Origin: Candidatus Lustribacter sp.
GTDB taxonomy: Bacteria > Vulcanimicrobiota > Vulcanimicrobiia > Vulcanimicrobiales > Vulcanimicrobiaceae
Direction of reading: 5' to 3'
DNA: 64,000 nt
Assembly (NCBI GenBank): GCA_965277805.1
Contig: OZ255842.1
Coordinates: 2,208,001 to 2,272,000, forward strand
Part shown: one piece after another, positions 1 through 64,000 of the stretch
Layout of the letters: the number at the start of each line of letters is the position of its first letter
Position numbering within the stretch: position 1 is the stretch's first letter
Notes under the pieces: model-generated
Seen by the model: only the letters and a program-made list of their open reading frames with translations
Databases searched by the model: none
Told to the model about the DNA's origin: nothing
Program-made: the position numbers and the translations under genes

Positions 1-1
1 C

Positions 2-1075
2 GTGCTCCCGCTCACCGGTTTTGCCGCGTTCCTCGGTGCGGGCGTAGCGACCACGCTGGGCGTCGTCCAGGAAATCACGAACCAGCACGGCGGGATTCAC
101 GGCCGCCCGGTCAAGTTCGTCATCGAGGACGACCAATCGTCACCGCAGGTCACGCTTCAGCTAACGCAAGCGATTGCGGCGAAACACGTTCCGGCAATGT
201 TAGGCTCGGCGGTATCGGCGATGTGCCAGGCTCAGCTTCCCGCGATCAAAGATGGCCCGCTGACCTGGTGCATGTCACCGGTGGTCCGGCCACCGGCCGG
301 CAGCTTCATGTTCACGGTTCTGCAAACGACCGACGACTACATCGACGTATGCCTGCGCTACGCTGAAGCGCGTGGTTGGCACAAACTTGCCGTTATCACG
401 ACCACGGATGCATCGGGCCAAGACTTCGACGCAACACTCGATCGCGTGATGGCGAAGCCGGAACACCGCGGCGAGTCCATCGTTTCGCGCGATCACTACA
501 ACATCTCCGATATCAGCGTTGCAGCGCAGGTTGCACACATCAAGAGCTCGGGCGCCGACGCGATGTTCGGCTGGTCGGCCGGAACGTCGTTCAGCACGCT
601 GTTGCATGCCGACGTCGACGCCGGTGTGGATCTGCCGATGTTTACGAGCGCGGCAAATCTGGTGACGGCACAAATGAAGACGCTCAGCTCGATCGCCCCG
701 ACCGCACTCTACATTCCGGGCACGGCCGCCTACGCGCCGAATCTCCTGCGCGACGGCCCGCAAAAGCAGGCCGTTCTCGAATACATCAACGCGATGCGCG
801 CCCGGAACTTGCCGATCGACCAAACCACCTTAAACGGGTGGGACGAACCAACGATCATCATCAACGCCCTGCGCAAGTTCGGCACAAACGCCACAGCCGA
901 GCAGCTCCGCTCCTATTTGGCCGCTTACAAAGGCCCGGGCATCGTTGGAAACTATGACTTTCCGCAATACCCGCAACGCGGCTTGAACGCCTCGAGCGTG
1001 CTCGTCGTTCGGTGGGACCAAGCCCACCAAACATGGACCGGCGCGAGTCAGTTCGGCGGTACGCCGATCAAGTAG
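2..1075 (+). CDS. ABC solute-binding protein, LivJ/branched-chain (PBP type 1) family, 5'-partial
   Basis: LPLTGFAAFLG and NQHGGIHGRPVKFVIEDDQSSPQ are typical LivJ-family N-terminal motifs. The ORF is open at the window edge. Confidence 0.85.
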   Translation: MLPLTGFAAFLGAGVATTLGVVQEITNQHGGIHGRPVKFVIEDDQSSPQVTLQLTQAIAAKHVPAMLGSAVSAMCQAQLPAIKDGPLTWCMSPVVRPPAGSFMFTVLQTTDDYIDVCLRYAEARGWHKLAVITTTDASGQDFDATLDRVMAKPEHRGESIVSRDHYNISDISVAAQVAHIKSSGADAMFGWSAGTSFSTLLHADVDAGVDLPMFTSAANLVTAQMKTLSSIAPTALYIPGTAAYAPNLLRDGPQKQAVLEYINAMRARNLPIDQTTLNGWDEPTIIINALRKFGTNATAEQLRSYLAAYKGPGIVGNYDFPQYPQRGLNASSVLVVRWDQAHQTWTGASQFGGTPIK

Positions 1076-2336
1076 CCGCGGCCGTGTGCAGCACGGCGCT
1101 CGGATGCTCGTCCTTCTTCAAACGGTGCGCGCGCACGGTGAGGCCGGCGACGGGATCTTCCAACGGCGTTCGCTGCGCCATCAACGGATCGCGCCCGGCA
1201 GCGACGTCGGCGATCGCCTTCAGCATCTGGCGGCGCATCACGATCACCGGTTCGTCGGTTGTGCCGAGGCGTTCCGTCGAACGATCGTAGATCGGCCCTT
1301 GCGTTTCGATCGCGAACCGGTCGTGATCCTGAAAGTTCGGTCCCATCCCGATAAACGTGCTGCTGCGCATCTCGCTGCGGTTCTGCAGATAGCGGTTCGT
1401 GGCGTTGCGGCGGCCCTCGTATTTCTCATCGACCTCACCCTTGATGGTCCGATCGCAGTATGCGTGGTCGAGCGGTCCGTTCTGTCGATGCACGATGACG
1501 TACTTGTAGTGATGCGTATCGTCGATCGGCACGTGCCAATGTGCCTGATAACCTTCGTTAGCCACCGGCTTGCGCAGCGCCGGGTCGATGAGCGGAATGC
1601 CGTCGAACATCGAACCGTTGGGCATGATGAAGTTGGATATGCGCACGTACACTTCGTCGTCGCCGGCTCGACGAGAAGCATACGCACGTAGGCCGAACGC
1701 CGTTTCTTCGACGGTCAGCTTGGGCGCAACGTCGCCGCCCATAATGATGCCGGCATCGACGAACTGTTGCGACGTGTCGTTGAAGTGGTGCAGAAATGAA
1801 AGGTGCTGCGGGTCGATATTGCCTTCGTTGCCCTGCAGGTAGTTACACGCTTGCCACAGCTTCGTCGCCCACACCTGATCCGGCGGCGCGCTCAGGAACG
1901 GAAAACGCGGCACGGGCGGCGGCTCGTCGGGCCCCATGTATGCGAAGATCAACCCGTTGCTTTCGTGCAGCGGATATGCGGTGTGCCGAACGCGGTCTTT
2001 GAACGTGCTCCCGGCCGTTTCACCCGGCTGCTCGAGACAGCGGCCGTCGCGCGCCATCACCCAGCCGTGATAGAGGCACCGCAGGCCGCCCGCCTCGATC
2101 CGCCCGTAGCTCAGGTCAACGCCGCGGTGCGGGCACTTCAAACCCAAAAGCCCCGGCAGTCCATACTCGTCGCGAAAGAGCACCAGATGTTCACTGAGGA
2201 TCTGCACGGGCTTGGGTGTCCCGGGCTGAGCTTCTTCCGATAAAGCAACTGGCTGCCAATACCGCCGCAGCATGTTGCCGCCAGGCGTACCGGGCGAGGT
2301 TTGCGTGAGCAGATCGTTTTGGGCTTTCGTCAGCAC
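1068..2336 (-). CDS. Rieske non-heme iron oxygenase alpha subunit (phthalate 4,5-dioxygenase/LigX-like)
   Basis: Rieske motif CPHRG...RCLYHGW, mononuclear Fe motif EGNIDPQHLSFLH, and N-terminus MLTKAQNDLLTQTSPGTPGGNMLRRYWQPV typical of this subfamily. GTG start. Confidence 0.9.
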   Translation of the reverse strand: MLTKAQNDLLTQTSPGTPGGNMLRRYWQPVALSEEAQPGTPKPVQILSEHLVLFRDEYGLPGLLGLKCPHRGVDLSYGRIEAGGLRCLYHGWVMARDGRCLEQPGETAGSTFKDRVRHTAYPLHESNGLIFAYMGPDEPPPVPRFPFLSAPPDQVWATKLWQACNYLQGNEGNIDPQHLSFLHHFNDTSQQFVDAGIIMGGDVAPKLTVEETAFGLRAYASRRAGDDEVYVRISNFIMPNGSMFDGIPLIDPALRKPVANEGYQAHWHVPIDDTHHYKYVIVHRQNGPLDHAYCDRTIKGEVDEKYEGRRNATNRYLQNRSEMRSSTFIGMGPNFQDHDRFAIETQGPIYDRSTERLGTTDEPVIVMRRQMLKAIADVAAGRDPLMAQRTPLEDPVAGLTVRAHRLKKDEHPSAVLHTAAAT

Positions 2337-2396
2337 ACCACGGAATTGTCAGTGGCATTTGCCACACCCTCCAGCGATCCGGCGCGACGGGGCGGC

Positions 2397-2741
2397 CTAA
2401 CCAATAGCAGCCGTCCCCGCCATGACGCGCAGCACGTGCGTCTTCTCATGGAGGTCCGCTGGGTCGCCGCCGGCCGACCAGCCGAGCGCGCGACGATAGC
2501 TGCCCAAGTCGCCGCGTTCGGCAAGTTGTTGCTCGCTGACCTCGACGTGCCGGTGCGCCTCGGGCGAGACGAACAGCGCGTCAACCGGGCAGTAGGCTTC
2601 ACACAGGAAGCAGGTCTGACAGTCGTCCTGCCGCGTGATGACCGGTGCCGCATCATCGCGCGCATCGAACACGTTGGTCGGGCAAACCTTCACGCAGATG
2701 TTGCACGAAATGCAACGCGATGCGGAAACGAGTTCGATCAT
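2397..2741 (-). CDS. 2x[4Fe-4S] ferredoxin (AsfB-like)
   Basis: CISCNICVKVCP and CQTCFLCEAYCP motifs. The start overlaps the stop of the upstream flavoprotein (TGATG). Confidence 0.9.
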   Translation of the reverse strand: MIELVSASRCISCNICVKVCPTNVFDARDDAAPVITRQDDCQTCFLCEAYCPVDALFVSPEAHRHVEVSEQQLAERGDLGSYRRALGWSAGGDPADLHEKTHVLRVMAGTAAIG

Positions 2742-4336
2742 CAGGCGCTCACGAGATCTCGGACGGCCGCTCGTGGCACCGGCTGTTCGTAGCGCAACGC
2801 GATCGTATCGACGCCCGAGAGGATCTGATGGTGTTGCTGCAGCGGATCGATCTGCGGGAAGTCGGTGCGCCTGTGCATGCCGCGGCTCTCGGTGCGCGCG
2901 AGCGCGCTCGTATACGCCCAGCGCGCCGTTGCCGCAAGTGCGGCCGCTTCACGGGAGCGCTGCACCTCGCGCGCGCCGCCAACAACTTCCGCGCTTTGCG
3001 GCATCCCTGATGCCCATAGCCCATCCAGCACCGCGAGCGACGAACGCAGTCCCGCATCGGTGCGGAACATGTTTTTCTCGAGCGGCAGCATCTCGTTCTT
3101 CACCCTGGCAATCGCTGCGTCGGACTCGGTGATTTTCCACGTACCGGCGCCGGTGAGGCGTCGCGTCTTGCGCGACGCTCCAAGGCGCAGCGCAAAGGCC
3201 GCAGCGCCTTCGCCGGCCCACGAACCCGAGGACATCGCCCACGCGGCATTGTGACTTCCGCCGCCGGTAAAACCGCCGCAGATGCGTTCGCGCGTCGCCG
3301 CATCGCCGGCTGCATACAGACCCGGTACTCGCGATGCGCAGGTTTCATCCGTGATGCGGATGCCGCCCGTGCCGCGTACCGTTCCTTCGAGTACGAGCGT
3401 CACGGGGAAGCGTTCGTTGAACGGGTCGATGCCGCTGCGGTCGAACGGCAAGAAAAAGTTCGGTTGCGCCAACCGCAGGAAAGCCTGAACCTCGGGTCGC
3501 TCCTTGGCTTTGATCAGTTGCGCGTAGACGGGACCGTTGATCAGCGTCCGGCCGATCGTGGCAGCGGAGTGATGACCGTCCTTGACCGCCTTGATGTCTT
3601 CGCCCGCTTCGTTCGTGAACACGGCCCAACTGTAATGCGCGGTTTTCGTAACGGAGCCGAACACGGTCGAGACGGCGTATTGGCTCGAGAACTCCATACC
3701 GGAAAGCTCCGCTCCCGCTTCGCCGGCGAAGAGATAACCGTCGCCGGTGTTATTGTTCGTGCCGAGCGCCTTGCTCAAGAACGCGCATCCGCCGGTCGCG
3801 ATCACCACGGCACCCGAACGCACGGTCCAGTCACGTTCTTCCTGTTGCTGCACGCCGCGCGCGCCGGCCACGTTGCCGCTGCCGTCGACCAGCAGCTCGA
3901 GTGCAGGGCTATGATCGAGAATCTTCACTCCCGCGCGTGAGATGACTTTGCGCATCAAGCGCATGTACTCCGGACCCTGCAAGTTGCGTCGCACCGTCTC
4001 GCCGTTTTCGCGCGGGAACGGATAGCCCCACGCCTCGACCAGCTCCATGTTCGACCAGGTGCGATCGAGCACGCGATCCATCCAATCGTGGTCGGCGAGA
4101 TAACCGCCGAGCGCTTCGCGTTGCGCCTTGGCCTTTTCGCGATCTTCCGTCGTCGGCGGAATCACCCACACGCCGGTACCGCTCGGCGCGGTCGCGCCGC
4201 TCGAGCCGCAATAGCCCTTATCGACGAGCACGACCGAGGCGCCGGCTTGCGCCGCGTTCCATGCAGCCCACGTTCCGGCGGGTCCGCCCCCGATCACGAG
4301 AACGTCGGCATCGAGTTCCAAGCCGTCCTTAAACAT
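2741..4336 (-). CDS. FAD-dependent oxidoreductase, succinate dehydrogenase/fumarate reductase flavoprotein family (AsfA-like)
   Basis: DVLVIGGGPAG FAD motif, VIATGG, GLYAAGD and C-terminal RTESRGMHRRTDFP. True start is ATG 4336 with a GAGGT RBS; the longer ORF-track start runs through the terminator. Confidence 0.85.
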   Translation of the reverse strand: MFKDGLELDADVLVIGGGPAGTWAAWNAAQAGASVVLVDKGYCGSSGATAPSGTGVWVIPPTTEDREKAKAQREALGGYLADHDWMDRVLDRTWSNMELVEAWGYPFPRENGETVRRNLQGPEYMRLMRKVISRAGVKILDHSPALELLVDGSGNVAGARGVQQQEERDWTVRSGAVVIATGGCAFLSKALGTNNNTGDGYLFAGEAGAELSGMEFSSQYAVSTVFGSVTKTAHYSWAVFTNEAGEDIKAVKDGHHSAATIGRTLINGPVYAQLIKAKERPEVQAFLRLAQPNFFLPFDRSGIDPFNERFPVTLVLEGTVRGTGGIRITDETCASRVPGLYAAGDAATRERICGGFTGGGSHNAAWAMSSGSWAGEGAAAFALRLGASRKTRRLTGAGTWKITESDAAIARVKNEMLPLEKNMFRTDAGLRSSLAVLDGLWASGMPQSAEVVGGAREVQRSREAAALAATARWAYTSALARTESRGMHRRTDFPQIDPLQQHHQILSGVDTIALRYEQPVPRAAVRDLVSA

Positions 4337-4360
4337 TCTTACCTCAAAAGCACGTGTGGG

Positions 4361-4397
4361 AAAAAGAAAAAAGCCCCCCGCCGGTTGGCGGAGGGCT
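4361..4397 (-). terminator. Intrinsic terminator (attenuator) in the leader of the flavoprotein operon
   Basis: Minus strand AGCCCTCCGCC-AACC-GGCGGGGGGCT then TTTTTCTTTTT, located between the leader ORF and the flavoprotein RBS. Confidence 0.9.
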
Positions 4398-4427
4398 CGC
4401 ATTCGCACGAACAAACGGTCGAGCGCG

Positions 4428-4493
4428 CTAAACCAGCATCACACCACTACGGCGGACGGTCTCGGCGCAACAACAACGGTTCACGAACGACAT
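4428..4493 (-). CDS. Cysteine-rich leader peptide MSFVNRCCCAETVRRSGVMLV (21 aa), probably leaderless
   Basis: Hand-translated ATG 4493 to TAG 4428. Three tandem Cys codons TGT TGT TGC (4475-4467). The ATG lies 7 nt from the -10 box and the ORF precedes a terminator. Confidence 0.8.
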   Translation of the reverse strand: MSFVNRCCCAETVRRSGVMLV

Positions 4494-4500
4494 CGACGGC

Positions 4501-4530
4501 ACTGTAACACACCCTTCAAGACGCTGTCAA
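4501..4530 (-). promoter_or_regulatory. Sigma70-type promoter, leftward
   Basis: TTGACA (4530-4525), 18-nt spacer, extended -10 TGT-TACAGT (4509-4501). Confidence 0.75.
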
Positions 4531-4544
4531 ACCGGTTTGACAGC
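4523..4544. promoter_or_regulatory. Perfect 22-bp palindrome containing both -35 boxes; possible operator
   Basis: GCTGTCAAACCGGTTTGACAGC is its own reverse complement. Confidence 0.75.
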
Positions 4545-4566
4545 ATTCTACACGGCGTGTTATGGT
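4537..4566 (+). promoter_or_regulatory. Sigma70-type promoter, rightward
   Basis: TTGACA (4537-4542), 18-nt spacer, extended -10 TGT-TATGGT (4558-4566). Confidence 0.75.
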
Positions 4567-4572
4567 GCGGCC

Positions 4573-4647
4573 ATGTCGGCTCGCCGTTTCGTCTGCACGT
4601 GTCCCTGTTGTCTTGCTGGAAACGAGCGAGCCTTGTTTGTGATGTAG
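4573..4647 (+). CDS. Cysteine-rich leader peptide MSARRFVCTCPCCLAGNERALFVM (24 aa), probably leaderless
   Basis: Hand-translated ATG 4573 to TAG 4647. Four Cys in six codons (TGC ACG TGT CCC TGT TGT, 4594-4611). The ATG is 6 nt after the -10 box and there is no SD. Confidence 0.8.
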   Translation: MSARRFVCTCPCCLAGNERALFVM

Positions 4648-4671
4648 GCGTTTCTGCCGCCGCGTCCGTGC

Positions 4672-4705
4672 AAGCCCTCGCTCGAGCGAGGGCTTTTTTA
4701 TTTTT
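4672..4705 (+). terminator. Intrinsic terminator (attenuator) in the leader of the sulfonate ABC operon
   Basis: AAGCCCTCGC-TCGA-GCGAGGGCTT then TTTTATTTTT, about 35 nt before the SBP start. Confidence 0.9.
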
Positions 4706-4740
4706 GTTGCCGTCCGCCCGAAAGGCCAGAGACCGTTCGA

Positions 4741-5802
4741 ATGAATCATCACCTTACGCGCCGCGCGAGCCTCGCTGCAATAGGCGCGCTCGTCGCAACC
4801 GGAACCCGCGCATTTGGCGCCGAGGCGACGCCGCCCGTCATCCGCCTCGGCGGGGTCGGCTACGGTTACGGCAAGCCGTTTGGAGAGCACGCCATCGCCG
4901 TCGCGCAAGCCCAACGCTTCGTCGAAGCCGAGACGAAGTTTGCCGTGCGCGTCGAGTATACGTATTTCGACCACACCGGACCGGCCATCAACGAAGCGCT
5001 TGCAGCCGGCCAGCTCGACTTCGCAAGTTATGGCGAACTGCCGCAAATCATCGGCAAGGCGAACGGGCTCCAAACGCGGATCGTCGCCAACGGCGGCATC
5101 AGCAACATCTATGTGGGCGTTCGCAACGGCGTCAAGGCGAACACGATCGCCGATCTCAAAGGACTGCGCGTCACGCTCCAGCGCGGGACCATCTTACATC
5201 AAGCCTTGGATCGGCTGCTCGCCGAAGCCGGCTTGTCCGAAAAAGACATTCAACTCTACGACCTGCCCACGGCCGACCAGTTGACGGCGCTCAGCAGCGG
5301 CCAGGCCGACGCGAGCGTGGGGACCGCATCGCTCCTCACGCTGCGCGATCAGGGCCTGGTGCGCGTCATCTACTCGACGGCAGGCAAGACCACGCCGGAC
5401 GGCATCAACGCCGTTGCCGTCACTGAAGACTTCTCGAGCAAATATCCGGGCGCGACCGGCGCCGTCGTGCGCGCGTTCGTGAAGGCGGCGAATTGGACGG
5501 CCCAGCCGCACAATCGCGACGCCGTGCTGGATATCTGGGCTAAGTCGGGCCCGCCGCGTAAGGTCATCGCCGAAGATCTGGCGGGCCCGCTCAAAGACAC
5601 GGACATTCCGCTCATCGACGAATTGTTCGTGGCCGGTCTCAAAGTCGGCATCGACTTCTCCGTTCGCAACAAGTTGATCCGGCAGGCCTTCGACGTCGAT
5701 GCTTGGATCGACCGGCGCTACGTTGATGCCGCGCTTCGCGATCTCAATCTGGTGAGCTACTGGCAACCGCGCCACGCCCCGCCGTCGCTCGCCAAAGACT
5801 AA
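4741..5802 (+). CDS. Sulfonate-type ABC solute-binding protein (SsuA/AsfC-like)
   Basis: GPAINEALAAGQLDFASYGELP and IADLKGLRVTLQRGT motifs, twin-arginine-like signal LTRRASL, followed by two permeases and an ATPase. Confidence 0.88.
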   Translation: MNHHLTRRASLAAIGALVATGTRAFGAEATPPVIRLGGVGYGYGKPFGEHAIAVAQAQRFVEAETKFAVRVEYTYFDHTGPAINEALAAGQLDFASYGELPQIIGKANGLQTRIVANGGISNIYVGVRNGVKANTIADLKGLRVTLQRGTILHQALDRLLAEAGLSEKDIQLYDLPTADQLTALSSGQADASVGTASLLTLRDQGLVRVIYSTAGKTTPDGINAVAVTEDFSSKYPGATGAVVRAFVKAANWTAQPHNRDAVLDIWAKSGPPRKVIAEDLAGPLKDTDIPLIDELFVAGLKVGIDFSVRNKLIRQAFDVDAWIDRRYVDAALRDLNLVSYWQPRHAPPSLAKD

Positions 5803-5807
5803 GCCCG

Positions 5808-6647
5808 ATGATACGCGCGATCCCGTTCGTCGACATTGCGAACGCACCGGCCCTCGGACGGCCTGCGCGCGCCGCCGCGCAGCGCGGGCGAAGCCGGTGG
5901 CGCTCGGCCGCTCTCGGCGCGATCGTACCGCTTGCGATACTTGCGCTGTGGTCGCTCACGGTTGCATTGCACGCGATGCGATCGCAAATTTTGCCGAGCC
6001 CGCCGGCGGTGTTGGCCGCAGCAGCCGATTTGCTCCGCAGCGGCGATCTCGCCGCAGCACTCGGCGTGAGCCTCGGACGGGTCGCTCTCGGCCTCGCGAT
6101 CGGAAGCGCCTTCGGCCTCGTTGCGGGCGCTGCGCTTGGGCGCTCGCCGGCGCTCGACGCCTACTTCGGCCCGGCTCTGCGCGCGATCTGCCAGATTCCG
6201 ACGATCGCGTGGCTGCCGGTGTTCATGCTGATCTTCGGTATCGGCGAAGAACTCAAAGTCGCGATCATCGCGAAGGCTGCCTTCCTACCGATGCTGCTCA
6301 ATGCGTTCGCAGGCGTGCGCACCGCGCCGGCGCGCTACCACGAAGTCGCGAACGTGCTGGAATTCAGCCCGCTGCAGCGACTGCGTTTCGTGACGATTCC
6401 ATCCGCGCTGCCGATGATCGTCTCGGGTTTACGCCTGGCATTGAGCAACGCGTGGCACGTGCTCATCGTCGTTGAGATGCTTGCATCCGCATCCGGCATC
6501 GGCCATCTCATGGCGTGGAGCCGCACGCTTTTCCAACTCGACGTCGTTTTCGTCACCGTGGTCGCGATCGGTGCGACCGGGTGGCTCATGGATACCGCGA
6601 TGCGAGCGGCCGAACGCCGTTTGAGCCCCTGGAGCACGTCCGCATGA
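5808..6647 (+). CDS. ABC permease, SsuC/TauC family
   Basis: LPSPPAV, QIPTIAWLPVFMLIFGIGE, IPSALPMIVSGLRLAL and VEMLASASGIG motifs. Confidence 0.9.
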   Translation: MIRAIPFVDIANAPALGRPARAAAQRGRSRWRSAALGAIVPLAILALWSLTVALHAMRSQILPSPPAVLAAAADLLRSGDLAAALGVSLGRVALGLAIGSAFGLVAGAALGRSPALDAYFGPALRAICQIPTIAWLPVFMLIFGIGEELKVAIIAKAAFLPMLLNAFAGVRTAPARYHEVANVLEFSPLQRLRFVTIPSALPMIVSGLRLALSNAWHVLIVVEMLASASGIGHLMAWSRTLFQLDVVFVTVVAIGATGWLMDTAMRAAERRLSPWSTSA

Positions 6648-7429
6648 CGCGGCCGCTCGCTCGCCGTCGCATCGATCTTCGCGGCGCCGTCGTTCCTCTG
6701 GTGCTCGCAGTGGGCTGGATCGTCGCCTCGGTGTCGGGCCACTGGGATCCGCACATGCTCGTCCCGCCCGGTCAGCTCGCGCGCGGCTTTATCGCGACGG
6801 CGCAAAACGGCGAGTTTTGGACTGCGGCGGGTGCGAGTCTGCTCCGTCTCGTGACCGGTTGGCTGGCGGGATCGGTCGCCGGCGTTGCGCTCGGCCTCAT
6901 CGCCGGCTGCTCCGCGCCGGCTGAGCAAATAATCGCGCCATCACTCAACGCCGTGCGTCAAGTCGCGCTGTTCGCGTGGATTCCATTGCTCACCGCGTGG
7001 TTCGGCGACGGCAACTCGGCCGAAGTGTTCTTGATCGCGCTCGCGGCGTTTTTTCCGGCCGCACTCAACACCGAAACCGGCTGCCGCAACGCTCCGATCG
7101 CCTTACGCGAAGTGGGCCGCGTCTTGGAATTCGGCCCGCGGGAAATACTTCGCCGCATCATCATTCCGTCAGCCATGCCCTCGATCGCCTCGGGATTGCA
7201 GATCGCCCTGACGTCCGCCTGGATCGGCACGATCGGCGCCGAGTATCTCATCGACCAAGGCAACGGCCTTGGCGTGTTTCTTTCTTCTGCCCGAATGGAT
7301 AATCGCATGGACGTCGTCCTCTTCTGCATCGTTGCCTTAGGCTGCATCGGGTACGGCCTGAGCACCGCGCTCCGTCTCGCCTTTGCGTCCGCTGCGCCGG
7401 CAACGGCACTGGCAGCCCTCGATGACTGA
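6644..7429 (+). CDS. ABC permease, SsuC/TauC family (second copy)
   Basis: ATGA overlap with the previous stop. RQVALFAWIPLLTAWFG and IPSAMPSIASGLQIAL motifs. Confidence 0.9.
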   Translation: MTRPLARRRIDLRGAVVPLVLAVGWIVASVSGHWDPHMLVPPGQLARGFIATAQNGEFWTAAGASLLRLVTGWLAGSVAGVALGLIAGCSAPAEQIIAPSLNAVRQVALFAWIPLLTAWFGDGNSAEVFLIALAAFFPAALNTETGCRNAPIALREVGRVLEFGPREILRRIIIPSAMPSIASGLQIALTSAWIGTIGAEYLIDQGNGLGVFLSSARMDNRMDVVLFCIVALGCIGYGLSTALRLAFASAAPATALAALDD

Positions 7430-8183
7430 GCGCGGCCGCCTCGACATTCTCAATGTCGACAAGTCGTTCTACGTCGATGGTGCGGAGGTACGGGCATTGG
7501 CCGGCGTTTCGCTCACGGTGAACGCCGGTGAATTCGTCACCATCGTCGGCCCGAGCGGTTGCGGCAAGTCAACGCTGCTGCGACTGGTGGCCGGTCTCGA
7601 CCGCGCCGGCAACGGCACGGTTTCGTTCGACGGTGAGCCCGTCGTCGAACCGAGCCTGCGCCGCGGCGTCGTCTTTCAAGACCACCGCCTCTTCCCATGG
7701 CTGAACGTCGAAGCCAACGTCGCCACCGGCCTGCTCAAAGCCGGCGGATTCGACGCCGAAAAACGCACAACCGCTTCGCGGCTCATCGCGCTCGTGGGCT
7801 TGAGCGGTTTCGAAAAAGCGTTTCCGCATCAGCTCTCGGGCGGCATGGCACAGCGCGCGGCGATCGCGCGCAGCCTCGCCGCGAAACCCGACATTCTGCT
7901 CCTCGACGAACCCCTCGGTGCGCTGGATTCGCTCACGCGCGGCCGCATGCAGGCCGAGCTGCTGCGCGTCTGGCAGCACGAGAAGACGACGATGCTCATG
8001 GTGACGCACGACGTGGGCGAGGCTGTCTATCTCTCCGATCGCATCGTCGTGATGGATCGCGATCCGGGCCGAATCCGCGAAATTATCGAGGTCCCGTTCC
8101 CCAAACCCCGCACCCGCCTCGACCCCGCCGTCGCCGCCTTCACCGAACGCATCATCGCCCGCCTAGAAACGGCGCCGGCATGA
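7422..8183 (+). CDS. ABC ATP-binding protein, SsuB/TauB family
   Basis: Walker A GPSGCGKST, signature LSGGMAQRA, Walker B LLLDEP, VTHD. Confidence 0.93.
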   Translation: MTERGRLDILNVDKSFYVDGAEVRALAGVSLTVNAGEFVTIVGPSGCGKSTLLRLVAGLDRAGNGTVSFDGEPVVEPSLRRGVVFQDHRLFPWLNVEANVATGLLKAGGFDAEKRTTASRLIALVGLSGFEKAFPHQLSGGMAQRAAIARSLAAKPDILLLDEPLGALDSLTRGRMQAELLRVWQHEKTTMLMVTHDVGEAVYLSDRIVVMDRDPGRIREIIEVPFPKPRTRLDPAVAAFTERIIARLETAPA

Positions 8184-8213
8184 TTGGAGCGCATGGAGCT
8201 ACCCACCCCCCGA

Positions 8214-8248
8214 TGTCATCCCGAGCTTGTCGAGGGACCGCCACAATC
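8214..8248. repeat. REP-like intergenic repeat, copy 1
   Basis: TGTCATCCCGAGCTTGTCGAGGGACCGCCACAATC, identical to 37315-37349, with an imperfect TCCC..GGGA hairpin. Confidence 0.8.
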
Positions 8249-8249
8249 T

Positions 8250-9845
8250 CTAGTATCCGAGCGCAATCCCATCCTTACGCGGATCGCTGCCACCAACGAG
8301 CACCCCACGCTCGCGATCGATAAAGATCGCCTGCCCACCCCCATGCGGCGGATCAACCTCAACCACATGATGCCCGCGCGCCGCTAACCCCTCGCGCGTT
8401 TTCACCGGAATGCCGCGCTCGACATACACATCGCCGAACATCGGCATCACGCGCGGGAGATCCAGCGCCGCCTGCACATCCAGCCCGTGATCGAACATGT
8501 TGGTCAACAGCAAACTCTGCCCGACCGGCTGAAAATGCCCGCCCATCACACCGAAGGGCATCACGGCTTGTCCACCGTGCGTCAGCATTCCCGGGATGAT
8601 CGTATGCATCGGCCGTTTTCCCGGCGCGAGCGCATTCGGATGCCCACGCCGAAGCTCGAACGACTGCCCGCGATTGTGTAACAGCACGCCGCTGCGCTCG
8701 GCATAAATCGTCGAGCCGAAACTCTCGAAGAGCGAGTTGATGAAACTGCATGCGTTCCCGGCTTCATCAACCACCGTGAGATACACCGTATCGCGATGCA
8801 CCGGCAGCCGCGACTCGCCCGGCTCCGGCAACTCCGCCAGCGCCCGATCGTCATCGATCAGCCCGCGCAGCGCACTGAGATACTCGCTCGACAACAGCCG
8901 GTCTACCGGGACCTCAACTGCCGTCGGATCGGCCAGAAACGCATCGCGATCGCGGAACGCCAACCGCGCAGCTTCAATATGACGATGCAGTCGCAGCGCT
9001 CCGAGCGGCCCATCCGCCTTTCCTAGCCCATCTAAGATTCCGAGAATCATCAACGCAATGAGTCCTGAACCGTTCGGCGGGCACTCCCAAACCTCAAAAC
9101 CCTTCCACGCCAACCGAATCGGATCGACAAACTCGGCACCCGTCATACCTGCTGCAAAATCGTCCTCGGTGTGCACGCCGCCGCGGGCCCGGAGCGTCCG
9201 CACGATATCCGCCGCGACCTCGCCGCGATAGAATGCCTCAGCACCGTTCGCCGCAATCGCGCGCAGCGTTTGCGCAAGCGCCGGATTGGACATGCGATCC
9301 CCCGCGCGCGGCGCCTGACCGCGCGGCAGATACGCCGCAAGTCCGGCGCTCCGAAGCCGCGCCGCGCTGAGCCGCCAATCGTAGGCCAGGCGCGGCTGCA
9401 CCACATAGCCTTCGACGGCAAACGCAATCGCCGGCCGCAGTAGCTCATCGAGCCCGCGGCTCCCGAAGCGCGCGCTCAGCGTTACCCACGCCGATATCGC
9501 ACCGGGAATCGTGACCGAGTCCGGGCCGTTCGGGTCGATGAACTGATCGCCGCGTGCTCGAATCGCGTCGAGGTCGATCGCGGCCGGCGCGCGTCCCGAC
9601 CCGTTCAACGCATACACGCGCCCACTGCCCGCCGGCGCGTAGAGACAAAACACGTCCCCGCCGATGCCGGTCGACTGCGGCTCGACTACCGCCAGCACCG
9701 CCGCCGCCGTAATCGCCGCATCCATTGCGTTTCCGCCGCATCGCAACATGTCGACCGCTGCCGACGTTGCTTGCGGCATCGAGGTCGCCGCCATGCCGTG
9801 GTCCGCGTACATCGGGCCCCGGCCGGGCGCATGAAAATCGCGCAT
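8250..9845 (-). CDS. ggt: Gamma-glutamyltransferase family protein (no signal peptide)
   Basis: GGNAMDAAI, VVEPQSTGIGGD, autoproteolysis site D-TVYLTVVD, PGKRPMHTIIP, GVMGG and GGSDPRKDG. Confidence 0.92.
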   Translation of the reverse strand: MRDFHAPGRGPMYADHGMAATSMPQATSAAVDMLRCGGNAMDAAITAAAVLAVVEPQSTGIGGDVFCLYAPAGSGRVYALNGSGRAPAAIDLDAIRARGDQFIDPNGPDSVTIPGAISAWVTLSARFGSRGLDELLRPAIAFAVEGYVVQPRLAYDWRLSAARLRSAGLAAYLPRGQAPRAGDRMSNPALAQTLRAIAANGAEAFYRGEVAADIVRTLRARGGVHTEDDFAAGMTGAEFVDPIRLAWKGFEVWECPPNGSGLIALMILGILDGLGKADGPLGALRLHRHIEAARLAFRDRDAFLADPTAVEVPVDRLLSSEYLSALRGLIDDDRALAELPEPGESRLPVHRDTVYLTVVDEAGNACSFINSLFESFGSTIYAERSGVLLHNRGQSFELRRGHPNALAPGKRPMHTIIPGMLTHGGQAVMPFGVMGGHFQPVGQSLLLTNMFDHGLDVQAALDLPRVMPMFGDVYVERGIPVKTREGLAARGHHVVEVDPPHGGGQAIFIDRERGVLVGGSDPRKDGIALGY

Positions 9846-9848
9846 CGC

Positions 9849-10802
9849 TTACCTGACGAGCGCCGTCTTACTGATCATCGATCGCGCATCGATGTGACTC
9901 GAAAGCGATTTCTGCGCGGTCGCCGCATCGAGAAACGGCTGCATCATCCGTACATCGAACACGTCGCCGTACGCGGCACGCCGCATGCCGGCAACGGTGT
10001 CGAGCGGGATGCCCGCATACTGCGCGAGGATCGCGCCGGACTTCGGCCAGTTCGACTGCGTATTTGCCCACAGTGCGGCCTCGTGCATCGCGGCGACGAA
10101 CTGCGCGGCCAGTGCCGGATGATCGGCGATCCAGTCTTCGGTCGCAAACCACGCGGTGAGCTCGACCTCTTTGCCGACCGCGCTATACGGATACCCGATG
10201 ATGCGATTGTCCGCCAGCGAAGGCGTGAGGCTCGGTTCGTTGATCGTTGCCGCGGCGACCGTGCCGCGTCCGACCGCTGCCGCCATACTCGGTTGCGGCA
10301 GCTCGATGAACTTCACCGAATCCGGATCGGCCCCGTTGTCGCGCAGCCACTTGTAGGTCGCCACTTTCGCCGGCCCCGCGATCGAAGGCTCGCCGATCGT
10401 CTTGCCGTTGAGATCCTTGGCCGTTTTGATCGTCGACGACTTCGCGGCGATCAACGCAGTCGCCGGCGCGGCAGCGCGATACAGGTACGACGGCGCAATG
10501 AGGGTGAGTGGAACGCCGTGCAGCCGCGCCTCAGCGATGTCGATCACGCCGCCCTCACCGATGTCGACCGATTTCCCGGTAACCGCCGCGGCGATTGCGG
10601 GTCCGCTGCCGTGCACGGCGATGAACTTCGCCTCGATGCCGTGTTTCTTGAGGAAGCCCATGTCTTCGGCGAAGTACGCCAGGGCATTGGAATCCTGGCC
10701 GGGCGTCGCGATGTTGATGACGGTGAGCGGTGGCGGAGATTGCGCTGCGCCCACACTCATCGAACCGAGCACGGCCAGCAGTGCAAATGCTATCGCCTTC
10801 AC
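9849..10802 (-). CDS. ABC solute-binding protein, NMT1/SsuA/TauA-like (orphan)
   Basis: Signal peptide, GFLKKHGIE, SGPAIAAAV, IKTAKDLNGKTIG and EAALWAN. GTG start overlaps the upstream stop. Confidence 0.85.
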   Translation of the reverse strand: MKAIAFALLAVLGSMSVGAAQSPPPLTVINIATPGQDSNALAYFAEDMGFLKKHGIEAKFIAVHGSGPAIAAAVTGKSVDIGEGGVIDIAEARLHGVPLTLIAPSYLYRAAAPATALIAAKSSTIKTAKDLNGKTIGEPSIAGPAKVATYKWLRDNGADPDSVKFIELPQPSMAAAVGRGTVAAATINEPSLTPSLADNRIIGYPYSAVGKEVELTAWFATEDWIADHPALAAQFVAAMHEAALWANTQSNWPKSGAILAQYAGIPLDTVAGMRRAAYGDVFDVRMMQPFLDAATAQKSLSSHIDARSMISKTALVR

Positions 10803-11875
10803 TCGACCAAGACTCCTCGGCGCAGTGCCGGAATGACGCGTTCGCCGAACAGCTTCACCGATGAGATGTACAGCTCGCGGGGCATCGCATCGAATTGGTG
10901 GTTGACGAGCAGCAGGTCGTAGCCTACGCGTTCATGCTGCGCGCGGATGGCGTCCGCAACCGTTTCCGGGCTGCCGAGGAACGCCAAGCCCTCGTCGAGC
11001 CAAAAGTCGACCGACTGCGCGGTCTCGTAGTAGATGCGCGCGAGTTCGCGCGTATCGGGCGTGATGTCACCGAGCATGTTTTTGGCCCGGTTCACGGCAT
11101 CCGGCCCTTGGATGCCGCGCAACATATATTGCTCCGCCTGCTTATGCGCTAACGCATCGGTCTCTGCAACGTGCACGTGGCGCACGAGTGCCGCGCGGCG
11201 GCGCGGACCGGGATGCGCGTACTTCGCGAGCTCCTTGCGCCAGTGGGCGAACTTTTCAGCAGCGATCGTTTCCGCTTCGAAGATCTGGCCGACGTTGAAA
11301 TTCATCTTCGCCGCGTATTCATACGAGCCGATGCTGTGCGCGCCCATCCAAACCGGGGGATGCGGTTGCTGGTAGGGATGCGGCTGCGGCGTCGCACCCG
11401 TGAACGTGTAGTATTCGCCCGCGTGATTGACGATACGATCGGTCCACGCTTTGAGCAACACGTCGATCGCCTCGTAGCCGTGCGCACGGCGATCTTTGAA
11501 GTCAACGTTCCACGGTTCGAACTCCCGGCTGCGCGTTCCGAAACCGAGCCCGACGTCGAGACGGCCCTGCGAGAGGTGATCGACGGTCGCCGTGTCCTGC
11601 GCGAGCCGGATCGGATGGTGCAGCGGCACCTGAAAGATCATCGTGCCGATGCGAATCGTCGTCGTCGCGAGCGCGAGCGCCGCGAGATACGGCGCGGGGG
11701 CGGTGATGCACGGAAATCCCGGGTTCTGATGCTCGATGAAGAAAAATGACTGATAGCCGCAGCGCTCGGCGAGTTGCGCATCATCGAGATGCTGCCGGTA
11801 AGCTGCGGCGGTCTCAACCGGCGAGGTGTCCGGGATGGCGGTCGTGTCGAAAAGGCCGAATTCAAGTTCGTTCAT
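10799..11875 (-). CDS. Luciferase-like (LLM) flavin-dependent oxidoreductase
   Basis: AERCGYQSFFFIEHQ, TTTIRIGT, HPIRLAQDTATVDHLSQGRLDVGLG and PYQQPHPPVW. Start ATG 11875. Confidence 0.92.
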   Translation of the reverse strand: MNELEFGLFDTTAIPDTSPVETAAAYRQHLDDAQLAERCGYQSFFFIEHQNPGFPCITAPAPYLAALALATTTIRIGTMIFQVPLHHPIRLAQDTATVDHLSQGRLDVGLGFGTRSREFEPWNVDFKDRRAHGYEAIDVLLKAWTDRIVNHAGEYYTFTGATPQPHPYQQPHPPVWMGAHSIGSYEYAAKMNFNVGQIFEAETIAAEKFAHWRKELAKYAHPGPRRRAALVRHVHVAETDALAHKQAEQYMLRGIQGPDAVNRAKNMLGDITPDTRELARIYYETAQSVDFWLDEGLAFLGSPETVADAIRAQHERVGYDLLLVNHQFDAMPRELYISSVKLFGERVIPALRRGVLVE

Positions 11876-11967
11876 CGTGGTAACGCCACCAGTGCGACGC
11901 CAAAACCGGAGCACCCTGGGGGTTCGGAGGCGCCTATCGTGAATAGGCTCTCACGGAGGCACCGAGC

Positions 11968-12552
11968 ATGTCTGATACACACGACACCTATCGCGAGCTT
12001 GCGGTCAATAAGTCGGCCGACGAAGTATGGTCTTGGATCTCCAACGTCAACAACGTCATGACGGCGAACCAGTTCCACGTTGGGCTCGACTGCGATGCGG
12101 CCGACGTCCGCGACCCACGTCCAGGTCTCGACGTACCGATCATCCACGAAATCTTCGGCGCGCGGCATATACGGCTGGCCAAGATCACGAAGTACGTCGA
12201 TTACGAAATCGCCTGGGGCGAACGGCTGCCCGATCCCAACGCCCATGACGGCTTCCCCCATAGCGAAGGCTGGAAGGTGGAATCCACGGGTCCAAACTCG
12301 TGCATCATGCGCAACCACCTGCGCGGCCGGCATATGTTTCCGATGGCCGACGTGTTCGGCAAGGAACTCTGGGATCTGCTGATCCCGCCGATCCTCGACA
12401 ACGACCTCCAGGACGTCGCGCACGCAATTGGGGCGATCGACCGCGTGCAGACGGTCCCGGTCCCTCGCCTCGCGAGCTTGCTGCAGCGCCTCTCGCGCGC
12501 CCGTGAGATCAACGGTGTGCCGGCCACCGACTTCTTTACCTCAACCGGTTAG
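11968..12552 (+). CDS. Hypothetical protein, possibly SRPBCC/START fold
   Basis: GGAGG RBS. N-terminal pattern AVNKSADEVWSWISN resembles SRPBCC proteins, and codon usage looks genomic. Confidence 0.55.
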   Translation: MSDTHDTYRELAVNKSADEVWSWISNVNNVMTANQFHVGLDCDAADVRDPRPGLDVPIIHEIFGARHIRLAKITKYVDYEIAWGERLPDPNAHDGFPHSEGWKVESTGPNSCIMRNHLRGRHMFPMADVFGKELWDLLIPPILDNDLQDVAHAIGAIDRVQTVPVPRLASLLQRLSRAREINGVPATDFFTSTG

Positions 12553-12654
12553 CGCGGCCGGATCGATCATCTCCGTGTAGCGGAAGCCGGCGGAGATCGT
12601 CTTGTATTTCAGGGCTGCGTCGATCATGGGCTCGTTGAGATCGGCGCCACGCAT
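12541..12654 (-). pseudogene. 3' remnant of an NMT1-type solute-binding protein gene
   Basis: Reads ADLNEPMIDAALKYKTISAGFRYTEMIDPAALTG*, which aligns by eye with the C-terminus of the 62846 SBP (LIQPLIDVAVKYKSIPQGFSAKELLDPSI). Confidence 0.7.
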
Positions 12655-12664
12655 CCGCCGCCAT

Positions 12665-13198
12665 TCAAGAATGAGCGGCGACGGCCCCGCCGATCCTTTG
12701 CCCGGCTTCGTTCGCGGAAGCTTGGCGGCTCAACAACAGCCGGACGGTAATGCCGTGCGTGATCAGCAACAGCGGCACATACAAGATCGGGATCGCGTAC
12801 GTTTGGCTGAAGTTGTCGGGCAGAATCCCGAGCTTGATAACGCGGTAGATATTGTTGATCAAATCCGCCGTGCCGACGAACGTGTACAGCACCGTGAACA
12901 CCATTGCTGCACGTTCCCAGCGAAACGTCACGATCGATGCGATTGCAAGCAGCGATGTCGCGAAATCGCCGTAGGCTGCGGGAACCGCAAATGCTGCCGG
13001 CAGTCCCGCCGGCCCGAGAAACGCCGGCATCAGGAACAGCAATCCCTCAAAGCGGAATGCGTTCAACATCGCGATCTGACGCAGGGCGCGTCGCCGGTCG
13101 ATGCGGGCCAAAACCGGCCACCAAAAGATGCCGACGAAGAGCGCGCAGGCCACGAAGCCTTCGGCGAGGTGGATTCGGAAAATCTCAATCGAGGACAT
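12665..13198 (-). CDS. Hypothetical integral membrane protein
   Basis: Several hydrophobic segments (FRFEGLLFLMP, AFAVPAAYGDF, IPILYVPLLLITH) and a GGGAGGT RBS. The start may be GTG 13201. Confidence 0.7.
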   Translation of the reverse strand: MSSIEIFRIHLAEGFVACALFVGIFWWPVLARIDRRRALRQIAMLNAFRFEGLLFLMPAFLGPAGLPAAFAVPAAYGDFATSLLAIASIVTFRWERAAMVFTVLYTFVGTADLINNIYRVIKLGILPDNFSQTYAIPILYVPLLLITHGITVRLLLSRQASANEAGQRIGGAVAAHS

Positions 13199-13219
13199 CA
13201 CGTTTTCGTTACCTCCCAA

Positions 13220-13277
13220 ATGGTACCAGTGGGTACCGACAGCAGGAAGTATATGGTACCGCCGGGTACCATGTCAA
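13220..13277. promoter_or_regulatory. Two GGTACC-N4-GGTACC palindromes (probable TetR operators) over divergent promoters
   Basis: ATGGTACCagtgGGTACC (13220-13237) and ATGGTACCgccgGGTACCAT (13253-13272). Minus-strand TTGACA (13277-13272), 18 nt, TATACT (13253-13248). Confidence 0.75.
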
Positions 13278-13278
13278 G

Positions 13279-13902
13279 GTGACCGCAGAGAATCCGCTCC
13301 GGCGGCGCATCCTCGACGCAGCCTTTTCCGCGTTTACGAAAGACGGCTATGCCGCGACGAGCACGCTCGCGATCGCTACGCGTGCGAAGGTCTCGAAGCG
13401 CGATCTGTACACGGTCGCAGGGAGCAAACACGAGCTCCTCATTGCCTGCATCACGGAACGCGCCGCCGCGCTCGCCGCCGTTCCCGAACTTTCGCTGATC
13501 CGGGATCGGGCATCGCTAGAGCACGCCTTGATCGAGCTTGGCGAACGGGTGCTCAGCACAGTGAGTCATCCAAAGGCCATTGCCATGTTCCGGCTCGCGA
13601 TTGCCGAAGCCGAACGCACCCCGGAGATTGCCCAGGCAATCGAATCGATCGCGCGGGAGGCGAGCCGCGCGAGTCTTCGGCAAATCCTCAACGAAGATGT
13701 GGCGCGGTCGTTGCTGGCCGGCGACGTTGCCGAAATGGCCGGGGCGTTCATGGCGCTGCTCTTCGGCAATCTGCAGCTGAGCTGGTTATTGCGTGTCGGC
13801 GATCCACCCAATCCGCGCGAGATCGAGCGCCGTGCGAAGTATGCAACGAAGGCGCTGTTCAAGCTCTACCCGCGCCTAGGGGATCAGCAGCAGCTTGCCT
13901 GA
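13279..13902 (+). CDS. TetR/AcrR family transcriptional regulator
   Basis: HTH region RRRILDAAFSAFTKDGYAATSTLAIATRAKVSKRDLY. GTG start 6 nt after TACCAT, so probably leaderless. Confidence 0.9.
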   Translation: MTAENPLRRRILDAAFSAFTKDGYAATSTLAIATRAKVSKRDLYTVAGSKHELLIACITERAAALAAVPELSLIRDRASLEHALIELGERVLSTVSHPKAIAMFRLAIAEAERTPEIAQAIESIAREASRASLRQILNEDVARSLLAGDVAEMAGAFMALLFGNLQLSWLLRVGDPPNPREIERRAKYATKALFKLYPRLGDQQQLA

Positions 13903-14877
13903 CGTCTCGCGGCCTTCGAGCGCACGATGCGCGTCGGCGGCTGCCGCGAGCGGCAGCTTGCGATCGATGGTCAAACGTAACCAGCCTTTTCGGACGCCGG
14001 CAAGCACGGCAGCGGCGCGGCGTGCGACTTCCTCCGGCGTGCGGGTAAAATGCAGCAAGCCCGCGCCGCTCACCGTCACCGCCCGTCCACTATACGCGTT
14101 CGGAGAAACAGGCTCGACGGCTCCGCTGGCGGCACCGTAAACGACGATGTGACCGCGCACTTTCACCGCCGCGAGGTCGGCGGGGAACGTCGTCTTACCC
14201 ACCGCATCGAGAATCAGATCGACGCCCTCACCGTTCGTGATGCGCATGACTTCATCGGCGAAGTTCGTCTCCGTATAGAGGATCACGTCGCGCGCGCCCA
14301 TCGCCTTCGCTTTCTTCGCCTTGGCCGCGCTCGAGGTCGTTCCGATCACATGTGCGCCCAAATGCGTCGCCCACTGCGTCAGCAGCAGCCCCATCCCGCC
14401 GGCCACCGCGTGGACCAGGACCGTCGTACCGGGCCCGACCGGCGCGTACTCGTGCAGCAGATAGTGCGCGGTCATGCCTTGCAACGGCAACGCCGCCGCC
14501 TCGATGAGATCGACGTCATCCGGAATCCGGATAGCTTGCCATGCGGGCGCGAGCGCATACTCGGCATACGTACAACCGATGGCCGACGGATCTTGGGCGT
14601 AGGTCCCGAACGGCGTCGCGAACATGACGCGATCGCCCGTACGCAGTTGCGTCACGCCGTCGCCGGCAGCCTCAATCGTGCCGGACGCCTCGCCGCCCGG
14701 GATGCGCGGAAACGTGATGCCGGCGCGGCCGCCCATGCGCATGCCGACGTCCATGAAGTTCACGCCCGACGCAGCCACCCGCACGAGCACCTGACCGGCT
14801 GCGGGTGACGGCACCGGAACGTCAACGTGTTCCAATACCTCCGGCCCGCCGGCCCGCGCCGCGACGATCGCCTTCAT
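13876..14877 (-). CDS. qor: NADPH:quinone oxidoreductase (MDR/zeta-crystallin family)
   Basis: GGPEVL, GVNFMD, LQGMTAHYL, VLVHAVAGGMG and AHRALEGRETSGKLLLIP. Confidence 0.9.
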   Translation of the reverse strand: MKAIVAARAGGPEVLEHVDVPVPSPAAGQVLVRVAASGVNFMDVGMRMGGRAGITFPRIPGGEASGTIEAAGDGVTQLRTGDRVMFATPFGTYAQDPSAIGCTYAEYALAPAWQAIRIPDDVDLIEAAALPLQGMTAHYLLHEYAPVGPGTTVLVHAVAGGMGLLLTQWATHLGAHVIGTTSSAAKAKKAKAMGARDVILYTETNFADEVMRITNGEGVDLILDAVGKTTFPADLAAVKVRGHIVVYGAASGAVEPVSPNAYSGRAVTVSGAGLLHFTRTPEEVARRAAAVLAGVRKGWLRLTIDRKLPLAAAADAHRALEGRETSGKLLLIP

Positions 14878-14886
14878 CCGCAACGG

Positions 14887-15831
14887 CTATTTCGGCACTT
14901 GATAGATGAGTTCTTCAGGCTTGAACGGTGCATCGATCTGCTTGTAGCGCACCATCAGATCGATGGTCGGCTGAATCAGCGAAGGCGAGAGCGTCGCGAG
15001 GAATACCGGTCGCGCGGAAGCCTTGATCGTCGCTACGTCGGCCTTGGTATTCTTCGAGAAGATGGCAACGGCTTTGTCGGGGTTCTTATTGGCCCAGTCA
15101 GCCGTATCACGAATTGTCGCCGCAAAGCGCCGAACGAGATCGGGGTGCGCTTGCGCCCAAGCTTTGGTTGCGACAAATACGTTGACGGCCCAGATATTAC
15201 CGATGGCTGCAAACGGATCCGGCCCGATCTGGTGCGCATAGGGTTTCGACTGCGTGGTGAACGGTTCGAGGCCGATGGCTCCGTCGATGCGGCCCTCTTG
15301 CAATGTCGCCGCCGTTGCGGGAAACGGAATTTCGATATATTTCACCTTACTCGAATCGCCACCGTTCTTGTCGATCCAGAGGTCCATCGCGAGTTCGCCC
15401 ATGCTCCGCAACGGAAACGTGCCGACCGTCTTGCCCTCGAAGTCTTTCGCGGAATCGATCGGAGCGCCGTTACGCACCAGCATCGTCACGATCTTGCTCT
15501 TGGCCGAGTCGTAGCCCGACGCCGGCGCGATCGCCACGATCGCCAGTCCCTTCGCGTGCGCTTGTTCCAGATTATTGATGCCGACGGCGCCGACGTCGAT
15601 GTCCCCGCTCACCAAGGCATTGATCGTCACGGCGGCGTTCGGCTGCACTTGGATGTCGGGCGTCAAGCCGTTCTTCGCGAAAAAACCCATGTCCGCAGCG
15701 TAAAACGGTTCGGCGGAGACTTCGATGGTCGAGATCCCAATTCGCAACGTCGGATTGGTTTGGGCCAGCGTCGCCGCCGGGCCGGCCGCGATCACGAGCG
15801 CGGCAAGAATCGCTACGAGTCGTTGTTTCAC
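14887..15831 (-). CDS. ABC solute-binding protein, NMT1/SsuA-like (orphan)
   Basis: Signal peptide, YAADMGFFAKNGL, AKDFEGKTVG, WIDKNGGDSSKVKYIEIPFP and LIQPTID. Confidence 0.87.
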   Translation of the reverse strand: MKQRLVAILAALVIAAGPAATLAQTNPTLRIGISTIEVSAEPFYAADMGFFAKNGLTPDIQVQPNAAVTINALVSGDIDVGAVGINNLEQAHAKGLAIVAIAPASGYDSAKSKIVTMLVRNGAPIDSAKDFEGKTVGTFPLRSMGELAMDLWIDKNGGDSSKVKYIEIPFPATAATLQEGRIDGAIGLEPFTTQSKPYAHQIGPDPFAAIGNIWAVNVFVATKAWAQAHPDLVRRFAATIRDTADWANKNPDKAVAIFSKNTKADVATIKASARPVFLATLSPSLIQPTIDLMVRYKQIDAPFKPEELIYQVPK

Positions 15832-16835
15832 TTGGCACCCCTAAGATACGAGCTGTCGATCAGTGCGTCGATCGGCACCTTCTTCTGCAACATGTTGAGC
15901 GAGAGCCAGAGCTGCTCTTGGCGCCGGATCGAGTCGACGTCGATCTTGCCGTCGCCGGGGTACGGCGGACCGGGAATCGCCGCGAAGACACTCCGATCCA
16001 GTCCCGACCATTTGCTTTCGCTATCGATCAGCTCCGGCGTCCATTTTCCGTTCGAAGCTGCGATGTCGCGGCACGCACGCATGAAAGCGCGCACGAACCG
16101 GACGGCGGCGTCGTGATGATCGCGCGCGAACGCCGGCCCGATCGCGAGATACGCCGTCTGGAAAGACGGGAGCACGTCCTGATAGCTGAGCCAGCGGTGC
16201 GCGACGCCCATGTTCTGGAACTCGGTCGCGAGCGGCTCGGTCACGCTCATGGCGTCGTACTGTTTGTTTCGCAGCGCGGGCAAGAAGTTCGTCGCCGAAC
16301 CCGCTATCCCGACGTTCATGATAACGTTCGACATCGTTAGCCCGGCCTTTGCCAGAATGTCGAATGCGAGAACGTCGTTGGGCGAACCGTTGGGCTTGGG
16401 TATCTTCTTCCCGCGCAGGTCGGCCGGCGTGCGAATCTTCTTCGAATCCCAAAGGTCCTGACGCACCATGAAGTAGACGGTCTCGTTCCAGCCTTTGTGC
16501 GTTTCCTCAATCGGCGCAACGATCTTGACGCCGAACCCTTCCGTGTACTGGTTGAAGAACGCCGGGCCCATCACTTGGGGGGCCACATCGATGTCACCGC
16601 GGGCAAGATACGGCGCGACCAGAACCAGCGACCCCGGAGCTTTGGAGACGCGCACGTCCAAATGTTCGTCCGTGAAATAGCCCTTGTCGATCGCCAACAT
16701 GAACGGCAATTCATCGTAGAGGCTCGGGTTGAACATCAGCCGCACGACGTCGGCGTCGGCCGCCGGCGCGGCGCTCGGCAAGAGCCCGATCGTCAACGCA
16801 ACGAGCACGATCCAGAGAATACACGTCTTGATCAT
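15828..16835 (-). CDS. ABC solute-binding protein, NMT1/SsuA-like (orphan)
   Basis: Start ATG 16835 overlaps the LLM stop. Signal peptide, AIDKGYFTDEHLDV, LARGDIDVAP and ADLRGKK. Paralogue of the 25185 SBP. Confidence 0.85.
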   Translation of the reverse strand: MIKTCILWIVLVALTIGLLPSAAPAADADVVRLMFNPSLYDELPFMLAIDKGYFTDEHLDVRVSKAPGSLVLVAPYLARGDIDVAPQVMGPAFFNQYTEGFGVKIVAPIEETHKGWNETVYFMVRQDLWDSKKIRTPADLRGKKIPKPNGSPNDVLAFDILAKAGLTMSNVIMNVGIAGSATNFLPALRNKQYDAMSVTEPLATEFQNMGVAHRWLSYQDVLPSFQTAYLAIGPAFARDHHDAAVRFVRAFMRACRDIAASNGKWTPELIDSESKWSGLDRSVFAAIPGPPYPGDGKIDVDSIRRQEQLWLSLNMLQKKVPIDALIDSSYLRGAK

Positions 16836-17866
16836 CAGGCTGCCGTCGGCGCGAGCTCGGCCAAATCGGGAAACACGTGCTCGGTCAGCAGATCGAGCGA
16901 ATGGCGCGACTGTTCGTAGGTGAGACCGCCGAAGGCGACGCGAACGGCGAGGTAGTTGATCCCGGATTCGTCGATGAAGTTCGCCAGGTAATCCCGCACG
17001 GTTTTCGGGTTGCCGCAAGCGATCAGCCCGGCCGCGCGCGCTTCGTCAAAATCGCTGAGCCACTCGCGCCGCTTCTTGATGCCGTACTGACGCGCCAGGT
17101 GCTGCGTGTGGTCGCTATACATCGCGTACGCCGCCTTGGCCAGCGACTCTGCTTCCGCATCGGAGTCGGCCACGACCGTAAACTTCGTGCTGCCGAAGAA
17201 CGGGAACTCGCTCGGATCGCGGCCCGCATTCGCCCACTCCTCGCGATAGCGGTCGCTGAGAACGCGCACGCCGGCCGGCGGCAGGTTCGACATCAGGTTC
17301 ACGCTGTGCTTCGCGGCCCACACCGCCGTCCCGGGCGAACCGATGCCGTACCAGAGGGGCGGCCGCGGTTTCTGATAGGGCCGCATGACGATCGGCACGT
17401 CGTTGAACGTGTAGTGCTCTCCCCTGAAGTTCAAGACGCCGCCCTCGAACGCGCGCAGCAGCACTTCGAGCGACTCGGCGTACATCGCATCGGCGACCTT
17501 CATGTCGGTGATGCCGAGGAAGCTCAGTTCGGTCGGGTTGACGCCGCGTCCGATGCCTAGTTCCAACCGCCCGCGGCTGAGCTGATCGAGCATGCAGATT
17601 TCTTCATAGAAGCGATATGGATGGTAGGCCGCGAGACAAAAGACCATCGCGCCGAAACGCATCGTCTTGGTGCGCTGCGCAACCGAAGCAAGAAAGACCG
17701 GCGGCGAGGGCGCCATTCCGAGCGGCGTGCCGTGATGTTCTGCCATATGATAGGCGTGAATCCATCCGCAGGCATCGTAGGCTTCCACCAGCCGCAGCCG
17801 ATCCTCGTACTGTTCACTCGTTGAAACGTCCCCGCGGTCAATATGATCGAAAGCCCCAAACTTCAT
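16835..17866 (-). CDS. Luciferase-like (LLM) flavin-dependent oxidoreductase
   Basis: MKFGAFDH, AEHHGTPLGMAPSP, EEICMLDQLSRGRLELGIGRG and PYQKPRPPLW. Confidence 0.92.
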   Translation of the reverse strand: MKFGAFDHIDRGDVSTSEQYEDRLRLVEAYDACGWIHAYHMAEHHGTPLGMAPSPPVFLASVAQRTKTMRFGAMVFCLAAYHPYRFYEEICMLDQLSRGRLELGIGRGVNPTELSFLGITDMKVADAMYAESLEVLLRAFEGGVLNFRGEHYTFNDVPIVMRPYQKPRPPLWYGIGSPGTAVWAAKHSVNLMSNLPPAGVRVLSDRYREEWANAGRDPSEFPFFGSTKFTVVADSDAEAESLAKAAYAMYSDHTQHLARQYGIKKRREWLSDFDEARAAGLIACGNPKTVRDYLANFIDESGINYLAVRVAFGGLTYEQSRHSLDLLTEHVFPDLAELAPTAA

Positions 17867-17899
17867 CGTAACGCCGCCCGTTCGCGCGCCAACCCCCCC

Positions 17900-17952
17900 T
17901 GTCATCCCGAGCGAAGCGCCCCACAGGGCGCGCAGACGAGGGACCGCCGCAA
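17900..17952. repeat. REP-like repeat, long variant
   Basis: TGTCATCCCGAGC...CGAGGGACCGCC arms as in the other copies, with an inner GCGCCC-CACA-GGGCGC hairpin replacing the TTGT loop. Confidence 0.75.
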
Positions 17953-18000
17953 CCCGCAGTCCTCAGCAGGGCAACTCCACCCAGCCAAGTACAGCCACGC

Positions 18001-19176
18001 ATGAGATTCCGCTTGCTCGCAGCGTTCGTCGCACTCATCGCGCTCGGCGCGCAAAGCCAAACCGCGCGAGCCGCGGACCCCTACGTCATCCCGGTCATCG
18101 TCGAACTGACCGGCGGCAACGCATACGCCGGCAGCACCTACCGCGACGCCCTCGTCATCTTCCAAAAGTACACGAACCAAAACGGCGGCATCAACGGCCG
18201 GCCGCTGCAATTCAACTTTCTCGACGACGAGTCGAGCCCGCAAGTCGCCGTTGCGCTCGCGACGCAAGTCCTCACCCAGCATCCCGCCGTCGTGATCGGC
18301 GGAACGCAGACCGCGACCTGCGCCGCGATCGCACCGCTGATGGTCAACGGTCCGCTCGACTTCTGCATCTCGCCGGCCTACCAGCCGCCGCTCAAGAGCT
18401 TCGTGTTCGCGACGTCTGCCTCGCTCAGCGACATCGTCCAAGCCCATCTGCGCTTCGCGCACCTGATGGGCTACCACCGCATCGCATCGATCGACACGAC
18501 CGACGCCACCGGCCAAGTCTCCGATCGCACCTATGCCGCCGCCGAAGCGCTCCCCGAGAATCGCGATCTCACATTTCTGCCGGTCGAGCACCTCAACGCC
18601 ACCGATCTCACCGCGAACGCACAAGCTACGCGCATCAAAGCCGGACATCCGGATCTCATCGTCAGCTCGTCGGCCGGTCCTGCCTTCGGGACGGTTTTGC
18701 GCAGCCTGCACGATAACGGCGTCGACGTCCCGTTCATGGCATCCGCTGCAAATCTCGACGCCCGGCTGCTCGCGCAGTACCGCACCTTTATGCCGCGCAC
18801 CATCTACTTCAACAGCGTGCTCTTCTTCGCGCGCGACCGCATCAAACGCGGCCCGCAACGCACCGCCATCGACGCCTTTTACGACGCCTTCAAAGGCAGC
18901 GAGCAGCAAATGACGCCCGGCAGCGGATTCGCGTGGGATCCCGCGCTCATCATAACGAGCGCCCTGCACAAACTCGGCCCGAACGCGACGGCCGATCAAC
19001 TCCACGACTACATCGAGAACCTGCGCTCGTTTCCCGCCGCCAGCGGAACCTACGACTTCACCCGCGGCGACCAGCACGGCCTGAGCACCGACGCCGTCAT
19101 TTTCCTCACCTACGATCAGGCCGGTAATACGTTTGTTCCCGCGACCACCGGCGGAGGCGTTCCGATCAAGCGGTGA
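18001..19176 (+). CDS. ABC solute-binding protein, LivJ/branched-chain family (orphan)
   Basis: Signal peptide and NQNGGINGRPLQFNFLDDESSPQVA. Paralogue of 2..1075. Confidence 0.87.
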   Translation: MRFRLLAAFVALIALGAQSQTARAADPYVIPVIVELTGGNAYAGSTYRDALVIFQKYTNQNGGINGRPLQFNFLDDESSPQVAVALATQVLTQHPAVVIGGTQTATCAAIAPLMVNGPLDFCISPAYQPPLKSFVFATSASLSDIVQAHLRFAHLMGYHRIASIDTTDATGQVSDRTYAAAEALPENRDLTFLPVEHLNATDLTANAQATRIKAGHPDLIVSSSAGPAFGTVLRSLHDNGVDVPFMASAANLDARLLAQYRTFMPRTIYFNSVLFFARDRIKRGPQRTAIDAFYDAFKGSEQQMTPGSGFAWDPALIITSALHKLGPNATADQLHDYIENLRSFPAASGTYDFTRGDQHGLSTDAVIFLTYDQAGNTFVPATTGGGVPIKR

Positions 19177-19250
19177 CCTCGCGAAAACCCGGTAGCCCCT
19201 TGCGTGAAAGCCGGCTGAAGCATATATTGCCGTTGGGAGTGACTGATACG

Positions 19251-20189
19251 ATGCGTCGCCGTACCTTTGCTAATCTCGCCTTGACTTCGCTGGCCGCAGG
19301 TTTCCCGCTTCGAGCCGGAGCGCAGGACGTGCCGGTATTGCGCGTCGCCTCGACCGCAAATGACTCCTACGCAGAAGCAATGTACGCAGTCGATCAAGGC
19401 TTCTTCAAGCAGGCGGGACTCAACGTCGAACTGCAAAACCTCGCCAGCGGTGCGGCCATTGTGGCGGCCGTTGCGGGTGGAGCGGTAGATGTCGGAATTA
19501 CCAATCCCGTACCGCTCATCGCGGCGATCAGCCACGGCATTCCATTTCTCTACCTCTGCTCGGGCGGGCTCATCAATCAGGCCGAGGCGGGCTTGTGCGT
19601 AACGGCCACTTCCAACATCCGGACCGGCAAGGATTTCGAGGGCAAGACCGTTGCAAGCCCTTCGATCAGCGATATCAACACCGTCGCGATTAAGGCTTGG
19701 GTCGATCAGCAGGGTGGCGATTCCTCAAAGGTCCAGTTCGTGGAAATGCCCTTTCCGACGATGGCAGCCTCGTTGCGGCGCGGCGTCATCGATGTAGCTC
19801 CGATTGCCGAGCCGGCGATGAGCGCGGCAAAGAAAGAGGGCGGCCTGCGATTTCTCCAGCCGCCGGTCTACGTTGCCTTCGGAAACAACTTTATGGTTGG
19901 CGGATGGTTTGCCAAGAGCGACTGGATCCAGACCAATCGTGATACCGCGCGGCGCTTCGTCGGCGCAATTTACGACACGGCGCGGTGGGCAAATGCACAT
20001 CCTCTCGAAAGCTCCGCAATCCTGGCAAAATACGCAAAGCTCGACCCCGACGTCGTGAAGGATATGAACCGCGCGCCCTACGGAACCTCACTTCTTCCCA
20101 GCATGATACAGCCCGTTCTCGACCTTTCGTATAAATACAAAGTCATCGACCGGACGTACAGCGCAACCAGCATCATCGCAAAGATTTAG
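19251..20189 (+). CDS. ABC solute-binding protein, NMT1/SsuA-like (orphan)
   Basis: Tat-like MRRRTFA, GFFKQAGLNVE, SGAAIVAAVAGGAVDVG, TARWANAHP and a GGGAG RBS. Confidence 0.87.
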   Translation: MRRRTFANLALTSLAAGFPLRAGAQDVPVLRVASTANDSYAEAMYAVDQGFFKQAGLNVELQNLASGAAIVAAVAGGAVDVGITNPVPLIAAISHGIPFLYLCSGGLINQAEAGLCVTATSNIRTGKDFEGKTVASPSISDINTVAIKAWVDQQGGDSSKVQFVEMPFPTMAASLRRGVIDVAPIAEPAMSAAKKEGGLRFLQPPVYVAFGNNFMVGGWFAKSDWIQTNRDTARRFVGAIYDTARWANAHPLESSAILAKYAKLDPDVVKDMNRAPYGTSLLPSMIQPVLDLSYKYKVIDRTYSATSIIAKI

Positions 20190-20191
20190 AA

Positions 20192-20620
20192 GTGATACAC
20201 ACTAAGGGCTTCCTACACATCACGATCGGCGTAACGGACCTCGATCGCGCCACGGCTTTCTACGAACAGGTCTTGGGCTGCACCTTGGTGCGGCGAAATC
20301 CGATCATGTCGTTTATGAAAACGGGCGAAGACTTTTTCGTTCTTACGCACACCGGGCAGCACGTCTCGCCCAACGGCGATGGACCGGTCGGGCTCCATAA
20401 TACGCTCTTCCATCACGCCATGATCATTGACGCGGAGCGCTTCGAGGGCGCCGTCGCTTGGCTAGACGAGAACGGCATCGACCATCACGATTGTACCGCC
20501 GACGGGCATACGACATTTCCGGGTCGCCGGCACATGTACGTCAAAGACCCCGATGGCAACAGCATCGAACTGGTGACGGAAATAATTCCAGACGAGCAAA
20601 GCCGGAAGTCACTAATCTGA
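20192..20620 (+). CDS. VOC/glyoxalase family protein
   Basis: LHITIGVTDLDRATAFYEQVLG, FHHAM and YVKDPDGNSIEL. Confidence 0.88.
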   Translation: MIHTKGFLHITIGVTDLDRATAFYEQVLGCTLVRRNPIMSFMKTGEDFFVLTHTGQHVSPNGDGPVGLHNTLFHHAMIIDAERFEGAVAWLDENGIDHHDCTADGHTTFPGRRHMYVKDPDGNSIELVTEIIPDEQSRKSLI

Positions 20621-21090
20621 TGTCCGTCCCCGAGCTCGAACACGTCTTTGATGTCCGGCTCGAATTCGACCAGCGGTTGCGCTTCGGTCCGGTTCCGAGC
20701 GGCGGCAATATGGGCTTCACCGCAATCGCCGGCGGCGAGGTGTGGGGGCCGCGACTCAATGGGCGGGCCGTGCCGCATAGCGGCGGCGATTGGGCACGCA
20801 TCCGCGAGGACGGCGTGATCGTTTTCAACGCGCACTACCTGCTCGAGACCACCGACGGGACCTTGATCTACATGCGCAACGCCGGCTACGGACGCGTTGG
20901 GATGCGACCGTTAGGGCCGGGCGAGTCGTATTCCGAAGCCGAACGGCGTCAACACTACTTTCGCATTACGCCGACGTTCGAGGCGCCGTCGGGCGAACAC
21001 GATTGGCTGACGCGTACGGTCATCGTCGGCCGCGGCGAGCGGCACGATAACCCGGATCATACGCTGTTCAGCTATTTCGCGGTGCTTTAG
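20620..21090 (+). CDS. DUF3237 (UPF0311) family protein
   Basis: IAGGEVWGPRLNG, GGDW, AHYLLETTDGTLIY, YFRITPTFE and DWLTR. TGATG overlap. Confidence 0.85.
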   Translation: MSVPELEHVFDVRLEFDQRLRFGPVPSGGNMGFTAIAGGEVWGPRLNGRAVPHSGGDWARIREDGVIVFNAHYLLETTDGTLIYMRNAGYGRVGMRPLGPGESYSEAERRQHYFRITPTFEAPSGEHDWLTRTVIVGRGERHDNPDHTLFSYFAVL

Positions 21091-21096
21091 CAGCGC

Positions 21097-21564
21097 TTAG
21101 GTCAGCCGGTACATCCGTAACACGATGTCGTTCGGATAGCGCGCGCCGGTGCAAACGAAGATGCCCCGGTTGAGCCACTCGTACGGTCCCGGCGGCGCTT
21201 CAAAGACCGGCACGGCGCGGAAATAGTATAACGCGGGGTCGACGATTTCACCGCGGCCCAGACGCTGCATGGCGTCGGGCGGTCCGAAGCGGATGCCGCG
21301 ATTGTGCACGTGAATGCGCGCCCCGTCGTCCGTTTCGAGCACGTAGAGGGCATCGAGTTCGGCCACGCCGTCGGGACGCACGAGTTGCCAATCGGCGCCC
21401 CCCGGCAGAACGCGGCCACGCATGCGTGGTCCCTCGAACGGTCCTTCACCGATCGCGATGACGCGCCGGTGTCCACGCGGTACCGGCCCCATATCAACCG
21501 GGTCCGACAGTTTCCCGCGGGCCTCGAAGATGAATTCGAGGCTGGGATCCGGCGGGCTTTCTAT
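21097..21564 (-). CDS. DUF3237 (UPF0311) family protein; start probably non-canonical (ATA 21564)
   Basis: GPFEGPRMRGRVLPGGADWQ and YYFRAVPVFE. The family-like N-terminus PSLEFIFEARG lies upstream of the first ATG (21492). Confidence 0.82.
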   Translation of the reverse strand: MESPPDPSLEFIFEARGKLSDPVDMGPVPRGHRRVIAIGEGPFEGPRMRGRVLPGGADWQLVRPDGVAELDALYVLETDDGARIHVHNRGIRFGPPDAMQRLGRGEIVDPALYYFRAVPVFEAPPGPYEWLNRGIFVCTGARYPNDIVLRMYRLT

Positions 21565-22724
21565 GGCTTGACCGCCGGGTAGGTAGCGATCAGGGTGTTG
21601 ACGTCCTTGTCGCCCTTTCGCTCGGCCCGCACGATGTAGATGTTCTGCACGATGTCGCGCGTTGCCGGATCGACGGCAACCGGTCCGCGCGGGCTCATGA
21701 ACTTCGTGTGACTCAAGAGATCCAACGACTTCTCCGGGTTGAGGTTCCCGTGCTGCGCCGCGACGACGTTGTAGATCGCGTGGACGGCATCGAAGTACGC
21801 GATCGCGCCGAAATCGGGCGGTGACCCGGCAAGAGCCGTGATCGTGGCGATCGCTTCGCGGTTCTCGGCCGACGCGCGCTCGAGCGCATAGTCGGTCGTT
21901 GCGTACACGCCGTCGGCAAGCGGTCCGAGCGCAGGGAGTTGATTCTCGATCGTGAGTCCGGAGGACGCGAGCACTTTGACGCCGGCCTTATCCAAACCGG
22001 CATCCGAGTAGGCTTTGAGGAACGAGCGGCCGCCGCCGCCGGCCGAAACGATCGCCATGATCGCATCCGGCTTCGCGTCTTTGATCCGCTGCACGTAGGC
22101 CGAATAGTCCAAGTTCGTGAGCGGCACGCGGCTCTCGCCGACGATCGTGCCGCCTCCGGCCGTAAAGGCTTTTTCGAAAGCCGCGCCGCCGTCGATGCCC
22201 GGACCGTAGTCGAGAAAAATCGCGTAGGCGCGTTTCACGCCGTTTTTGAGCGCCCAGTTTGCAAGCGGGATAACCGTTTGCGCATCGGTATAGCTCAAGC
22301 GAATTCCGAATGGGACCTGTTGGAGCAATCCGCCCGAGGGCGAATTGATGAGGATCATCGGGACTTTCGCTTCGGCGGACACGGGCCCGATGGCCGCCGC
22401 GTTCGCCGAGTTGACGGGACCGACGATGAAATCGACGTGATCCTGCACGATCAGTTCTTGGGCCAAACGTTTGGCAACTTCGGGATTCGGACCGCCCTCA
22501 TCGCGAACGATGAACTCGACCTTTCGGCCGGCGACCGTATCTCCGTGTATCTTTTGATACGCGATCGGCGCCTCGATCGACGGTTTCATGACCCCGGCTT
22601 GCGGCCCGGAGAGCACCTGAATGATGCCGATGCGGATCGGCGGCGCGTCGTCGGCGGCGGCGCCCGGACCGATCGCACTCGCAGCGAGCGCGGCGGTGAA
22701 GAGTATCGTTATTAGAAGCTTCAT
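21561..22724 (-). CDS. ABC solute-binding protein, LivJ family, aromatic-acid-binding-like (orphan)
   Basis: Start ATG 22724 (ATGA overlap with marR). Signal peptide, VAGRKVEFIVRDEGGPNPEVAKRLAQELIV and SPRGPVAVDPATRDIVQNIY. Confidence 0.88.
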   Translation of the reverse strand: MKLLITILFTAALAASAIGPGAAADDAPPIRIGIIQVLSGPQAGVMKPSIEAPIAYQKIHGDTVAGRKVEFIVRDEGGPNPEVAKRLAQELIVQDHVDFIVGPVNSANAAAIGPVSAEAKVPMILINSPSGGLLQQVPFGIRLSYTDAQTVIPLANWALKNGVKRAYAIFLDYGPGIDGGAAFEKAFTAGGGTIVGESRVPLTNLDYSAYVQRIKDAKPDAIMAIVSAGGGGRSFLKAYSDAGLDKAGVKVLASSGLTIENQLPALGPLADGVYATTDYALERASAENREAIATITALAGSPPDFGAIAYFDAVHAIYNVVAAQHGNLNPEKSLDLLSHTKFMSPRGPVAVDPATRDIVQNIYIVRAERKGDKDVNTLIATYPAVKP

Positions 22725-23182
22725 GACGCCTTCGCTATCGCATGCTCTTCGATGAATTGCTGCAGCAGCCGAACGAGCGTCTTCGCATCGTCCCTCGCGA
22801 ACGGGCTCAGAAGCTCTTTGGCTGAGTCCGCTAGGGTGCCCATCCGCTTCTCGAGCGCAATGCCCGCGCGCGTCACGTTGAGGACCTTGCGGCGGCGATC
22901 GCTGGGATCGGTCGTGCGCGATACATAGCCGGCATCCGCCAGCGTTGCGATGACCATCGCGGCGGTCGCGTGGTCGATCGCGATCAGACGCGCAACGGCC
23001 ACCTGATCGATGCCCGGGCAGCGATGAATAGCGTGCAAGCAAATCGCCTGCGTCGGCGTGATCCCGAACCGCCCGTACGTCTCGTTGAAGCGGGCAGTCG
23101 AAACTTGCTGTGCGCGCCGGATCAGATACCCCGGGTGCGTCTCGAGTTCCGCCGCGAGTTCGCCCAATTGCTCAGGTTTCAT
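22721..23182 (-). CDS. MarR family regulator
   Basis: HPGYLIRRAQQ, GITPTQ, PGIDQ and DPSDRRRKVLNVTRAG. Confidence 0.92.
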   Translation of the reverse strand: MKPEQLGELAAELETHPGYLIRRAQQVSTARFNETYGRFGITPTQAICLHAIHRCPGIDQVAVARLIAIDHATAAMVIATLADAGYVSRTTDPSDRRRKVLNVTRAGIALEKRMGTLADSAKELLSPFARDDAKTLVRLLQQFIEEHAIAKAS

Positions 23183-23194
23183 GAAAAGGATAAT

Positions 23195-23212
23195 TCTTCA
23201 GACGTCTGAAGA
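23195..23212. promoter_or_regulatory. Perfect 18-bp palindrome, probable MarR operator
   Basis: TCTTCAGACGTCTGAAGA in the 40-bp gap between the divergent marR and dioxygenase genes. Confidence 0.8.
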
Positions 23213-23222
23213 TTGTCCTCCC

Positions 23223-24686
23223 ATGGCGACGACGTTTCCGGCCACGCCCACCTTCAGCGGGTTCAACGCCCCCGTCCGCACCGAAGTCGAGCTCTTCGAT
23301 CTCGAGGTAACGGAGGGCGCGATCCCGGCCGATCTCGCCGGCACGTTTTATCGCTGCGGACCCGATCCGCAATTCCCGCCCAAGCTCGGATCCGATATCT
23401 ACCTCAACGGCGACGGCATCGTGACGATGTTCCGCTTTGCGAACGGTCACGTCGATATGAAGAGCCGGTACGTCCGCACCGAGAAGTTCGAAGCCGAACG
23501 CGCCGCCCGCAAGGCGCTCTTCGGCGCATATCGCAATCCGTTTACCGACGATCCATCCGTTGCCGGCAAAAGCCGCGGCACCGCAAACACCAACGTCCTC
23601 TGGCACGGCGGCAAGCTGCTCGCGCTCAAAGAAGATAGCCCGCCGGTGCAGATCGATCCCGACACGCTCGAGACGATCGGTCCGTGGACGTTTGGCGGCG
23701 CGATGAAGAGCCTCACTGCGACCGCGCATCCGAAGATCGATCCGCAAACGGGCGAACTCTTCTTCTACGGCTTCGCCGCCAAGGGCGAGACGACGCCCGA
23801 TATCGCCTTCTATGTCGCCGACCCGAGCGGCAAGATCACACGCGAAGTCTGGCTCAAGGCGCCCTATTCGAGCATGGTCCACGACTTCGCCGTAACGCGC
23901 GACTACGTCATCTTTCCGATCATCGGTCTGACCAGCGACCTCGAACGCCTCAAGGCGGGCGGTTCGCACTACATGTGGGATTCATCGCGCGACTTCTACG
24001 TCGGCATCATGCCGCGCACCGGCGGCGCCGAAGATGTGCGCTGGTTCAAGGGTCCGACGCGTTTCGTTTCGCACATGCTCAACGCGTTCAACGTCGGCAC
24101 CACGGTGTATCTCGACTGTCCGGTTGCTGAGAGCAATATGTTTCCGTTCTTTCCGAACATCGACGGCACGCCGTTCGACCGTTCGAAAGCGATCTCGTCG
24201 CTGTGCCGGATGACGTTCGACATGGCGGCCGGCGGCGACGCGTTTGGGCAAGAAACGCGCGTACCGATCTTCTGTGAGTTCCCGATCGTCGACCCGCGCT
24301 ACGCCATGAGCGAACACCGCTACGGCTTCATGCCCTATGTCGACCGCAGCTTGCCGCCGCCGGCCGGTCTCGGCGGCGCCACCGGCCTCAACTTCAACTG
24401 CCTCGCCCGCGTCGAACCCGGAACCGGAGCCGTAACGACGCACGTCGTCGGCGAGCAGGCCACCTCGCAGGAACCGATGTTCATCCCGCGCGGGCGCGGC
24501 GGCGCGGAGGGCGACGGATACGTCATCGCCGTGCTCAACCGCTACGACGAACAGCGTTCGGATCTGATCCTGCTCGATGCGCAGCACATGGACGCACCGC
24601 CGGTAGCGCGGATGCGCATCCCGCTGCGGCTGCGCAATGCATTCCACGGCATCTGGGTTTCTCAAGAAGATCGGAAGCACGCATGA
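23223..24686 (+). CDS. Carotenoid oxygenase family, lignostilbene alpha,beta-dioxygenase-like
   Basis: Four Fe-binding His contexts TAHPK, MVHDF, VSHMLN and FHGIW, plus LFGAYRNPFTDD, ALKEDS and QEPMFIPR. Confidence 0.9.
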   Translation: MATTFPATPTFSGFNAPVRTEVELFDLEVTEGAIPADLAGTFYRCGPDPQFPPKLGSDIYLNGDGIVTMFRFANGHVDMKSRYVRTEKFEAERAARKALFGAYRNPFTDDPSVAGKSRGTANTNVLWHGGKLLALKEDSPPVQIDPDTLETIGPWTFGGAMKSLTATAHPKIDPQTGELFFYGFAAKGETTPDIAFYVADPSGKITREVWLKAPYSSMVHDFAVTRDYVIFPIIGLTSDLERLKAGGSHYMWDSSRDFYVGIMPRTGGAEDVRWFKGPTRFVSHMLNAFNVGTTVYLDCPVAESNMFPFFPNIDGTPFDRSKAISSLCRMTFDMAAGGDAFGQETRVPIFCEFPIVDPRYAMSEHRYGFMPYVDRSLPPPAGLGGATGLNFNCLARVEPGTGAVTTHVVGEQATSQEPMFIPRGRGGAEGDGYVIAVLNRYDEQRSDLILLDAQHMDAPPVARMRIPLRLRNAFHGIWVSQEDRKHA

Positions 24687-25171
24687 ATCCCGAACTCGGC
24701 CAGAACGGGGTCGTTCCCCAGTTCGAATTCGCTTTCGCGGTAAAGCTCGTCCTCACGCCCGCACTCTGGCCGGGCGAGATGCCGCGCGGCGGCAAGCGCG
24801 TTTTCGTCGGTATCGAGAGCGGTGAATTCGAGGGGCCGAACATCAAGGGCATCGTGGTGCCGGGGTCGGGCGGCGACTACGCCGACGCGCGGCGCGACGG
24901 CGTGCTCGACTTCGATGCGCGCTACATGCTCAAAGAAGACGACGGCACCGTCATCTACCTGCAAAACCGGGGCTTCCGCTGGGGAACGGAAGACGCGATG
25001 GCGCGTATGCGCGCACAAGAAGCGCTTCCGGCGAGCGACTACTACATGCGCGTCGCGCCCAAATTTGAAGTCGAAGCCGGCAAACACGACTGGCTCAACA
25101 AGTACGTCTTCGTCGGCGTCGCGGAAAAGATTCCGCGTGGCAACATCATCCGCTACTTCAAGGTTCTCTGA
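24683..25171 (+). CDS. DUF3237 (UPF0311) family protein
   Basis: GEFEGPNIKG, GGDY, DARYMLKEDDGTVIY, YYMRVAPKFE and DWLNKYVFVG. ATGA overlap. Confidence 0.87.
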   Translation: MNPELGQNGVVPQFEFAFAVKLVLTPALWPGEMPRGGKRVFVGIESGEFEGPNIKGIVVPGSGGDYADARRDGVLDFDARYMLKEDDGTVIYLQNRGFRWGTEDAMARMRAQEALPASDYYMRVAPKFEVEAGKHDWLNKYVFVGVAEKIPRGNIIRYFKVL

Positions 25172-25184
25172 GGAGCACTCGGCC

Positions 25185-26213
25185 ATGCTAGCCTTCGCAC
25201 GGTCCCTGGTTCTCGCTCTTGCGACGGTCGTTGCGACACTCGCACCGGCAGCCGCCCAGCCGGCACCCGATCGCATCCGGCTCTCCCTCAACCCCGGCTC
25301 GTATGCGTATCTGCCGATCTTCGTAGCGGCCGACAAGGGCTACTTTACCGAGCAGCACCTCGACGTGCAAATTTCCAAGTACACCGGTTCTTCGCTGACC
25401 CAACTGCCGTTGCTCGCGCGTGGAGATCTCGACATGGCGCCCGTCGTGGTGGGCCCGGGTTTCTTCAATCAGTTCACGCAAGGGTTCGATTTGAAGCTGC
25501 TCGGGTCGATCGACCAGTCGCAGCCGGGCTGGCACGATACCGGCTGTCTGCTGGTACGCCAAGACGTGTGGGCTTCCGGTGCGGTGCGTAAGATCGCCGA
25601 TCTCAAAGGCAAACTCGTCGACGGCGGTCTGGATGGCACGCCTCAAAATTATCTCTTGAAGCAAGCGATCCTCAAGGGCGGCCTCAAGTTCAGCGACATG
25701 ACGTACACGGATAAGTTCAAGACCGTGCCCGACGTTTTCGCGGCGTTGCGCAACCGCGCCGTGGACGTCGTCAACGGCGCCGAACCCATCTGCACCCAGA
25801 TGCAAGCCGAAGGTCTCGCGCACAAGTGGCTCACGTTTAGCGACGTGATTCCCGGTTTTCAAGCCAGCTTCGTTACCTCGTCTGATGAGTTTCTGAAAAC
25901 CCATCGCGACGCCGTCAAGCGGTTCTTCCTCGCGCTGCTCAAAGCCGAGAAAGAGATCAAAGCGGTCAACGGCAAATGGACGCCGGCGCTCATCGCAACG
26001 GTGGCCAAATGGGCGGAGATCCCCGCGGCAACCGTCGCTACGTTGCCCGGACCTCCCTATTCAGGTCAGTTCGGTACGATCGATGCAACCTCGATCCGGA
26101 CGCAGCAGGCGTTCTGGATGACGGAGGGGACCGTGAAGCAAGCCGTTATTGTGAACGACATCATCGATACATCGGTGCTGAACGACGCGCGCCACGCGAG
26201 CGGTGTTCGCTAG
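25185..26213 (+). CDS. ABC solute-binding protein, NMT1/SsuA-like (orphan)
   Basis: GAGGAG RBS, signal peptide, VAADKGYFTEQHLDV and IADLKGK. Confidence 0.85.
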   Translation: MLAFARSLVLALATVVATLAPAAAQPAPDRIRLSLNPGSYAYLPIFVAADKGYFTEQHLDVQISKYTGSSLTQLPLLARGDLDMAPVVVGPGFFNQFTQGFDLKLLGSIDQSQPGWHDTGCLLVRQDVWASGAVRKIADLKGKLVDGGLDGTPQNYLLKQAILKGGLKFSDMTYTDKFKTVPDVFAALRNRAVDVVNGAEPICTQMQAEGLAHKWLTFSDVIPGFQASFVTSSDEFLKTHRDAVKRFFLALLKAEKEIKAVNGKWTPALIATVAKWAEIPAATVATLPGPPYSGQFGTIDATSIRTQQAFWMTEGTVKQAVIVNDIIDTSVLNDARHASGVR

Positions 26214-26216
26214 GCG

Positions 26217-27764
26217 CTACGGCGCGCCGGAATTCGGCGTTCCCATCGCGGGGCTGCTCAACAGATACATGCCGCCGTTCGTGAAAGCCCAGATCAAGTT
26301 GCGATCCCATTCGATCGCGGTGCATTCGATCGGCGCCTTCACCGGTTCGGCAGCGTTCTTCCGGTCGGTCATCGGCGAGACGAAATAGGCCGTGATCTTC
26401 GCGTCGGCCGGATCGGTAATGTCGAAAATCTGAACGCCGCCTGTCTGGAACGGAAAGATCACCAGGTTCGGGTTCGCTTTACCGGGATGCCAGTAATATG
26501 CAGAACGCTTCGGGCCGAACTTGCCGCGCCGCAAAACGAAATCGGTGTACGGCGCTTCTTTCGGCGGCACCGGCCGCGGTAACGTCCCGATGATCGCCGG
26601 TTTGGCCGGATCCTTGACGTCGACGATGTAGACGTCCTTATAGGGCTCGTAACCGTCTTCGTTCATCGGATAGCCGTTGACCAAAACGAAGCCGCGCTCG
26701 GCGGCTCGCGTCGCGTCGATGTGATCGCCTTCGATGCCGCCAACGTTCAGCGGCAGCTCGAGACTTCCGAGCGTTTTGATATTGTTCGGATCCGCCAGGT
26801 CGAGCACGTGGAACCCGAGCCCGCCCATCACCGTGTACCCGTAGCGGCCGCCCTCTTCGAGCGGCTTGTCGACGACGATCGGCATGCGACCGCCGACCCA
26901 CGACGTGCGATTACCGTATTGCCGCCAGGCGTGATACGCATCTTCTTCGCCCAGGCGCTGGCCGGGAACCCACCAGCTGTTGACCAGCTTCGGGTTGGCC
27001 GGATCCTCGACGTCGAAGATCTGCTGTCCGGGTGAATACAGATAGCTCGGATATTCCTGATGGATGAACGTGTTGTCGGGCGCCGCACAGACGAACGCAT
27101 ACTTGCCGCCGTAATACGTCGGTGAGTCGAGCGCACCCGATCCCTCCTGCGCATGCGCGTGCGGATGCAATGGATCGGTGCTGATCTCGCCGATCTGCTT
27201 CCATTCGATCGGGCTCGTCATCTCGAAAATGCGAATTCCGCGCAGGCCGGGATTCGATTTGACCTTCGCGACTTTCACGGGATCGGTATACTTCGCGCCG
27301 CCGAGCGCCGCCGGGCCGCTACGCGGTACCTCGAAGGATTGGATCATGATCCACTTGCCGAGCTTCTTGTTGAACGCGATGGCCGCCGCGCCGAAAAACT
27401 CGGGGCCTTCCGGATACCGCTTCTCGAGAACGACCTTGAGGCTCTTCGGTTCGGTGATGTCGTACACGTTTACGCGCGCGCGGTAGTAATGATACATGTA
27501 CCGGCGGCCGTTCATGTCGATGATGTTTTGGAAGCTGACGCCGGGAATGACGAGCTCGGGCCAGCGTCCTTCGACCGTCATGTTATGGACGTATTCGGCA
27601 TCCTCGAGATAGTCGAGGCTCCCTTTAACCGGCCGCGGCCCCTGTGTGTACGGCGCCGCCGCCGGATGCTTGTAGATGCCGGTCGCGGGATCGACGCCGA
27701 ACGTCGACGGATCCGGATGGCTCGGCTCGTTTGGTCCGCGCGGCGGGGTGACGGTTTCACTCAC
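26217..27764 (-). CDS. Hypothetical protein, LVIVD-repeat/beta-propeller-like
   Basis: Repeated units VYDITEP, IFDVEDPANP, VLDLADPNN, IVDVKDPAKP and IFDITDPAD. GGGAG RBS with GTG start. No signal peptide. Confidence 0.7.
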   Translation of the reverse strand: MSETVTPPRGPNEPSHPDPSTFGVDPATGIYKHPAAAPYTQGPRPVKGSLDYLEDAEYVHNMTVEGRWPELVIPGVSFQNIIDMNGRRYMYHYYRARVNVYDITEPKSLKVVLEKRYPEGPEFFGAAAIAFNKKLGKWIMIQSFEVPRSGPAALGGAKYTDPVKVAKVKSNPGLRGIRIFEMTSPIEWKQIGEISTDPLHPHAHAQEGSGALDSPTYYGGKYAFVCAAPDNTFIHQEYPSYLYSPGQQIFDVEDPANPKLVNSWWVPGQRLGEEDAYHAWRQYGNRTSWVGGRMPIVVDKPLEEGGRYGYTVMGGLGFHVLDLADPNNIKTLGSLELPLNVGGIEGDHIDATRAAERGFVLVNGYPMNEDGYEPYKDVYIVDVKDPAKPAIIGTLPRPVPPKEAPYTDFVLRRGKFGPKRSAYYWHPGKANPNLVIFPFQTGGVQIFDITDPADAKITAYFVSPMTDRKNAAEPVKAPIECTAIEWDRNLIWAFTNGGMYLLSSPAMGTPNSGAP

Positions 27765-27778
27765 GATTCGACGACTCC

Positions 27779-28990
27779 CTAAAGAAAGATATCGCGGTTG
27801 TCCGCTTCGCTGCCGCCGAGCATCACCCGGCCCCAGCCGCGGCCCGCCGGCTCGTACTGATTGTTCACGTGCTGCCGGCCGACGTTGATGTCGGCCAAAA
27901 ACCGGCCGAACGGGCTGCTCTCAACGTAGATGCCCGATGCACCGGCGGCCTTGAAGAGACGCGCGGCCAAGAGACTTGCGCGTTCGACCGCATAGGAGAC
28001 CTGAAACTTGTACTGCATCCGCTCCCGCAGCGGCGGCGTCTCGCCGCGCGCGGCGTAGTCCGTCAATGTGGCGATGTTGCGGTTGAACGCGAGCTTGCAC
28101 TCATCGATTGCGACCGCCGTTTCCGCACACAGCAGCTGTGCGACCGGATCTTGCTGCGTCGGGCCGATGCCGCGCGCGATGCGCTTCTGACCGTACGCGA
28201 GATAGGCATCCAGCATGCCTTGAAGTCCGCCGATCATGAGCGTCGAGACGCTCATCGCGAACACCTGACCGAACGGGATCCGATAGAGCGGCGCCGTGTT
28301 GACGGCCTGACCCGGTCCCGTGCAGAGAAAGAGATCGCTTTGCTTGATCGCGCGGTGTGCCGGAATGAACGCGTCCTCGACGACGATGTCGCGGCTGCCG
28401 GTGCCGCGCAGTCCGGCAACGTTCCACGTGTCGACGATCTGATAATCGGAACGCGGCAACAGCACGCGCCACTCCGCAGCACCGCCCGCCGCATCTTCCA
28501 CGCGGCAGCCGCCGAGAAACGTCCAGTCGGTGTGGTCGCAGCCGCTCGCAAAACGCCAGCGTCCGGTGAGGCGAAAGCCGCCCTCTACCGGGATCGCCTT
28601 GTTGCCGGGACCCCCGGCGGACGTGCCGCAAATCAGCACCGACTGATCGCTGCCCCAGACGTCTTGCGCCGTGCGGTCGTCGAACAGCGCCATCAGAAAC
28701 GGCTCGACGGCAAGCACCGCGTACACCCACGCGGTCGACATGCAGCCTTCAGCCAGAGTCATCTGGATATCATTGGCCACGTCGAGGCCTAGTTCGTAAC
28801 CGCCCCAGCGTTTTGGCTGCATGACGCGAAAAAGGCCCGCGGCTTGCATCTCGGCGATCGACTCTTTCGGCACGACGCGATCGTGCTCGGTCTGCGCGGC
28901 GCGCTGCGCGAGAACCGGAACGAGCGCGCGCGCTCGCGCGATCAGTTGGGCGCCGCCGGGAATCGTATCCGTCTTGGCAATCGTATCCAT
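27779..28990 (-). CDS. Acyl-CoA dehydrogenase-fold flavin monooxygenase (HsaA/C2-HpaH-like)
   Basis: GLFRVMQPKRWGG, GCMSTAW, GRWRFASGCDH and DTWNVAGLRGTGS. GGAG RBS before ATG 28990. Confidence 0.88.
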   Translation of the reverse strand: MDTIAKTDTIPGGAQLIARARALVPVLAQRAAQTEHDRVVPKESIAEMQAAGLFRVMQPKRWGGYELGLDVANDIQMTLAEGCMSTAWVYAVLAVEPFLMALFDDRTAQDVWGSDQSVLICGTSAGGPGNKAIPVEGGFRLTGRWRFASGCDHTDWTFLGGCRVEDAAGGAAEWRVLLPRSDYQIVDTWNVAGLRGTGSRDIVVEDAFIPAHRAIKQSDLFLCTGPGQAVNTAPLYRIPFGQVFAMSVSTLMIGGLQGMLDAYLAYGQKRIARGIGPTQQDPVAQLLCAETAVAIDECKLAFNRNIATLTDYAARGETPPLRERMQYKFQVSYAVERASLLAARLFKAAGASGIYVESSPFGRFLADINVGRQHVNNQYEPAGRGWGRVMLGGSEADNRDIFL

Positions 28991-29004
28991 CAACGCATCT
29001 CCAT

Positions 29005-29670
29005 TCAAACGTGACCGAACTTTTGCAACGCATCTTGAAGGGTAAGTCCGCCGGCGACTTCGGCCCGGATCCGCTGCTCGACGGCGGTCAACTGTTCGGA
29101 CCGTTCCAGCACGGCGACGACGATGTCCGACGGGATGACGATCACGCCATCCTCATCGCCCAGAACGAAATCCCCCGGCTTGACCAGCACGCGTGCCGTG
29201 GTCGCTCCGCGTATGTAGACGTCTTCCTGACAACCCGTCACGCGCCAGCGGCCGATCGACTGCACCGGCGTTCGATAACGCGCGTACACGGGAAAGCCCA
29301 TCTCTCCGATCCAGCGAACGTCGCGAATTCCGCCGTCGACGACCGCGCCCACGCTGCCCCGTTCGCGCATGCCGAGCGCGATCAATTCGCCGAAGTAGCA
29401 GATGCCGTCGCCGTCACCGCTCCAGACGCTGACTTGGCCGGCGCCGATTCCGTTCGCGGCCGCCATCTTCGCCGCATCACCAGTGCCTTCGTAGGGAACC
29501 ATCTGTCCGCGCACGGTGTACGCCCAACCGGCGAGCTTGCCGGCAGAGGCGGGATACGGCGCAAACTCGGCGCTCAAGCCCTGATCGAAATGGCCGAGTT
29601 CATCGAGGATGTCGGCCACGACCGATGTGTCGATGCCGGCGAACCGCGTCCGGATATCGTCGTTGTTCAT
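29005..29670 (-). CDS. RraA-like / HMG-CHA aldolase family protein
   Basis: FGELIA, GAVVDGGIRD and VKPGDFVLGDEDGVIVIP. Confidence 0.85.
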   Translation of the reverse strand: MNNDDIRTRFAGIDTSVVADILDELGHFDQGLSAEFAPYPASAGKLAGWAYTVRGQMVPYEGTGDAAKMAAANGIGAGQVSVWSGDGDGICYFGELIALGMRERGSVGAVVDGGIRDVRWIGEMGFPVYARYRTPVQSIGRWRVTGCQEDVYIRGATTARVLVKPGDFVLGDEDGVIVIPSDIVVAVLERSEQLTAVEQRIRAEVAGGLTLQDALQKFGHV

Positions 29671-29677
29671 GCGTTCC

Positions 29678-30481
29678 TCAACTGCCGACGCGCAACGGCG
29701 AAACCAAACCGCGCAAGAGAGCGAGGGTGGAAAGCGCGGTGATCTTGCCGGTCTTCGGATTTTCTTCGCTCGGGACGTTTTCGATCATCATCGTGAGCCG
29801 CGCGCTGTCGGCTTCAACGACGATGCGATGGGTGTTGCGCGTCAGCGCCGGATCGGCCCAAATTTCCATCTGCGTGCGATCCGGGCCGATGCCCGCGAGA
29901 CTCAACGCGGCCGCGACGTTGACGTTGGCCGGAAAGCCGCGCGCCCCGTCGCGCGCGCTGCCCGCGAACACGAGCAGCGGCTCGGTGAGGCCGTCGACGC
30001 TGATGCCGTGCTCGAGCAGATAGGGCGCACCCGCAAGTCCGGCCGGCGGCTTCCGCGTCACCATATTCACCGACGCGACCGCACCTTCGGCCGCCGCCTT
30101 GACGGCATCGAGCCCGAGAAGTGCGCCGGTCGGCACGAGAATGCGCGCGCCGGTCGCCCGCGCCGTTTCGATGAGATCGCCTTCGTCGAGCAACGCGCCG
30201 ACGGACAGCGGAACGAAGATGCGGCCTTTCGCGATCACCGGCTCGGCAACGGACCGGAAGAGCGCGCGCGGCAACGACTCGACTACGATGTCGCACGCAT
30301 CGGCGAGCCCGTCAAAGTCCAGACTCGGAACGGCGGAGCCGAGCCGGCCGGCAACCGTCGCGGCGTTCCGGACCGCGACGGCCGTCAGTTCGAGCTCGGG
30401 GATCGCACCGGCGAGCAGCGCTCGCCCCAGGGCGGTGCCGATGGCGCCGAGACCGGCGATGCCCACCCGCAAGCGGCTCAG
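29678..30481 (-). CDS. nadX: L-aspartate dehydrogenase homologue
   Basis: RVGIAGLGAIG, SVGAL, TGALLGLDA, TRKPP, FPANVNVAAAL, NTHRI and ENPKTG. Start is CTG 30481 (CTGA overlap) or TTG 30472. Confidence 0.88.
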   Translation of the reverse strand: MSRLRVGIAGLGAIGTALGRALLAGAIPELELTAVAVRNAATVAGRLGSAVPSLDFDGLADACDIVVESLPRALFRSVAEPVIAKGRIFVPLSVGALLDEGDLIETARATGARILVPTGALLGLDAVKAAAEGAVASVNMVTRKPPAGLAGAPYLLEHGISVDGLTEPLLVFAGSARDGARGFPANVNVAAALSLAGIGPDRTQMEIWADPALTRNTHRIVVEADSARLTMMIENVPSEENPKTGKITALSTLALLRGLVSPLRVGS

Positions 30482-31137
30482 GCGACCACGCCCTCGCGGT
30501 TGCGAATGATGCGCAGAACGTTGTTGCTCAGGCGTGCGTCGTGATCGCGCATCGCGATGAACGCCGCCTCCGGTTCGCCCGCGAAGATCGCGCGTGCGAT
30601 GGCCTCGTGCTCGGCGTGTGAAACTTCGAGCCGGCCTTCGACTTCGGGTTGCGTTTGGCGATAGGGCGCGAGGCGATCGCGGAGGTCGCCGAGCATCGTG
30701 ATGAGGACGCCGTTGTGCGTGCCGCGCGCGATGGCCGCGTGAAATTGATTGTTCGCATCGAGGTAGCTCGAATAGTCGCCGCTCACCGCGCGCTGCGCGC
30801 ACAGCTGATGCAACAGCTCGAGTTCTTTGCGCTCCATCGTGGTCATCAACTCGGTCGCGCGGCGCGCGCAGAGCGCCTCGATCTCGCACTGCGCTTCGAA
30901 CAGCTCCGAAAGCTGGTCGAGCGAGATCGTGGCGACGACGACGCCCCGGCGCGGCATGATCTCGACCAGCCCGCGCTCTTGCAGGCCACGCAGCGCCTCG
31001 CGGACAGGCGTCCGCGATACCTCGAAGCGCTCGGCCAGGTCGCGCTCGTCGAGGCGTTCGCCGGGCTTGATGACGCCCGTGATGATCTGCTCGGCTAGCG
31101 TCTCGTAGAGCCGCCGGCCCATCGTCGGTGATTCCAT
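30478..31137 (-). CDS. GntR family (FCD domain) regulator
   Basis: PGERLDERDLAERFEVSRTPVREAL, NNQFH and EHEAIARAI. Confidence 0.92.
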   Translation of the reverse strand: MESPTMGRRLYETLAEQIITGVIKPGERLDERDLAERFEVSRTPVREALRGLQERGLVEIMPRRGVVVATISLDQLSELFEAQCEIEALCARRATELMTTMERKELELLHQLCAQRAVSGDYSSYLDANNQFHAAIARGTHNGVLITMLGDLRDRLAPYRQTQPEVEGRLEVSHAEHEAIARAIFAGEPEAAFIAMRDHDARLSNNVLRIIRNREGVVA

Positions 31138-31148
31138 GCTGGGCACCC

Positions 31149-31197
31149 TTGACTATCTGGTATACCAATGATAGCGTTTCGTATACCAGAGCGTCAA
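31149..31197. promoter_or_regulatory. Inverted GntR-type boxes with overlapping divergent promoters
   Basis: TTGACtaTCTGGTATAC (31149-31165) is inverted relative to GTATACCAGAgcGTCAA (31181-31197). Plus TTGACT-17-TAGCGT; minus TTGACG-18-TATCAT. Confidence 0.72.
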
Positions 31198-31210
31198 CAG
31201 GGAGTACCCG

Positions 31211-31642
31211 ATGACCAAGTTGCGCCATATCGCGATTGCCGTCCGCGACCCCGAGGCCTGCGCCAAATTCTTCGAAAGCGCGTTCGGGATGACGCGCGCC
31301 GGCAACGCCATGCGCGGCGTGTATCTGACTGACGGCACGGTGAACGTCGCCCTCCTGGACTTCAAAGATGAAGTCGTCGCCGGCCATGAAGACCGGCCCG
31401 GCGTACAAGGCATCATCCACTTCGGCATGTGGGTCGACAACCTCGATGAGTCCGAGGCAGCGATCACCGCAGCCGGCGGCAAGTATCTGACCGGCCGCCA
31501 AGAGGGCGAAACCTCAAACCCCAACGTGTTCTATGAGGTGAAGTACACGACACCGGAAGGCTTCGTCTTCGACATCACGGAGACGGGCTGGCGCGGCGCG
31601 GTCAAGGACGTCATTCCGGCGCCCGATCTGGCGGCGAAATGA
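31211..31642 (+). CDS. VOC/glyoxalase family protein
   Basis: KLRHIAIAVRDP, YLTDGTVNVALL, HFGMWV and YEVKY. GGGAG RBS. Confidence 0.87.
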   Translation: MTKLRHIAIAVRDPEACAKFFESAFGMTRAGNAMRGVYLTDGTVNVALLDFKDEVVAGHEDRPGVQGIIHFGMWVDNLDESEAAITAAGGKYLTGRQEGETSNPNVFYEVKYTTPEGFVFDITETGWRGAVKDVIPAPDLAAK

Positions 31643-33156
31643 ATCGGCGCGAAATCATCGGCGGCCTGGCTGCCGGCGCTTCGATCCCGTTGCTTGGCGC
31701 CGCGCCCACACCGCCCAAACGCGGCGGCATCTTGCGCGTTGCGGCCGACTTTCAGCCGACGAACCTCGATCCGATCGCCGGATCGCAAGGCGGCGACTTC
31801 CGTTTTCTGTATCCGATCTATCAGTCGCTGGTCGATTGGGACCCGAGTACGCTGAAAGCGGTTCCGGGCCTCGCGACAAAATGGACGTTCACCGATCCGC
31901 AAACGCTCGTGCTCGAACTGCGCCAAGGCGTCAAGTTCCACGACGGAACGCGCTTCGACGCGGCGGCGGCGAAGTTCAATCTCGATCGTTCGAAAACGGA
32001 CCCGAAATCGAACGTCAAGAGCGATCTCGCTTCGGTGAGCTCGATCGCGGTCACCGGTCCGTATCAGCTCACCCTGAAACTCAACCGGCCCAATTCCGCC
32101 CTGCCGTCGATCCTCGCCGAGCGGTCGGGCTTGATGGCCTCGCCGGCGGCGATTCAAAAGTTCGGCGCCGATTTCGCGCGTAATCCGGTCGGGACCGGCC
32201 CCTGGAAGTTTTCGCTGTGGCGCGACAACGACATCCTCTCGGTTCGGCGAAACGACGCCTACTGGCAGCCGGGCAAGCCGTACCTCGACGGCATCGACTT
32301 TCACATCATTGCCGACATCAACATCGGCCTGCGCTCGGTGATCGCCGGCGAGAACGATCTCGTCACATCGATGTCGTCGGCGCAAAAAGCGGTGGTCGAT
32401 CGATCGGACCTGGCCTCGAGTTTTGCCACGTCGCAAGCGATGTTCCCGATCTGGCTGAACTATGCGCGCAAACCGTTCGACGACGTGCGCGTGCGTCAAG
32501 CTCTCAACTACGCCGTCGACCGCAACGCCTTCAACAAGGCGACCGAAGCCGGCCTGAATGAAGTCGCCAACGGCATCCTGCCGAAGTCGCACTGGGCCTA
32601 CGATCCGACGATCCAGAACCGCTATTCCTACGATCCGGCCCGAGCGAAACAGCTGCTCGGCGCCGCCGGGCTCGGTTCCGGATTCGACATGTCGCTGATC
32701 GGCCCGACCGACGAGCTGTCGCGCCAACGCCAGCAAGTCGTCATCGAACAGCTAAAACAAGTCGGCATCCGCGTCACGCTAATGGGCTTTTCCGTCAACG
32801 ACGCCATCAAGTCGTTCTTCACCGATAAGAAAGGCGACGCGCTCCTCATCCTATGGGGCGGCCGTCCCGATCCGACGATGACGTTCCGCGACCTCTTCAG
32901 CAAAGATTCGTTTTACAACCCGGCGCGCACCGAACCCGACGGCTATGGCGAGGCACTGGCCACGACCGAAGCCAGCCAAGATATCGACGTTCGTGCCAAG
33001 CTCCTCTCGAAAGTCCAGCATATCGCTTCCGATAGCGCGCTGATGGTTCCGCTGGTCTTCGATTCGCAATACGCGGCGTATTCGAAGAAAGTGAAGGGCT
33101 ATCGGCCCAACCTCTTCGGCCGGCCGCGTTACGACAACGTCTCGATCGAAAGCTAA
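31639..33156 (+). CDS. ABC solute-binding protein family 5 (DppA/OppA-like)
   Basis: LRQGVKFHDGTRFDA, PVGTGPW, PYLDGI and PFDDVRVRQALNYAVDR. Tat-like MNRREII. Confidence 0.92.
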   Translation: MNRREIIGGLAAGASIPLLGAAPTPPKRGGILRVAADFQPTNLDPIAGSQGGDFRFLYPIYQSLVDWDPSTLKAVPGLATKWTFTDPQTLVLELRQGVKFHDGTRFDAAAAKFNLDRSKTDPKSNVKSDLASVSSIAVTGPYQLTLKLNRPNSALPSILAERSGLMASPAAIQKFGADFARNPVGTGPWKFSLWRDNDILSVRRNDAYWQPGKPYLDGIDFHIIADINIGLRSVIAGENDLVTSMSSAQKAVVDRSDLASSFATSQAMFPIWLNYARKPFDDVRVRQALNYAVDRNAFNKATEAGLNEVANGILPKSHWAYDPTIQNRYSYDPARAKQLLGAAGLGSGFDMSLIGPTDELSRQRQQVVIEQLKQVGIRVTLMGFSVNDAIKSFFTDKKGDALLILWGGRPDPTMTFRDLFSKDSFYNPARTEPDGYGEALATTEASQDIDVRAKLLSKVQHIASDSALMVPLVFDSQYAAYSKKVKGYRPNLFGRPRYDNVSIES

Positions 33157-33159
33157 AAC

Positions 33160-34104
33160 GTGGTGAAGCGGTGGCGATGGATCGGAAATCGCCTGCTGCA
33201 GATCGTCCCCGTGATCGTGCTGGCGACATTCATCGTCTTCGGCTTGTTGCAACTCGTGCCGGGCGATCCCGCCGTCACGCTGGCCGGCGATTCGGCCTCA
33301 CCGCAACGGATTGCGGAAATCCGCCGGATCTACGGGCTCGACAAACCGTTTCTCGTGCAATACGGAATCTGGCTCGGCCACGCAGCGCAAGGCGACCTCT
33401 CGAAGTCGCTCCTCTCCGGCGAGCCGGTGCGCGATTCGATCGTGCACCGTCTTCCGAACACGCTCCTCATCGTCGCCGGATCGCTTCTGCTATCACTGCT
33501 GGCCGGCATACCGCTGGGCGTGGCGGCGGCGATACGGCCGGGATCGCGCATCGACCGTTTCATCATGTCCTTGTCCTCACTCGGCGTCGCGGTGCCGAGC
33601 TTCTGGCTCGCGATGATGCTCGTGTCGGTGTTTGCGTTGAGCCTGCGCTGGCTGCCGGCCACCGGCATCGGCGACGATCCGGCCGCCGCATTGAAGCACG
33701 CGATCCTGCCGTCGATTGCATTGAGCGCCGGCGGGATCGCCACCATCGCGCAACAACTGCGCAGCGCCCTTGCCGAGGTGCTCTCATCGCAATACGTCCG
33801 CACGCTGCGCGCGAAGGGACTCTCTTCGGCGGCGATCTTGTGGAAGCACGGGCTCAAAAACGCGAGCGTGCCGCTGCTGACGGTCACCGGTCTCTTGATC
33901 AACCGGCTGCTCGGCGCGACGGTCGTGATCGAGGCGGTGTTTGCGATTCCGGGCACCGGTAGCCTCGTCGTCAACGCGGCGATCGGCAAGGACTTTCCGG
34001 TCGTGCAAGGCGTCGTGCTGACGATGGTCGTGCTCGTGATCCTCGTCAATCTGGTCGTCGACGGGTTGTACACGTTCCTCGATCCGCGAGTATCGCAAGG
34101 ATGA
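33160..34104 (+). CDS. Peptide/nickel ABC permease (DppB-like)
   Basis: LVPGDPA, GLDKP, YVRTLRAKGL, VIEAVFAIPG and DFPVVQG. Confidence 0.92.
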   Translation: MVKRWRWIGNRLLQIVPVIVLATFIVFGLLQLVPGDPAVTLAGDSASPQRIAEIRRIYGLDKPFLVQYGIWLGHAAQGDLSKSLLSGEPVRDSIVHRLPNTLLIVAGSLLLSLLAGIPLGVAAAIRPGSRIDRFIMSLSSLGVAVPSFWLAMMLVSVFALSLRWLPATGIGDDPAAALKHAILPSIALSAGGIATIAQQLRSALAEVLSSQYVRTLRAKGLSSAAILWKHGLKNASVPLLTVTGLLINRLLGATVVIEAVFAIPGTGSLVVNAAIGKDFPVVQGVVLTMVVLVILVNLVVDGLYTFLDPRVSQG

Positions 34105-34958
34105 AGCCGTGGTTCGCGCAGGTGCTGCTTTGGCTGCGCGGGGATCTCCGGGCCTCGCTTGCGCTCGGATTCCTCGTGTGCTTGGCACTGCTCAGCGTGT
34201 TCGCACCGCTCGTTGCGCCGTATTCCCCGACCGATCAAAATTACGACGTCATGCTGCAGGGTCCATCGGCGCACCATTTGCTCGGCACCGACGATCTCGG
34301 ACGCGACACGTTGAGCCGGCTGCTCTTCGGCGCGCCCGTGTCGCTATATGCGAGCATCATGTCGGTCGCGATCGGCCTTGCACTCGGGCTTCCGTTCGGG
34401 CTGTGCGCGGGATACTTCGGCGGCAAAGCCGATCTCGTGATCAGCCGGATCATCGACACCTTGCTCTCGTTTCCGGGAATCGTCTTGGCGATCGGCGTGA
34501 CCGGCGCGCTCGGAATCGGCATGGTGAACTCGATGATCGCGGTCGGCATCGTCTTTTCACCTGAGATCGCGCGCCTGATTCGCGGTCAGACGCTGGTGCT
34601 CAGAGGCGAACTCTTCGTCGATGCCGCGCGCGGCTTCGGCGCCGGTACCGCGCGCATTTTGGTCCGCCACATTTTGCCCAATGCCGTCGGCCCGGTGATC
34701 GTTCAGGTCACGCTGCTCCTCGCGGTCGCGCTGTTGATTCAAGCGAGCTTGAGTTTTCTCGGCCTTGGAGCGCAGCCGCCGTCACCGAGTTGGGGCGCGA
34801 TGTTGGCCGACGCCTACGCGCACATGGACGCTGCTCCCGGACAAATGTATCCGCCGGGCATCGCAATTCTGCTGACCGCGCTTGCTTTCAATGCGCTGGG
34901 TGATTCGCTGCGAACGGCGCTCGACCCGAAACTTCGCCGGCTCGAGGCGCAGCGGTGA
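34101..34958 (+). CDS. Peptide/nickel ABC permease (DppC-like)
   Basis: HLLGTDDLGRD, RHILPN and LSFLGLGAQPPSPSWG. Confidence 0.92.
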   Translation: MKPWFAQVLLWLRGDLRASLALGFLVCLALLSVFAPLVAPYSPTDQNYDVMLQGPSAHHLLGTDDLGRDTLSRLLFGAPVSLYASIMSVAIGLALGLPFGLCAGYFGGKADLVISRIIDTLLSFPGIVLAIGVTGALGIGMVNSMIAVGIVFSPEIARLIRGQTLVLRGELFVDAARGFGAGTARILVRHILPNAVGPVIVQVTLLLAVALLIQASLSFLGLGAQPPSPSWGAMLADAYAHMDAAPGQMYPPGIAILLTALAFNALGDSLRTALDPKLRRLEAQR

Positions 34959-35913
34959 AATGGCACGCGTTCCAGTGATCGGGACTATACTGCACCCACG
35001 CCGGTTCTTCTTCGGCGCAGCGCTCCGCTGCAAGCGGGCAGCGGGTGCGAAAGCGGCAGCCCGACGGCGGCGAAATCGGACTTGGGATCTCGCCCTCGAG
35101 AACGATGCGCTTTTCCGGCCGCATGGCCTTGGGCAGCGGCACCGGCTCGGACGACAGCAAGGCTTCCGTGTACGGATGCAGCGGCCGACGCATGATGTCG
35201 TCGGCCGGCCCCAGCTCGACGACTTTGCCCAAATACATCACGCCGATCCGGTCGGCGATATGCGCCACGACGCCGAGGTCGTGAGTGATGAAGACGTACG
35301 CCAAGCCGAGCTCGGCTTGCAGACGCACGAACAGATTGAGAATGTCGGCCTGGATCGAGACGTCGAGCGCGGCAACGACTTCGTCGCAGACGAGCAGTTT
35401 CGGATCGAGCGCCAGCGCGCGCGCGATGTTTGCACGCTGCTTTTGGCCGCCGGAGATCTCGTGCGGATACCGCGCGGCGAATTCGGCCGCAAGACCGACG
35501 CGATCGAGCAGTTCTACAACGCGGTGCTCCCGCTCCGCTGCGGTTTCCACGTTGACGATGTCGAGCGGCTCGCGCACGCTTTGGCCGATCGTCATGCGGG
35601 GATCGAGCGCGGCATTCGGATCCTGGAACACGATTTGAAAGGCGCGCCGGTGCGCGGCAAATTCGCGCCGGCGCATCGTCGCCGGATCCGCACCCGACTG
35701 CAGCACGCGCCCGCTCGTGGGCCGCAGGAACCCGGCCATCGCCCGCCCCAGGGTCGATTTGCCCGAACCCGACTCGCCGATGATGCCCAACGTTTCGCCG
35801 GGTGCGACCGACAGCGTCACGCCGTCAACGGCCTTGACGGTTTCGCCGCGATGTCCCGACGGAAAGTGCACGGCCACGTTCTCGATCTCGAGCAGCGGCG
35901 CGAGCGCGTTCAC
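34888..35913 (-). CDS. Peptide ABC ATP-binding protein (DppF-like)
   Basis: GTG 35913 overlaps the previous stop. GESGSGKST, ISGGQKQR, HPYTEALL and PPSGCRFRTRCP. Confidence 0.92.
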   Translation of the reverse strand: MNALAPLLEIENVAVHFPSGHRGETVKAVDGVTLSVAPGETLGIIGESGSGKSTLGRAMAGFLRPTSGRVLQSGADPATMRRREFAAHRRAFQIVFQDPNAALDPRMTIGQSVREPLDIVNVETAAEREHRVVELLDRVGLAAEFAARYPHEISGGQKQRANIARALALDPKLLVCDEVVAALDVSIQADILNLFVRLQAELGLAYVFITHDLGVVAHIADRIGVMYLGKVVELGPADDIMRRPLHPYTEALLSSEPVPLPKAMRPEKRIVLEGEIPSPISPPSGCRFRTRCPLAAERCAEEEPAWVQYSPDHWNACHFTAAPRAGEVSGRAPFAANHPAH

Positions 35914-36890
35914 GAAACCGCTCCGGCTAAGGACAGCTCGGCGTGACGGCAACAACGCACGCGATGGCTCTCGGCGCCGCGCAGCGGCTGCGCTTGAGCG
36001 CATTCCGGCAGCGCATGCGTGCAGCGCGGCGCAAACCGGCAGCCGCCGGCGAGCTCGGCCAGCGCCGGCAGGCGGCCGGGAATCGCCGGCAGCAGCGTCT
36101 TGGGCGGGCTGAGGCGCGGGATCGAGCGCAGCAGGCCCGATGTGTACGGATGCTGCGGATGCACCAGCACGTCGTCGACCGCCGCATCCTCGACCACCTC
36201 GCCCGCATACATCGTGATGACGCGCGAACACGCCTCCGCGACGACCCCCAAATCGTGCGTGATGAACAGCAGCGCGGTCCCGTTCTTCTCCGTGAGGTTC
36301 AGCAGCAAGTCGAGGATTTGCGCCTGCACGGTCACGTCGAGCGCGGTCGTAGGCTCATCGGCGATCAGCAGCTTCGGCTCGCACGAGAGTGCGATCGCGA
36401 TCATGGCTCGCTGGCGCATGCCGCCCGAGAGCTGGTGCGGATACTCGTGGTAACGGCGCGCGGGCAGGGGGATGCCCACGTCCCCGAGCGCGGCGACGGC
36501 GCGTTCGCGCGCCTCTTTGGGGCTCACGCGGAAATGCGTCCGGATCGTTTCGGCAATTTGTTCGCCCACGGTGAACACGGGGTCGAGCGCGCTCATCGGC
36601 TCTTGAAAAATCATCGCGATGCTGCGGCCGCGAACCTCACGCATCCGGCGTTCGCCGAGCGACGTCAGGTCGGTACCTTCGAAGCCGATGCGCCCGGTCA
36701 CGCGCGCGATGTCCGGCGGCAGCAGCCCGAGGAGCGACAGCCCGGTGACCGTTTTGCCGCACCCGCTTTCGCCGACCAATCCGACGCTCTCGCCGTGCGC
36801 GACGGCGAACGCGAGATCCGAGATCACGCGCCGCTCGCCACCACGCGGCTGCCGAAAGAAAACGTTCAGTCCGGATACATCGAGCAGCAT
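35910..36890 (-). CDS. Peptide ABC ATP-binding protein (DppD-like)
   Basis: GESGCGKT, YPHQLSGGMRQR, ADEPTTALD and GCRFAPRC. Confidence 0.93.
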   Translation of the reverse strand: MLLDVSGLNVFFRQPRGGERRVISDLAFAVAHGESVGLVGESGCGKTVTGLSLLGLLPPDIARVTGRIGFEGTDLTSLGERRMREVRGRSIAMIFQEPMSALDPVFTVGEQIAETIRTHFRVSPKEARERAVAALGDVGIPLPARRYHEYPHQLSGGMRQRAMIAIALSCEPKLLIADEPTTALDVTVQAQILDLLLNLTEKNGTALLFITHDLGVVAEACSRVITMYAGEVVEDAAVDDVLVHPQHPYTSGLLRSIPRLSPPKTLLPAIPGRLPALAELAGGCRFAPRCTHALPECAQAQPLRGAESHRVRCCRHAELSLAGAVS

Positions 36891-36893
36891 TCG

Positions 36894-37286
36894 CTAGTCG
36901 ATCACGGCGATGCCCTGGACCTCGACGACCATGCCCGGCCGCGCGAGCCCCGTGACGGTGATGAGGGCGCTTGCCGGGAAATTATCGCCGAAGATCTCGC
37001 GGCGCAGTTCCGTGAAGCGATCGCCATAGCGCGTGTCGGTGATGAAGACGGTCATCGTCACGATATCGGCCAGCTTACCACCGGCCTCTTCGAGGGTTTT
37101 CCCAAGCCGCGCAAAGATTTCGCGCACTTGTCCGTCAAAATTGCCCGTCAGCGACGTACCGTTCGCATCCTCGGTCACGGTCTGCCCCGCCAACCAAACG
37201 ATTCGCCCACCCTCAGTAATGACGGCCGGCGAAAAGGCACGCGCCTGGGCGAACTCGCGTTTAACATATCGTCGCGTATGACCCAT
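36894..37286 (-). CDS. RidA/YjgF family protein
   Basis: FSPAV, LAGQ and PASALITVTGLARPGMVVEVQGIA. Confidence 0.85.
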   Translation of the reverse strand: MGHTRRYVKREFAQARAFSPAVITEGGRIVWLAGQTVTEDANGTSLTGNFDGQVREIFARLGKTLEEAGGKLADIVTMTVFITDTRYGDRFTELRREIFGDNFPASALITVTGLARPGMVVEVQGIAVID

Positions 37287-37314
37287 AGCATCATCTTCAA
37301 GTTCGCCCTTTCTT

Positions 37315-37349
37315 TGTCATCCCGAGCTTGTCGAGGGACCGCCACAATC
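37315..37349. repeat. REP-like intergenic repeat, copy 2
   Basis: Identical 35-mer to 8214-8248. Confidence 0.8.
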
Positions 37350-37408
37350 ATCAACCTTGGTGACTGTTATTCCAGTGTGTTATCTTGCTATCAGATGGAG
37401 TATTCAAG

Positions 37409-37834
37409 ATGAGCGGACTCGTCCCCAACAAAGCAAAACCGCGCGGTCGCTTCCCGCACGTCCGGCGCGGCGGCGACTTTCTCTTCGTCTCCGGCACGAG
37501 TTCCCGCCGCCCCGACAACACCTTCGCCGGCGCATCGGCGGATGAATCCGGAACGACAAAGCTCGATATCGCCGTACAAACGAAAGCCGTGATCGAAAAC
37601 ATCCGCGATATCCTCGAATCGCAGGGCGCAACGCTCTCCGACCTCGTCGACGTCACCGCGTTTCTCGTGAACATGAACGATTTCGGTGAATACAACCGCG
37701 TCTACGGCGAATTCTTCGACTACGACGGCCCCGCGCGCACGACCGTCGCAGTGCATCAGTTGCCGCATCCGCATCTGCTGATCGAAATCAAAGCGACTGC
37801 ATATCTCCCCGCCGCCGGACCGCCGAAGGAATAG
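37409..37834 (+). CDS. RidA family protein, 2-aminomuconate deaminase-like
   Basis: [24 protein letters not shown] and [22 protein letters not shown], adjacent to the 3-HAO gene. GGAG RBS. Confidence 0.85.
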
Positions 37835-39342
<1,508 letters not shown>

Positions 39343-39344
39343 CG

Positions 39345-39656
39345 ATGTTCTGGATCATCTACCAAGAGGACCGGGAAGGCGCGCAGCAGATACGCGATGC
39401 GACCCGCGAAGCGCATTTGGCCTACCTCGCCGAGCACGAAGACGTCGTCTTTCTCGGCGGTGCGCTCCTGGCCGACGACGCGCGCCGCATCGGCAGTTGT
39501 CTGATCGTCAACCTTCCAACCCGCGAGAGTGCCGAACGCTGGTCGGCAAACGAGCCGTTTCGGAAAGCCGGACTGTTTTCAAGCGTCAAGATCACGCGGA
39601 TGCGCAAGGGACAATACAACCCCGACGCCGCACCGAAGACGGCCGAAGGGGACTAG
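39345..39656 (+). CDS. YciI family protein
   Basis: RDATREAHLAYL, GGALL, GSCLIV and EPF. Confidence 0.85.
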   Translation: MFWIIYQEDREGAQQIRDATREAHLAYLAEHEDVVFLGGALLADDARRIGSCLIVNLPTRESAERWSANEPFRKAGLFSSVKITRMRKGQYNPDAAPKTAEGD

Positions 39657-39662
39657 CTCGAC

Positions 39663-40328
39663 GTGCCGTCGCATGCGCGCGAGCGAAGTCTGACCGCGCT
39701 GGTCGTCATCGAGGCCGTTGAGCTCTTTGTGCTCGCACCCCTCTCCGCGACGGCGGGCGCACCGTTCGTCATCGTCGCTTCGATCGTCGTCGCAAACGTC
39801 GCCGCCGTGCTCGCGATCGTGTGGCATATCCGGCCGGCGGTCATAGCCGTACTGCTCGCCGCCGCGACCGAACTCGCCGCGGTCGTGCTGCGTTTCGTGC
39901 GGCCGTCCGAACGAACCGAGGTCCTCGATTTTGCGGCCGCTCTAATCCTGCTGGTTGCGCTCACCGTGGTGCTCGGGATCGCGGTGTTCGGCCCGGGCCG
40001 CGTGACCATCCATCGCATCTTGGGGGCGATCGCGATCTATTTCAACGTCGCGGCGACCTGGGCGCTCGCATACCGCATGATCGATGCGTTTTCTCCGGGA
40101 GCGTTCTCGTCGAACCACGTGGGATCGAGCCCCGGACACGGCATTGCCGGTCTCATTTACTTCAGCTTCGCCACCCTGACAACGTCCGGCTACGGCGACA
40201 TCGTCCCGGTCCAGCCATTCGCGCGTTCCTTAGCGAACGTGGAAGCGGTGATCGGCCAGCTCTTCCCCGCCACGCTGCTGGCACGTCTCATCACACTCGA
40301 ACTCGAACATCGGCGGGAGGCCCGCTAA
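39663..40328 (+). CDS. Potassium channel family (two-pore domain) membrane protein
   Basis: Pore signature YFSFATLTTSGYGDIVP with flanking TM helices. Confidence 0.85.
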   Translation: MPSHARERSLTALVVIEAVELFVLAPLSATAGAPFVIVASIVVANVAAVLAIVWHIRPAVIAVLLAAATELAAVVLRFVRPSERTEVLDFAAALILLVALTVVLGIAVFGPGRVTIHRILGAIAIYFNVAATWALAYRMIDAFSPGAFSSNHVGSSPGHGIAGLIYFSFATLTTSGYGDIVPVQPFARSLANVEAVIGQLFPATLLARLITLELEHRREAR

Positions 40329-40329
40329 A

Positions 40330-41208
40330 TCACGCGAGGCCGGCTCGCTGACGGCAACAGCCGAGCGCGAAATCCAGCTGTTCGTCCTGGAATCGCGCTC
40401 CGGCCTTATGAAAGTCGATGCAATGACCCGCGTCCGCGACGATTGCAGCGGAACTGCCCGTTACTCCGGACAGCAAACCTGAAAGCTCTTGGATTTCCGC
40501 ATCGTTCACGACCCACAAGCCGTCTTGCTCGGCGAGTCGAAATTGCACGGGAACGGCGAGCGACGTGAGCAGCGTCCGCGCGTTTTGCGGCCAGACGGTA
40601 TTGATCTCGAGCAGTTCTCGCGTTGCGATCGGAACATACGCGGGACGTACGAGTTCCGAGATCCCGCTGTTCACGGTTTCCGCGGTGCCGAACATCAGCC
40701 GGTCTTTGTTTTCGGCCGAGGTCGCAACCCACGTGTCGGCTGGGAACTTCTCGAAGTAACTGTTGAGCGCCGGGTTCGGGGTAAGGCCGGCGCCGGATAC
40801 GGCGACACCGGCTAGCGGCCAGCTATGCGCTTGCGCTGCGAGCATCACCGCCAGAGCCGCGCCGATCGAGTGACCGATCAGCACAACACTGCCGCACGCG
40901 CTCTCGAATTGCGGCCACAAGCGATCGAGCGCCTGAGAGAGCCATTCAGCGTTTGCCGCAAGCGATTGCAACTCGTGGCCGTCGGCGCGCGAATGGCCGT
41001 ATCCAAGCCGATCGAGAGCCACGATGCCATAGCCGCGCGCGGCGGCGCGCTCGATCAGCGAATAGCCCGGGATGTCGAAATATTCCGACGTGAAGCCGCC
41101 GCCGTGAATGGCGACGATCAACGGCAATCGATCCGAGCCTTGTGCGGCCGGCCGGACGCGGCCCGACGCCGTGAACGCCGGCTCGTCGATCAAGAGTTCG
41201 GCATTCAT
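40330..41208 (-). CDS. Alpha/beta hydrolase
   Basis: IHGGG, DRLGYGHS, nucleophile elbow GHSIG and AGHCIDFH. Confidence 0.87.
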   Translation of the reverse strand: MNAELLIDEPAFTASGRVRPAAQGSDRLPLIVAIHGGGFTSEYFDIPGYSLIERAAARGYGIVALDRLGYGHSRADGHELQSLAANAEWLSQALDRLWPQFESACGSVVLIGHSIGAALAVMLAAQAHSWPLAGVAVSGAGLTPNPALNSYFEKFPADTWVATSAENKDRLMFGTAETVNSGISELVRPAYVPIATRELLEINTVWPQNARTLLTSLAVPVQFRLAEQDGLWVVNDAEIQELSGLLSGVTGSSAAIVADAGHCIDFHKAGARFQDEQLDFALGCCRQRAGLA

Positions 41209-42152
41209 CCCTTGAAGATCATATCGGACGCGGGGAACGTCGGGAATTTCTGATACTTTGCCACGATGTCGATGAGCGGCTGAATCTGCGCATTGACGAG
41301 CTTGTCGGTATAGGTCGCACGGTGACCGATCGTCAGCATCGCCGGATCGGCCTTCAGTTTATCGATGAGAATCGGAACGACTTTGTCGGGATTGGCATTG
41401 GCCCACACGCCGGCCTGGTTCATCGAGCGGACGAAGCGGGAGACGAGATCCGCATGCGACTTTGCCCAGGCGGCCGTTGCGAACCAGGCCGTGGCAAGAT
41501 ACACGGGCGGCATCACGTCATCAGCGGTGGTCAAGAGCTTCACTTGGCCCTTGCGGGTGGCGATCGTGAAGAATGGTTCGTTCAACCAGCCGGCGTCGGC
41601 CCGGCCGGCGGCGATGGCGTCGCCGATTGCGGGAAACGGCACCTCGCTGAACTTCATCGACGCCGAATCGCCGCCGTTTTTATCGACCCAGGCCTTGGGC
41701 ACAAACTCCGCAATCGTTCCGAGACCGGAAATGGCGAACGTCTTGCCGGTCAGGTCTTGTGCGCCTTTGATCGTCGAGTTCGCAGCCACGACGATCCCGC
41801 CCTGAACGACACCGCGCTCGACGACGGCCTGCGGCCCGACGATGACGATCGGCAATCCCTTGATGTGGGCGAGAGCGAGCGTGGTGACCGTCGCGCTTCC
41901 GATGTCGTACGTTCCCGACAACAGCGCTTGTAGGATGACCGGACTGGTTGTAACCGTGGTCACGTCGACGCCGATGCCGGCCTTATCGAGGTAACCGTTG
42001 GCCTGCGCGTAGTAGGGCTGGCATGAGGGCTCGATCGGCTGGATGGCAACCTTCAGCGTTGGAAGATCGGCGGCGCGCGCGGCTTGCGCAAAGCTCGGAA
42101 GAGCCAGCGCGCCGGCGATCGCCTGTGCCGCGCGGAGTCGGGTCATGGGCAT
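41205..42152 (-). CDS. ABC solute-binding protein, NMT1/SsuA-like (orphan)
   Basis: QDLTGKT, WVDKNGGDSASMKFSEVPFP, WANANPD and IQPLID. Start ATG 42152 or 42146. Confidence 0.85.
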   Translation of the reverse strand: MPMTRLRAAQAIAGALALPSFAQAARAADLPTLKVAIQPIEPSCQPYYAQANGYLDKAGIGVDVTTVTTSPVILQALLSGTYDIGSATVTTLALAHIKGLPIVIVGPQAVVERGVVQGGIVVAANSTIKGAQDLTGKTFAISGLGTIAEFVPKAWVDKNGGDSASMKFSEVPFPAIGDAIAAGRADAGWLNEPFFTIATRKGQVKLLTTADDVMPPVYLATAWFATAAWAKSHADLVSRFVRSMNQAGVWANANPDKVVPILIDKLKADPAMLTIGHRATYTDKLVNAQIQPLIDIVAKYQKFPTFPASDMIFKG

Positions 42153-42156
42153 GGGT

Positions 42157-42609
42157 TCACTCCAATCCAAGAGAGAGGTTGCGATAGATCTTTCCGAGAG
42201 CGCTTCGAAGCGCCGCGCGTTCCGCAGCGGTAACGCCCTGGAGATACTTCTTCTCGTTGCTGATTGCCATCGGCATGAGGGTCTCGATCAGCGCCCGGCC
42301 CTTCGCCGTGATCGTGAGGTTTAAGGTCCGGGTGTCTTCCGGAACGCGCGTGCGAACGATGAGCCGTTCGCGTTCCAGCGTTGCAGTAAGACGGGAAAAC
42401 GTCGGGGCTCCGATGCTCGCGAGTTCCATGCACGTCGCGAACGAGCAGCTGCCGCGTTCCCACAAAAGAAACAAGACGCGCCATTTCGGAACCGTCAGGC
42501 CGTGCGGTTCGAATTCGGACGCCGCATACGTGAGCATCGCCGTCGCCGCACGGTTCACGAGGAACGGGATGTAGGTTTCAAACGAGAGCGCGCGCGACCG
42601 TTTAGCCAA
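42157..42609 (-). CDS. MarR family regulator
   Basis: YIPFLVNR, GLTVPKWRVL, PTFSR and EDTRTLNLTITAKG. TTG start overlaps the Rieske stop; start uncertain. Confidence 0.87.
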   Translation of the reverse strand: MAKRSRALSFETYIPFLVNRAATAMLTYAASEFEPHGLTVPKWRVLFLLWERGSCSFATCMELASIGAPTFSRLTATLERERLIVRTRVPEDTRTLNLTITAKGRALIETLMPMAISNEKKYLQGVTAAERAALRSALGKIYRNLSLGLE

Positions 42610-43924
42610 GCTTCGACCGGTAGTCTTCCATCGGCGAGCGCTGCTGATACTTCTTCCAGACCTCGAGCGAAAACGCACGCAACGCAGCCGGATCGTCGGC
42701 GTCGATGCCGGCCTCCGAGACGGGCACGATGTAGTCGTTGGCATAGGTCGGCGGCACGTCGGCCTGATTGAGATAGAACCCGTGCGGGGGATTCTCGCCG
42801 GCGGCCACCGCCTCGATCCCGCGGCGGATCATCTTGCGGAACATCGTCACACCGCGATCCAACGTCCCTAGCTGCTCCAGTGAATGCACGGAAATAGCGC
42901 CTTGGCTCTCCTGCGCGTCAACGTCGCCGGGGATCCACTGGCGCTCTTCGTAGGAGCGGTCGTTGTGAAATTGGCCGAATTTTTCCAACGGCTCCCGCTG
43001 TTCGGGAGACATGCCGCCGTCGAGGTAATGACTGAGGTAAAACTGGATGCTGTGCTCTGAGTCGACCGGTAAGGTCCAGAGCGTGAGGAACGGCGCACTC
43101 GAATATTTCGCCACGCGGCCGCTCTCGACGACCGAACTGATCGTGTGCACGTTCGGATAGACGATTTCCGCCGACCGCACCCACACCATGTCGTCCACTT
43201 TGCGCGTGCCGAGATAGATGCAGCCGTTCGGCGTTTCCACCCACGTCAATTCGGGCGACACGCCGAACTCGCCGGCGAAGGTATCCTTCGTGACGCCGCG
43301 CATCAGCGGGATCATGTGCAGCGTCGCCGTGTGATGCGGATCCACGGCGTTTTCTTTCATCTGCAGCCAGTTGCACTCGAGCGGAAATCGCATACCGGGA
43401 ACGTCGCGCACGTTCGAGAGCCCGAACCGATCGAGAATCGGGAACACGGGAATGTTATCGGGCGGCCCCATGTAGATGAAAACGATCCCGCAGTAGATCT
43501 CGACCGGATAGCCGCCTTGATTGACTTGTTGCATGATCCGCGCGGCATTCGGATCGCCCGGAACGTCGATGCACGCACCGTCAACCGCGTACTCCCGGCC
43601 GTGGTAGCAGCAACGGATGCCGTCGTCGGTCAGGATGCCGAATTCGAGCGAGCTATTGCGGTGGCAGCATTGCAAGTGCAGGCAGCCGGCCTCGCCTTTG
43701 AGATTCTTGAAAACGATGAGATCTTCGCCGAGCGCACGCACGCGCAAGGGCACCTTACCGAGTTCGCGCTCGTAAGCGACGGGCTGCCAGAAGCGGCGAT
43801 GGAAATCTCCGCCCGGCGTCCCGCGCTCGACCGCGGTCAAAAAGCGATCGGGTTCTCCGTTGAGATTCCGGTAAAACCCCTTGAAGGCGGCACGCTTGGC
43901 CGGACGCTCGTTGGTAATCGACAT
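42602..43924 (-). CDS. Rieske non-heme iron oxygenase alpha subunit (phthalate-DO-like)
   Basis: CCHRN...RCCYHG, ENAVDPHHTATLH and GTPGGDFHRRFWQPV. ATG 43924 with a GGGGAG RBS. Confidence 0.9.
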   Translation of the reverse strand: MSITNERPAKRAAFKGFYRNLNGEPDRFLTAVERGTPGGDFHRRFWQPVAYERELGKVPLRVRALGEDLIVFKNLKGEAGCLHLQCCHRNSSLEFGILTDDGIRCCYHGREYAVDGACIDVPGDPNAARIMQQVNQGGYPVEIYCGIVFIYMGPPDNIPVFPILDRFGLSNVRDVPGMRFPLECNWLQMKENAVDPHHTATLHMIPLMRGVTKDTFAGEFGVSPELTWVETPNGCIYLGTRKVDDMVWVRSAEIVYPNVHTISSVVESGRVAKYSSAPFLTLWTLPVDSEHSIQFYLSHYLDGGMSPEQREPLEKFGQFHNDRSYEERQWIPGDVDAQESQGAISVHSLEQLGTLDRGVTMFRKMIRRGIEAVAAGENPPHGFYLNQADVPPTYANDYIVPVSEAGIDADDPAALRAFSLEVWKKYQQRSPMEDYRSKLG

Positions 43925-43948
43925 CTCAGGCTCCCCAGCCACGGGCAG

Positions 43949-43983
43949 ATCGTTGCAGCTGAAATGAATTCGCTTGCAACGAT
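43949..43983. promoter_or_regulatory. Inverted repeat, probable tandem MarR boxes
   Basis: ATCGTTGCA...TGCAACGAT arms and inner imperfect palindrome TCGTTGCAGCTGAAATGA, upstream of the Rieske-marR-SBP-hydrolase run. Confidence 0.6.
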
Positions 43984-44126
43984 TTCTCCGTCCCGAATGC
44001 AGGACCTCCGAGGGCTTGCTTCTCCAGGTTTGCTTCGAGCGATCCGCCGATCGCACCGGCAATCACCTGGGCGAAACTGCGGGCGCTCTCCGAAGGCGCA
44101 GCGCTCGCCTCACATCGCCTCTGGCA

Positions 44127-45137
44127 CTAGCGCACGTGGGCATCGATCCAGTGCTGGATCAGGTCGGCGATCGCTTCGTTATTCTTTTCGATGGCCATCG
44201 TGTGGCCGTTGCCGTGCAGGCCGACATCGGGTAGGAACACCGACGTCGCATCGCCGCCGAGCGCGGTGAGGCTTTGCGTGAATTTGCGGCCGTCGCCCGG
44301 ATCGAGATTGTCACCCATGATGCCGAGGAACGGCACTTTGGCCATCTCGGCGAGCACCGGATTGTTGCCGTCGGCGCCGGGGAAAACTTCCAACCCGATC
44401 ACGCCCTTCACCACGCCCGGACGTTTGCTCGCGGCGACCATCACGTTCCCGGTTCCCGTCGACCAGCCGAGCAAAATGCACGCGCCGAGTTTGTCGACGA
44501 GCGCCTCGAGCGCGCGATGGATCAGCGGGTTTTGCGCGGCGTCGCGATACGCCGCCTGAATTTGTTTGAGGTAGTCATCGAGGTGGTCGAACGGAAACTG
44601 CGCGTTCGGATAGGGCGTGCCGTACGTTGGTCCCCAGCGAAACGCAAGCCATGCCGACTGCGCGGAGTAAATGTTGGCCGCCTCGAGTTTTGAAGGCGGC
44701 TCCAGACCCGCAGTCACGGCGAGGCGGTTCGTCGGATCCCACCCGGCGCGCCCGCGATTGGGTGCATCGACCGCGTACACGGCAAAGCCGCGGCGCGTGA
44801 AACTGGTGAACCAGCCTTCGCGGCCGTCGGGCGTGGTGCGATAGAAATTCCCCGTATGCCCGCCGCCGTGCAAAAAAACCAACGGATATTTGTACTTCCG
44901 CGCAACGGGAATCTGGTACTCGACGTACATCTGACCGGTTTCGATGTCGCCCGGCAGCGAGCGGACATCGCCCGGTCCGAGACTGGAACCCGGCGTGCGA
45001 AATTGCCGATCGCCGCTCACGTAGAACGTTCCCTGCTCTTGCAGTTCGAGCGTGCCACGTGCGGGTGCGGCTGCAACGCTGGATGTTGCCGCAACCGTCG
45101 CGGCGATACCCGACCCGATGAGCGAACGTCTTTTCAT
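44127..45137 (-). CDS. Exported alpha/beta hydrolase (esterase-like)
   Basis: Tat-like MKRRSLIG, GQMYVEY, HGGGHTG, TPDGREGW, GWSTG elbow and GNGHTM. Confidence 0.82.
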   Translation of the reverse strand: MKRRSLIGSGIAATVAATSSVAAAPARGTLELQEQGTFYVSGDRQFRTPGSSLGPGDVRSLPGDIETGQMYVEYQIPVARKYKYPLVFLHGGGHTGNFYRTTPDGREGWFTSFTRRGFAVYAVDAPNRGRAGWDPTNRLAVTAGLEPPSKLEAANIYSAQSAWLAFRWGPTYGTPYPNAQFPFDHLDDYLKQIQAAYRDAAQNPLIHRALEALVDKLGACILLGWSTGTGNVMVAASKRPGVVKGVIGLEVFPGADGNNPVLAEMAKVPFLGIMGDNLDPGDGRKFTQSLTALGGDATSVFLPDVGLHGNGHTMAIEKNNEAIADLIQHWIDAHVR

Positions 45138-45174
45138 AATGCGACCTTTCCAGTGCCGATCCGGGGCCCCTCGC

Positions 45175-46014
45175 TTACGACGGATGACGGATCTTCGGAT
45201 AATGTTTAAGCGATAGGTCGATGCATTTGGAAGCCGGCGTTCGGCCCGTAAACCGCGCTCCGTTTATCGGCGCGAGGGTGCCCTCACCGGCGAACGTGCC
45301 CGGGGTCGTCTCAACCCATTGCAACCCCCGCCCGCGGTACATGCATGTAAAGACGTACGACTTGGGCCGCGCGTCGTCATCGCTCTTAACCATCACGTGA
45401 CTCAGCGTCCCACTGATGCGGTCGCCATATCGCTGGACCTCGTCGCCGAGCTGAAAATAGAGCGGGAGACGAAAATCAAAGAAATCGCTCGTTTTCGCGA
45501 CGCAGACGGTCCGATGATCGACGGACATCGTTAGGCTCGGACCGCTGACCGCAATCCCGAATGTGTGGGGGAGCCGATCGTCGAGAAAGATCGATGAATC
45601 AGCGTAGATCAGCTTGCCATCACGCCCGGCCCACGTAAACGCCACCTCCTGCCGGTAATTAAAGCGGGACCACCGCAATAGATTGATTTGCACGAAAGGG
45701 AGCAGAAACTGTTGTGACGCTTTGCCGCGCGGAATGAGGATGATCCAGTCAGCGTAAAAGACGCCCCGGTTCCGGGCGATTTTCGGCAGCGTTAGGGCGG
45801 CGGAAATTGAAAAGTTGCGCCGAAAATTGCCGTACGCATAGAGGACGCTTGCTCCGTTGACGTCGGCCGAGTCGTGAGCATGCGGTGCCGCCGGCGGCAA
45901 TTCTGCACTGCAATGCATGATACTCGCATAGGATCTTGCCGCAGCGTTTGCCTGACAGCCGGCAACGAGCATAAAGAGTACACATACTCGAACGAAGTTT
46001 ATTCGCGCGCTCAT
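45175..46014 (-). CDS. Hypothetical exported/lipoprotein
   Basis: ATG 46014 overlaps the GNAT stop (ATGA). Hydrophobic N-terminus with lipobox-like LVAG-C and a beta-rich aromatic body. No family recognised. Confidence 0.55.
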   Translation of the reverse strand: MSARINFVRVCVLFMLVAGCQANAAARSYASIMHCSAELPPAAPHAHDSADVNGASVLYAYGNFRRNFSISAALTLPKIARNRGVFYADWIILIPRGKASQQFLLPFVQINLLRWSRFNYRQEVAFTWAGRDGKLIYADSSIFLDDRLPHTFGIAVSGPSLTMSVDHRTVCVAKTSDFFDFRLPLYFQLGDEVQRYGDRISGTLSHVMVKSDDDARPKSYVFTCMYRGRGLQWVETTPGTFAGEGTLAPINGARFTGRTPASKCIDLSLKHYPKIRHPS

Positions 46015-46613
46015 TCGGGGTGGTGCCATCGGCGTCCGGCGTCCGGTGAGTCGAGCGAAGAAAATGGGATCGGCTCGCTCGGTGCATCGGCGGCGCCTTC
46101 GCCGCCCAGTTGAAGACCGTACCACGCGACGTCGTGCCACGCTCCGAGCTTCCAGCCGACGCGCTGATAGGTGCCGACCAGCTCGAAGCCGGCGGCGCGA
46201 TGGAGCGCTATGCTCGCATCATTCGGAAGCGCGATGCCGGCGTAGGCGTTGCGAAAGCCCTGCTCGCGAAGTATCTGAAAGAGACGTTCGTACAACCGCC
46301 GGCCCACGCCCCGTCCGCGAAAGCGCTCGTGCACGTATGCGGAGACGTCGACCGACCAACGGTAGGCAGCCCGGTCACGATGTTTCGACGCATACGCGTA
46401 GCCGGCGACCTCTCCGCCGCTCGCCGCCGTCAGCCACGGCGTCGACAGCAAGGTCCGAACGATGCGCTCGCGCATTTCCTCAACGGTCGGCGCTTCTTCT
46501 TCGAACGAGACGGCGGTTCGCTCCGCAAACGGGCCGTAGATTTCCGCGCATGCGGCAGCATCGTCGGGGCGAGCGATCCGGATGTCGAATTCAGACGATG
46601 CCGAGCTGCCCAA
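46011..46613 (-). CDS. GNAT N-acetyltransferase, phosphinothricin/arsinothricin (Pat/ArsN1)-like
   Basis: TAVSFEEEAPTVEEM, RAAYRWSVDVSAYV, RGRGVG, ALPNDASIALH and GWKLGAWHDV. Confidence 0.88.
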   Translation of the reverse strand: MGSSASSEFDIRIARPDDAAACAEIYGPFAERTAVSFEEEAPTVEEMRERIVRTLLSTPWLTAASGGEVAGYAYASKHRDRAAYRWSVDVSAYVHERFRGRGVGRRLYERLFQILREQGFRNAYAGIALPNDASIALHRAAGFELVGTYQRVGWKLGAWHDVAWYGLQLGGEGAADAPSEPIPFSSLDSPDAGRRWHHPE

Positions 46614-46622
46614 CCGGATCTC

Positions 46623-47321
46623 CTACGGCACGCTCATCAACGCGCCGAGATGCTGGGGCCGCGGAGCTTCTGCGGCGCGCAGCAACGCCCACAGCACGGA
46701 TTGATTGCTCGTGACGAGCGGCTTCGTCAACCCCGCTTCGATGCGATCGATCACCGAAAAGCACGAGACGTTGGCGCAGCTCAGCAGATAGCCGTCAGCG
46801 TCGGGGCGCTTTCCGGCCAAGAGCGTCTCTTCCCACACCGCCGGCGGGGTCGTGCAGTACGCATCGCTACCGGCCAAGTCCAGCGCCGTCAAGCCCGTCA
46901 CGCGATACCCCGCATCGGTGAAATACACGGCTTCATGTTCGGTTACGGCCTGTGAGTACGGGGTCACCAGCGCAAAGCTGCGCACGGAGAGGATGTCGAG
47001 CGCCTGCCGGATCGCAGTGGCCGTTGTCGTCACCGGCGCCGTCGTTACGCTCGCCATAGCCGCCAGCAGGCGCTGCTCGCCGTCATTGCCTTCGGACGTC
47101 GAGTTGGCCGTGCAGTGAAACGCGATGGCATCACAGCGGGCATCGTGGAGCGTGGCCGCGGCGCCGGCAACGGCAGGCAGCAGATCCTCGATCGGGCGTT
47201 CGAACTGTCCGGTCATTCGTAGCCGCGCGATGTGCGCGGTTACGCCGGCCGGAAGGGCACGCACCATCTCCTGTTCGACCATCCTGTTCGACGACGGGAT
47301 GATCAGCCCAATCCGTTTCAC
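46623..47321 (-). CDS. Maleate cis-trans isomerase / Asp-Glu racemase superfamily protein
   Basis: RIGLIIPSSN, two catalytic-type Cys (FHCTA, LSCAN), VTPY and KPLVTSNQ. Confidence 0.87.
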   Translation of the reverse strand: MKRIGLIIPSSNRMVEQEMVRALPAGVTAHIARLRMTGQFERPIEDLLPAVAGAAATLHDARCDAIAFHCTANSTSEGNDGEQRLLAAMASVTTAPVTTTATAIRQALDILSVRSFALVTPYSQAVTEHEAVYFTDAGYRVTGLTALDLAGSDAYCTTPPAVWEETLLAGKRPDADGYLLSCANVSCFSVIDRIEAGLTKPLVTSNQSVLWALLRAAEAPRPQHLGALMSVP

Positions 47322-47333
47322 GCGTCGATATGC

Positions 47334-48308
47334 CTACGTTCGGGCGATCAGCGTCCGCGCATCGACCGGCTTCGTGAACATCTTGTTCTGCATCGCGATG
47401 TCTAACACGGGTTGAATGATTTCCGGCGTCATCGAGGTTGCGTACAGCGTTCGCTGCATACCGGCCGCCTTCACGGGATCGAGCTTGCCGTCGCGAACCA
47501 GAATGTTGAACGTTTCGTCGTGGTGCGTATTAGCCCAGCGCGCGTTATCGTAGATCGCGTTCACCGCGCGCCGCGCGCGGACCGGGTCGGCTTCCATCCA
47601 TGCTTGTGACGCGTACCAGACCGAAACGCAGAACTGTTTGCCTTTTGCGAGGTCGGCTGCCGCATCATATGGCGCACCGAGTGAGCGGACCTCGCCCTTC
47701 CCAAACGTGACAAACGGTTCGCTGATCAGCGCCGCGTCGACCGTCCCGCGCTGCAGCGCCGGGATGGCGAGCGTCGGCGGCATCTCGACGAAACGCACGG
47801 CGGATTCCGGCACTCCGTGGGAGGTGAGCCACGATTTCGTGCACGCCGTCGTCATCCCGACGAGCGTCGGCACGCCGATCGTCTTACCGACCAAATCCTT
47901 CACGTTGTGAAGCGGCGAATCCACAGCGACCGCCAGAAAGGCGGTGTTCGAGTCCATGGGCTCGCGGTAGAGTCCACCGCCGGCCACGAGGACGATCGGC
48001 ACGCCGGCATTGATGGCGTTGACGCCGGAAACTAAGTCGCCGGTTCCCATTTCGAGCGAGCCCCCGCCGATCGCCGCAGCGACGGCGCCGGCGTTGTATT
48101 GGCTGGTCGGTTGAACGTCGAAGCCCGCTTTTGCGAACGCACCGGAATCTTTCGCATAGAACGGTTCCGCAAAGAGGTCCGAAAAGACCCCGGCGACGCG
48201 AATAACGGTCGCCGATTGCGCCGATCCGACGCGCGGGATCGCGGTCGCGGCGAGGCCGCCTCCGATGGCCTTGAGGGCGGACGAGCGTGAGAGCACATTC
48301 TTCTGCAT
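47334..48308 (-). CDS. ABC solute-binding protein, NMT1/SsuA-like (orphan)
   Basis: GAVAAAIGGGSLEMG, VKDLVGKTIG, ARWANTHH and IQPVLD. Start ATG 48308. Confidence 0.85.
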   Translation of the reverse strand: MQKNVLSRSSALKAIGGGLAATAIPRVGSAQSATVIRVAGVFSDLFAEPFYAKDSGAFAKAGFDVQPTSQYNAGAVAAAIGGGSLEMGTGDLVSGVNAINAGVPIVLVAGGGLYREPMDSNTAFLAVAVDSPLHNVKDLVGKTIGVPTLVGMTTACTKSWLTSHGVPESAVRFVEMPPTLAIPALQRGTVDAALISEPFVTFGKGEVRSLGAPYDAAADLAKGKQFCVSVWYASQAWMEADPVRARRAVNAIYDNARWANTHHDETFNILVRDGKLDPVKAAGMQRTLYATSMTPEIIQPVLDIAMQNKMFTKPVDARTLIART

Positions 48309-48339
48309 ACTCACGCCTTGGAGAAAATCTCCAAACGTC

Positions 48340-49227
48340 CTACGTAGCCACGCCGACCGCCTCTGCGGCAATGCCGTCGAGTTCGGCCTTGATCCAGGGC
48401 GGCAACTCGATTTCCGCGACCGCGAGATTTTCGCGCAAATGCTCGAGCGACGACGTGCCCGGGATCAGTAGGATGTTCGGCGAGCGCTGCAAGAGCCACG
48501 CCAGCGCCGTTTGCATGACCGTCGCGCCGAGCTGCGCGGCAGCGTTTGAAAGCGTGGCCGACTGCAGCGGCGTGAATCCGCCAAGCGGAAAGAACGGAAC
48601 GTAGGGAATCCCGTCGGCTGCTAGCGCGTCGATCAAGGCGTCGTCTTCACGGTGCGCGACGTTATAGTGATTCTGCACGCAGACGATTTCGGTAATGCGG
48701 CGACCCTCCGCAACCTGCGTGGGGGTTACGTTGCTCAAACCGATGTGCTTGATCAAGCCCGCTTGCTGCAACTCGGCGAGGATGGTGAGTCCCGCCTCGA
48801 TCGAACCCTCGCTCGGGCCGTGTCCGTCACCCATGATGCGCAGGTTGGCAATTTCGATCGCGTCGAGACCCAGATTGCGCATGTTGTCGAGAGTCGCTTG
48901 CTTGAGCTCGGCCGGCGACATCGCCGGATTCCACGACGCATTCGCACCGCGCAATGCGCCGAGCTTCGTCACGATCACGAGATCGTCGGGGTACGGATGC
49001 AGCGCCTCGCGGATAATTTGGTTGGTAATGTGCGGGCCGTAGTAGTCGCTGGTGTCGATATGGTTGACGCCGTTTGCGACCGCCTCGCGTAACACATCGA
49101 TTGCGGCCTTGCGATCGTTCGGCGGTCCGAACACGCCGGGACCGGCAAGCTGCATCGCGCCGTAGCCCAATCGTGTGACCGATCGGTCGCCGAGCTTGTA
49201 TGACCCGGCGTTCTGGAGATTACTCAT
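48340..49227 (-). CDS. Aldo/keto reductase (YdbC-like)
   Basis: RLGYGAMQLAGPGVFGP, HIDTSDYYGP, HIGLSN and IPGTSS. TATACT lies 6 nt before ATG 49227, so probably leaderless. Confidence 0.92.
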   Translation of the reverse strand: MSNLQNAGSYKLGDRSVTRLGYGAMQLAGPGVFGPPNDRKAAIDVLREAVANGVNHIDTSDYYGPHITNQIIREALHPYPDDLVIVTKLGALRGANASWNPAMSPAELKQATLDNMRNLGLDAIEIANLRIMGDGHGPSEGSIEAGLTILAELQQAGLIKHIGLSNVTPTQVAEGRRITEIVCVQNHYNVAHREDDALIDALAADGIPYVPFFPLGGFTPLQSATLSNAAAQLGATVMQTALAWLLQRSPNILLIPGTSSLEHLRENLAVAEIELPPWIKAELDGIAAEAVGVAT

Positions 49228-49300
49228 GCCTACAGTATACCCGGGTCGCATCCATCGCTGGAACGGGTTTTCCGGCTCGGGCTAGCCAATCTGGAATTTC

Positions 49301-50110
49301 ATGCCGGCTAAGATCAACCACCTCGCCATCGTGAGCGAAAAGTACGCGATCGCTGGGAAGTTCTACGAGGCGATGTTCGGGATGCGCACCTCGCCGAACG
49401 CCCGCCCTGCCCGCGCGGTGACGGTCGGCGACGGCTACGTCGGATTGAACATCAACCCGCGCTTCATCGGCCGCCCGGCGCGCTTCGATCACTTCGGCGT
49501 GGAAGTCGACGACGCGGAAGGCACGTTCGATCACATCGGCCGCACCTATCCGACCGTAAAATGGCTCAAGCGTCCGACAAATCGGCCGTTCGCCGGCGTG
49601 ACCACCCACGATCCAGACGGCAACGTGTTCGATATTTCGCAGAAGGCGATGGAAAACCGCACCGATATTTACGCCGACAATAACGCGTTGAACGAGCGGC
49701 ACGTGCGGCACTTCGGCTTCCGCACGCTCAACCCCGAAGCGATGGCCGGCTTCTACACCGACGTTTTCAAGTTCAAGCGCATCGACGCGGCGCTCGGCGA
49801 TGCGAACCGGTATCTCACCGATGGGCACATCACGATGGTCGTGATGCCGTGGGCAATCACCGATTACGACGGCACCGGTATCGTGTCGCCGTCCATGGAC
49901 CACATCGGCTTCCGCGTTGAGAATCTCGAAACGTTCAAAGCGGACGTCGACCGCGTCGGCGGCTCGAATCCGTATCTCGCACCCTCGCTGTTGCAAGGCG
50001 GCCCCGAAGACCGGGCGCGCATGGAGTTGGCGCGGCGCAGCTGCCCGCTCTGCGAGCACTACTTGGTCGACGTCGACGGCGTGCTGATCTCGGCGTCGGA
50101 GAGCGCCTAA
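49301..50110 (+). CDS. Two-domain VOC/glyoxalase family protein
   Basis: INHLAI..FYEAMFG, DHFGVEV and HDPDGNVFDI, then a second module RHFGFR..DHIGFRV. Confidence 0.82.
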   Translation: MPAKINHLAIVSEKYAIAGKFYEAMFGMRTSPNARPARAVTVGDGYVGLNINPRFIGRPARFDHFGVEVDDAEGTFDHIGRTYPTVKWLKRPTNRPFAGVTTHDPDGNVFDISQKAMENRTDIYADNNALNERHVRHFGFRTLNPEAMAGFYTDVFKFKRIDAALGDANRYLTDGHITMVVMPWAITDYDGTGIVSPSMDHIGFRVENLETFKADVDRVGGSNPYLAPSLLQGGPEDRARMELARRSCPLCEHYLVDVDGVLISASESA

Positions 50111-50113
50111 AGC

Positions 50114-51055
50114 ATGCGCGGCCCATCGCGTGCCGCATTGATCCGCGACCTCGCGGGACTTGCGGCCGTAGCCGCGGCAGGCGCTCCACGCCTTGCGCAA
50201 GCCGCCGGCCCGATTCGCTTTCTCACGGTCGGCAGCGAGTCGGGCGCTGCGGCCGTGTACGCATCCGAGGAGAATTTCTTCAAGGGCGCCGGTGCCGATG
50301 TCAACGTGTCGATCATGGCGAGCGGCGGCAGCGTGATCCCGGCCGTCATCGGCGGCAGCGCGGAGTTCGGCGTGTCGAATCCGATTTCGCTCGCGACCGC
50401 CTTTTCGCACGGCGCTCCGATCGTCTGCTTCGCTGCCACCGTGTACTATCGCACGAGCGCGCCGAACTCGCTGCTGATGGTTGCCAAAGACTCGCCGGTG
50501 CAAAATGCCCGCGACCTAAACGGGAAGACGATCGCCGTCAACGGGTTGCGCAATACGCCGGAATTATCGACGCAAGTGTGGCTCGACAAAAACGGGGCCG
50601 ACTCGAAGAGCGTCAAGTTCACCGAAGTGCCCTTTCCGGAGATGGGCCTGGCGCTGACGAGCGGCCGCGTCGATGCGGCCTTCTTCTCCGAGCCGGCGCT
50701 CAGCCTCGTGCGGAGCAATCTGCGCGTGCTCGGCGACCCCTACGGCGCGATCGCCTCGCAATTCATCACCGGATCGTATTTCACCACGCGCGCGTATGCT
50801 GCCGCGCAACCAAGCGTGGTGGCGAACGTGGGGCGCGCGCTGCGGCAAGCGGCGACCTGGGCGAACGGACATCCGAACGATACCGCCGCGATCCTGGCCC
50901 GCATCCAAAAGCTCGACATCGATCGCGTCAAAACGATGGCTCGCTCGATCTATGCAGAGCAGCTGAGCCCCAACGACTTGCAGCCGGTGTTCGACGTCGC
51001 ATTCAAGTACGGTTACCTGCCCGCGGAAATCAACGCAAAAGCGCTGATTCTCTAG
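50114..51055 (+). CDS. ABC solute-binding protein, NMT1/SsuA-like (orphan)
   Basis: SGGSVIPAVIGGSAEFG, ARDLNGKTIAV, WLDKNGADSKSVKFTEVPFP and LQPVFD. Confidence 0.87.
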   Translation: MRGPSRAALIRDLAGLAAVAAAGAPRLAQAAGPIRFLTVGSESGAAAVYASEENFFKGAGADVNVSIMASGGSVIPAVIGGSAEFGVSNPISLATAFSHGAPIVCFAATVYYRTSAPNSLLMVAKDSPVQNARDLNGKTIAVNGLRNTPELSTQVWLDKNGADSKSVKFTEVPFPEMGLALTSGRVDAAFFSEPALSLVRSNLRVLGDPYGAIASQFITGSYFTTRAYAAAQPSVVANVGRALRQAATWANGHPNDTAAILARIQKLDIDRVKTMARSIYAEQLSPNDLQPVFDVAFKYGYLPAEINAKALIL

Positions 51056-51100
51056 ACGAAAGAGGGTGGAGTCCGTGCGGCCTGCAAGACCACGGGCGCG

Positions 51101-52066
51101 ATGGAAAACGCCAGTCTAGACGTTGTTGGAATCGGTAACGCGATCGTCGATGTGATCGCGACGGCCGAGGAGGCCTTTCTCGAATATCATGGGATGACCA
51201 AAGGCTCGATGACGCTCATCGACGAGGAACGGGCCGAGCTCATCTATGGTGCGATGGGGCCGGGCGCCGTCTCCTCCGGCGGATCGGCCGGCAACACCGT
51301 CGCATGGATCGCCGAAATGGGCGGTGCCGCCGGTTACATCGGCAAAGTTCGCGATGACGAATTGGGACGTGCGTTCCGCAGCGACATCACGCAGACGGGC
51401 GCCGTTTTCCGCAGCGCTCCCGCGACGGACGGTCCGTCCACCGCACGGTGTTTGATCCTGGTCACGCCCGACTCGCAACGCACCATGAATACGTTCCTCG
51501 GCGCCTGCGTCAATCTCACGATCGCCGACATCGACGCCGACCTGATTCAAAACGCCCATGTCACGCATCTCGAGGGCTACCTCTACGATGAGCCGCATTG
51601 TAAGGAAGCGTTTCATGCCGCCGCCGAGATCGCTCACGCAGCCGGCCGCAAAGTCAGCCTTTCGCTATCCGACCAGTTCTGCGTCGACCGGCACCATTCG
51701 GACTTCTTCCGCCTCGTCGATCACCACGTCGACATCCTCATTGCGAACCGCGCGGAAATCCAAGCTCTCTTCAAAACGTCGACCGTCGACGATGCCGTGC
51801 AGAAAGTGCGCTCGATGACGGAGCTCGCTGCCATAACGCTCGATAAGGACGGCTCTCTCATCGTGACGCGCGATGCCGTGATCGAAATCAAGCCCGTACC
51901 GGCGAACGTCATCGATACGACCGGCGCCGGCGATGCATATGCTGCCGGATTCCTGTATGGCTTAACCCACGGCCGTCCGTTACAAGAGTGCGGCGATATC
52001 GCTAGCGCCGCTGCCGGCGAGGTGATCAGCCACGTCGGCGCCCGCCGGCAGAAGACGCAAAAGTAA
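51101..52066 (+). CDS. PfkB family kinase, adenosine kinase-like
   Basis: GIGNAIVD, SGGSAGNT, RTMNTFLGA, LEGYL and DTTGAGDAYAAGFLYG. Confidence 0.92.
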   Translation: MENASLDVVGIGNAIVDVIATAEEAFLEYHGMTKGSMTLIDEERAELIYGAMGPGAVSSGGSAGNTVAWIAEMGGAAGYIGKVRDDELGRAFRSDITQTGAVFRSAPATDGPSTARCLILVTPDSQRTMNTFLGACVNLTIADIDADLIQNAHVTHLEGYLYDEPHCKEAFHAAAEIAHAAGRKVSLSLSDQFCVDRHHSDFFRLVDHHVDILIANRAEIQALFKTSTVDDAVQKVRSMTELAAITLDKDGSLIVTRDAVIEIKPVPANVIDTTGAGDAYAAGFLYGLTHGRPLQECGDIASAAAGEVISHVGARRQKTQK

Positions 52067-52084
52067 CCCTCGAAGGGATCTCAC

Positions 52085-53332
52085 GTGGCTAGAATCGTCG
52101 GATCCATCGCAGCATCGCACACGCCGACCATCGGCTTTGCGTTCGATCAGAACAAACAGTCCGACCCGTCCTGGGCACCGATATTCGAAGCGTTCGCGCC
52201 CGTCCAGAAGTGGCTACTCGAGCAGCGCCCCGACGTCATCTTCTATATCTTCAACGATCACGGCACGTCGTTTTTCTTCGACCACTACTCCGCGTTCGCG
52301 CTCGGCATCGGCAACACGTACGCGCCGGCCGACGAAGGCGGCGGGCCCCGCAAGCTGCCGCCGCTGACCGGCCATCCGAAGCTCGCCGCGCACATCGGCA
52401 ACGCGCTGATGTCGGAGGAGTTCGATCTCTCGTTCTTTCAGGACAAGCCGCTCGACCACGGCGCCTTCTCGCCGCTCTCCGTGCTGTGCCCGCACGAGCC
52501 GGCTTGGCCCGCGCCGATCGTACCGCTGCAGATCGGGGTCATCCAGTTTCCGATTCCCTCGGCGAAGCGCTGCTACAAGCTCGGCGCGGCGCTGCGGCGC
52601 GCGATCGAGAGCTATCCCGACGACCTGCGCGTCGTCATCATCTCGACCGGCGGCCTCTCGCACCAGGTTCACGGCGAACGCGCCGGCTTCAACAACACCG
52701 AGTGGGACAAGCAGTTTCTCGAGATGCTGGAAAACGATCCGGCAGCGCTCGCCGAGATGACGCACGCGCAACTCGCCACGCTCGGCGGCTTCGAAGGCGC
52801 CGAGGTGATCATGCACCTCGTGATGCGCGGCGCGATGTCGGCGAACGTTCGCAAGATCCACCAAGGCTACTACCTGCCGTCCATGACCGGCATCGGCGTC
52901 GCGGTGTACGAGAACGAAGCGCTCGATCCGCCGGCGGGCGTGCACGATGCGTACCGCGCGCAGATCGCCCATCAGTTGGACGGGATTGAAAAGCTCAGCG
53001 GCACGTACCCGTTTACGCTCGAACGCAGCGTGGCCGCGTACCGCATCAACAAGTTCGTGCACGAGCTGATCGTGCCGGCCAATCGCGCCGCCTTTCTCGA
53101 AGATCCCGAAGCCGCGTTCGCTCGTGCCACCCTCAGCGACGAGGAGCGCCGCATGATTCGCGACCGCGCGTGGCGCGACATGATCCACTACGGCGTGAGC
53201 TTCTTCATGCTCGAAAAGCTCGGCGCCGTGGTCGGCGTCTCAAATCTTCATATCTACGCCGCGATGCGGGGCGAATCGCTCGAAGAGTTTCAGAAGAGCC
53301 GCAACGCGCAGATCCTCTACTCGACCAGCTGA
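52085..53332 (+). CDS. galA: Gallate dioxygenase (LigB-LigA fused type, GalA/DesB-like)
   Basis: SHTPTIG, NDH, DEGGGPR, LDHG and TGGLSHQVHGERAG, plus a C-terminal LigA-like domain (GTYPFTLERS..YRINKF..GVSFFMLEKLGA). Confidence 0.88.
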   Translation: MARIVGSIAASHTPTIGFAFDQNKQSDPSWAPIFEAFAPVQKWLLEQRPDVIFYIFNDHGTSFFFDHYSAFALGIGNTYAPADEGGGPRKLPPLTGHPKLAAHIGNALMSEEFDLSFFQDKPLDHGAFSPLSVLCPHEPAWPAPIVPLQIGVIQFPIPSAKRCYKLGAALRRAIESYPDDLRVVIISTGGLSHQVHGERAGFNNTEWDKQFLEMLENDPAALAEMTHAQLATLGGFEGAEVIMHLVMRGAMSANVRKIHQGYYLPSMTGIGVAVYENEALDPPAGVHDAYRAQIAHQLDGIEKLSGTYPFTLERSVAAYRINKFVHELIVPANRAAFLEDPEAAFARATLSDEERRMIRDRAWRDMIHYGVSFFMLEKLGAVVGVSNLHIYAAMRGESLEEFQKSRNAQILYSTS

Positions 53333-54066
53333 ACCGGCTTACGGCCCCAGAACATCTCGATGCCGTGCCATTCCATCGACTGCGCGCCCTCGACGAACGA
53401 GCCGCACAACTCCATCAGTTCTTCATTCGAATACTGCGAGGCATCTTCGTAGCCCATCTGCGGCGGGAACAGCTTAGCAAACCACTGGCGCATGTGTACG
53501 TCGGCCTCGATGCGCTGGCGGAAACGGTCGCCGCCGAGCGTCGCCTCCGCCATAACGATGCGTCGGCCCGGTTTCATCACGCGTAGCAGTTCCGGGCATG
53601 TTTCGCGCCAGTCGTCGCAATGCTGCGTCGACTGCATGATCGCGACGATGTCGTAGGCCTCATCGGGCTTGCCGTGGGTGTAGGTCCACTGCCAGCAGCC
53701 CGTGCGGCCGTTGCGTCCGCGCACCCCGGCCAGCACGGCGTCCCGCCCTTCTTTGATGATTTCGACGATATCGACCGTGCCGGCCGGTCCGACCAATGCC
53801 CGCAAGCCGTCGCCCCACCCATTCACTTCGACAGCTTCGCCGATCACGAGCACCTTGTCGCCGGCGCGCACCTCGAGCAGGCCGTACAGCACGTCGGTCA
53901 ACGGACGCGCGACCACATTCCAGATGTACGGCAGCCCGCCGGCAAACGCGAACGCCAATTGCCATCGCTTACGCACATCATAATCTGCGATATCGGCGCC
54001 GAACATGTCGACGTCCCACGGCTGGACGAAGTCGAAGGGTTGCGCGTCGCTTTTGGGATCGCTCAT
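53317..54066 (-). CDS. Class I SAM-methyltransferase-like protein
   Basis: LEVRAGDKVLVIG, VGPAGTV, YDIVA and ELLRVMKPGRRIV. Motif I is degenerate. Confidence 0.65.
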   Translation of the reverse strand: MSDPKSDAQPFDFVQPWDVDMFGADIADYDVRKRWQLAFAFAGGLPYIWNVVARPLTDVLYGLLEVRAGDKVLVIGEAVEVNGWGDGLRALVGPAGTVDIVEIIKEGRDAVLAGVRGRNGRTGCWQWTYTHGKPDEAYDIVAIMQSTQHCDDWRETCPELLRVMKPGRRIVMAEATLGGDRFRQRIEADVHMRQWFAKLFPPQMGYEDASQYSNEELMELCGSFVEGAQSMEWHGIEMFWGRKPVQLVE

Positions 54067-54645
54067 CTATGCGTGCTCACTTGCCGCCGTTTGGCCGCGC
54101 ATGTCGGGTAGCGGTCGCGCGTTGCCTGGGACCGGGGCGTCGAAGGTGTTGATCATCATCGCCGCCGTCGTATAAAACCCCGCTACCGTGATCATCTCGA
54201 TGAACAGGTCGAGCCCAAAGGCGCCGAGCACGAGACCGTACGTCTCTTCGGAAACGGTGCGCGTCCGCATGAGTTCGCTCGTCAACGCGACCACGATGCG
54301 TTCATCCTCGCGCTGGAATGCCGGTTCGCGGCCCTCACGGATCGCCGCCGCGATGCCGGGGTCAAGACCGGCCTTCATGGCCGCCGGCTCGTGCACGAAC
54401 CATTCGTACTGCGCGTTCCAATAGCGCGCGATCACGAGCACCATTAACTCGAACAACCGCCGGTCGAGCTTCCCGTCCAAACGCAGCGCGTTGCCGAAGC
54501 GGTTCGCCACGTCGGCGATCTGCGGTAGCCGAATCCAAAGCGCGAACGGCCCGCCGACGTTGCCGCGCGGACCTTTGATCTCTTCATACAGCCGTTGCTG
54601 GTCGACGCTCATCGCCTGCGGATCGAGGTCGGGAACCCGGCTCAT
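54067..54645 (-). CDS. Carboxymuconolactone decarboxylase (AhpD/CMD) family protein
   Basis: GPRGNVGGPF, ELMVLVIARYWNAQYEWFVH and AGFY. Confidence 0.85.
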   Translation of the reverse strand: MSRVPDLDPQAMSVDQQRLYEEIKGPRGNVGGPFALWIRLPQIADVANRFGNALRLDGKLDRRLFELMVLVIARYWNAQYEWFVHEPAAMKAGLDPGIAAAIREGREPAFQREDERIVVALTSELMRTRTVSEETYGLVLGAFGLDLFIEMITVAGFYTTAAMMINTFDAPVPGNARPLPDMRGQTAASEHA

Positions 54646-54664
54646 AGCGGCACACCGCCGGGCA

Positions 54665-55843
54665 TCATGAGCGAGCCTCTTGGCCCGGGGTGTCGACCAT
54701 GTCGTACCAGTGTTCGGACGCCTCGAAGCGGATGCACTCGTTCTGCGCCGGATCGCGAACCACGGCGACCGTCGGTGCCTCGCCGCGTTCGACGCGCCCT
54801 ATTTGCTCGGCCAGCATGCGCCGGAACATCACGATTCCGCGGTCGGTCGCGCCGAGATTCTCGAGGCTCCGGTCCGCGATCGCGCCCTGCGTTTCCCAAA
54901 CCACACGATCTTGGCCGTAAAACGTGTCGATACCGATGTCCTCGATCGTCAACCCGGGCGGGTCGAAGTCCTCGGTGTAGGGCGTCTCGGCGTCGGGAAC
55001 GATCGGGCCGGCCCCGGCAGGGAGCAATCCGACCCACACGATGCGCGTCGTCTCGTCGTCGATCGGGATACGAAAGTGCATCGCTTCCACCGGGCCCTCA
55101 GGCGTCCGCAAGATGTTCGGAAAAATGAACGGCGGCCAGGTCGCGAGCTCCGGATGGTCGCCGCCGTACTGCATGGATTTCTCGATTCCCCACTCGCAAA
55201 CACGCCAGTCATACCCCGTGATGGGCCGGCAAAAATAATCGGATACCGCGTCCGCCGTGCCGCCGTTGAGCATGCGCATACGGTGTCCGTGGAGCCAGTA
55301 CAGATGGGTCGTGTCGGCGGTGTTCTCCTGAATCTGCAACCAGTTGCAGCGATGCGGCGGAAGCACCGCAATTTTTCGGGGCCGATCGTTTCGCGCAAGC
55401 ACATCCCAGCGCGGGAGAAGCGGAATGGTTTCTGGCGGTCCCATGTAGATGAAGAGCAGCCCGCCCAGTTGCCGGACGGGATAGGTGCGAATGCCGAGCC
55501 CGGCATGCGGGGTCGCGGTCTCGAACGGTCGCTCGACACACGTTCCGGCCGTGCAGTCGAATTTCCAGCCGTGATAGCAACAGCGAATTCCGTCCGGCTC
55601 GAGAAATCCGAAAAACAACGAGGCGCTTCGGTGGGGGCAACGCTCCTGCACGCACGCATAGGTTTCGTCAGCGCGGCGAAAGACGACGAGATCCTCGCCC
55701 AGCACACGCACGCGCTTGCGGTCGACGGCGTCATTAAGCGCCTTGGCCGGACACAACACCTGCCAGTACCGGCGCAATAGCTCGCCTGCCGGTGTACCCT
55801 GGGCGACTCGGGCGAGCCGGTCGTTCTCGTCACTCGTTAGCAT
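54665..55843 (-). CDS. Rieske non-heme iron oxygenase alpha subunit (phthalate-DO/LigX-like)
   Basis: MLTSDENDRL..GTPAGELLRRYW, CPHRS...RCCYHGW and ENTADTTHLYWLH. AAAGGA RBS. Confidence 0.9.
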   Translation of the reverse strand: MLTSDENDRLARVAQGTPAGELLRRYWQVLCPAKALNDAVDRKRVRVLGEDLVVFRRADETYACVQERCPHRSASLFFGFLEPDGIRCCYHGWKFDCTAGTCVERPFETATPHAGLGIRTYPVRQLGGLLFIYMGPPETIPLLPRWDVLARNDRPRKIAVLPPHRCNWLQIQENTADTTHLYWLHGHRMRMLNGGTADAVSDYFCRPITGYDWRVCEWGIEKSMQYGGDHPELATWPPFIFPNILRTPEGPVEAMHFRIPIDDETTRIVWVGLLPAGAGPIVPDAETPYTEDFDPPGLTIEDIGIDTFYGQDRVVWETQGAIADRSLENLGATDRGIVMFRRMLAEQIGRVERGEAPTVAVVRDPAQNECIRFEASEHWYDMVDTPGQEARS

Positions 55844-55933
55844 CGATCGATCCTTTCCGAATTGGAGGTTCCCAGTGCTGCCTTGCCGCACCATCGCAGC
55901 AGACGTTAAAATTCAATCTCATTGGAGGCTTCT

Positions 55934-56974
55934 ATGCGGCATAGTCGTTTCACTGCGAGCTCGCTGCGCACGTTGGCAACAGTCGTCTGCGCACTCGCGA
56001 TGCCACTCAATGCCGGCGTTCCGGCGCTCGCCCAAGGAGCGCCGAACGGCGTTGAGACGATCAATGTGGGTACGTTCGGCCAAGGCATCGGGCCTTGGTG
56101 CATCGACGTCGCACGGGACCGCGGATTCTTCGATCAGGCCGGCGTCAAGATCGCGAGCACCATCGTGTTGTACGGCGACGCACCGATCATCAGCGCGCTC
56201 ATCAGCCGCCAAGTCGATATCGTTTTCGCCGGAACGGGTACGCTCGTGCCGCAAGCCAACGGCCAAACCGATCAAATCGCGGTCGTCGGCGGCGGCGAAG
56301 GCTATCCCGTTTCGCTCGTCGCTCCGGATTCGATCACGTCTGCCGCGCAGCTCGTCGGCAAGACGATCGATATGCCGGACAAATCGTCCTCGCTCACGAT
56401 CATCGGCACGAAGCAAGTCGACGCGCTCGTCGGCAAGGGCAAGTGGAACGCGATCTATAGCGGCGGAGCCAATGCCGCGCACTTCGCACTGCTGGCCGGC
56501 GGCCAAGTCCAGGCCGTGCTCGTCAACGATCCGGTCACTTTACCGCCGGATCAGCACTTGCACATCTTGGCGCGCCTCAATGCCGGGCAAGCCTACAACA
56601 ACGGACCGATTCTCACCACTAAAGCGTTCCTTCAATCGAAGCCGCAAGCCGCGATCCGCTTCCTGGCCGGCGTGGCCGCCGGTTGCAACTTCATCCTCAA
56701 TCCAAAAAACCGTACCGCATCGATCGACATTTTATCGAAGGATTCGGAAGTCGATCGCGACGCGTGCGCACAGGCCTACGATTTCTACGTCGCGGGACCG
56801 CAGCGCGGCCGCACGCCGCCGTTCGATGCGCGGCTAGACCGTAAGGCCTACGTCGCCGCCGTGAATTTGCTCAAAGAAGCCGGCACGATTACCGATAAAA
56901 CTTGGGACCCGCTGAGCGTCGTCGATGAATCGTACTTGGATAAAGCGCTGAAGATCGCCGGCAAACTGCACTAA
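55934..56974 (+). CDS. ABC solute-binding protein, NMT1/THI5-like (orphan)
   Basis: GGAGG RBS, signal peptide, DRGFFDQAGV and AQLVGKTI. Confidence 0.82.
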   Translation: MRHSRFTASSLRTLATVVCALAMPLNAGVPALAQGAPNGVETINVGTFGQGIGPWCIDVARDRGFFDQAGVKIASTIVLYGDAPIISALISRQVDIVFAGTGTLVPQANGQTDQIAVVGGGEGYPVSLVAPDSITSAAQLVGKTIDMPDKSSSLTIIGTKQVDALVGKGKWNAIYSGGANAAHFALLAGGQVQAVLVNDPVTLPPDQHLHILARLNAGQAYNNGPILTTKAFLQSKPQAAIRFLAGVAAGCNFILNPKNRTASIDILSKDSEVDRDACAQAYDFYVAGPQRGRTPPFDARLDRKAYVAAVNLLKEAGTITDKTWDPLSVVDESYLDKALKIAGKLH

Positions 56975-56988
56975 GGAGCCCTTTTCCG

Positions 56989-57924
56989 ATGAGCGCCCGC
57001 CGCATCAGCCTGCTCTACCGGGACGTCGATCGGCTCCCGTACCTTCACGCGCTCGCCCGCTGCGCGCGCGCGTACGATCTCGAAATCGAACTCGTGCGCC
57101 ATCGCCAAACCGGTCCCGAGGACTGGAGCGAAAAACTCAAGCGCGGCGAGGTCGATGCGATCTCCGAGAACTACTGGGCCCTGCAGCGCTTTCGCGCGGC
57201 CGGGGAACCATTCGTCACGGTCGCATCCTCGGCGCACGAATGGCTCGAGTGGTTGCTGGTTCGTCCGGGGATCGCATCGCTGGAAGACCTGCGCGGCAAG
57301 CGCATTGCCGTGCGCGACGTCGGGCCGCAACGCTCGTACCCCGGCGTCGTCCTGCGGCGGCTCGGCCTTGCCGGCGATGTCGAACAAGTTCTGGTCACGG
57401 AAAAAGAAAACGGCCGTTGGGGCATGTGGAAAGCCGTCGTCGACGGGCGCTGCGATGCGTTCTTCATGCAGCCCGCTTACGGCGACGCCGCGCTCGCGGC
57501 CGGCTTGCGCCCGATCGCCGTTCCGCCGTTCGCGTTCGAGGGCGGCTACATCATCCCGACGCTCACCGAAGCCTACGTTGCGGCGAATCCCGAAACGGTG
57601 CGCGGCCTGGTGTTCGCCATGTTCGATGCGTGCCGCCGGGCGAAGCACGAATCCGGCTGGCTGCTGGAAGTCACGAAAGCCGACTCGCTCGGCGATCTGG
57701 CCGAGCACTTCGACTTTCAGGACGATGCCGAGGTCGAGCGCTTCGTTGCGCACCAAATCGACGAGATCGCCGAGATTCCGATTCCGGCGCCCGCCGGGTT
57801 GGTCAACGCGCTCGAGATCGCGAAGGCCCAATACGAGATTCCCGACGGCTTCAATCCGCTGGTGATGTGGGATCTCTCGTTCGTCCGCGAAGCCTTGGCT
57901 TCAACCGCCATTAAAGGACGCTGA
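56989..57924 (+). CDS. PBP type 2 fold protein without signal peptide
   Basis: GIASLEDLRGKRIAV and GEVDAISENYW. TAAGGAG RBS and a hydrophilic N-terminus. Confidence 0.7.
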   Translation: MSARRISLLYRDVDRLPYLHALARCARAYDLEIELVRHRQTGPEDWSEKLKRGEVDAISENYWALQRFRAAGEPFVTVASSAHEWLEWLLVRPGIASLEDLRGKRIAVRDVGPQRSYPGVVLRRLGLAGDVEQVLVTEKENGRWGMWKAVVDGRCDAFFMQPAYGDAALAAGLRPIAVPPFAFEGGYIIPTLTEAYVAANPETVRGLVFAMFDACRRAKHESGWLLEVTKADSLGDLAEHFDFQDDAEVERFVAHQIDEIAEIPIPAPAGLVNALEIAKAQYEIPDGFNPLVMWDLSFVREALASTAIKGR

Positions 57925-57925
57925 C

Positions 57926-60115
57926 ATGAGTACGGTAGCCGAACCCGCGCGCGTCACGCGCAAGGTCGACCCGGTGACCTTCGAGGTCATCCGGCACCGG
58001 CTCGTGGGAATTACCGAAGAACAAGCGGCGCGCTTGATGACGGTGTCGGGCTCGAAACACGTCACCGAAATGTCCGACTACAATGTGGGCCTCTATCTGC
58101 ACGACGGCTCGGTCGCGGCGATGGGACGCACGATCCTCTACCACTCGTCGTCGATGGCCGCGCTCGTGCGCAGCGTGATCGCCGACTGCAGCGACGAACC
58201 CGGCATCGCACCTGGCGACGTCTTCATCGTCAACGATCCCTGGAAGGGTTCGGTGCACGCGCCCGACATGGCGCTCATTACGCCGATTCACATCGGCGAA
58301 CAGCTGATCTTCTGGTCGGGCGCGATGATGCACATGTCCGACATCGGCGGCATGCATGAGGGCAGCGTGATGTTACCGGCGAGCGAAGCGTATCAGGAAG
58401 GGCTCCTTCTTCCACCGCTCAAGCTCGTTTCCAAAGGCGTGATCCGCCAAGACGTGTGGCGCATGGTGCTCGGCAACTGCCGTCATGCCTCGACGATGGG
58501 GCTCGATCTCAAGGGACTGATGGCAGCCAACAACGCGGCCGTGACCGGGCTGCAGCAACTCGGCGAGCGCTACGGCGTCGAAACGCTGCTAGACGTCATG
58601 GCGTCGTTGATCGAACTCTCCGAAACGCGTCTGCGCGCGCGTTTGCGCGAACTTCCCGAAGCGACGGTCGAAGCGAGCGGGTACCTCGAATTCGATCCGG
58701 GGCTGGGCGACTGTCCGGTCGTGCATCTCGAACTCACCAAGCGCGGCGACGGCCTCACGCTCGATTTTTCCAAATCGTCGCCGCAAGTGCAGAGCTCGGT
58801 GAACTGCACGATCGGCGGCCTCATGGCGGGTGTCTCAGCCGGTCTCTTGCCGACGCTGGCCTACGACATTCCGTGGAACGAAGGCCTCTACCGTCCGCTC
58901 AACGTCATCTGCCCCGAAGGCAGGATCTGCAACGCTCGCCGGCCCGCAGCGCTCAGCGGCAACATCGCCGGTGCAGTGTGGGAAGCCGAAATGGCGACGA
59001 CGGTTGCGCTCTCGCGCCTGGCGGCGTGTTCCGAAGACTACCGGCACGAGGCGCAAGCCTCATCGACGGCGCGTCCGGGTTCGCTCTTCTTCTTCGGCAC
59101 CAATCAGCTCGGCGAACGTTTCGCCGGACGCACCTACGACGTGCTCGGTTCGGGCGGCGGCGCATACGCCGATCACGACGGGGTATCTTCGCACGGCCAC
59201 CACAGCATCGAGCGCCCGCTGATCAGCAACGTCGAATCACTTGAACTGGATCTGCCCATCCTTTATCTCCAGCGCCGCTGGGCGGCCGATAGCGGCGGCG
59301 CCGGAAAGCGGCGCGGCGGCTCGAGCATTCTCTCGATTTACAAACCGCATGGCGCGACGCCGACGTTCCAACGGCTCGGCTTCCGCTGGGAAGTGCCGGA
59401 CGCGATGGGACTGTTCGGCGGCTATCCGGGTTCACAGATGGGCAGTGTGCTGATGCGTCGCACGAACGTCGCCCAAACGATGGCCGGCGGCCACGTGCCG
59501 AACTTTGACGAGGTCGACGGAGAGCGATACGTCCTGCCGCCGCAGCGGCCGATGGCGATCGTGCTCGACACCGACGATGTCGTGCGCGCCGATCCGCCGG
59601 GGCCGGCCGGTTGGGGCGATCCGCTCGAACGCAGCCTCGACGATCTCGACGTCGACGTCCAATTTCACGACGTCTCGCGCGCGGCCGCCGAACGGCTCTA
59701 CGGCTGCGTCTTCGATGCGACCGGAACGATCGATCGCACCGCCACCGCGCAGCGTCGCGCGGAGTTGCGTGATGAACGCAAGGCTTGGGTGAAGCGTAAA
59801 ACGGGCAGTCGCGATGCGCACGGCAAGCTCGCGCGCCGCTTTCACCTAGGGGACGCGCTCGAGATCGCGCGCGACGAAGCGGGCGCCGACTGGACCGTGT
59901 GCACGTGCGGTTTCGTGATCGCGCCGGCGGCAGAGAATTGGCGCGAGTATGCCGCCGCACGCGTCGCCCAACCCGATGACGTCGCCGTCAACATGTTGGT
60001 GCACGCGCCGCTCGAACTGCGTCAGTATGCGTGCCCGGGTTGCGGCCGCCTCCATGCGGCCGATCTTTGCCGAGCCGGCGCCCCCGATCCGTACGACATC
60101 CGGCTGGTGCTCTAG
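57926..60115 (+). CDS. Hydantoinase B/oxoprolinase family protein with C-terminal acetone carboxylase gamma-like domain
   Basis: DPVTFEVIRHRL, PGDVFIVNDPW, HAPD, HMSDIGG, YQEGL, DSGGAGKRRGG and GWGDPLER, plus C-terminal CTCG...NWREY...YACPGCG. Confidence 0.87.
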   Translation: MSTVAEPARVTRKVDPVTFEVIRHRLVGITEEQAARLMTVSGSKHVTEMSDYNVGLYLHDGSVAAMGRTILYHSSSMAALVRSVIADCSDEPGIAPGDVFIVNDPWKGSVHAPDMALITPIHIGEQLIFWSGAMMHMSDIGGMHEGSVMLPASEAYQEGLLLPPLKLVSKGVIRQDVWRMVLGNCRHASTMGLDLKGLMAANNAAVTGLQQLGERYGVETLLDVMASLIELSETRLRARLRELPEATVEASGYLEFDPGLGDCPVVHLELTKRGDGLTLDFSKSSPQVQSSVNCTIGGLMAGVSAGLLPTLAYDIPWNEGLYRPLNVICPEGRICNARRPAALSGNIAGAVWEAEMATTVALSRLAACSEDYRHEAQASSTARPGSLFFFGTNQLGERFAGRTYDVLGSGGGAYADHDGVSSHGHHSIERPLISNVESLELDLPILYLQRRWAADSGGAGKRRGGSSILSIYKPHGATPTFQRLGFRWEVPDAMGLFGGYPGSQMGSVLMRRTNVAQTMAGGHVPNFDEVDGERYVLPPQRPMAIVLDTDDVVRADPPGPAGWGDPLERSLDDLDVDVQFHDVSRAAAERLYGCVFDATGTIDRTATAQRRAELRDERKAWVKRKTGSRDAHGKLARRFHLGDALEIARDEAGADWTVCTCGFVIAPAAENWREYAAARVAQPDDVAVNMLVHAPLELRQYACPGCGRLHAADLCRAGAPDPYDIRLVL

Positions 60116-60117
60116 GC

Positions 60118-60825
60118 GTGTCCGACATCGCCGATTTGATCGCACGCGCTGTGCGCGTGTGCAACGCCGAGCACGTCATGGACTGGAACGGCCACGTCAG
60201 CGGCCGCGACGAACGCGACCCCAACGTCATGTGGATCAACAACCGGCACTCGAGCCGTTCGACCTTGACGGCAACTGACATCGTGCCGTTCGACATCGCC
60301 GCCGGCAAACGCATCGGCGAGGGCATCGAACCGCCGAGCGAATGGTACATCCACACCTGGATCTACCAGCTGCGGCCCGACGTGTCCGGCATCGTCCACT
60401 CGCATCCCGAGTCGATCGTTACGCTGTCCGCGCTCGGCCGTCTCCTCAAGCCGATCACTCAAACCGGCGTGCAAGCCGGCATCCCGGAAGACGGCGCGCC
60501 CGTGTTCGATAAGGTCGAGACCGTGCACACGCATGCGGACGGCGAAGCGCTCGCGCGCACCCTCGGCAACGCACCGATCGTCGTGCTGCGCCAGCATGGA
60601 GCGGTGACGGTCGGCAGCATGGTCGAGGAAGCCGTTAACCGCATGATCACGAGCGAAGGGAACGCGCGCCAGCTGCTGGCCGCACTGCAGATCGGCGAGC
60701 CAACGTACATTCGCGGCGAAGAATGGCAGCGCATCGGCGGCGGTGGACGCGATTCGAAGCACGGCGTGCTCAAACAGTGGACGTATTTCGAGGAGTCGGC
60801 ACGCAAGAACGGCGCGCTGGATTAG
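60118..60825 (+). CDS. Class II aldolase/adducin family protein
   Basis: GHVSGR, PPSEWYIH, VHSHP and LRQHG. GTG start. Confidence 0.88.
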   Translation: MSDIADLIARAVRVCNAEHVMDWNGHVSGRDERDPNVMWINNRHSSRSTLTATDIVPFDIAAGKRIGEGIEPPSEWYIHTWIYQLRPDVSGIVHSHPESIVTLSALGRLLKPITQTGVQAGIPEDGAPVFDKVETVHTHADGEALARTLGNAPIVVLRQHGAVTVGSMVEEAVNRMITSEGNARQLLAALQIGEPTYIRGEEWQRIGGGGRDSKHGVLKQWTYFEESARKNGALD

Positions 60826-60829
60826 CCCC

Positions 60830-61828
60830 ATGAGCACGCTCGAACTGAGTTGCGCGCTCACCGAAAACACGCACACCCAGGCGATCATCGCCGGTGAGAT
60901 CGCCCCGGAAGCCATCACGTTTCATACGAGCGCGCTGTACCCGACGGAAGTGTTCTGGCGCCAGCTGCATCACGCCGAATTCGACGTCTCCGAAATTTCC
61001 ATCGCCTCGCTCTTGATCGCACTCTCAAAAGGCCTCGACGACTGGGTCACGCTGCCGGTCTTCACCGTCCGCCGCTTTTTCCACACCGGGGTGATGGTGC
61101 GCACCGATCGCGGCATCGACGCTCCCGCCGATCTCGCGGGCAAACGCGTCGGCGTGCCGGAATTTCAGCAGACCTCGGCGGTTTGGAGCCGAGGTATCCT
61201 GCGCGATGAGTTCGGGGTCGATCCCGCCTCGATGGAATGGTTCATGGAGCGCAACCCGGGACAGAGTCACGGCAGCGCCACCGGCTTCACGCCACCGCCG
61301 GGCGTTCGCCTAACCTACATTCCGCGCGAAAAAAGCATCGGGCGAATGCTCGTCGACGGGGAACTCGACGCGCTGATCCATTTCAGCCCGGGCAACAACA
61401 TCATCGACCGCACGACGGTCAATCCGCTCGCCCACCCGCAGGTCCGGCGCCTATTTCCGTCGCCGGAAGCCGAAGCAATCCGCTACTACCGCAAGAGCGG
61501 GATCTATCCGATCAACCACTTCGTCATCGTCCGGCGCTCGCTCACCGAACGATACCCGTGGATCGTGCTCAACATCTACAACGCGTTCTGCGCGGCGCAA
61601 CAACGGCTTGCAACCCAACTCGCTGCGTTGATCGAACCCTACGCCGCCGTCGGTACCGTACCGGCGGAAACGATCGCGGCCATGAAGGCGGCGGACGTCA
61701 TGCCGTACGGCGTCAAGGCCGGCCGCAAGGCGGTCGAGAGCATCGTGCGCTTCTTACACGCCGACGGTCTCATCGATCGTCCGCTCGCGCCGGCTGACAT
61801 TTTCGCCCCGCAAACTCTTGATCTCTAG
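60830..61828 (+). CDS. 4,5-dihydroxyphthalate decarboxylase-like protein (PBP2 fold)
   Basis: EVFWRQL, EFDVSEIS, LPVF..RFFH, DLAGKRVGVPEFQQT..VWSRGIL and GIYPINH. Confidence 0.82.
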   Translation: MSTLELSCALTENTHTQAIIAGEIAPEAITFHTSALYPTEVFWRQLHHAEFDVSEISIASLLIALSKGLDDWVTLPVFTVRRFFHTGVMVRTDRGIDAPADLAGKRVGVPEFQQTSAVWSRGILRDEFGVDPASMEWFMERNPGQSHGSATGFTPPPGVRLTYIPREKSIGRMLVDGELDALIHFSPGNNIIDRTTVNPLAHPQVRRLFPSPEAEAIRYYRKSGIYPINHFVIVRRSLTERYPWIVLNIYNAFCAAQQRLATQLAALIEPYAAVGTVPAETIAAMKAADVMPYGVKAGRKAVESIVRFLHADGLIDRPLAPADIFAPQTLDL

Positions 61829-61837
61829 AGGATACAC

Positions 61838-62830
61838 ATGCCCGATTCACTCGATCACGCGGCCACCCAACGGCGCAAGTTTCGCGAGTTGCTCGCCCGG
61901 CCGAAGCTCACGGTAATGCCGGGCGGTTTCAGCCCGCTCTATGCGCGCATGGCCGAGGAGATAGGTTTCGAAGCGTTCTTCATCGCCGGTTCGCAGACGG
62001 CCGCGTTTTTGTACGGCGTACCCGATAACGGCATCATCGGTCTGCGCGAGATCGCCGATCACGTTCGCCAAGTCGCAGCGCGCGCGGGAATTCCGATTCT
62101 GGTTGATTGCGATACCGGCTACGGCAATGCGGTCAACGTGACTTACGCCGTCGAGGAGATTATCCGTACCGGGGCGGCTGCGCTGCAAATCGAGGATCAA
62201 GAGGCACCCAAGAAATCGGGCACGGTCGCCGGCCGGCGCTGCATTCCGATGGCCGAGGCCGTCGGCAAGATCGCGGCCGCGACCGCCGCGCGCGACGCGA
62301 TGGAGCCGTCCTTCGTGATCTGCGCGCGCTGCGATGTGCTCGGCGCCGAAGGCGGTACGTTCGAAGATGCCGTGAAGCGTTCGGTCGCCTATGCGAAGGA
62401 AGGCCGAGCCGACCTCATCTGGCTCAACTCCGTTCAGAGCATCGAAGACGTGCATCGCGCGTGTAGCGAAATTCCGGTACCCGTACTGGTGGTATGGGGC
62501 GGACCGCTGCCCGCGCCCACGCCCGCCGAATACGAACGCGCCGGGGCAAAGATAGCGCTCTATCCGGCCATTGCGGCAACGTCCGGCATGAACGCCGCGT
62601 GGCGCGTGCTCAACGATCTGCACGAACGCGGTCCGCAAGCGATTTATGATTACTCGGCCGAAATTCGGGCCTCGAAGTGGGGGCCGGCCGACCAAAACGC
62701 GCTGGTAAAACTTGAACGCGTGCGTGCGATCGAAGATCAGTTCTTGCCCACCGAAGTGAAGCGCGATTACGATAAAACCTGGGGTCATGTCAGCATCCTG
62801 GCACCCGACGCCGGCGGCCCGGCACACTAA
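61838..62830 (+). CDS. Isocitrate lyase/PEP mutase family protein
   Basis: GVPDNG, VDCDTGYGNAVNV, IEDQEAPKKSG and ICARCD. Confidence 0.88.
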   Translation: MPDSLDHAATQRRKFRELLARPKLTVMPGGFSPLYARMAEEIGFEAFFIAGSQTAAFLYGVPDNGIIGLREIADHVRQVAARAGIPILVDCDTGYGNAVNVTYAVEEIIRTGAAALQIEDQEAPKKSGTVAGRRCIPMAEAVGKIAAATAARDAMEPSFVICARCDVLGAEGGTFEDAVKRSVAYAKEGRADLIWLNSVQSIEDVHRACSEIPVPVLVVWGGPLPAPTPAEYERAGAKIALYPAIAATSGMNAAWRVLNDLHERGPQAIYDYSAEIRASKWGPADQNALVKLERVRAIEDQFLPTEVKRDYDKTWGHVSILAPDAGGPAH

Positions 62831-62845
62831 GTGAGGAAGAGCCCG

Positions 62846-63805
62846 ATGCAATCTTCATTCCACCTGCACCGCGGAGCGTTCCTGAGCGGGCTCGCTGCCG
62901 CTGCACTTCCGTCCGTGCTCGGAGCGCAAGAGCTCACCAAGCTGCGCATCGCCGGTACTCCGGATCAGGATATCGTCGGCAGCTTCTGGGCGCAACAGAG
63001 CGGCATTTTCCAGCGCTACGGTATTGACGCCGACGTCACCACGATCAGCAGCGGCGCGGCGATTTCGGCGGCCGTGATCGGCGGCTCGCTCGACATCGGC
63101 AAATCGAGCCTGCTGGCGTTGATTCAAGCGCACGCCAAGGGCATTCCGCTCGTCATCATCGCGGCCTCGCTGCTGTACAATGCCGCGAAACCGATCACGG
63201 CCCTCGTCGTCGCGAAGGATTCACCCATTCACACCGGCCGCGATCTCAACGGCGCAACCGTGGCCGTGACCGCGCTCGGAGACTTCTACTCGATGATGAA
63301 CGCCGCGTGGATCGATACGCACGACGGCGATTCCAAATCCGTCCACTTCGTCGAGCTGCCGTCGCGCGCGGCCGCCGATGGAATCACCGCCGGCCGCGTC
63401 GCCGCAACCACGCTTACCGCACCGCTGCTCGATCAAGAACTGCAGAGCGGCAACTTCCGCGTGCTCGGCTACCCGTTCAGCGCCGCGGCGAACGTGTTTC
63501 TGCTGACCGCCTACTTCTGCACGGCCGACTTCGCTGCTAGAAATCGCGCCGTTTTACCGCGCTTCCGGCGCGCGCTGGCCGAATCGGCCACCTATGCCAA
63601 TGCGCACCGCTCCGCCATGATTCCGGTCATCTCGAAGTATAGCGGCGTCGATCCGGCAACGCTGGCGGCGATGCCGGACGTGCCGTTGGCGCAACCCAAT
63701 CAGCTGCAGGCTCCGCTGATCCAGCCGCTGATCGACGTCGCCGTAAAATACAAGTCGATTCCCCAGGGCTTCAGCGCCAAGGAGCTGCTTGACCCATCGA
63801 TCTAG
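62846..63805 (+). CDS. ABC solute-binding protein, NMT1/SsuA-like (orphan)
   Basis: SGAAISAAVIGGSLDIG, GRDLNGATVAV and IQPLID. GAGGA RBS before ATG 62846. Confidence 0.87.
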   Translation: MQSSFHLHRGAFLSGLAAAALPSVLGAQELTKLRIAGTPDQDIVGSFWAQQSGIFQRYGIDADVTTISSGAAISAAVIGGSLDIGKSSLLALIQAHAKGIPLVIIAASLLYNAAKPITALVVAKDSPIHTGRDLNGATVAVTALGDFYSMMNAAWIDTHDGDSKSVHFVELPSRAAADGITAGRVAATTLTAPLLDQELQSGNFRVLGYPFSAAANVFLLTAYFCTADFAARNRAVLPRFRRALAESATYANAHRSAMIPVISKYSGVDPATLAAMPDVPLAQPNQLQAPLIQPLIDVAVKYKSIPQGFSAKELLDPSI

Positions 63806-63999
63806 CGCAGGACCGCCGGATCGATCAAGTCGCGCGCTGGAAAGCTCGCGAAGTCGTTATATCGCGCGGTGATGTCGATCTGCGGTTGCACGAGCGCGGT
63901 AGTGAGGTCCACGCCATACGCTGCCCGAATCACGGACGTGATGGTGGCCGGATCGATCTGCGCGTATTTCACGAGGATCTCAGCGCTCCTGGCCTGATC
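63802..63999 (-). CDS. C-terminal part of another NMT1-type solute-binding protein (5'-partial)
   Basis: Hand translation ..SAEILVKYAQIDPATITSVIRAAYGVDLTTALVQPQIDITARYNDFASFPARDLIDPAVLR* matches the C-termini of paralogues. Confidence 0.8.
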   Translation of the reverse strand, partial: DQARSAEILVKYAQIDPATITSVIRAAYGVDLTTALVQPQIDITARYNDFASFPARDLIDPAVLR

Positions 64000-64000
64000 G

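Follow-up and report, generated by a model that had tools for sequence, protein, structure and literature searches.

Introduction

Classical transcription attenuation is hardly documented for cysteine. As far as the available portions of the literature extend, the cases found comprise translational small ORFs (sORFs) of mycobacteria, leader ORFs of actinobacteria that lack terminators, and a predicted motif upstream of cysS in Rhodobacterales. The polycysteine leaderless sORFs of mycobacteria, described by Canestrari et al. as a "Cys ribulon", are presented in the accessible text of that report as acting at the level of translation, by freeing a hidden ribosome-binding site (10.1101/834739). 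The Rhodobacterales motif, uORFC-8-2 (Brewer et al. 2021), is in the available sections of the paper a predicted attenuator upstream of cysS with tandem Cys codons and a terminator stem followed by a U-run (PMC8632094). In actinobacteria, leader ORFs with runs of Cys codons lie before cys operons and, in the part of the study available, are without terminators (Seliverstov 2005, PMC1262725). Leaderless leader peptides associated with Rho-independent terminators are described for Streptomyces lividans in the accessible part of another report, with LeuL2, TrpL1 and IlvL as examples (PMC8079986).

Among open-access papers, none was found on attenuation or on leaderless leaders in Eremiobacterota or Vulcanimicrobiota. 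The Vulcanimicrobiota, formerly Eremiobacterota, are a phylum with very few cultured members. Here we describe a locus in a member of this phylum, Candidatus Lustribacter sp., in which a complete trp-style cysteine attenuator is predicted before genes for sulfur scavenging. The locus lies in a window of 64,000 nucleotides (contig OZ255842.1, positions 2,208,001 to 2,272,000, forward strand), the whole stretch of DNA that was analysed, and all coordinates below refer to this window.

Organisation of the locus

The rightward leader is preceded by a sigma-70-type promoter at 4537-4566 on the + strand, with a -35 hexamer TTGACA at 4537-4542, an 18-nt spacer, a -10 hexamer TATGGT at 4561-4566 and a TG before the -10; it matches 10 of the 12 consensus positions in a promoter scan. 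Two promoter-like sites were found in the region 4200-4900, as against 0.1 expected from shuffles, and the scan gave no further + strand site elsewhere upstream of the transporter gene, including the gap between terminator and operon. The leader ORF (4573-4647, + strand) comprises 24 codons from ATG 4573 to TAG 4645-4647 and encodes the peptide MSARRFVCTCPCCLAGNERALFVM. Its ATG is situated 6 nt beyond the -10 hexamer, and no Shine-Dalgarno-like purine run is present within the 20 nt preceding it. A distance of about 6 nt past the -10 is that of the usual transcription start. Since the ATG falls 6 nt after the -10 and a Shine-Dalgarno sequence is lacking, we lean towards the view, judging by spacing, that the mRNA of the rightward leader is leaderless. 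The same 6-nt spacing between -10 and ATG occurs in all four leaders of the right type (see below), and a spacing of 6-8 nt is seen in most other leaders.

The putative regulatory Cys codons occupy positions 4594-4611 on the + strand (TGC at 4594, TGT at 4600, 4606 and 4609) and include a consecutive Cys-Cys pair at 4606-4611. Cysteine thus accounts for 4 of 7 codons here, compared to 0.94% of codons in the long ORFs of the genome. A separate observation concerns codon choice, in that Cys leaders favour the rare UGU codon: TGT represents 14.9% of the Cys codons in the long ORFs of the genome, which has one tRNA-Cys(GCA) gene, and 45 of the 64 Cys codons in 17 leaders. At this locus, TGT is used for three of four Cys codons in the rightward leader and for two of three in the leftward one.

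The operon presumed to be under control of the rightward leader extends from 4741 to 8183 (+ strand) and encodes an SsuA-like periplasmic binding protein, two permeases and an ABC ATPase. The binding protein (4741-5802, + strand; Pfam NMT1) carries a twin-arginine-like signal and scores 137.5 bits against the NCBIfam model SsuA_fam, below the cut-off of 163.5, so that its substrate is a predicted one. The permease genes (5808-6647 and about 6632-7429, + strand) belong to Pfam BPD_transp_1 and resemble SaoP/SsuC/TauC in NCBIfam, and the ATPase gene (7383-8183, + strand; Pfam ABC_tran) is SaoA-like by the same resource. Judged by these family assignments, the genes behind the rightward terminator probably form a sulfonate-type uptake operon that would serve cysteine supply.

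A divergent twin leader unit is found at 4371-4530 on the - strand, with its -35 at 4530-4525 and its -10 at 4506-4501, back-to-back with the rightward promoter. It contains a Cys leader ORF at 4493-4428 (- strand; peptide MSFVNRCCCAETVRRSGVMLV) and a terminator of 12 pairs with its stem at 4398-4371 (- strand). The - strand operon downstream encodes an FAD oxidoreductase (4336-2741), a ferredoxin (2741-2397) and a Rieske-type oxygenase (2336-1068). A 20-bp perfect palindrome, CTGTCAAACCGGTTTGACAG (4524-4543), spans both -35 boxes of the divergent promoters.

Alternative RNA structures of the rightward leader

The transcribed leader offers a set of mutually exclusive pairings, all on the + strand. 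Segment 1 (GGCTCGCCGTTTC, 4578-4590) provides the 5' strand of a 1:2 anti-antiterminator. Segment 2 (GAAACGAGCGAGCC, 4619-4632) has either segment 1 as its partner or, via positions 4623-4630, segment 3. This core of segment 2, CGAGCGAG (4623-4630), is complementary over its entire length to CTCGCTCG (4677-4684), which together with GCAAG at 4670-4674 forms the 3' strand of the antiterminator within segment 3 (4670-4684). Segment 3 overlaps the 5' arm and loop of the terminator, with 4677-4681 of CTCGCTCG belonging to the arm and 4682-4684 to the loop. A middle hairpin (4634-4671), which holds the stop codon and the block TGATGTAGGCG conserved at the nucleotide level, is enclosed by the antiterminator. 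The intrinsic terminator (4672-4705) consists of a stem at 4672-4695 followed by the T-run TTTTTTATTTTT; a terminator scan assigned to its stem 10 pairs, of which 7 are G-C, and a 4-nt loop. Folded in isolation, the hairpin has an energy of -18.8 kcal/mol. A first-pass annotation of this DNA had described the complementarity of segments 1 and 2 with one bulge, the perfect complementarity of the segment 2 core to the 5' arm and loop of the terminator, and the position of the Cys codons between segments 1 and 2. Direct reading of the sequence bears out each of these complementarities and every coordinate given there, and the fold draws the 1:2 helix with 13 pairs and one bulged A.

Left unconstrained, the leader folds into the 1:2 helix, followed by the middle hairpin and then the terminator (-60.5 kcal/mol, z = -3.5), and none of 200 shuffles folds as well. 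The constrained folding proposed in the first-pass annotation gave the outcome it had anticipated. With positions 4573-4609 or 4573-4620 masked, as by a ribosome on the Cys codons, the minimum free energy (MFE) structure contains the 2:3 helix and the terminator is absent. In this stalled state 4623-4630 pairs with 4677-4684, the helix is prolonged by 4632-4636:4670-4674 with the middle hairpin inside, and the antiterminator fold, computed with the 3' arm of the terminator forced unpaired, reaches -30 to -32 kcal/mol. The terminator is present in the MFE structure when 4573-4660 is masked, as by a ribosome at the stop codon, and also when the footprint at the stop codon alone is masked. Extension of the mask to 4624 likewise returns the MFE structure to the terminator, so that there is little margin for a stall on the last Cys codon.

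The behaviour of the leader is rare by chance. When 4573-4669 was shuffled 1000 times with dinucleotide content preserved and the native terminator left intact, only 3 shuffles displayed the full switch, i.e. a terminator when free that was lost under both stall masks, and 14 of 1000 switched under the single mask to 4620. An exact complement of at least 8 nt to the 5' arm and loop occurred in 16 of 1000 shuffles for this leader. No significant structure was obtained when 4573-4775 was folded in search of a hidden ribosome-binding site of the transporter gene (z = -1.58). A scan of 3900-5200 with Rfam release 15, at E up to 10, gave no match at the gathering threshold; the best match to the + strand leader was suhB (20.5 bits against a gathering score of 41), with Leu_leader at 17.8 against 50, and such sub-threshold matches are driven by the terminator. 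Among the 23 sequencing runs listed for 4300-5300, none is an RNA run.

Conservation in close relatives

In a DNA search of 60 relatives, full-length similarity was detected in genome G004 only and partial similarity in G006. Over the full length of the intergenic region identity to G004 is 86%, and part of it can be aligned with G006. A contig search guided by the binding protein returned nine loci, with only two close relatives (89% and 80% identity, both metagenome-assembled Vulcanimicrobiota genomes). Four leaders of the right type could thus be aligned, namely those of the present genome, G004 and G006 and a paralogous leader of G004 located upstream of a second FAD oxidoreductase, each with 4 or 5 Cys codons.

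Both helices are maintained across these four leaders. Of 50 alignment cells of the 2:3 helix, 96% are paired, compared to 18-50% with a slid partner; for the 1:2 helix the figure is 89.6% of cells, compared to 21-54%. The 1:2 stem as drawn by RNAalifold includes a double change from U-A to C-G at columns 13/65. As 10 of the 13 pairs of the 2:3 helix are invariant among the four aligned leaders, the alignment supports this helix through conservation and not through covariation; a double change affects one pair only, and 253 of 500 shuffles match it.

The leader peptide, for its part, is conserved in the Cys cluster only. In G004, a 1-nt deletion shifts the conserved block TGATGTAG to another frame, such that the peptide ends in ..ALI with stop TGA. 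Since the nucleotides are kept through this change of frame, conservation resides in the RNA and not in the peptide. The G004 orthologue departs from the present leader in one respect: its 1:2 helix is weakened and its free MFE structure is the antiterminator fold, which contradicts, for this orthologue, the statement that absence of translation gives termination.

Cysteine leaders elsewhere in Vulcanimicrobiota

A covariance model built from the four right-type leaders matched 53 of 151 genomes of a family-level sample at E <= 0.01. The 29 non-self loci from this sample included 10 Cys-rich leader ORFs, 2 Met-rich ones and 1 rich in aromatic residues, the other 16 being ordinary gene ends or other terminators. 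At phylum level, 20 of 151 sampled genomes were matched at E <= 0.001, and Cys-rich leaders were present in 4 of 11 new loci.

Many of the genes behind these leaders can be connected with sulfur or cysteine metabolism. Cys-rich leaders precede genes for PAPS reductase (cysH; L020 and L031), a NIR_SIR sulfite reductase (L017, a single example from the unpublished genome G072), TauE (L018), SsuA_fam binding proteins scoring above cut-off (L050, L054 and L057) and, in a different family of the phylum, the N-terminal domain of cysG (L053). Others are found before phosphonate-bd-type binding proteins (L021 and L022), an FAD oxidoreductase (L012), a homoserine dehydrogenase (L028), a 1-Cys peroxiredoxin (L035) and a protein without a family match (L027). 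This sulfur and cysteine gene context is the strongest argument for the Cys codons as the sensor.

A scan for Cys leaders in the genome of Candidatus Lustribacter sp. itself gave 8 candidates, with only the two at this locus convincing. The other six are apparent out-of-frame stretches inside G+C-rich coding sequence. A stricter scan of the same genome, for a promoter followed by a start codon 5-9 nt past the -10, a short ORF and a terminator, returned five units. Two of them are the Cys leaders. Of the others, one has a Thr/Ile-rich leader and is followed by a homoserine-dehydrogenase-like gene, one has a Val/Leu/Ile-rich leader and is followed by an ilvC-like gene, and the fifth precedes an rplJ-like gene; these downstream genes were named by eye from their N-termini. 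On account of these five units, attenuators of this organism seem normally to be built with leaderless leader peptides.

Proposed mechanism

The rightward leader is, in our assessment, quite likely a trp/his-type transcription attenuator in which the ribosome serves as sensor of cysteine and which would control the SsuA-like ABC transporter operon. In silico, this reading draws on the parts and the way their pairings exclude one another, on how seldom they arise in shuffles, on their conservation and on the sulfur-related gene context.

In the proposed sequence of events, transcription would begin at, or within 1-2 bases of, the A of ATG 4573, and a ribosome would start on the leaderless 24-codon ORF as RNA polymerase moves ahead. 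When Cys-tRNA(Cys) is scarce, the ribosome would stall when any of the four Cys codons (4594-4611) occupies its A site, hiding segment 1 (4578-4590) and leaving CGAGCGAG (4623-4630) free. CGAGCGAG would then capture CTCGCTCG (4677-4684) once it is transcribed, in a helix prolonged by 4632-4636:4670-4674. With its 5' arm so sequestered, the terminator would not form and the polymerase would read through into the transporter genes. With plentiful cysteine, the ribosome would translate through segment 2 as far as the stop codon (4645-4647), and formation of the terminator (4672-4705) would follow. If the leader is not translated at all, segment 1 would pair with segment 2 and the terminator would form as well. 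What we infer in this scheme is where transcription starts, that the ribosome stalls, that the helices compete kinetically and that the system responds to cysteine.

The first-pass annotation had suggested the same logic, in which a stall on Cys codons frees segment 2 for the antiterminator and either full or no translation leads to termination. The constrained folds lend support to this suggestion at the level of structure prediction, as do the rarity of the switch in shuffles (3 of 1000) and the retention of the design in two other species and at a paralogous locus. Gene content points the same way, with genes for sulfur acquisition downstream and Cys-rich leaders before cysteine-pathway genes in other genera.

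Generality of the antiterminator and alternative explanations

An antiterminator is only partly general among the Cys leaders. In equilibrium folds of 17 Cys leaders under the stall mask, the terminator was lost in 3 (G000_R, G004_R and L035) and kept in 13, including the G006 orthologue (G006_R) and the G004 paralog (G004_P); L020, which had been cut at the wrong T-run, was counted in neither group. Folding of nascent transcripts, in which the 3' arm is not yet present, gave a more uniform picture: with a stall at the last Cys codon, 7-11 nt of the 5' arm were paired upstream in 10 of 10 leaders, and with the ribosome at the stop codon, 0-5 nt. A test of duplex energy against shuffles in 10 leaders had a modest outcome, with 14 to 272 of 500.

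We also looked for stretches exactly complementary to the loop and the 3' half of the terminator 5' arm, and considered them notable if equalled in at most 50 of 1000 shuffles. Six of 20 leaders possess such a complement: the rightward leader, G004_R, L012 (8 nt, 36/1000 shuffles), L020 (9 nt, 6/1000), L054 (8 nt, 46/1000) and L057 (10 nt, 5/1000). For the remaining 14 the complement is unremarkable (142-996 of 1000 shuffles), the leftward twin being among them with 976 of 1000. In the six notable leaders, one and the same structural position is occupied by four different sequence pairs, which may be regarded as a loose form of covariation in favour of the attenuator model.

This uneven distribution bears on the most resilient of the alternatives, according to which cysteine sensing is real and the relay is something other than the 2:3 helix. 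Rho/NusG-dependent polarity, or an effect of the ribosome on pausing, termination efficiency or mRNA stability, would then be responsible, and the 2:3 complementarity would be incidental or auxiliary. Such a relay would fit the 14 of 20 leaders without a notable antiterminator complement, among them the twin only 80 nt away, as well as the 13 of 17 stalled-state MFE folds in which the terminator persists. It would also fit the precedents of mycobacterial Cys leaders that, in the accessible text, work without a terminator (10.1101/834739) and of actinobacterial Cys leaders for which the available part of the study describes none (PMC1262725). We nevertheless regard it as unlikely for the rightward leader, where the 2:3 helix is present, strong and rare by chance. 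Moreover, 61 nt separate the last Cys codon from the terminator arm, too far for direct obstruction of the hairpin by a stalled ribosome, so that a relay through the RNA is needed. Upstream pairing of the 5' arm under a last-Cys stall, seen in all ten nascent-transcript folds, also speaks for the helix, and equilibrium folds that favour the terminator are compatible with a kinetic switch. The terminator of Escherichia coli trp is likewise more stable than its antiterminator.

That the unit of 130 nt is a separate small gene, for a Cys-rich micro-protein or a small RNA, without any role in regulation of the transporter operon, appears very improbable. It does have its own promoter and terminator, and weak Rfam matches to small RNAs (14-23 bits, as against gathering scores of at least 40) cover the terminator. 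However, the peptide lacks conservation outside the Cys cluster, its C-terminus being frame-shifted in G004 with the nucleotides kept, and the operon has no promoter-like site of its own after the terminator. Unrelated Cys-rich ORFs are moreover placed in the same way before cysH, cysG, sulfite reductase, TauE and SsuA genes.

Equally remote is the prospect that the main control is exerted by a DNA-binding regulator at the palindrome CTGTCAAACCGGTTTGACAG, with a terminator that merely damps expression constitutively: the palindrome is perfect here and kept in G004, and proteobacterial sulfur-starvation genes are under LysR-type regulators, but two back-to-back TTGACA hexamers account for most of it, its centre in G006 is 5 nt and not palindromic, a repressor would leave the Cys-codon cluster and the alternative helices unexplained, and such a regulator would in any case be compatible with the attenuator and not exclude it.

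Possible implications for cysteine-responsive control in Vulcanimicrobiota

It is tempting to speculate, though we would put the idea at somewhat less than an even chance, that much of sulfur acquisition and of the cysteine pathway in Vulcanimicrobiota is run by a "Cys ribulon" and not by a dedicated transcription factor. Such a system would consist of constitutive promoters and of leaderless poly-Cys ORFs coupled to intrinsic terminators, with a sensitivity tuned by UGU and, at this locus, two back-to-back units that differ in mechanism. If this were the case, the tuning would come from the preference for UGU, read by wobble by the single tRNA-Cys. The two units would share a palindromic -35 core, with ribosomes alone setting the output of both operons, and they would differ in that a clear 2:3 antiterminator is present on the right and none is recognisable on the left. 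Because the leftward twin is without an obvious antiterminator, the pair provides a natural comparison for the question of which features enable a leader peptide to govern a terminator. In practical terms, Cys leaders offer a direct route to the prediction of cysteine-responsive genes in uncultured soil bacteria, and the rightward leader a compact design for a leaderless sensor.

Comparison with known systems

The leaderless sORFs of mycobacteria share with the rightward leader a short first ORF, consecutive Cys codons (at least two) and association with sulfur and cysteine operons. As far as the available text of that work goes, the mRNAs are leaderless there, as is probable here, and several operons per lineage respond in concert to Cys-tRNA supply by way of ribosome pausing, a trait that the Vulcanimicrobiota leaders would have in common with them. 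The rightward leader differs from the mycobacterial sORFs, as described in the same text, by its strong intrinsic terminator and its antiterminator, which would amount to transcriptional attenuation; the mycobacterial system also belongs to another phylum, and no sequence relationship with the rightward leader was seen in the portion available.

Going by the accessible sections of its description, uORFC-8-2 is confined to cysS, is alphaproteobacterial and has two Cys codons inside the first stem, and it too is a prediction. The rightward leader has four Cys codons in the loop of the 1:2 hairpin, a transporter operon downstream and a host among the Vulcanimicrobiota. The leaders of Streptomyces lividans sense Leu, Trp, Ile/Val, Met, Thr or Ala, and not Cys, in the part of the report available. 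Compared with these and with the actinobacterial cys leaders as they appear in the accessible texts, the rightward leader brings Cys codons and a terminator together.

The closest correspondence is with the classical attenuators of the E. coli and Salmonella trp, his, leu, thr, ilv and pheA operons. Both these and the rightward leader have a short leader ORF in which codons for the sensed amino acid are clustered, exclusive 1:2, 2:3 and 3:4 pairings, and an intrinsic terminator ahead of the first structural gene. The three-state logic, with readthrough upon stalling and termination upon full or no translation, is shared as well, being a prediction in the present case. Several features set the rightward leader apart: it would sense cysteine and control an uptake system instead of a biosynthetic pathway, its ORF is probably leaderless whereas trpL is led by a Shine-Dalgarno sequence, its regulatory codons are situated in the loop that joins segments 1 and 2 and not within segment 1, and its stop codon lies beyond segment 2. 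Nevertheless, six anatomical and contextual traits of a ribosome-mediated attenuator are found in silico in the rightward leader. Most likely, as far as structural models can indicate, it is a further example of this textbook type of switch, and one that probably turns its operon on when cysteine runs short.

A divergent Cys leader and its surroundings

The rightward Cys-rich leader (window 4573-4647, + strand) has a divergent twin on the minus strand (window 4371-4530), with an ATG at 4493, the peptide MSFVNRCCCAETVRRSGVMLV, and a terminator stem at 4398-4371, and the genes behind it form an operon encoding an FAD oxidoreductase, a ferredoxin and a Rieske oxygenase. No notable complement to the twin's terminator arm was found, the longest being 4 nt and equalled in 976 of 1000 shuffles, and the twin may therefore differ from the rightward leader in its mode of action. 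The covariance model built from four right-type leaders also matched the minus strand opposite the Cys leader of another relative, G007 (L012:1281-1408; 14.3 bits, E = 0.005), and so the divergent-twin layout may recur in that species.

A perfect 20-bp palindrome (CTGTCAAACCGGTTTGACAG, window 4524-4543) spans the -35 boxes of the two promoters, and consists of these two back-to-back hexamers and a palindromic ACCGGT centre. It is conserved in G004, a relative carrying the right-type leader, and a second such relative, G006, has a non-palindromic centre of 5 nt in its place. The palindrome could represent an operator, or could be a mere by-product of promoter geometry.

At the far end of the transporter operon, a gamma-glutamyltranspeptidase gene (window 8250-9845, minus strand; Pfam PF01019, E = 2.7e-136) lies in convergent orientation, and this placement suggests a possible tie to glutathione as a source of sulfur or cysteine.

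Leader peptides of other amino acid composition

Two more leaderless-looking leader peptides with terminators are present outside the window on contig C1 of the source genome, at 395602 and 476753 (both + strand). On this contig, the leader MSAVRAIMTTTIMTIPLGEGECRSVLV precedes a homoserine-dehydrogenase-like gene and the leader VLNPVRLGLVVIVLVALTGRRGIAA an ilvC-like gene, both genes being assigned by eye only. Leaders rich in other amino acids were also found within the same bacterial family (loci L019, L034, L037 and L004, of genomes G024, G110, G109 and G021, respectively): Met-rich leaders are followed by Cys/Met PLP enzymes (Pfam PF01053), a Phe/Tyr/Trp-rich leader by a prephenate-dehydratase-like gene, and a Leu/Val-rich leader by an acetolactate-synthase-like gene (the latter two assigned by eye).

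Reading frame and codon choice in Cys leaders

Relative to window 4573-4647, the leader of G004 (L002:1714-1785) carries a 1-nt deletion that shifts the frame across the conserved TGATGTAG block, which is thus conserved between the two in nucleotides and not in peptide. The G004 peptide ends in ALI before a TGA stop, and the window leader in LFVM before TAG.

At the window locus, the Cys codons lie at 4594-4611 (rightward leader) and 4475-4467 (minus strand). TGT accounts for 45 of the 64 Cys codons in the leader ORFs of 17 mutually related leaders (loci L001-L035), whose codons are non-independent events, versus 14.9% in long ORFs of the source genome. This genome has a single tRNA-Cys(GCA) gene, TGT being the wobble-read codon, and the strong preference for TGT in leader ORFs may tune the sensitivity of stalling.
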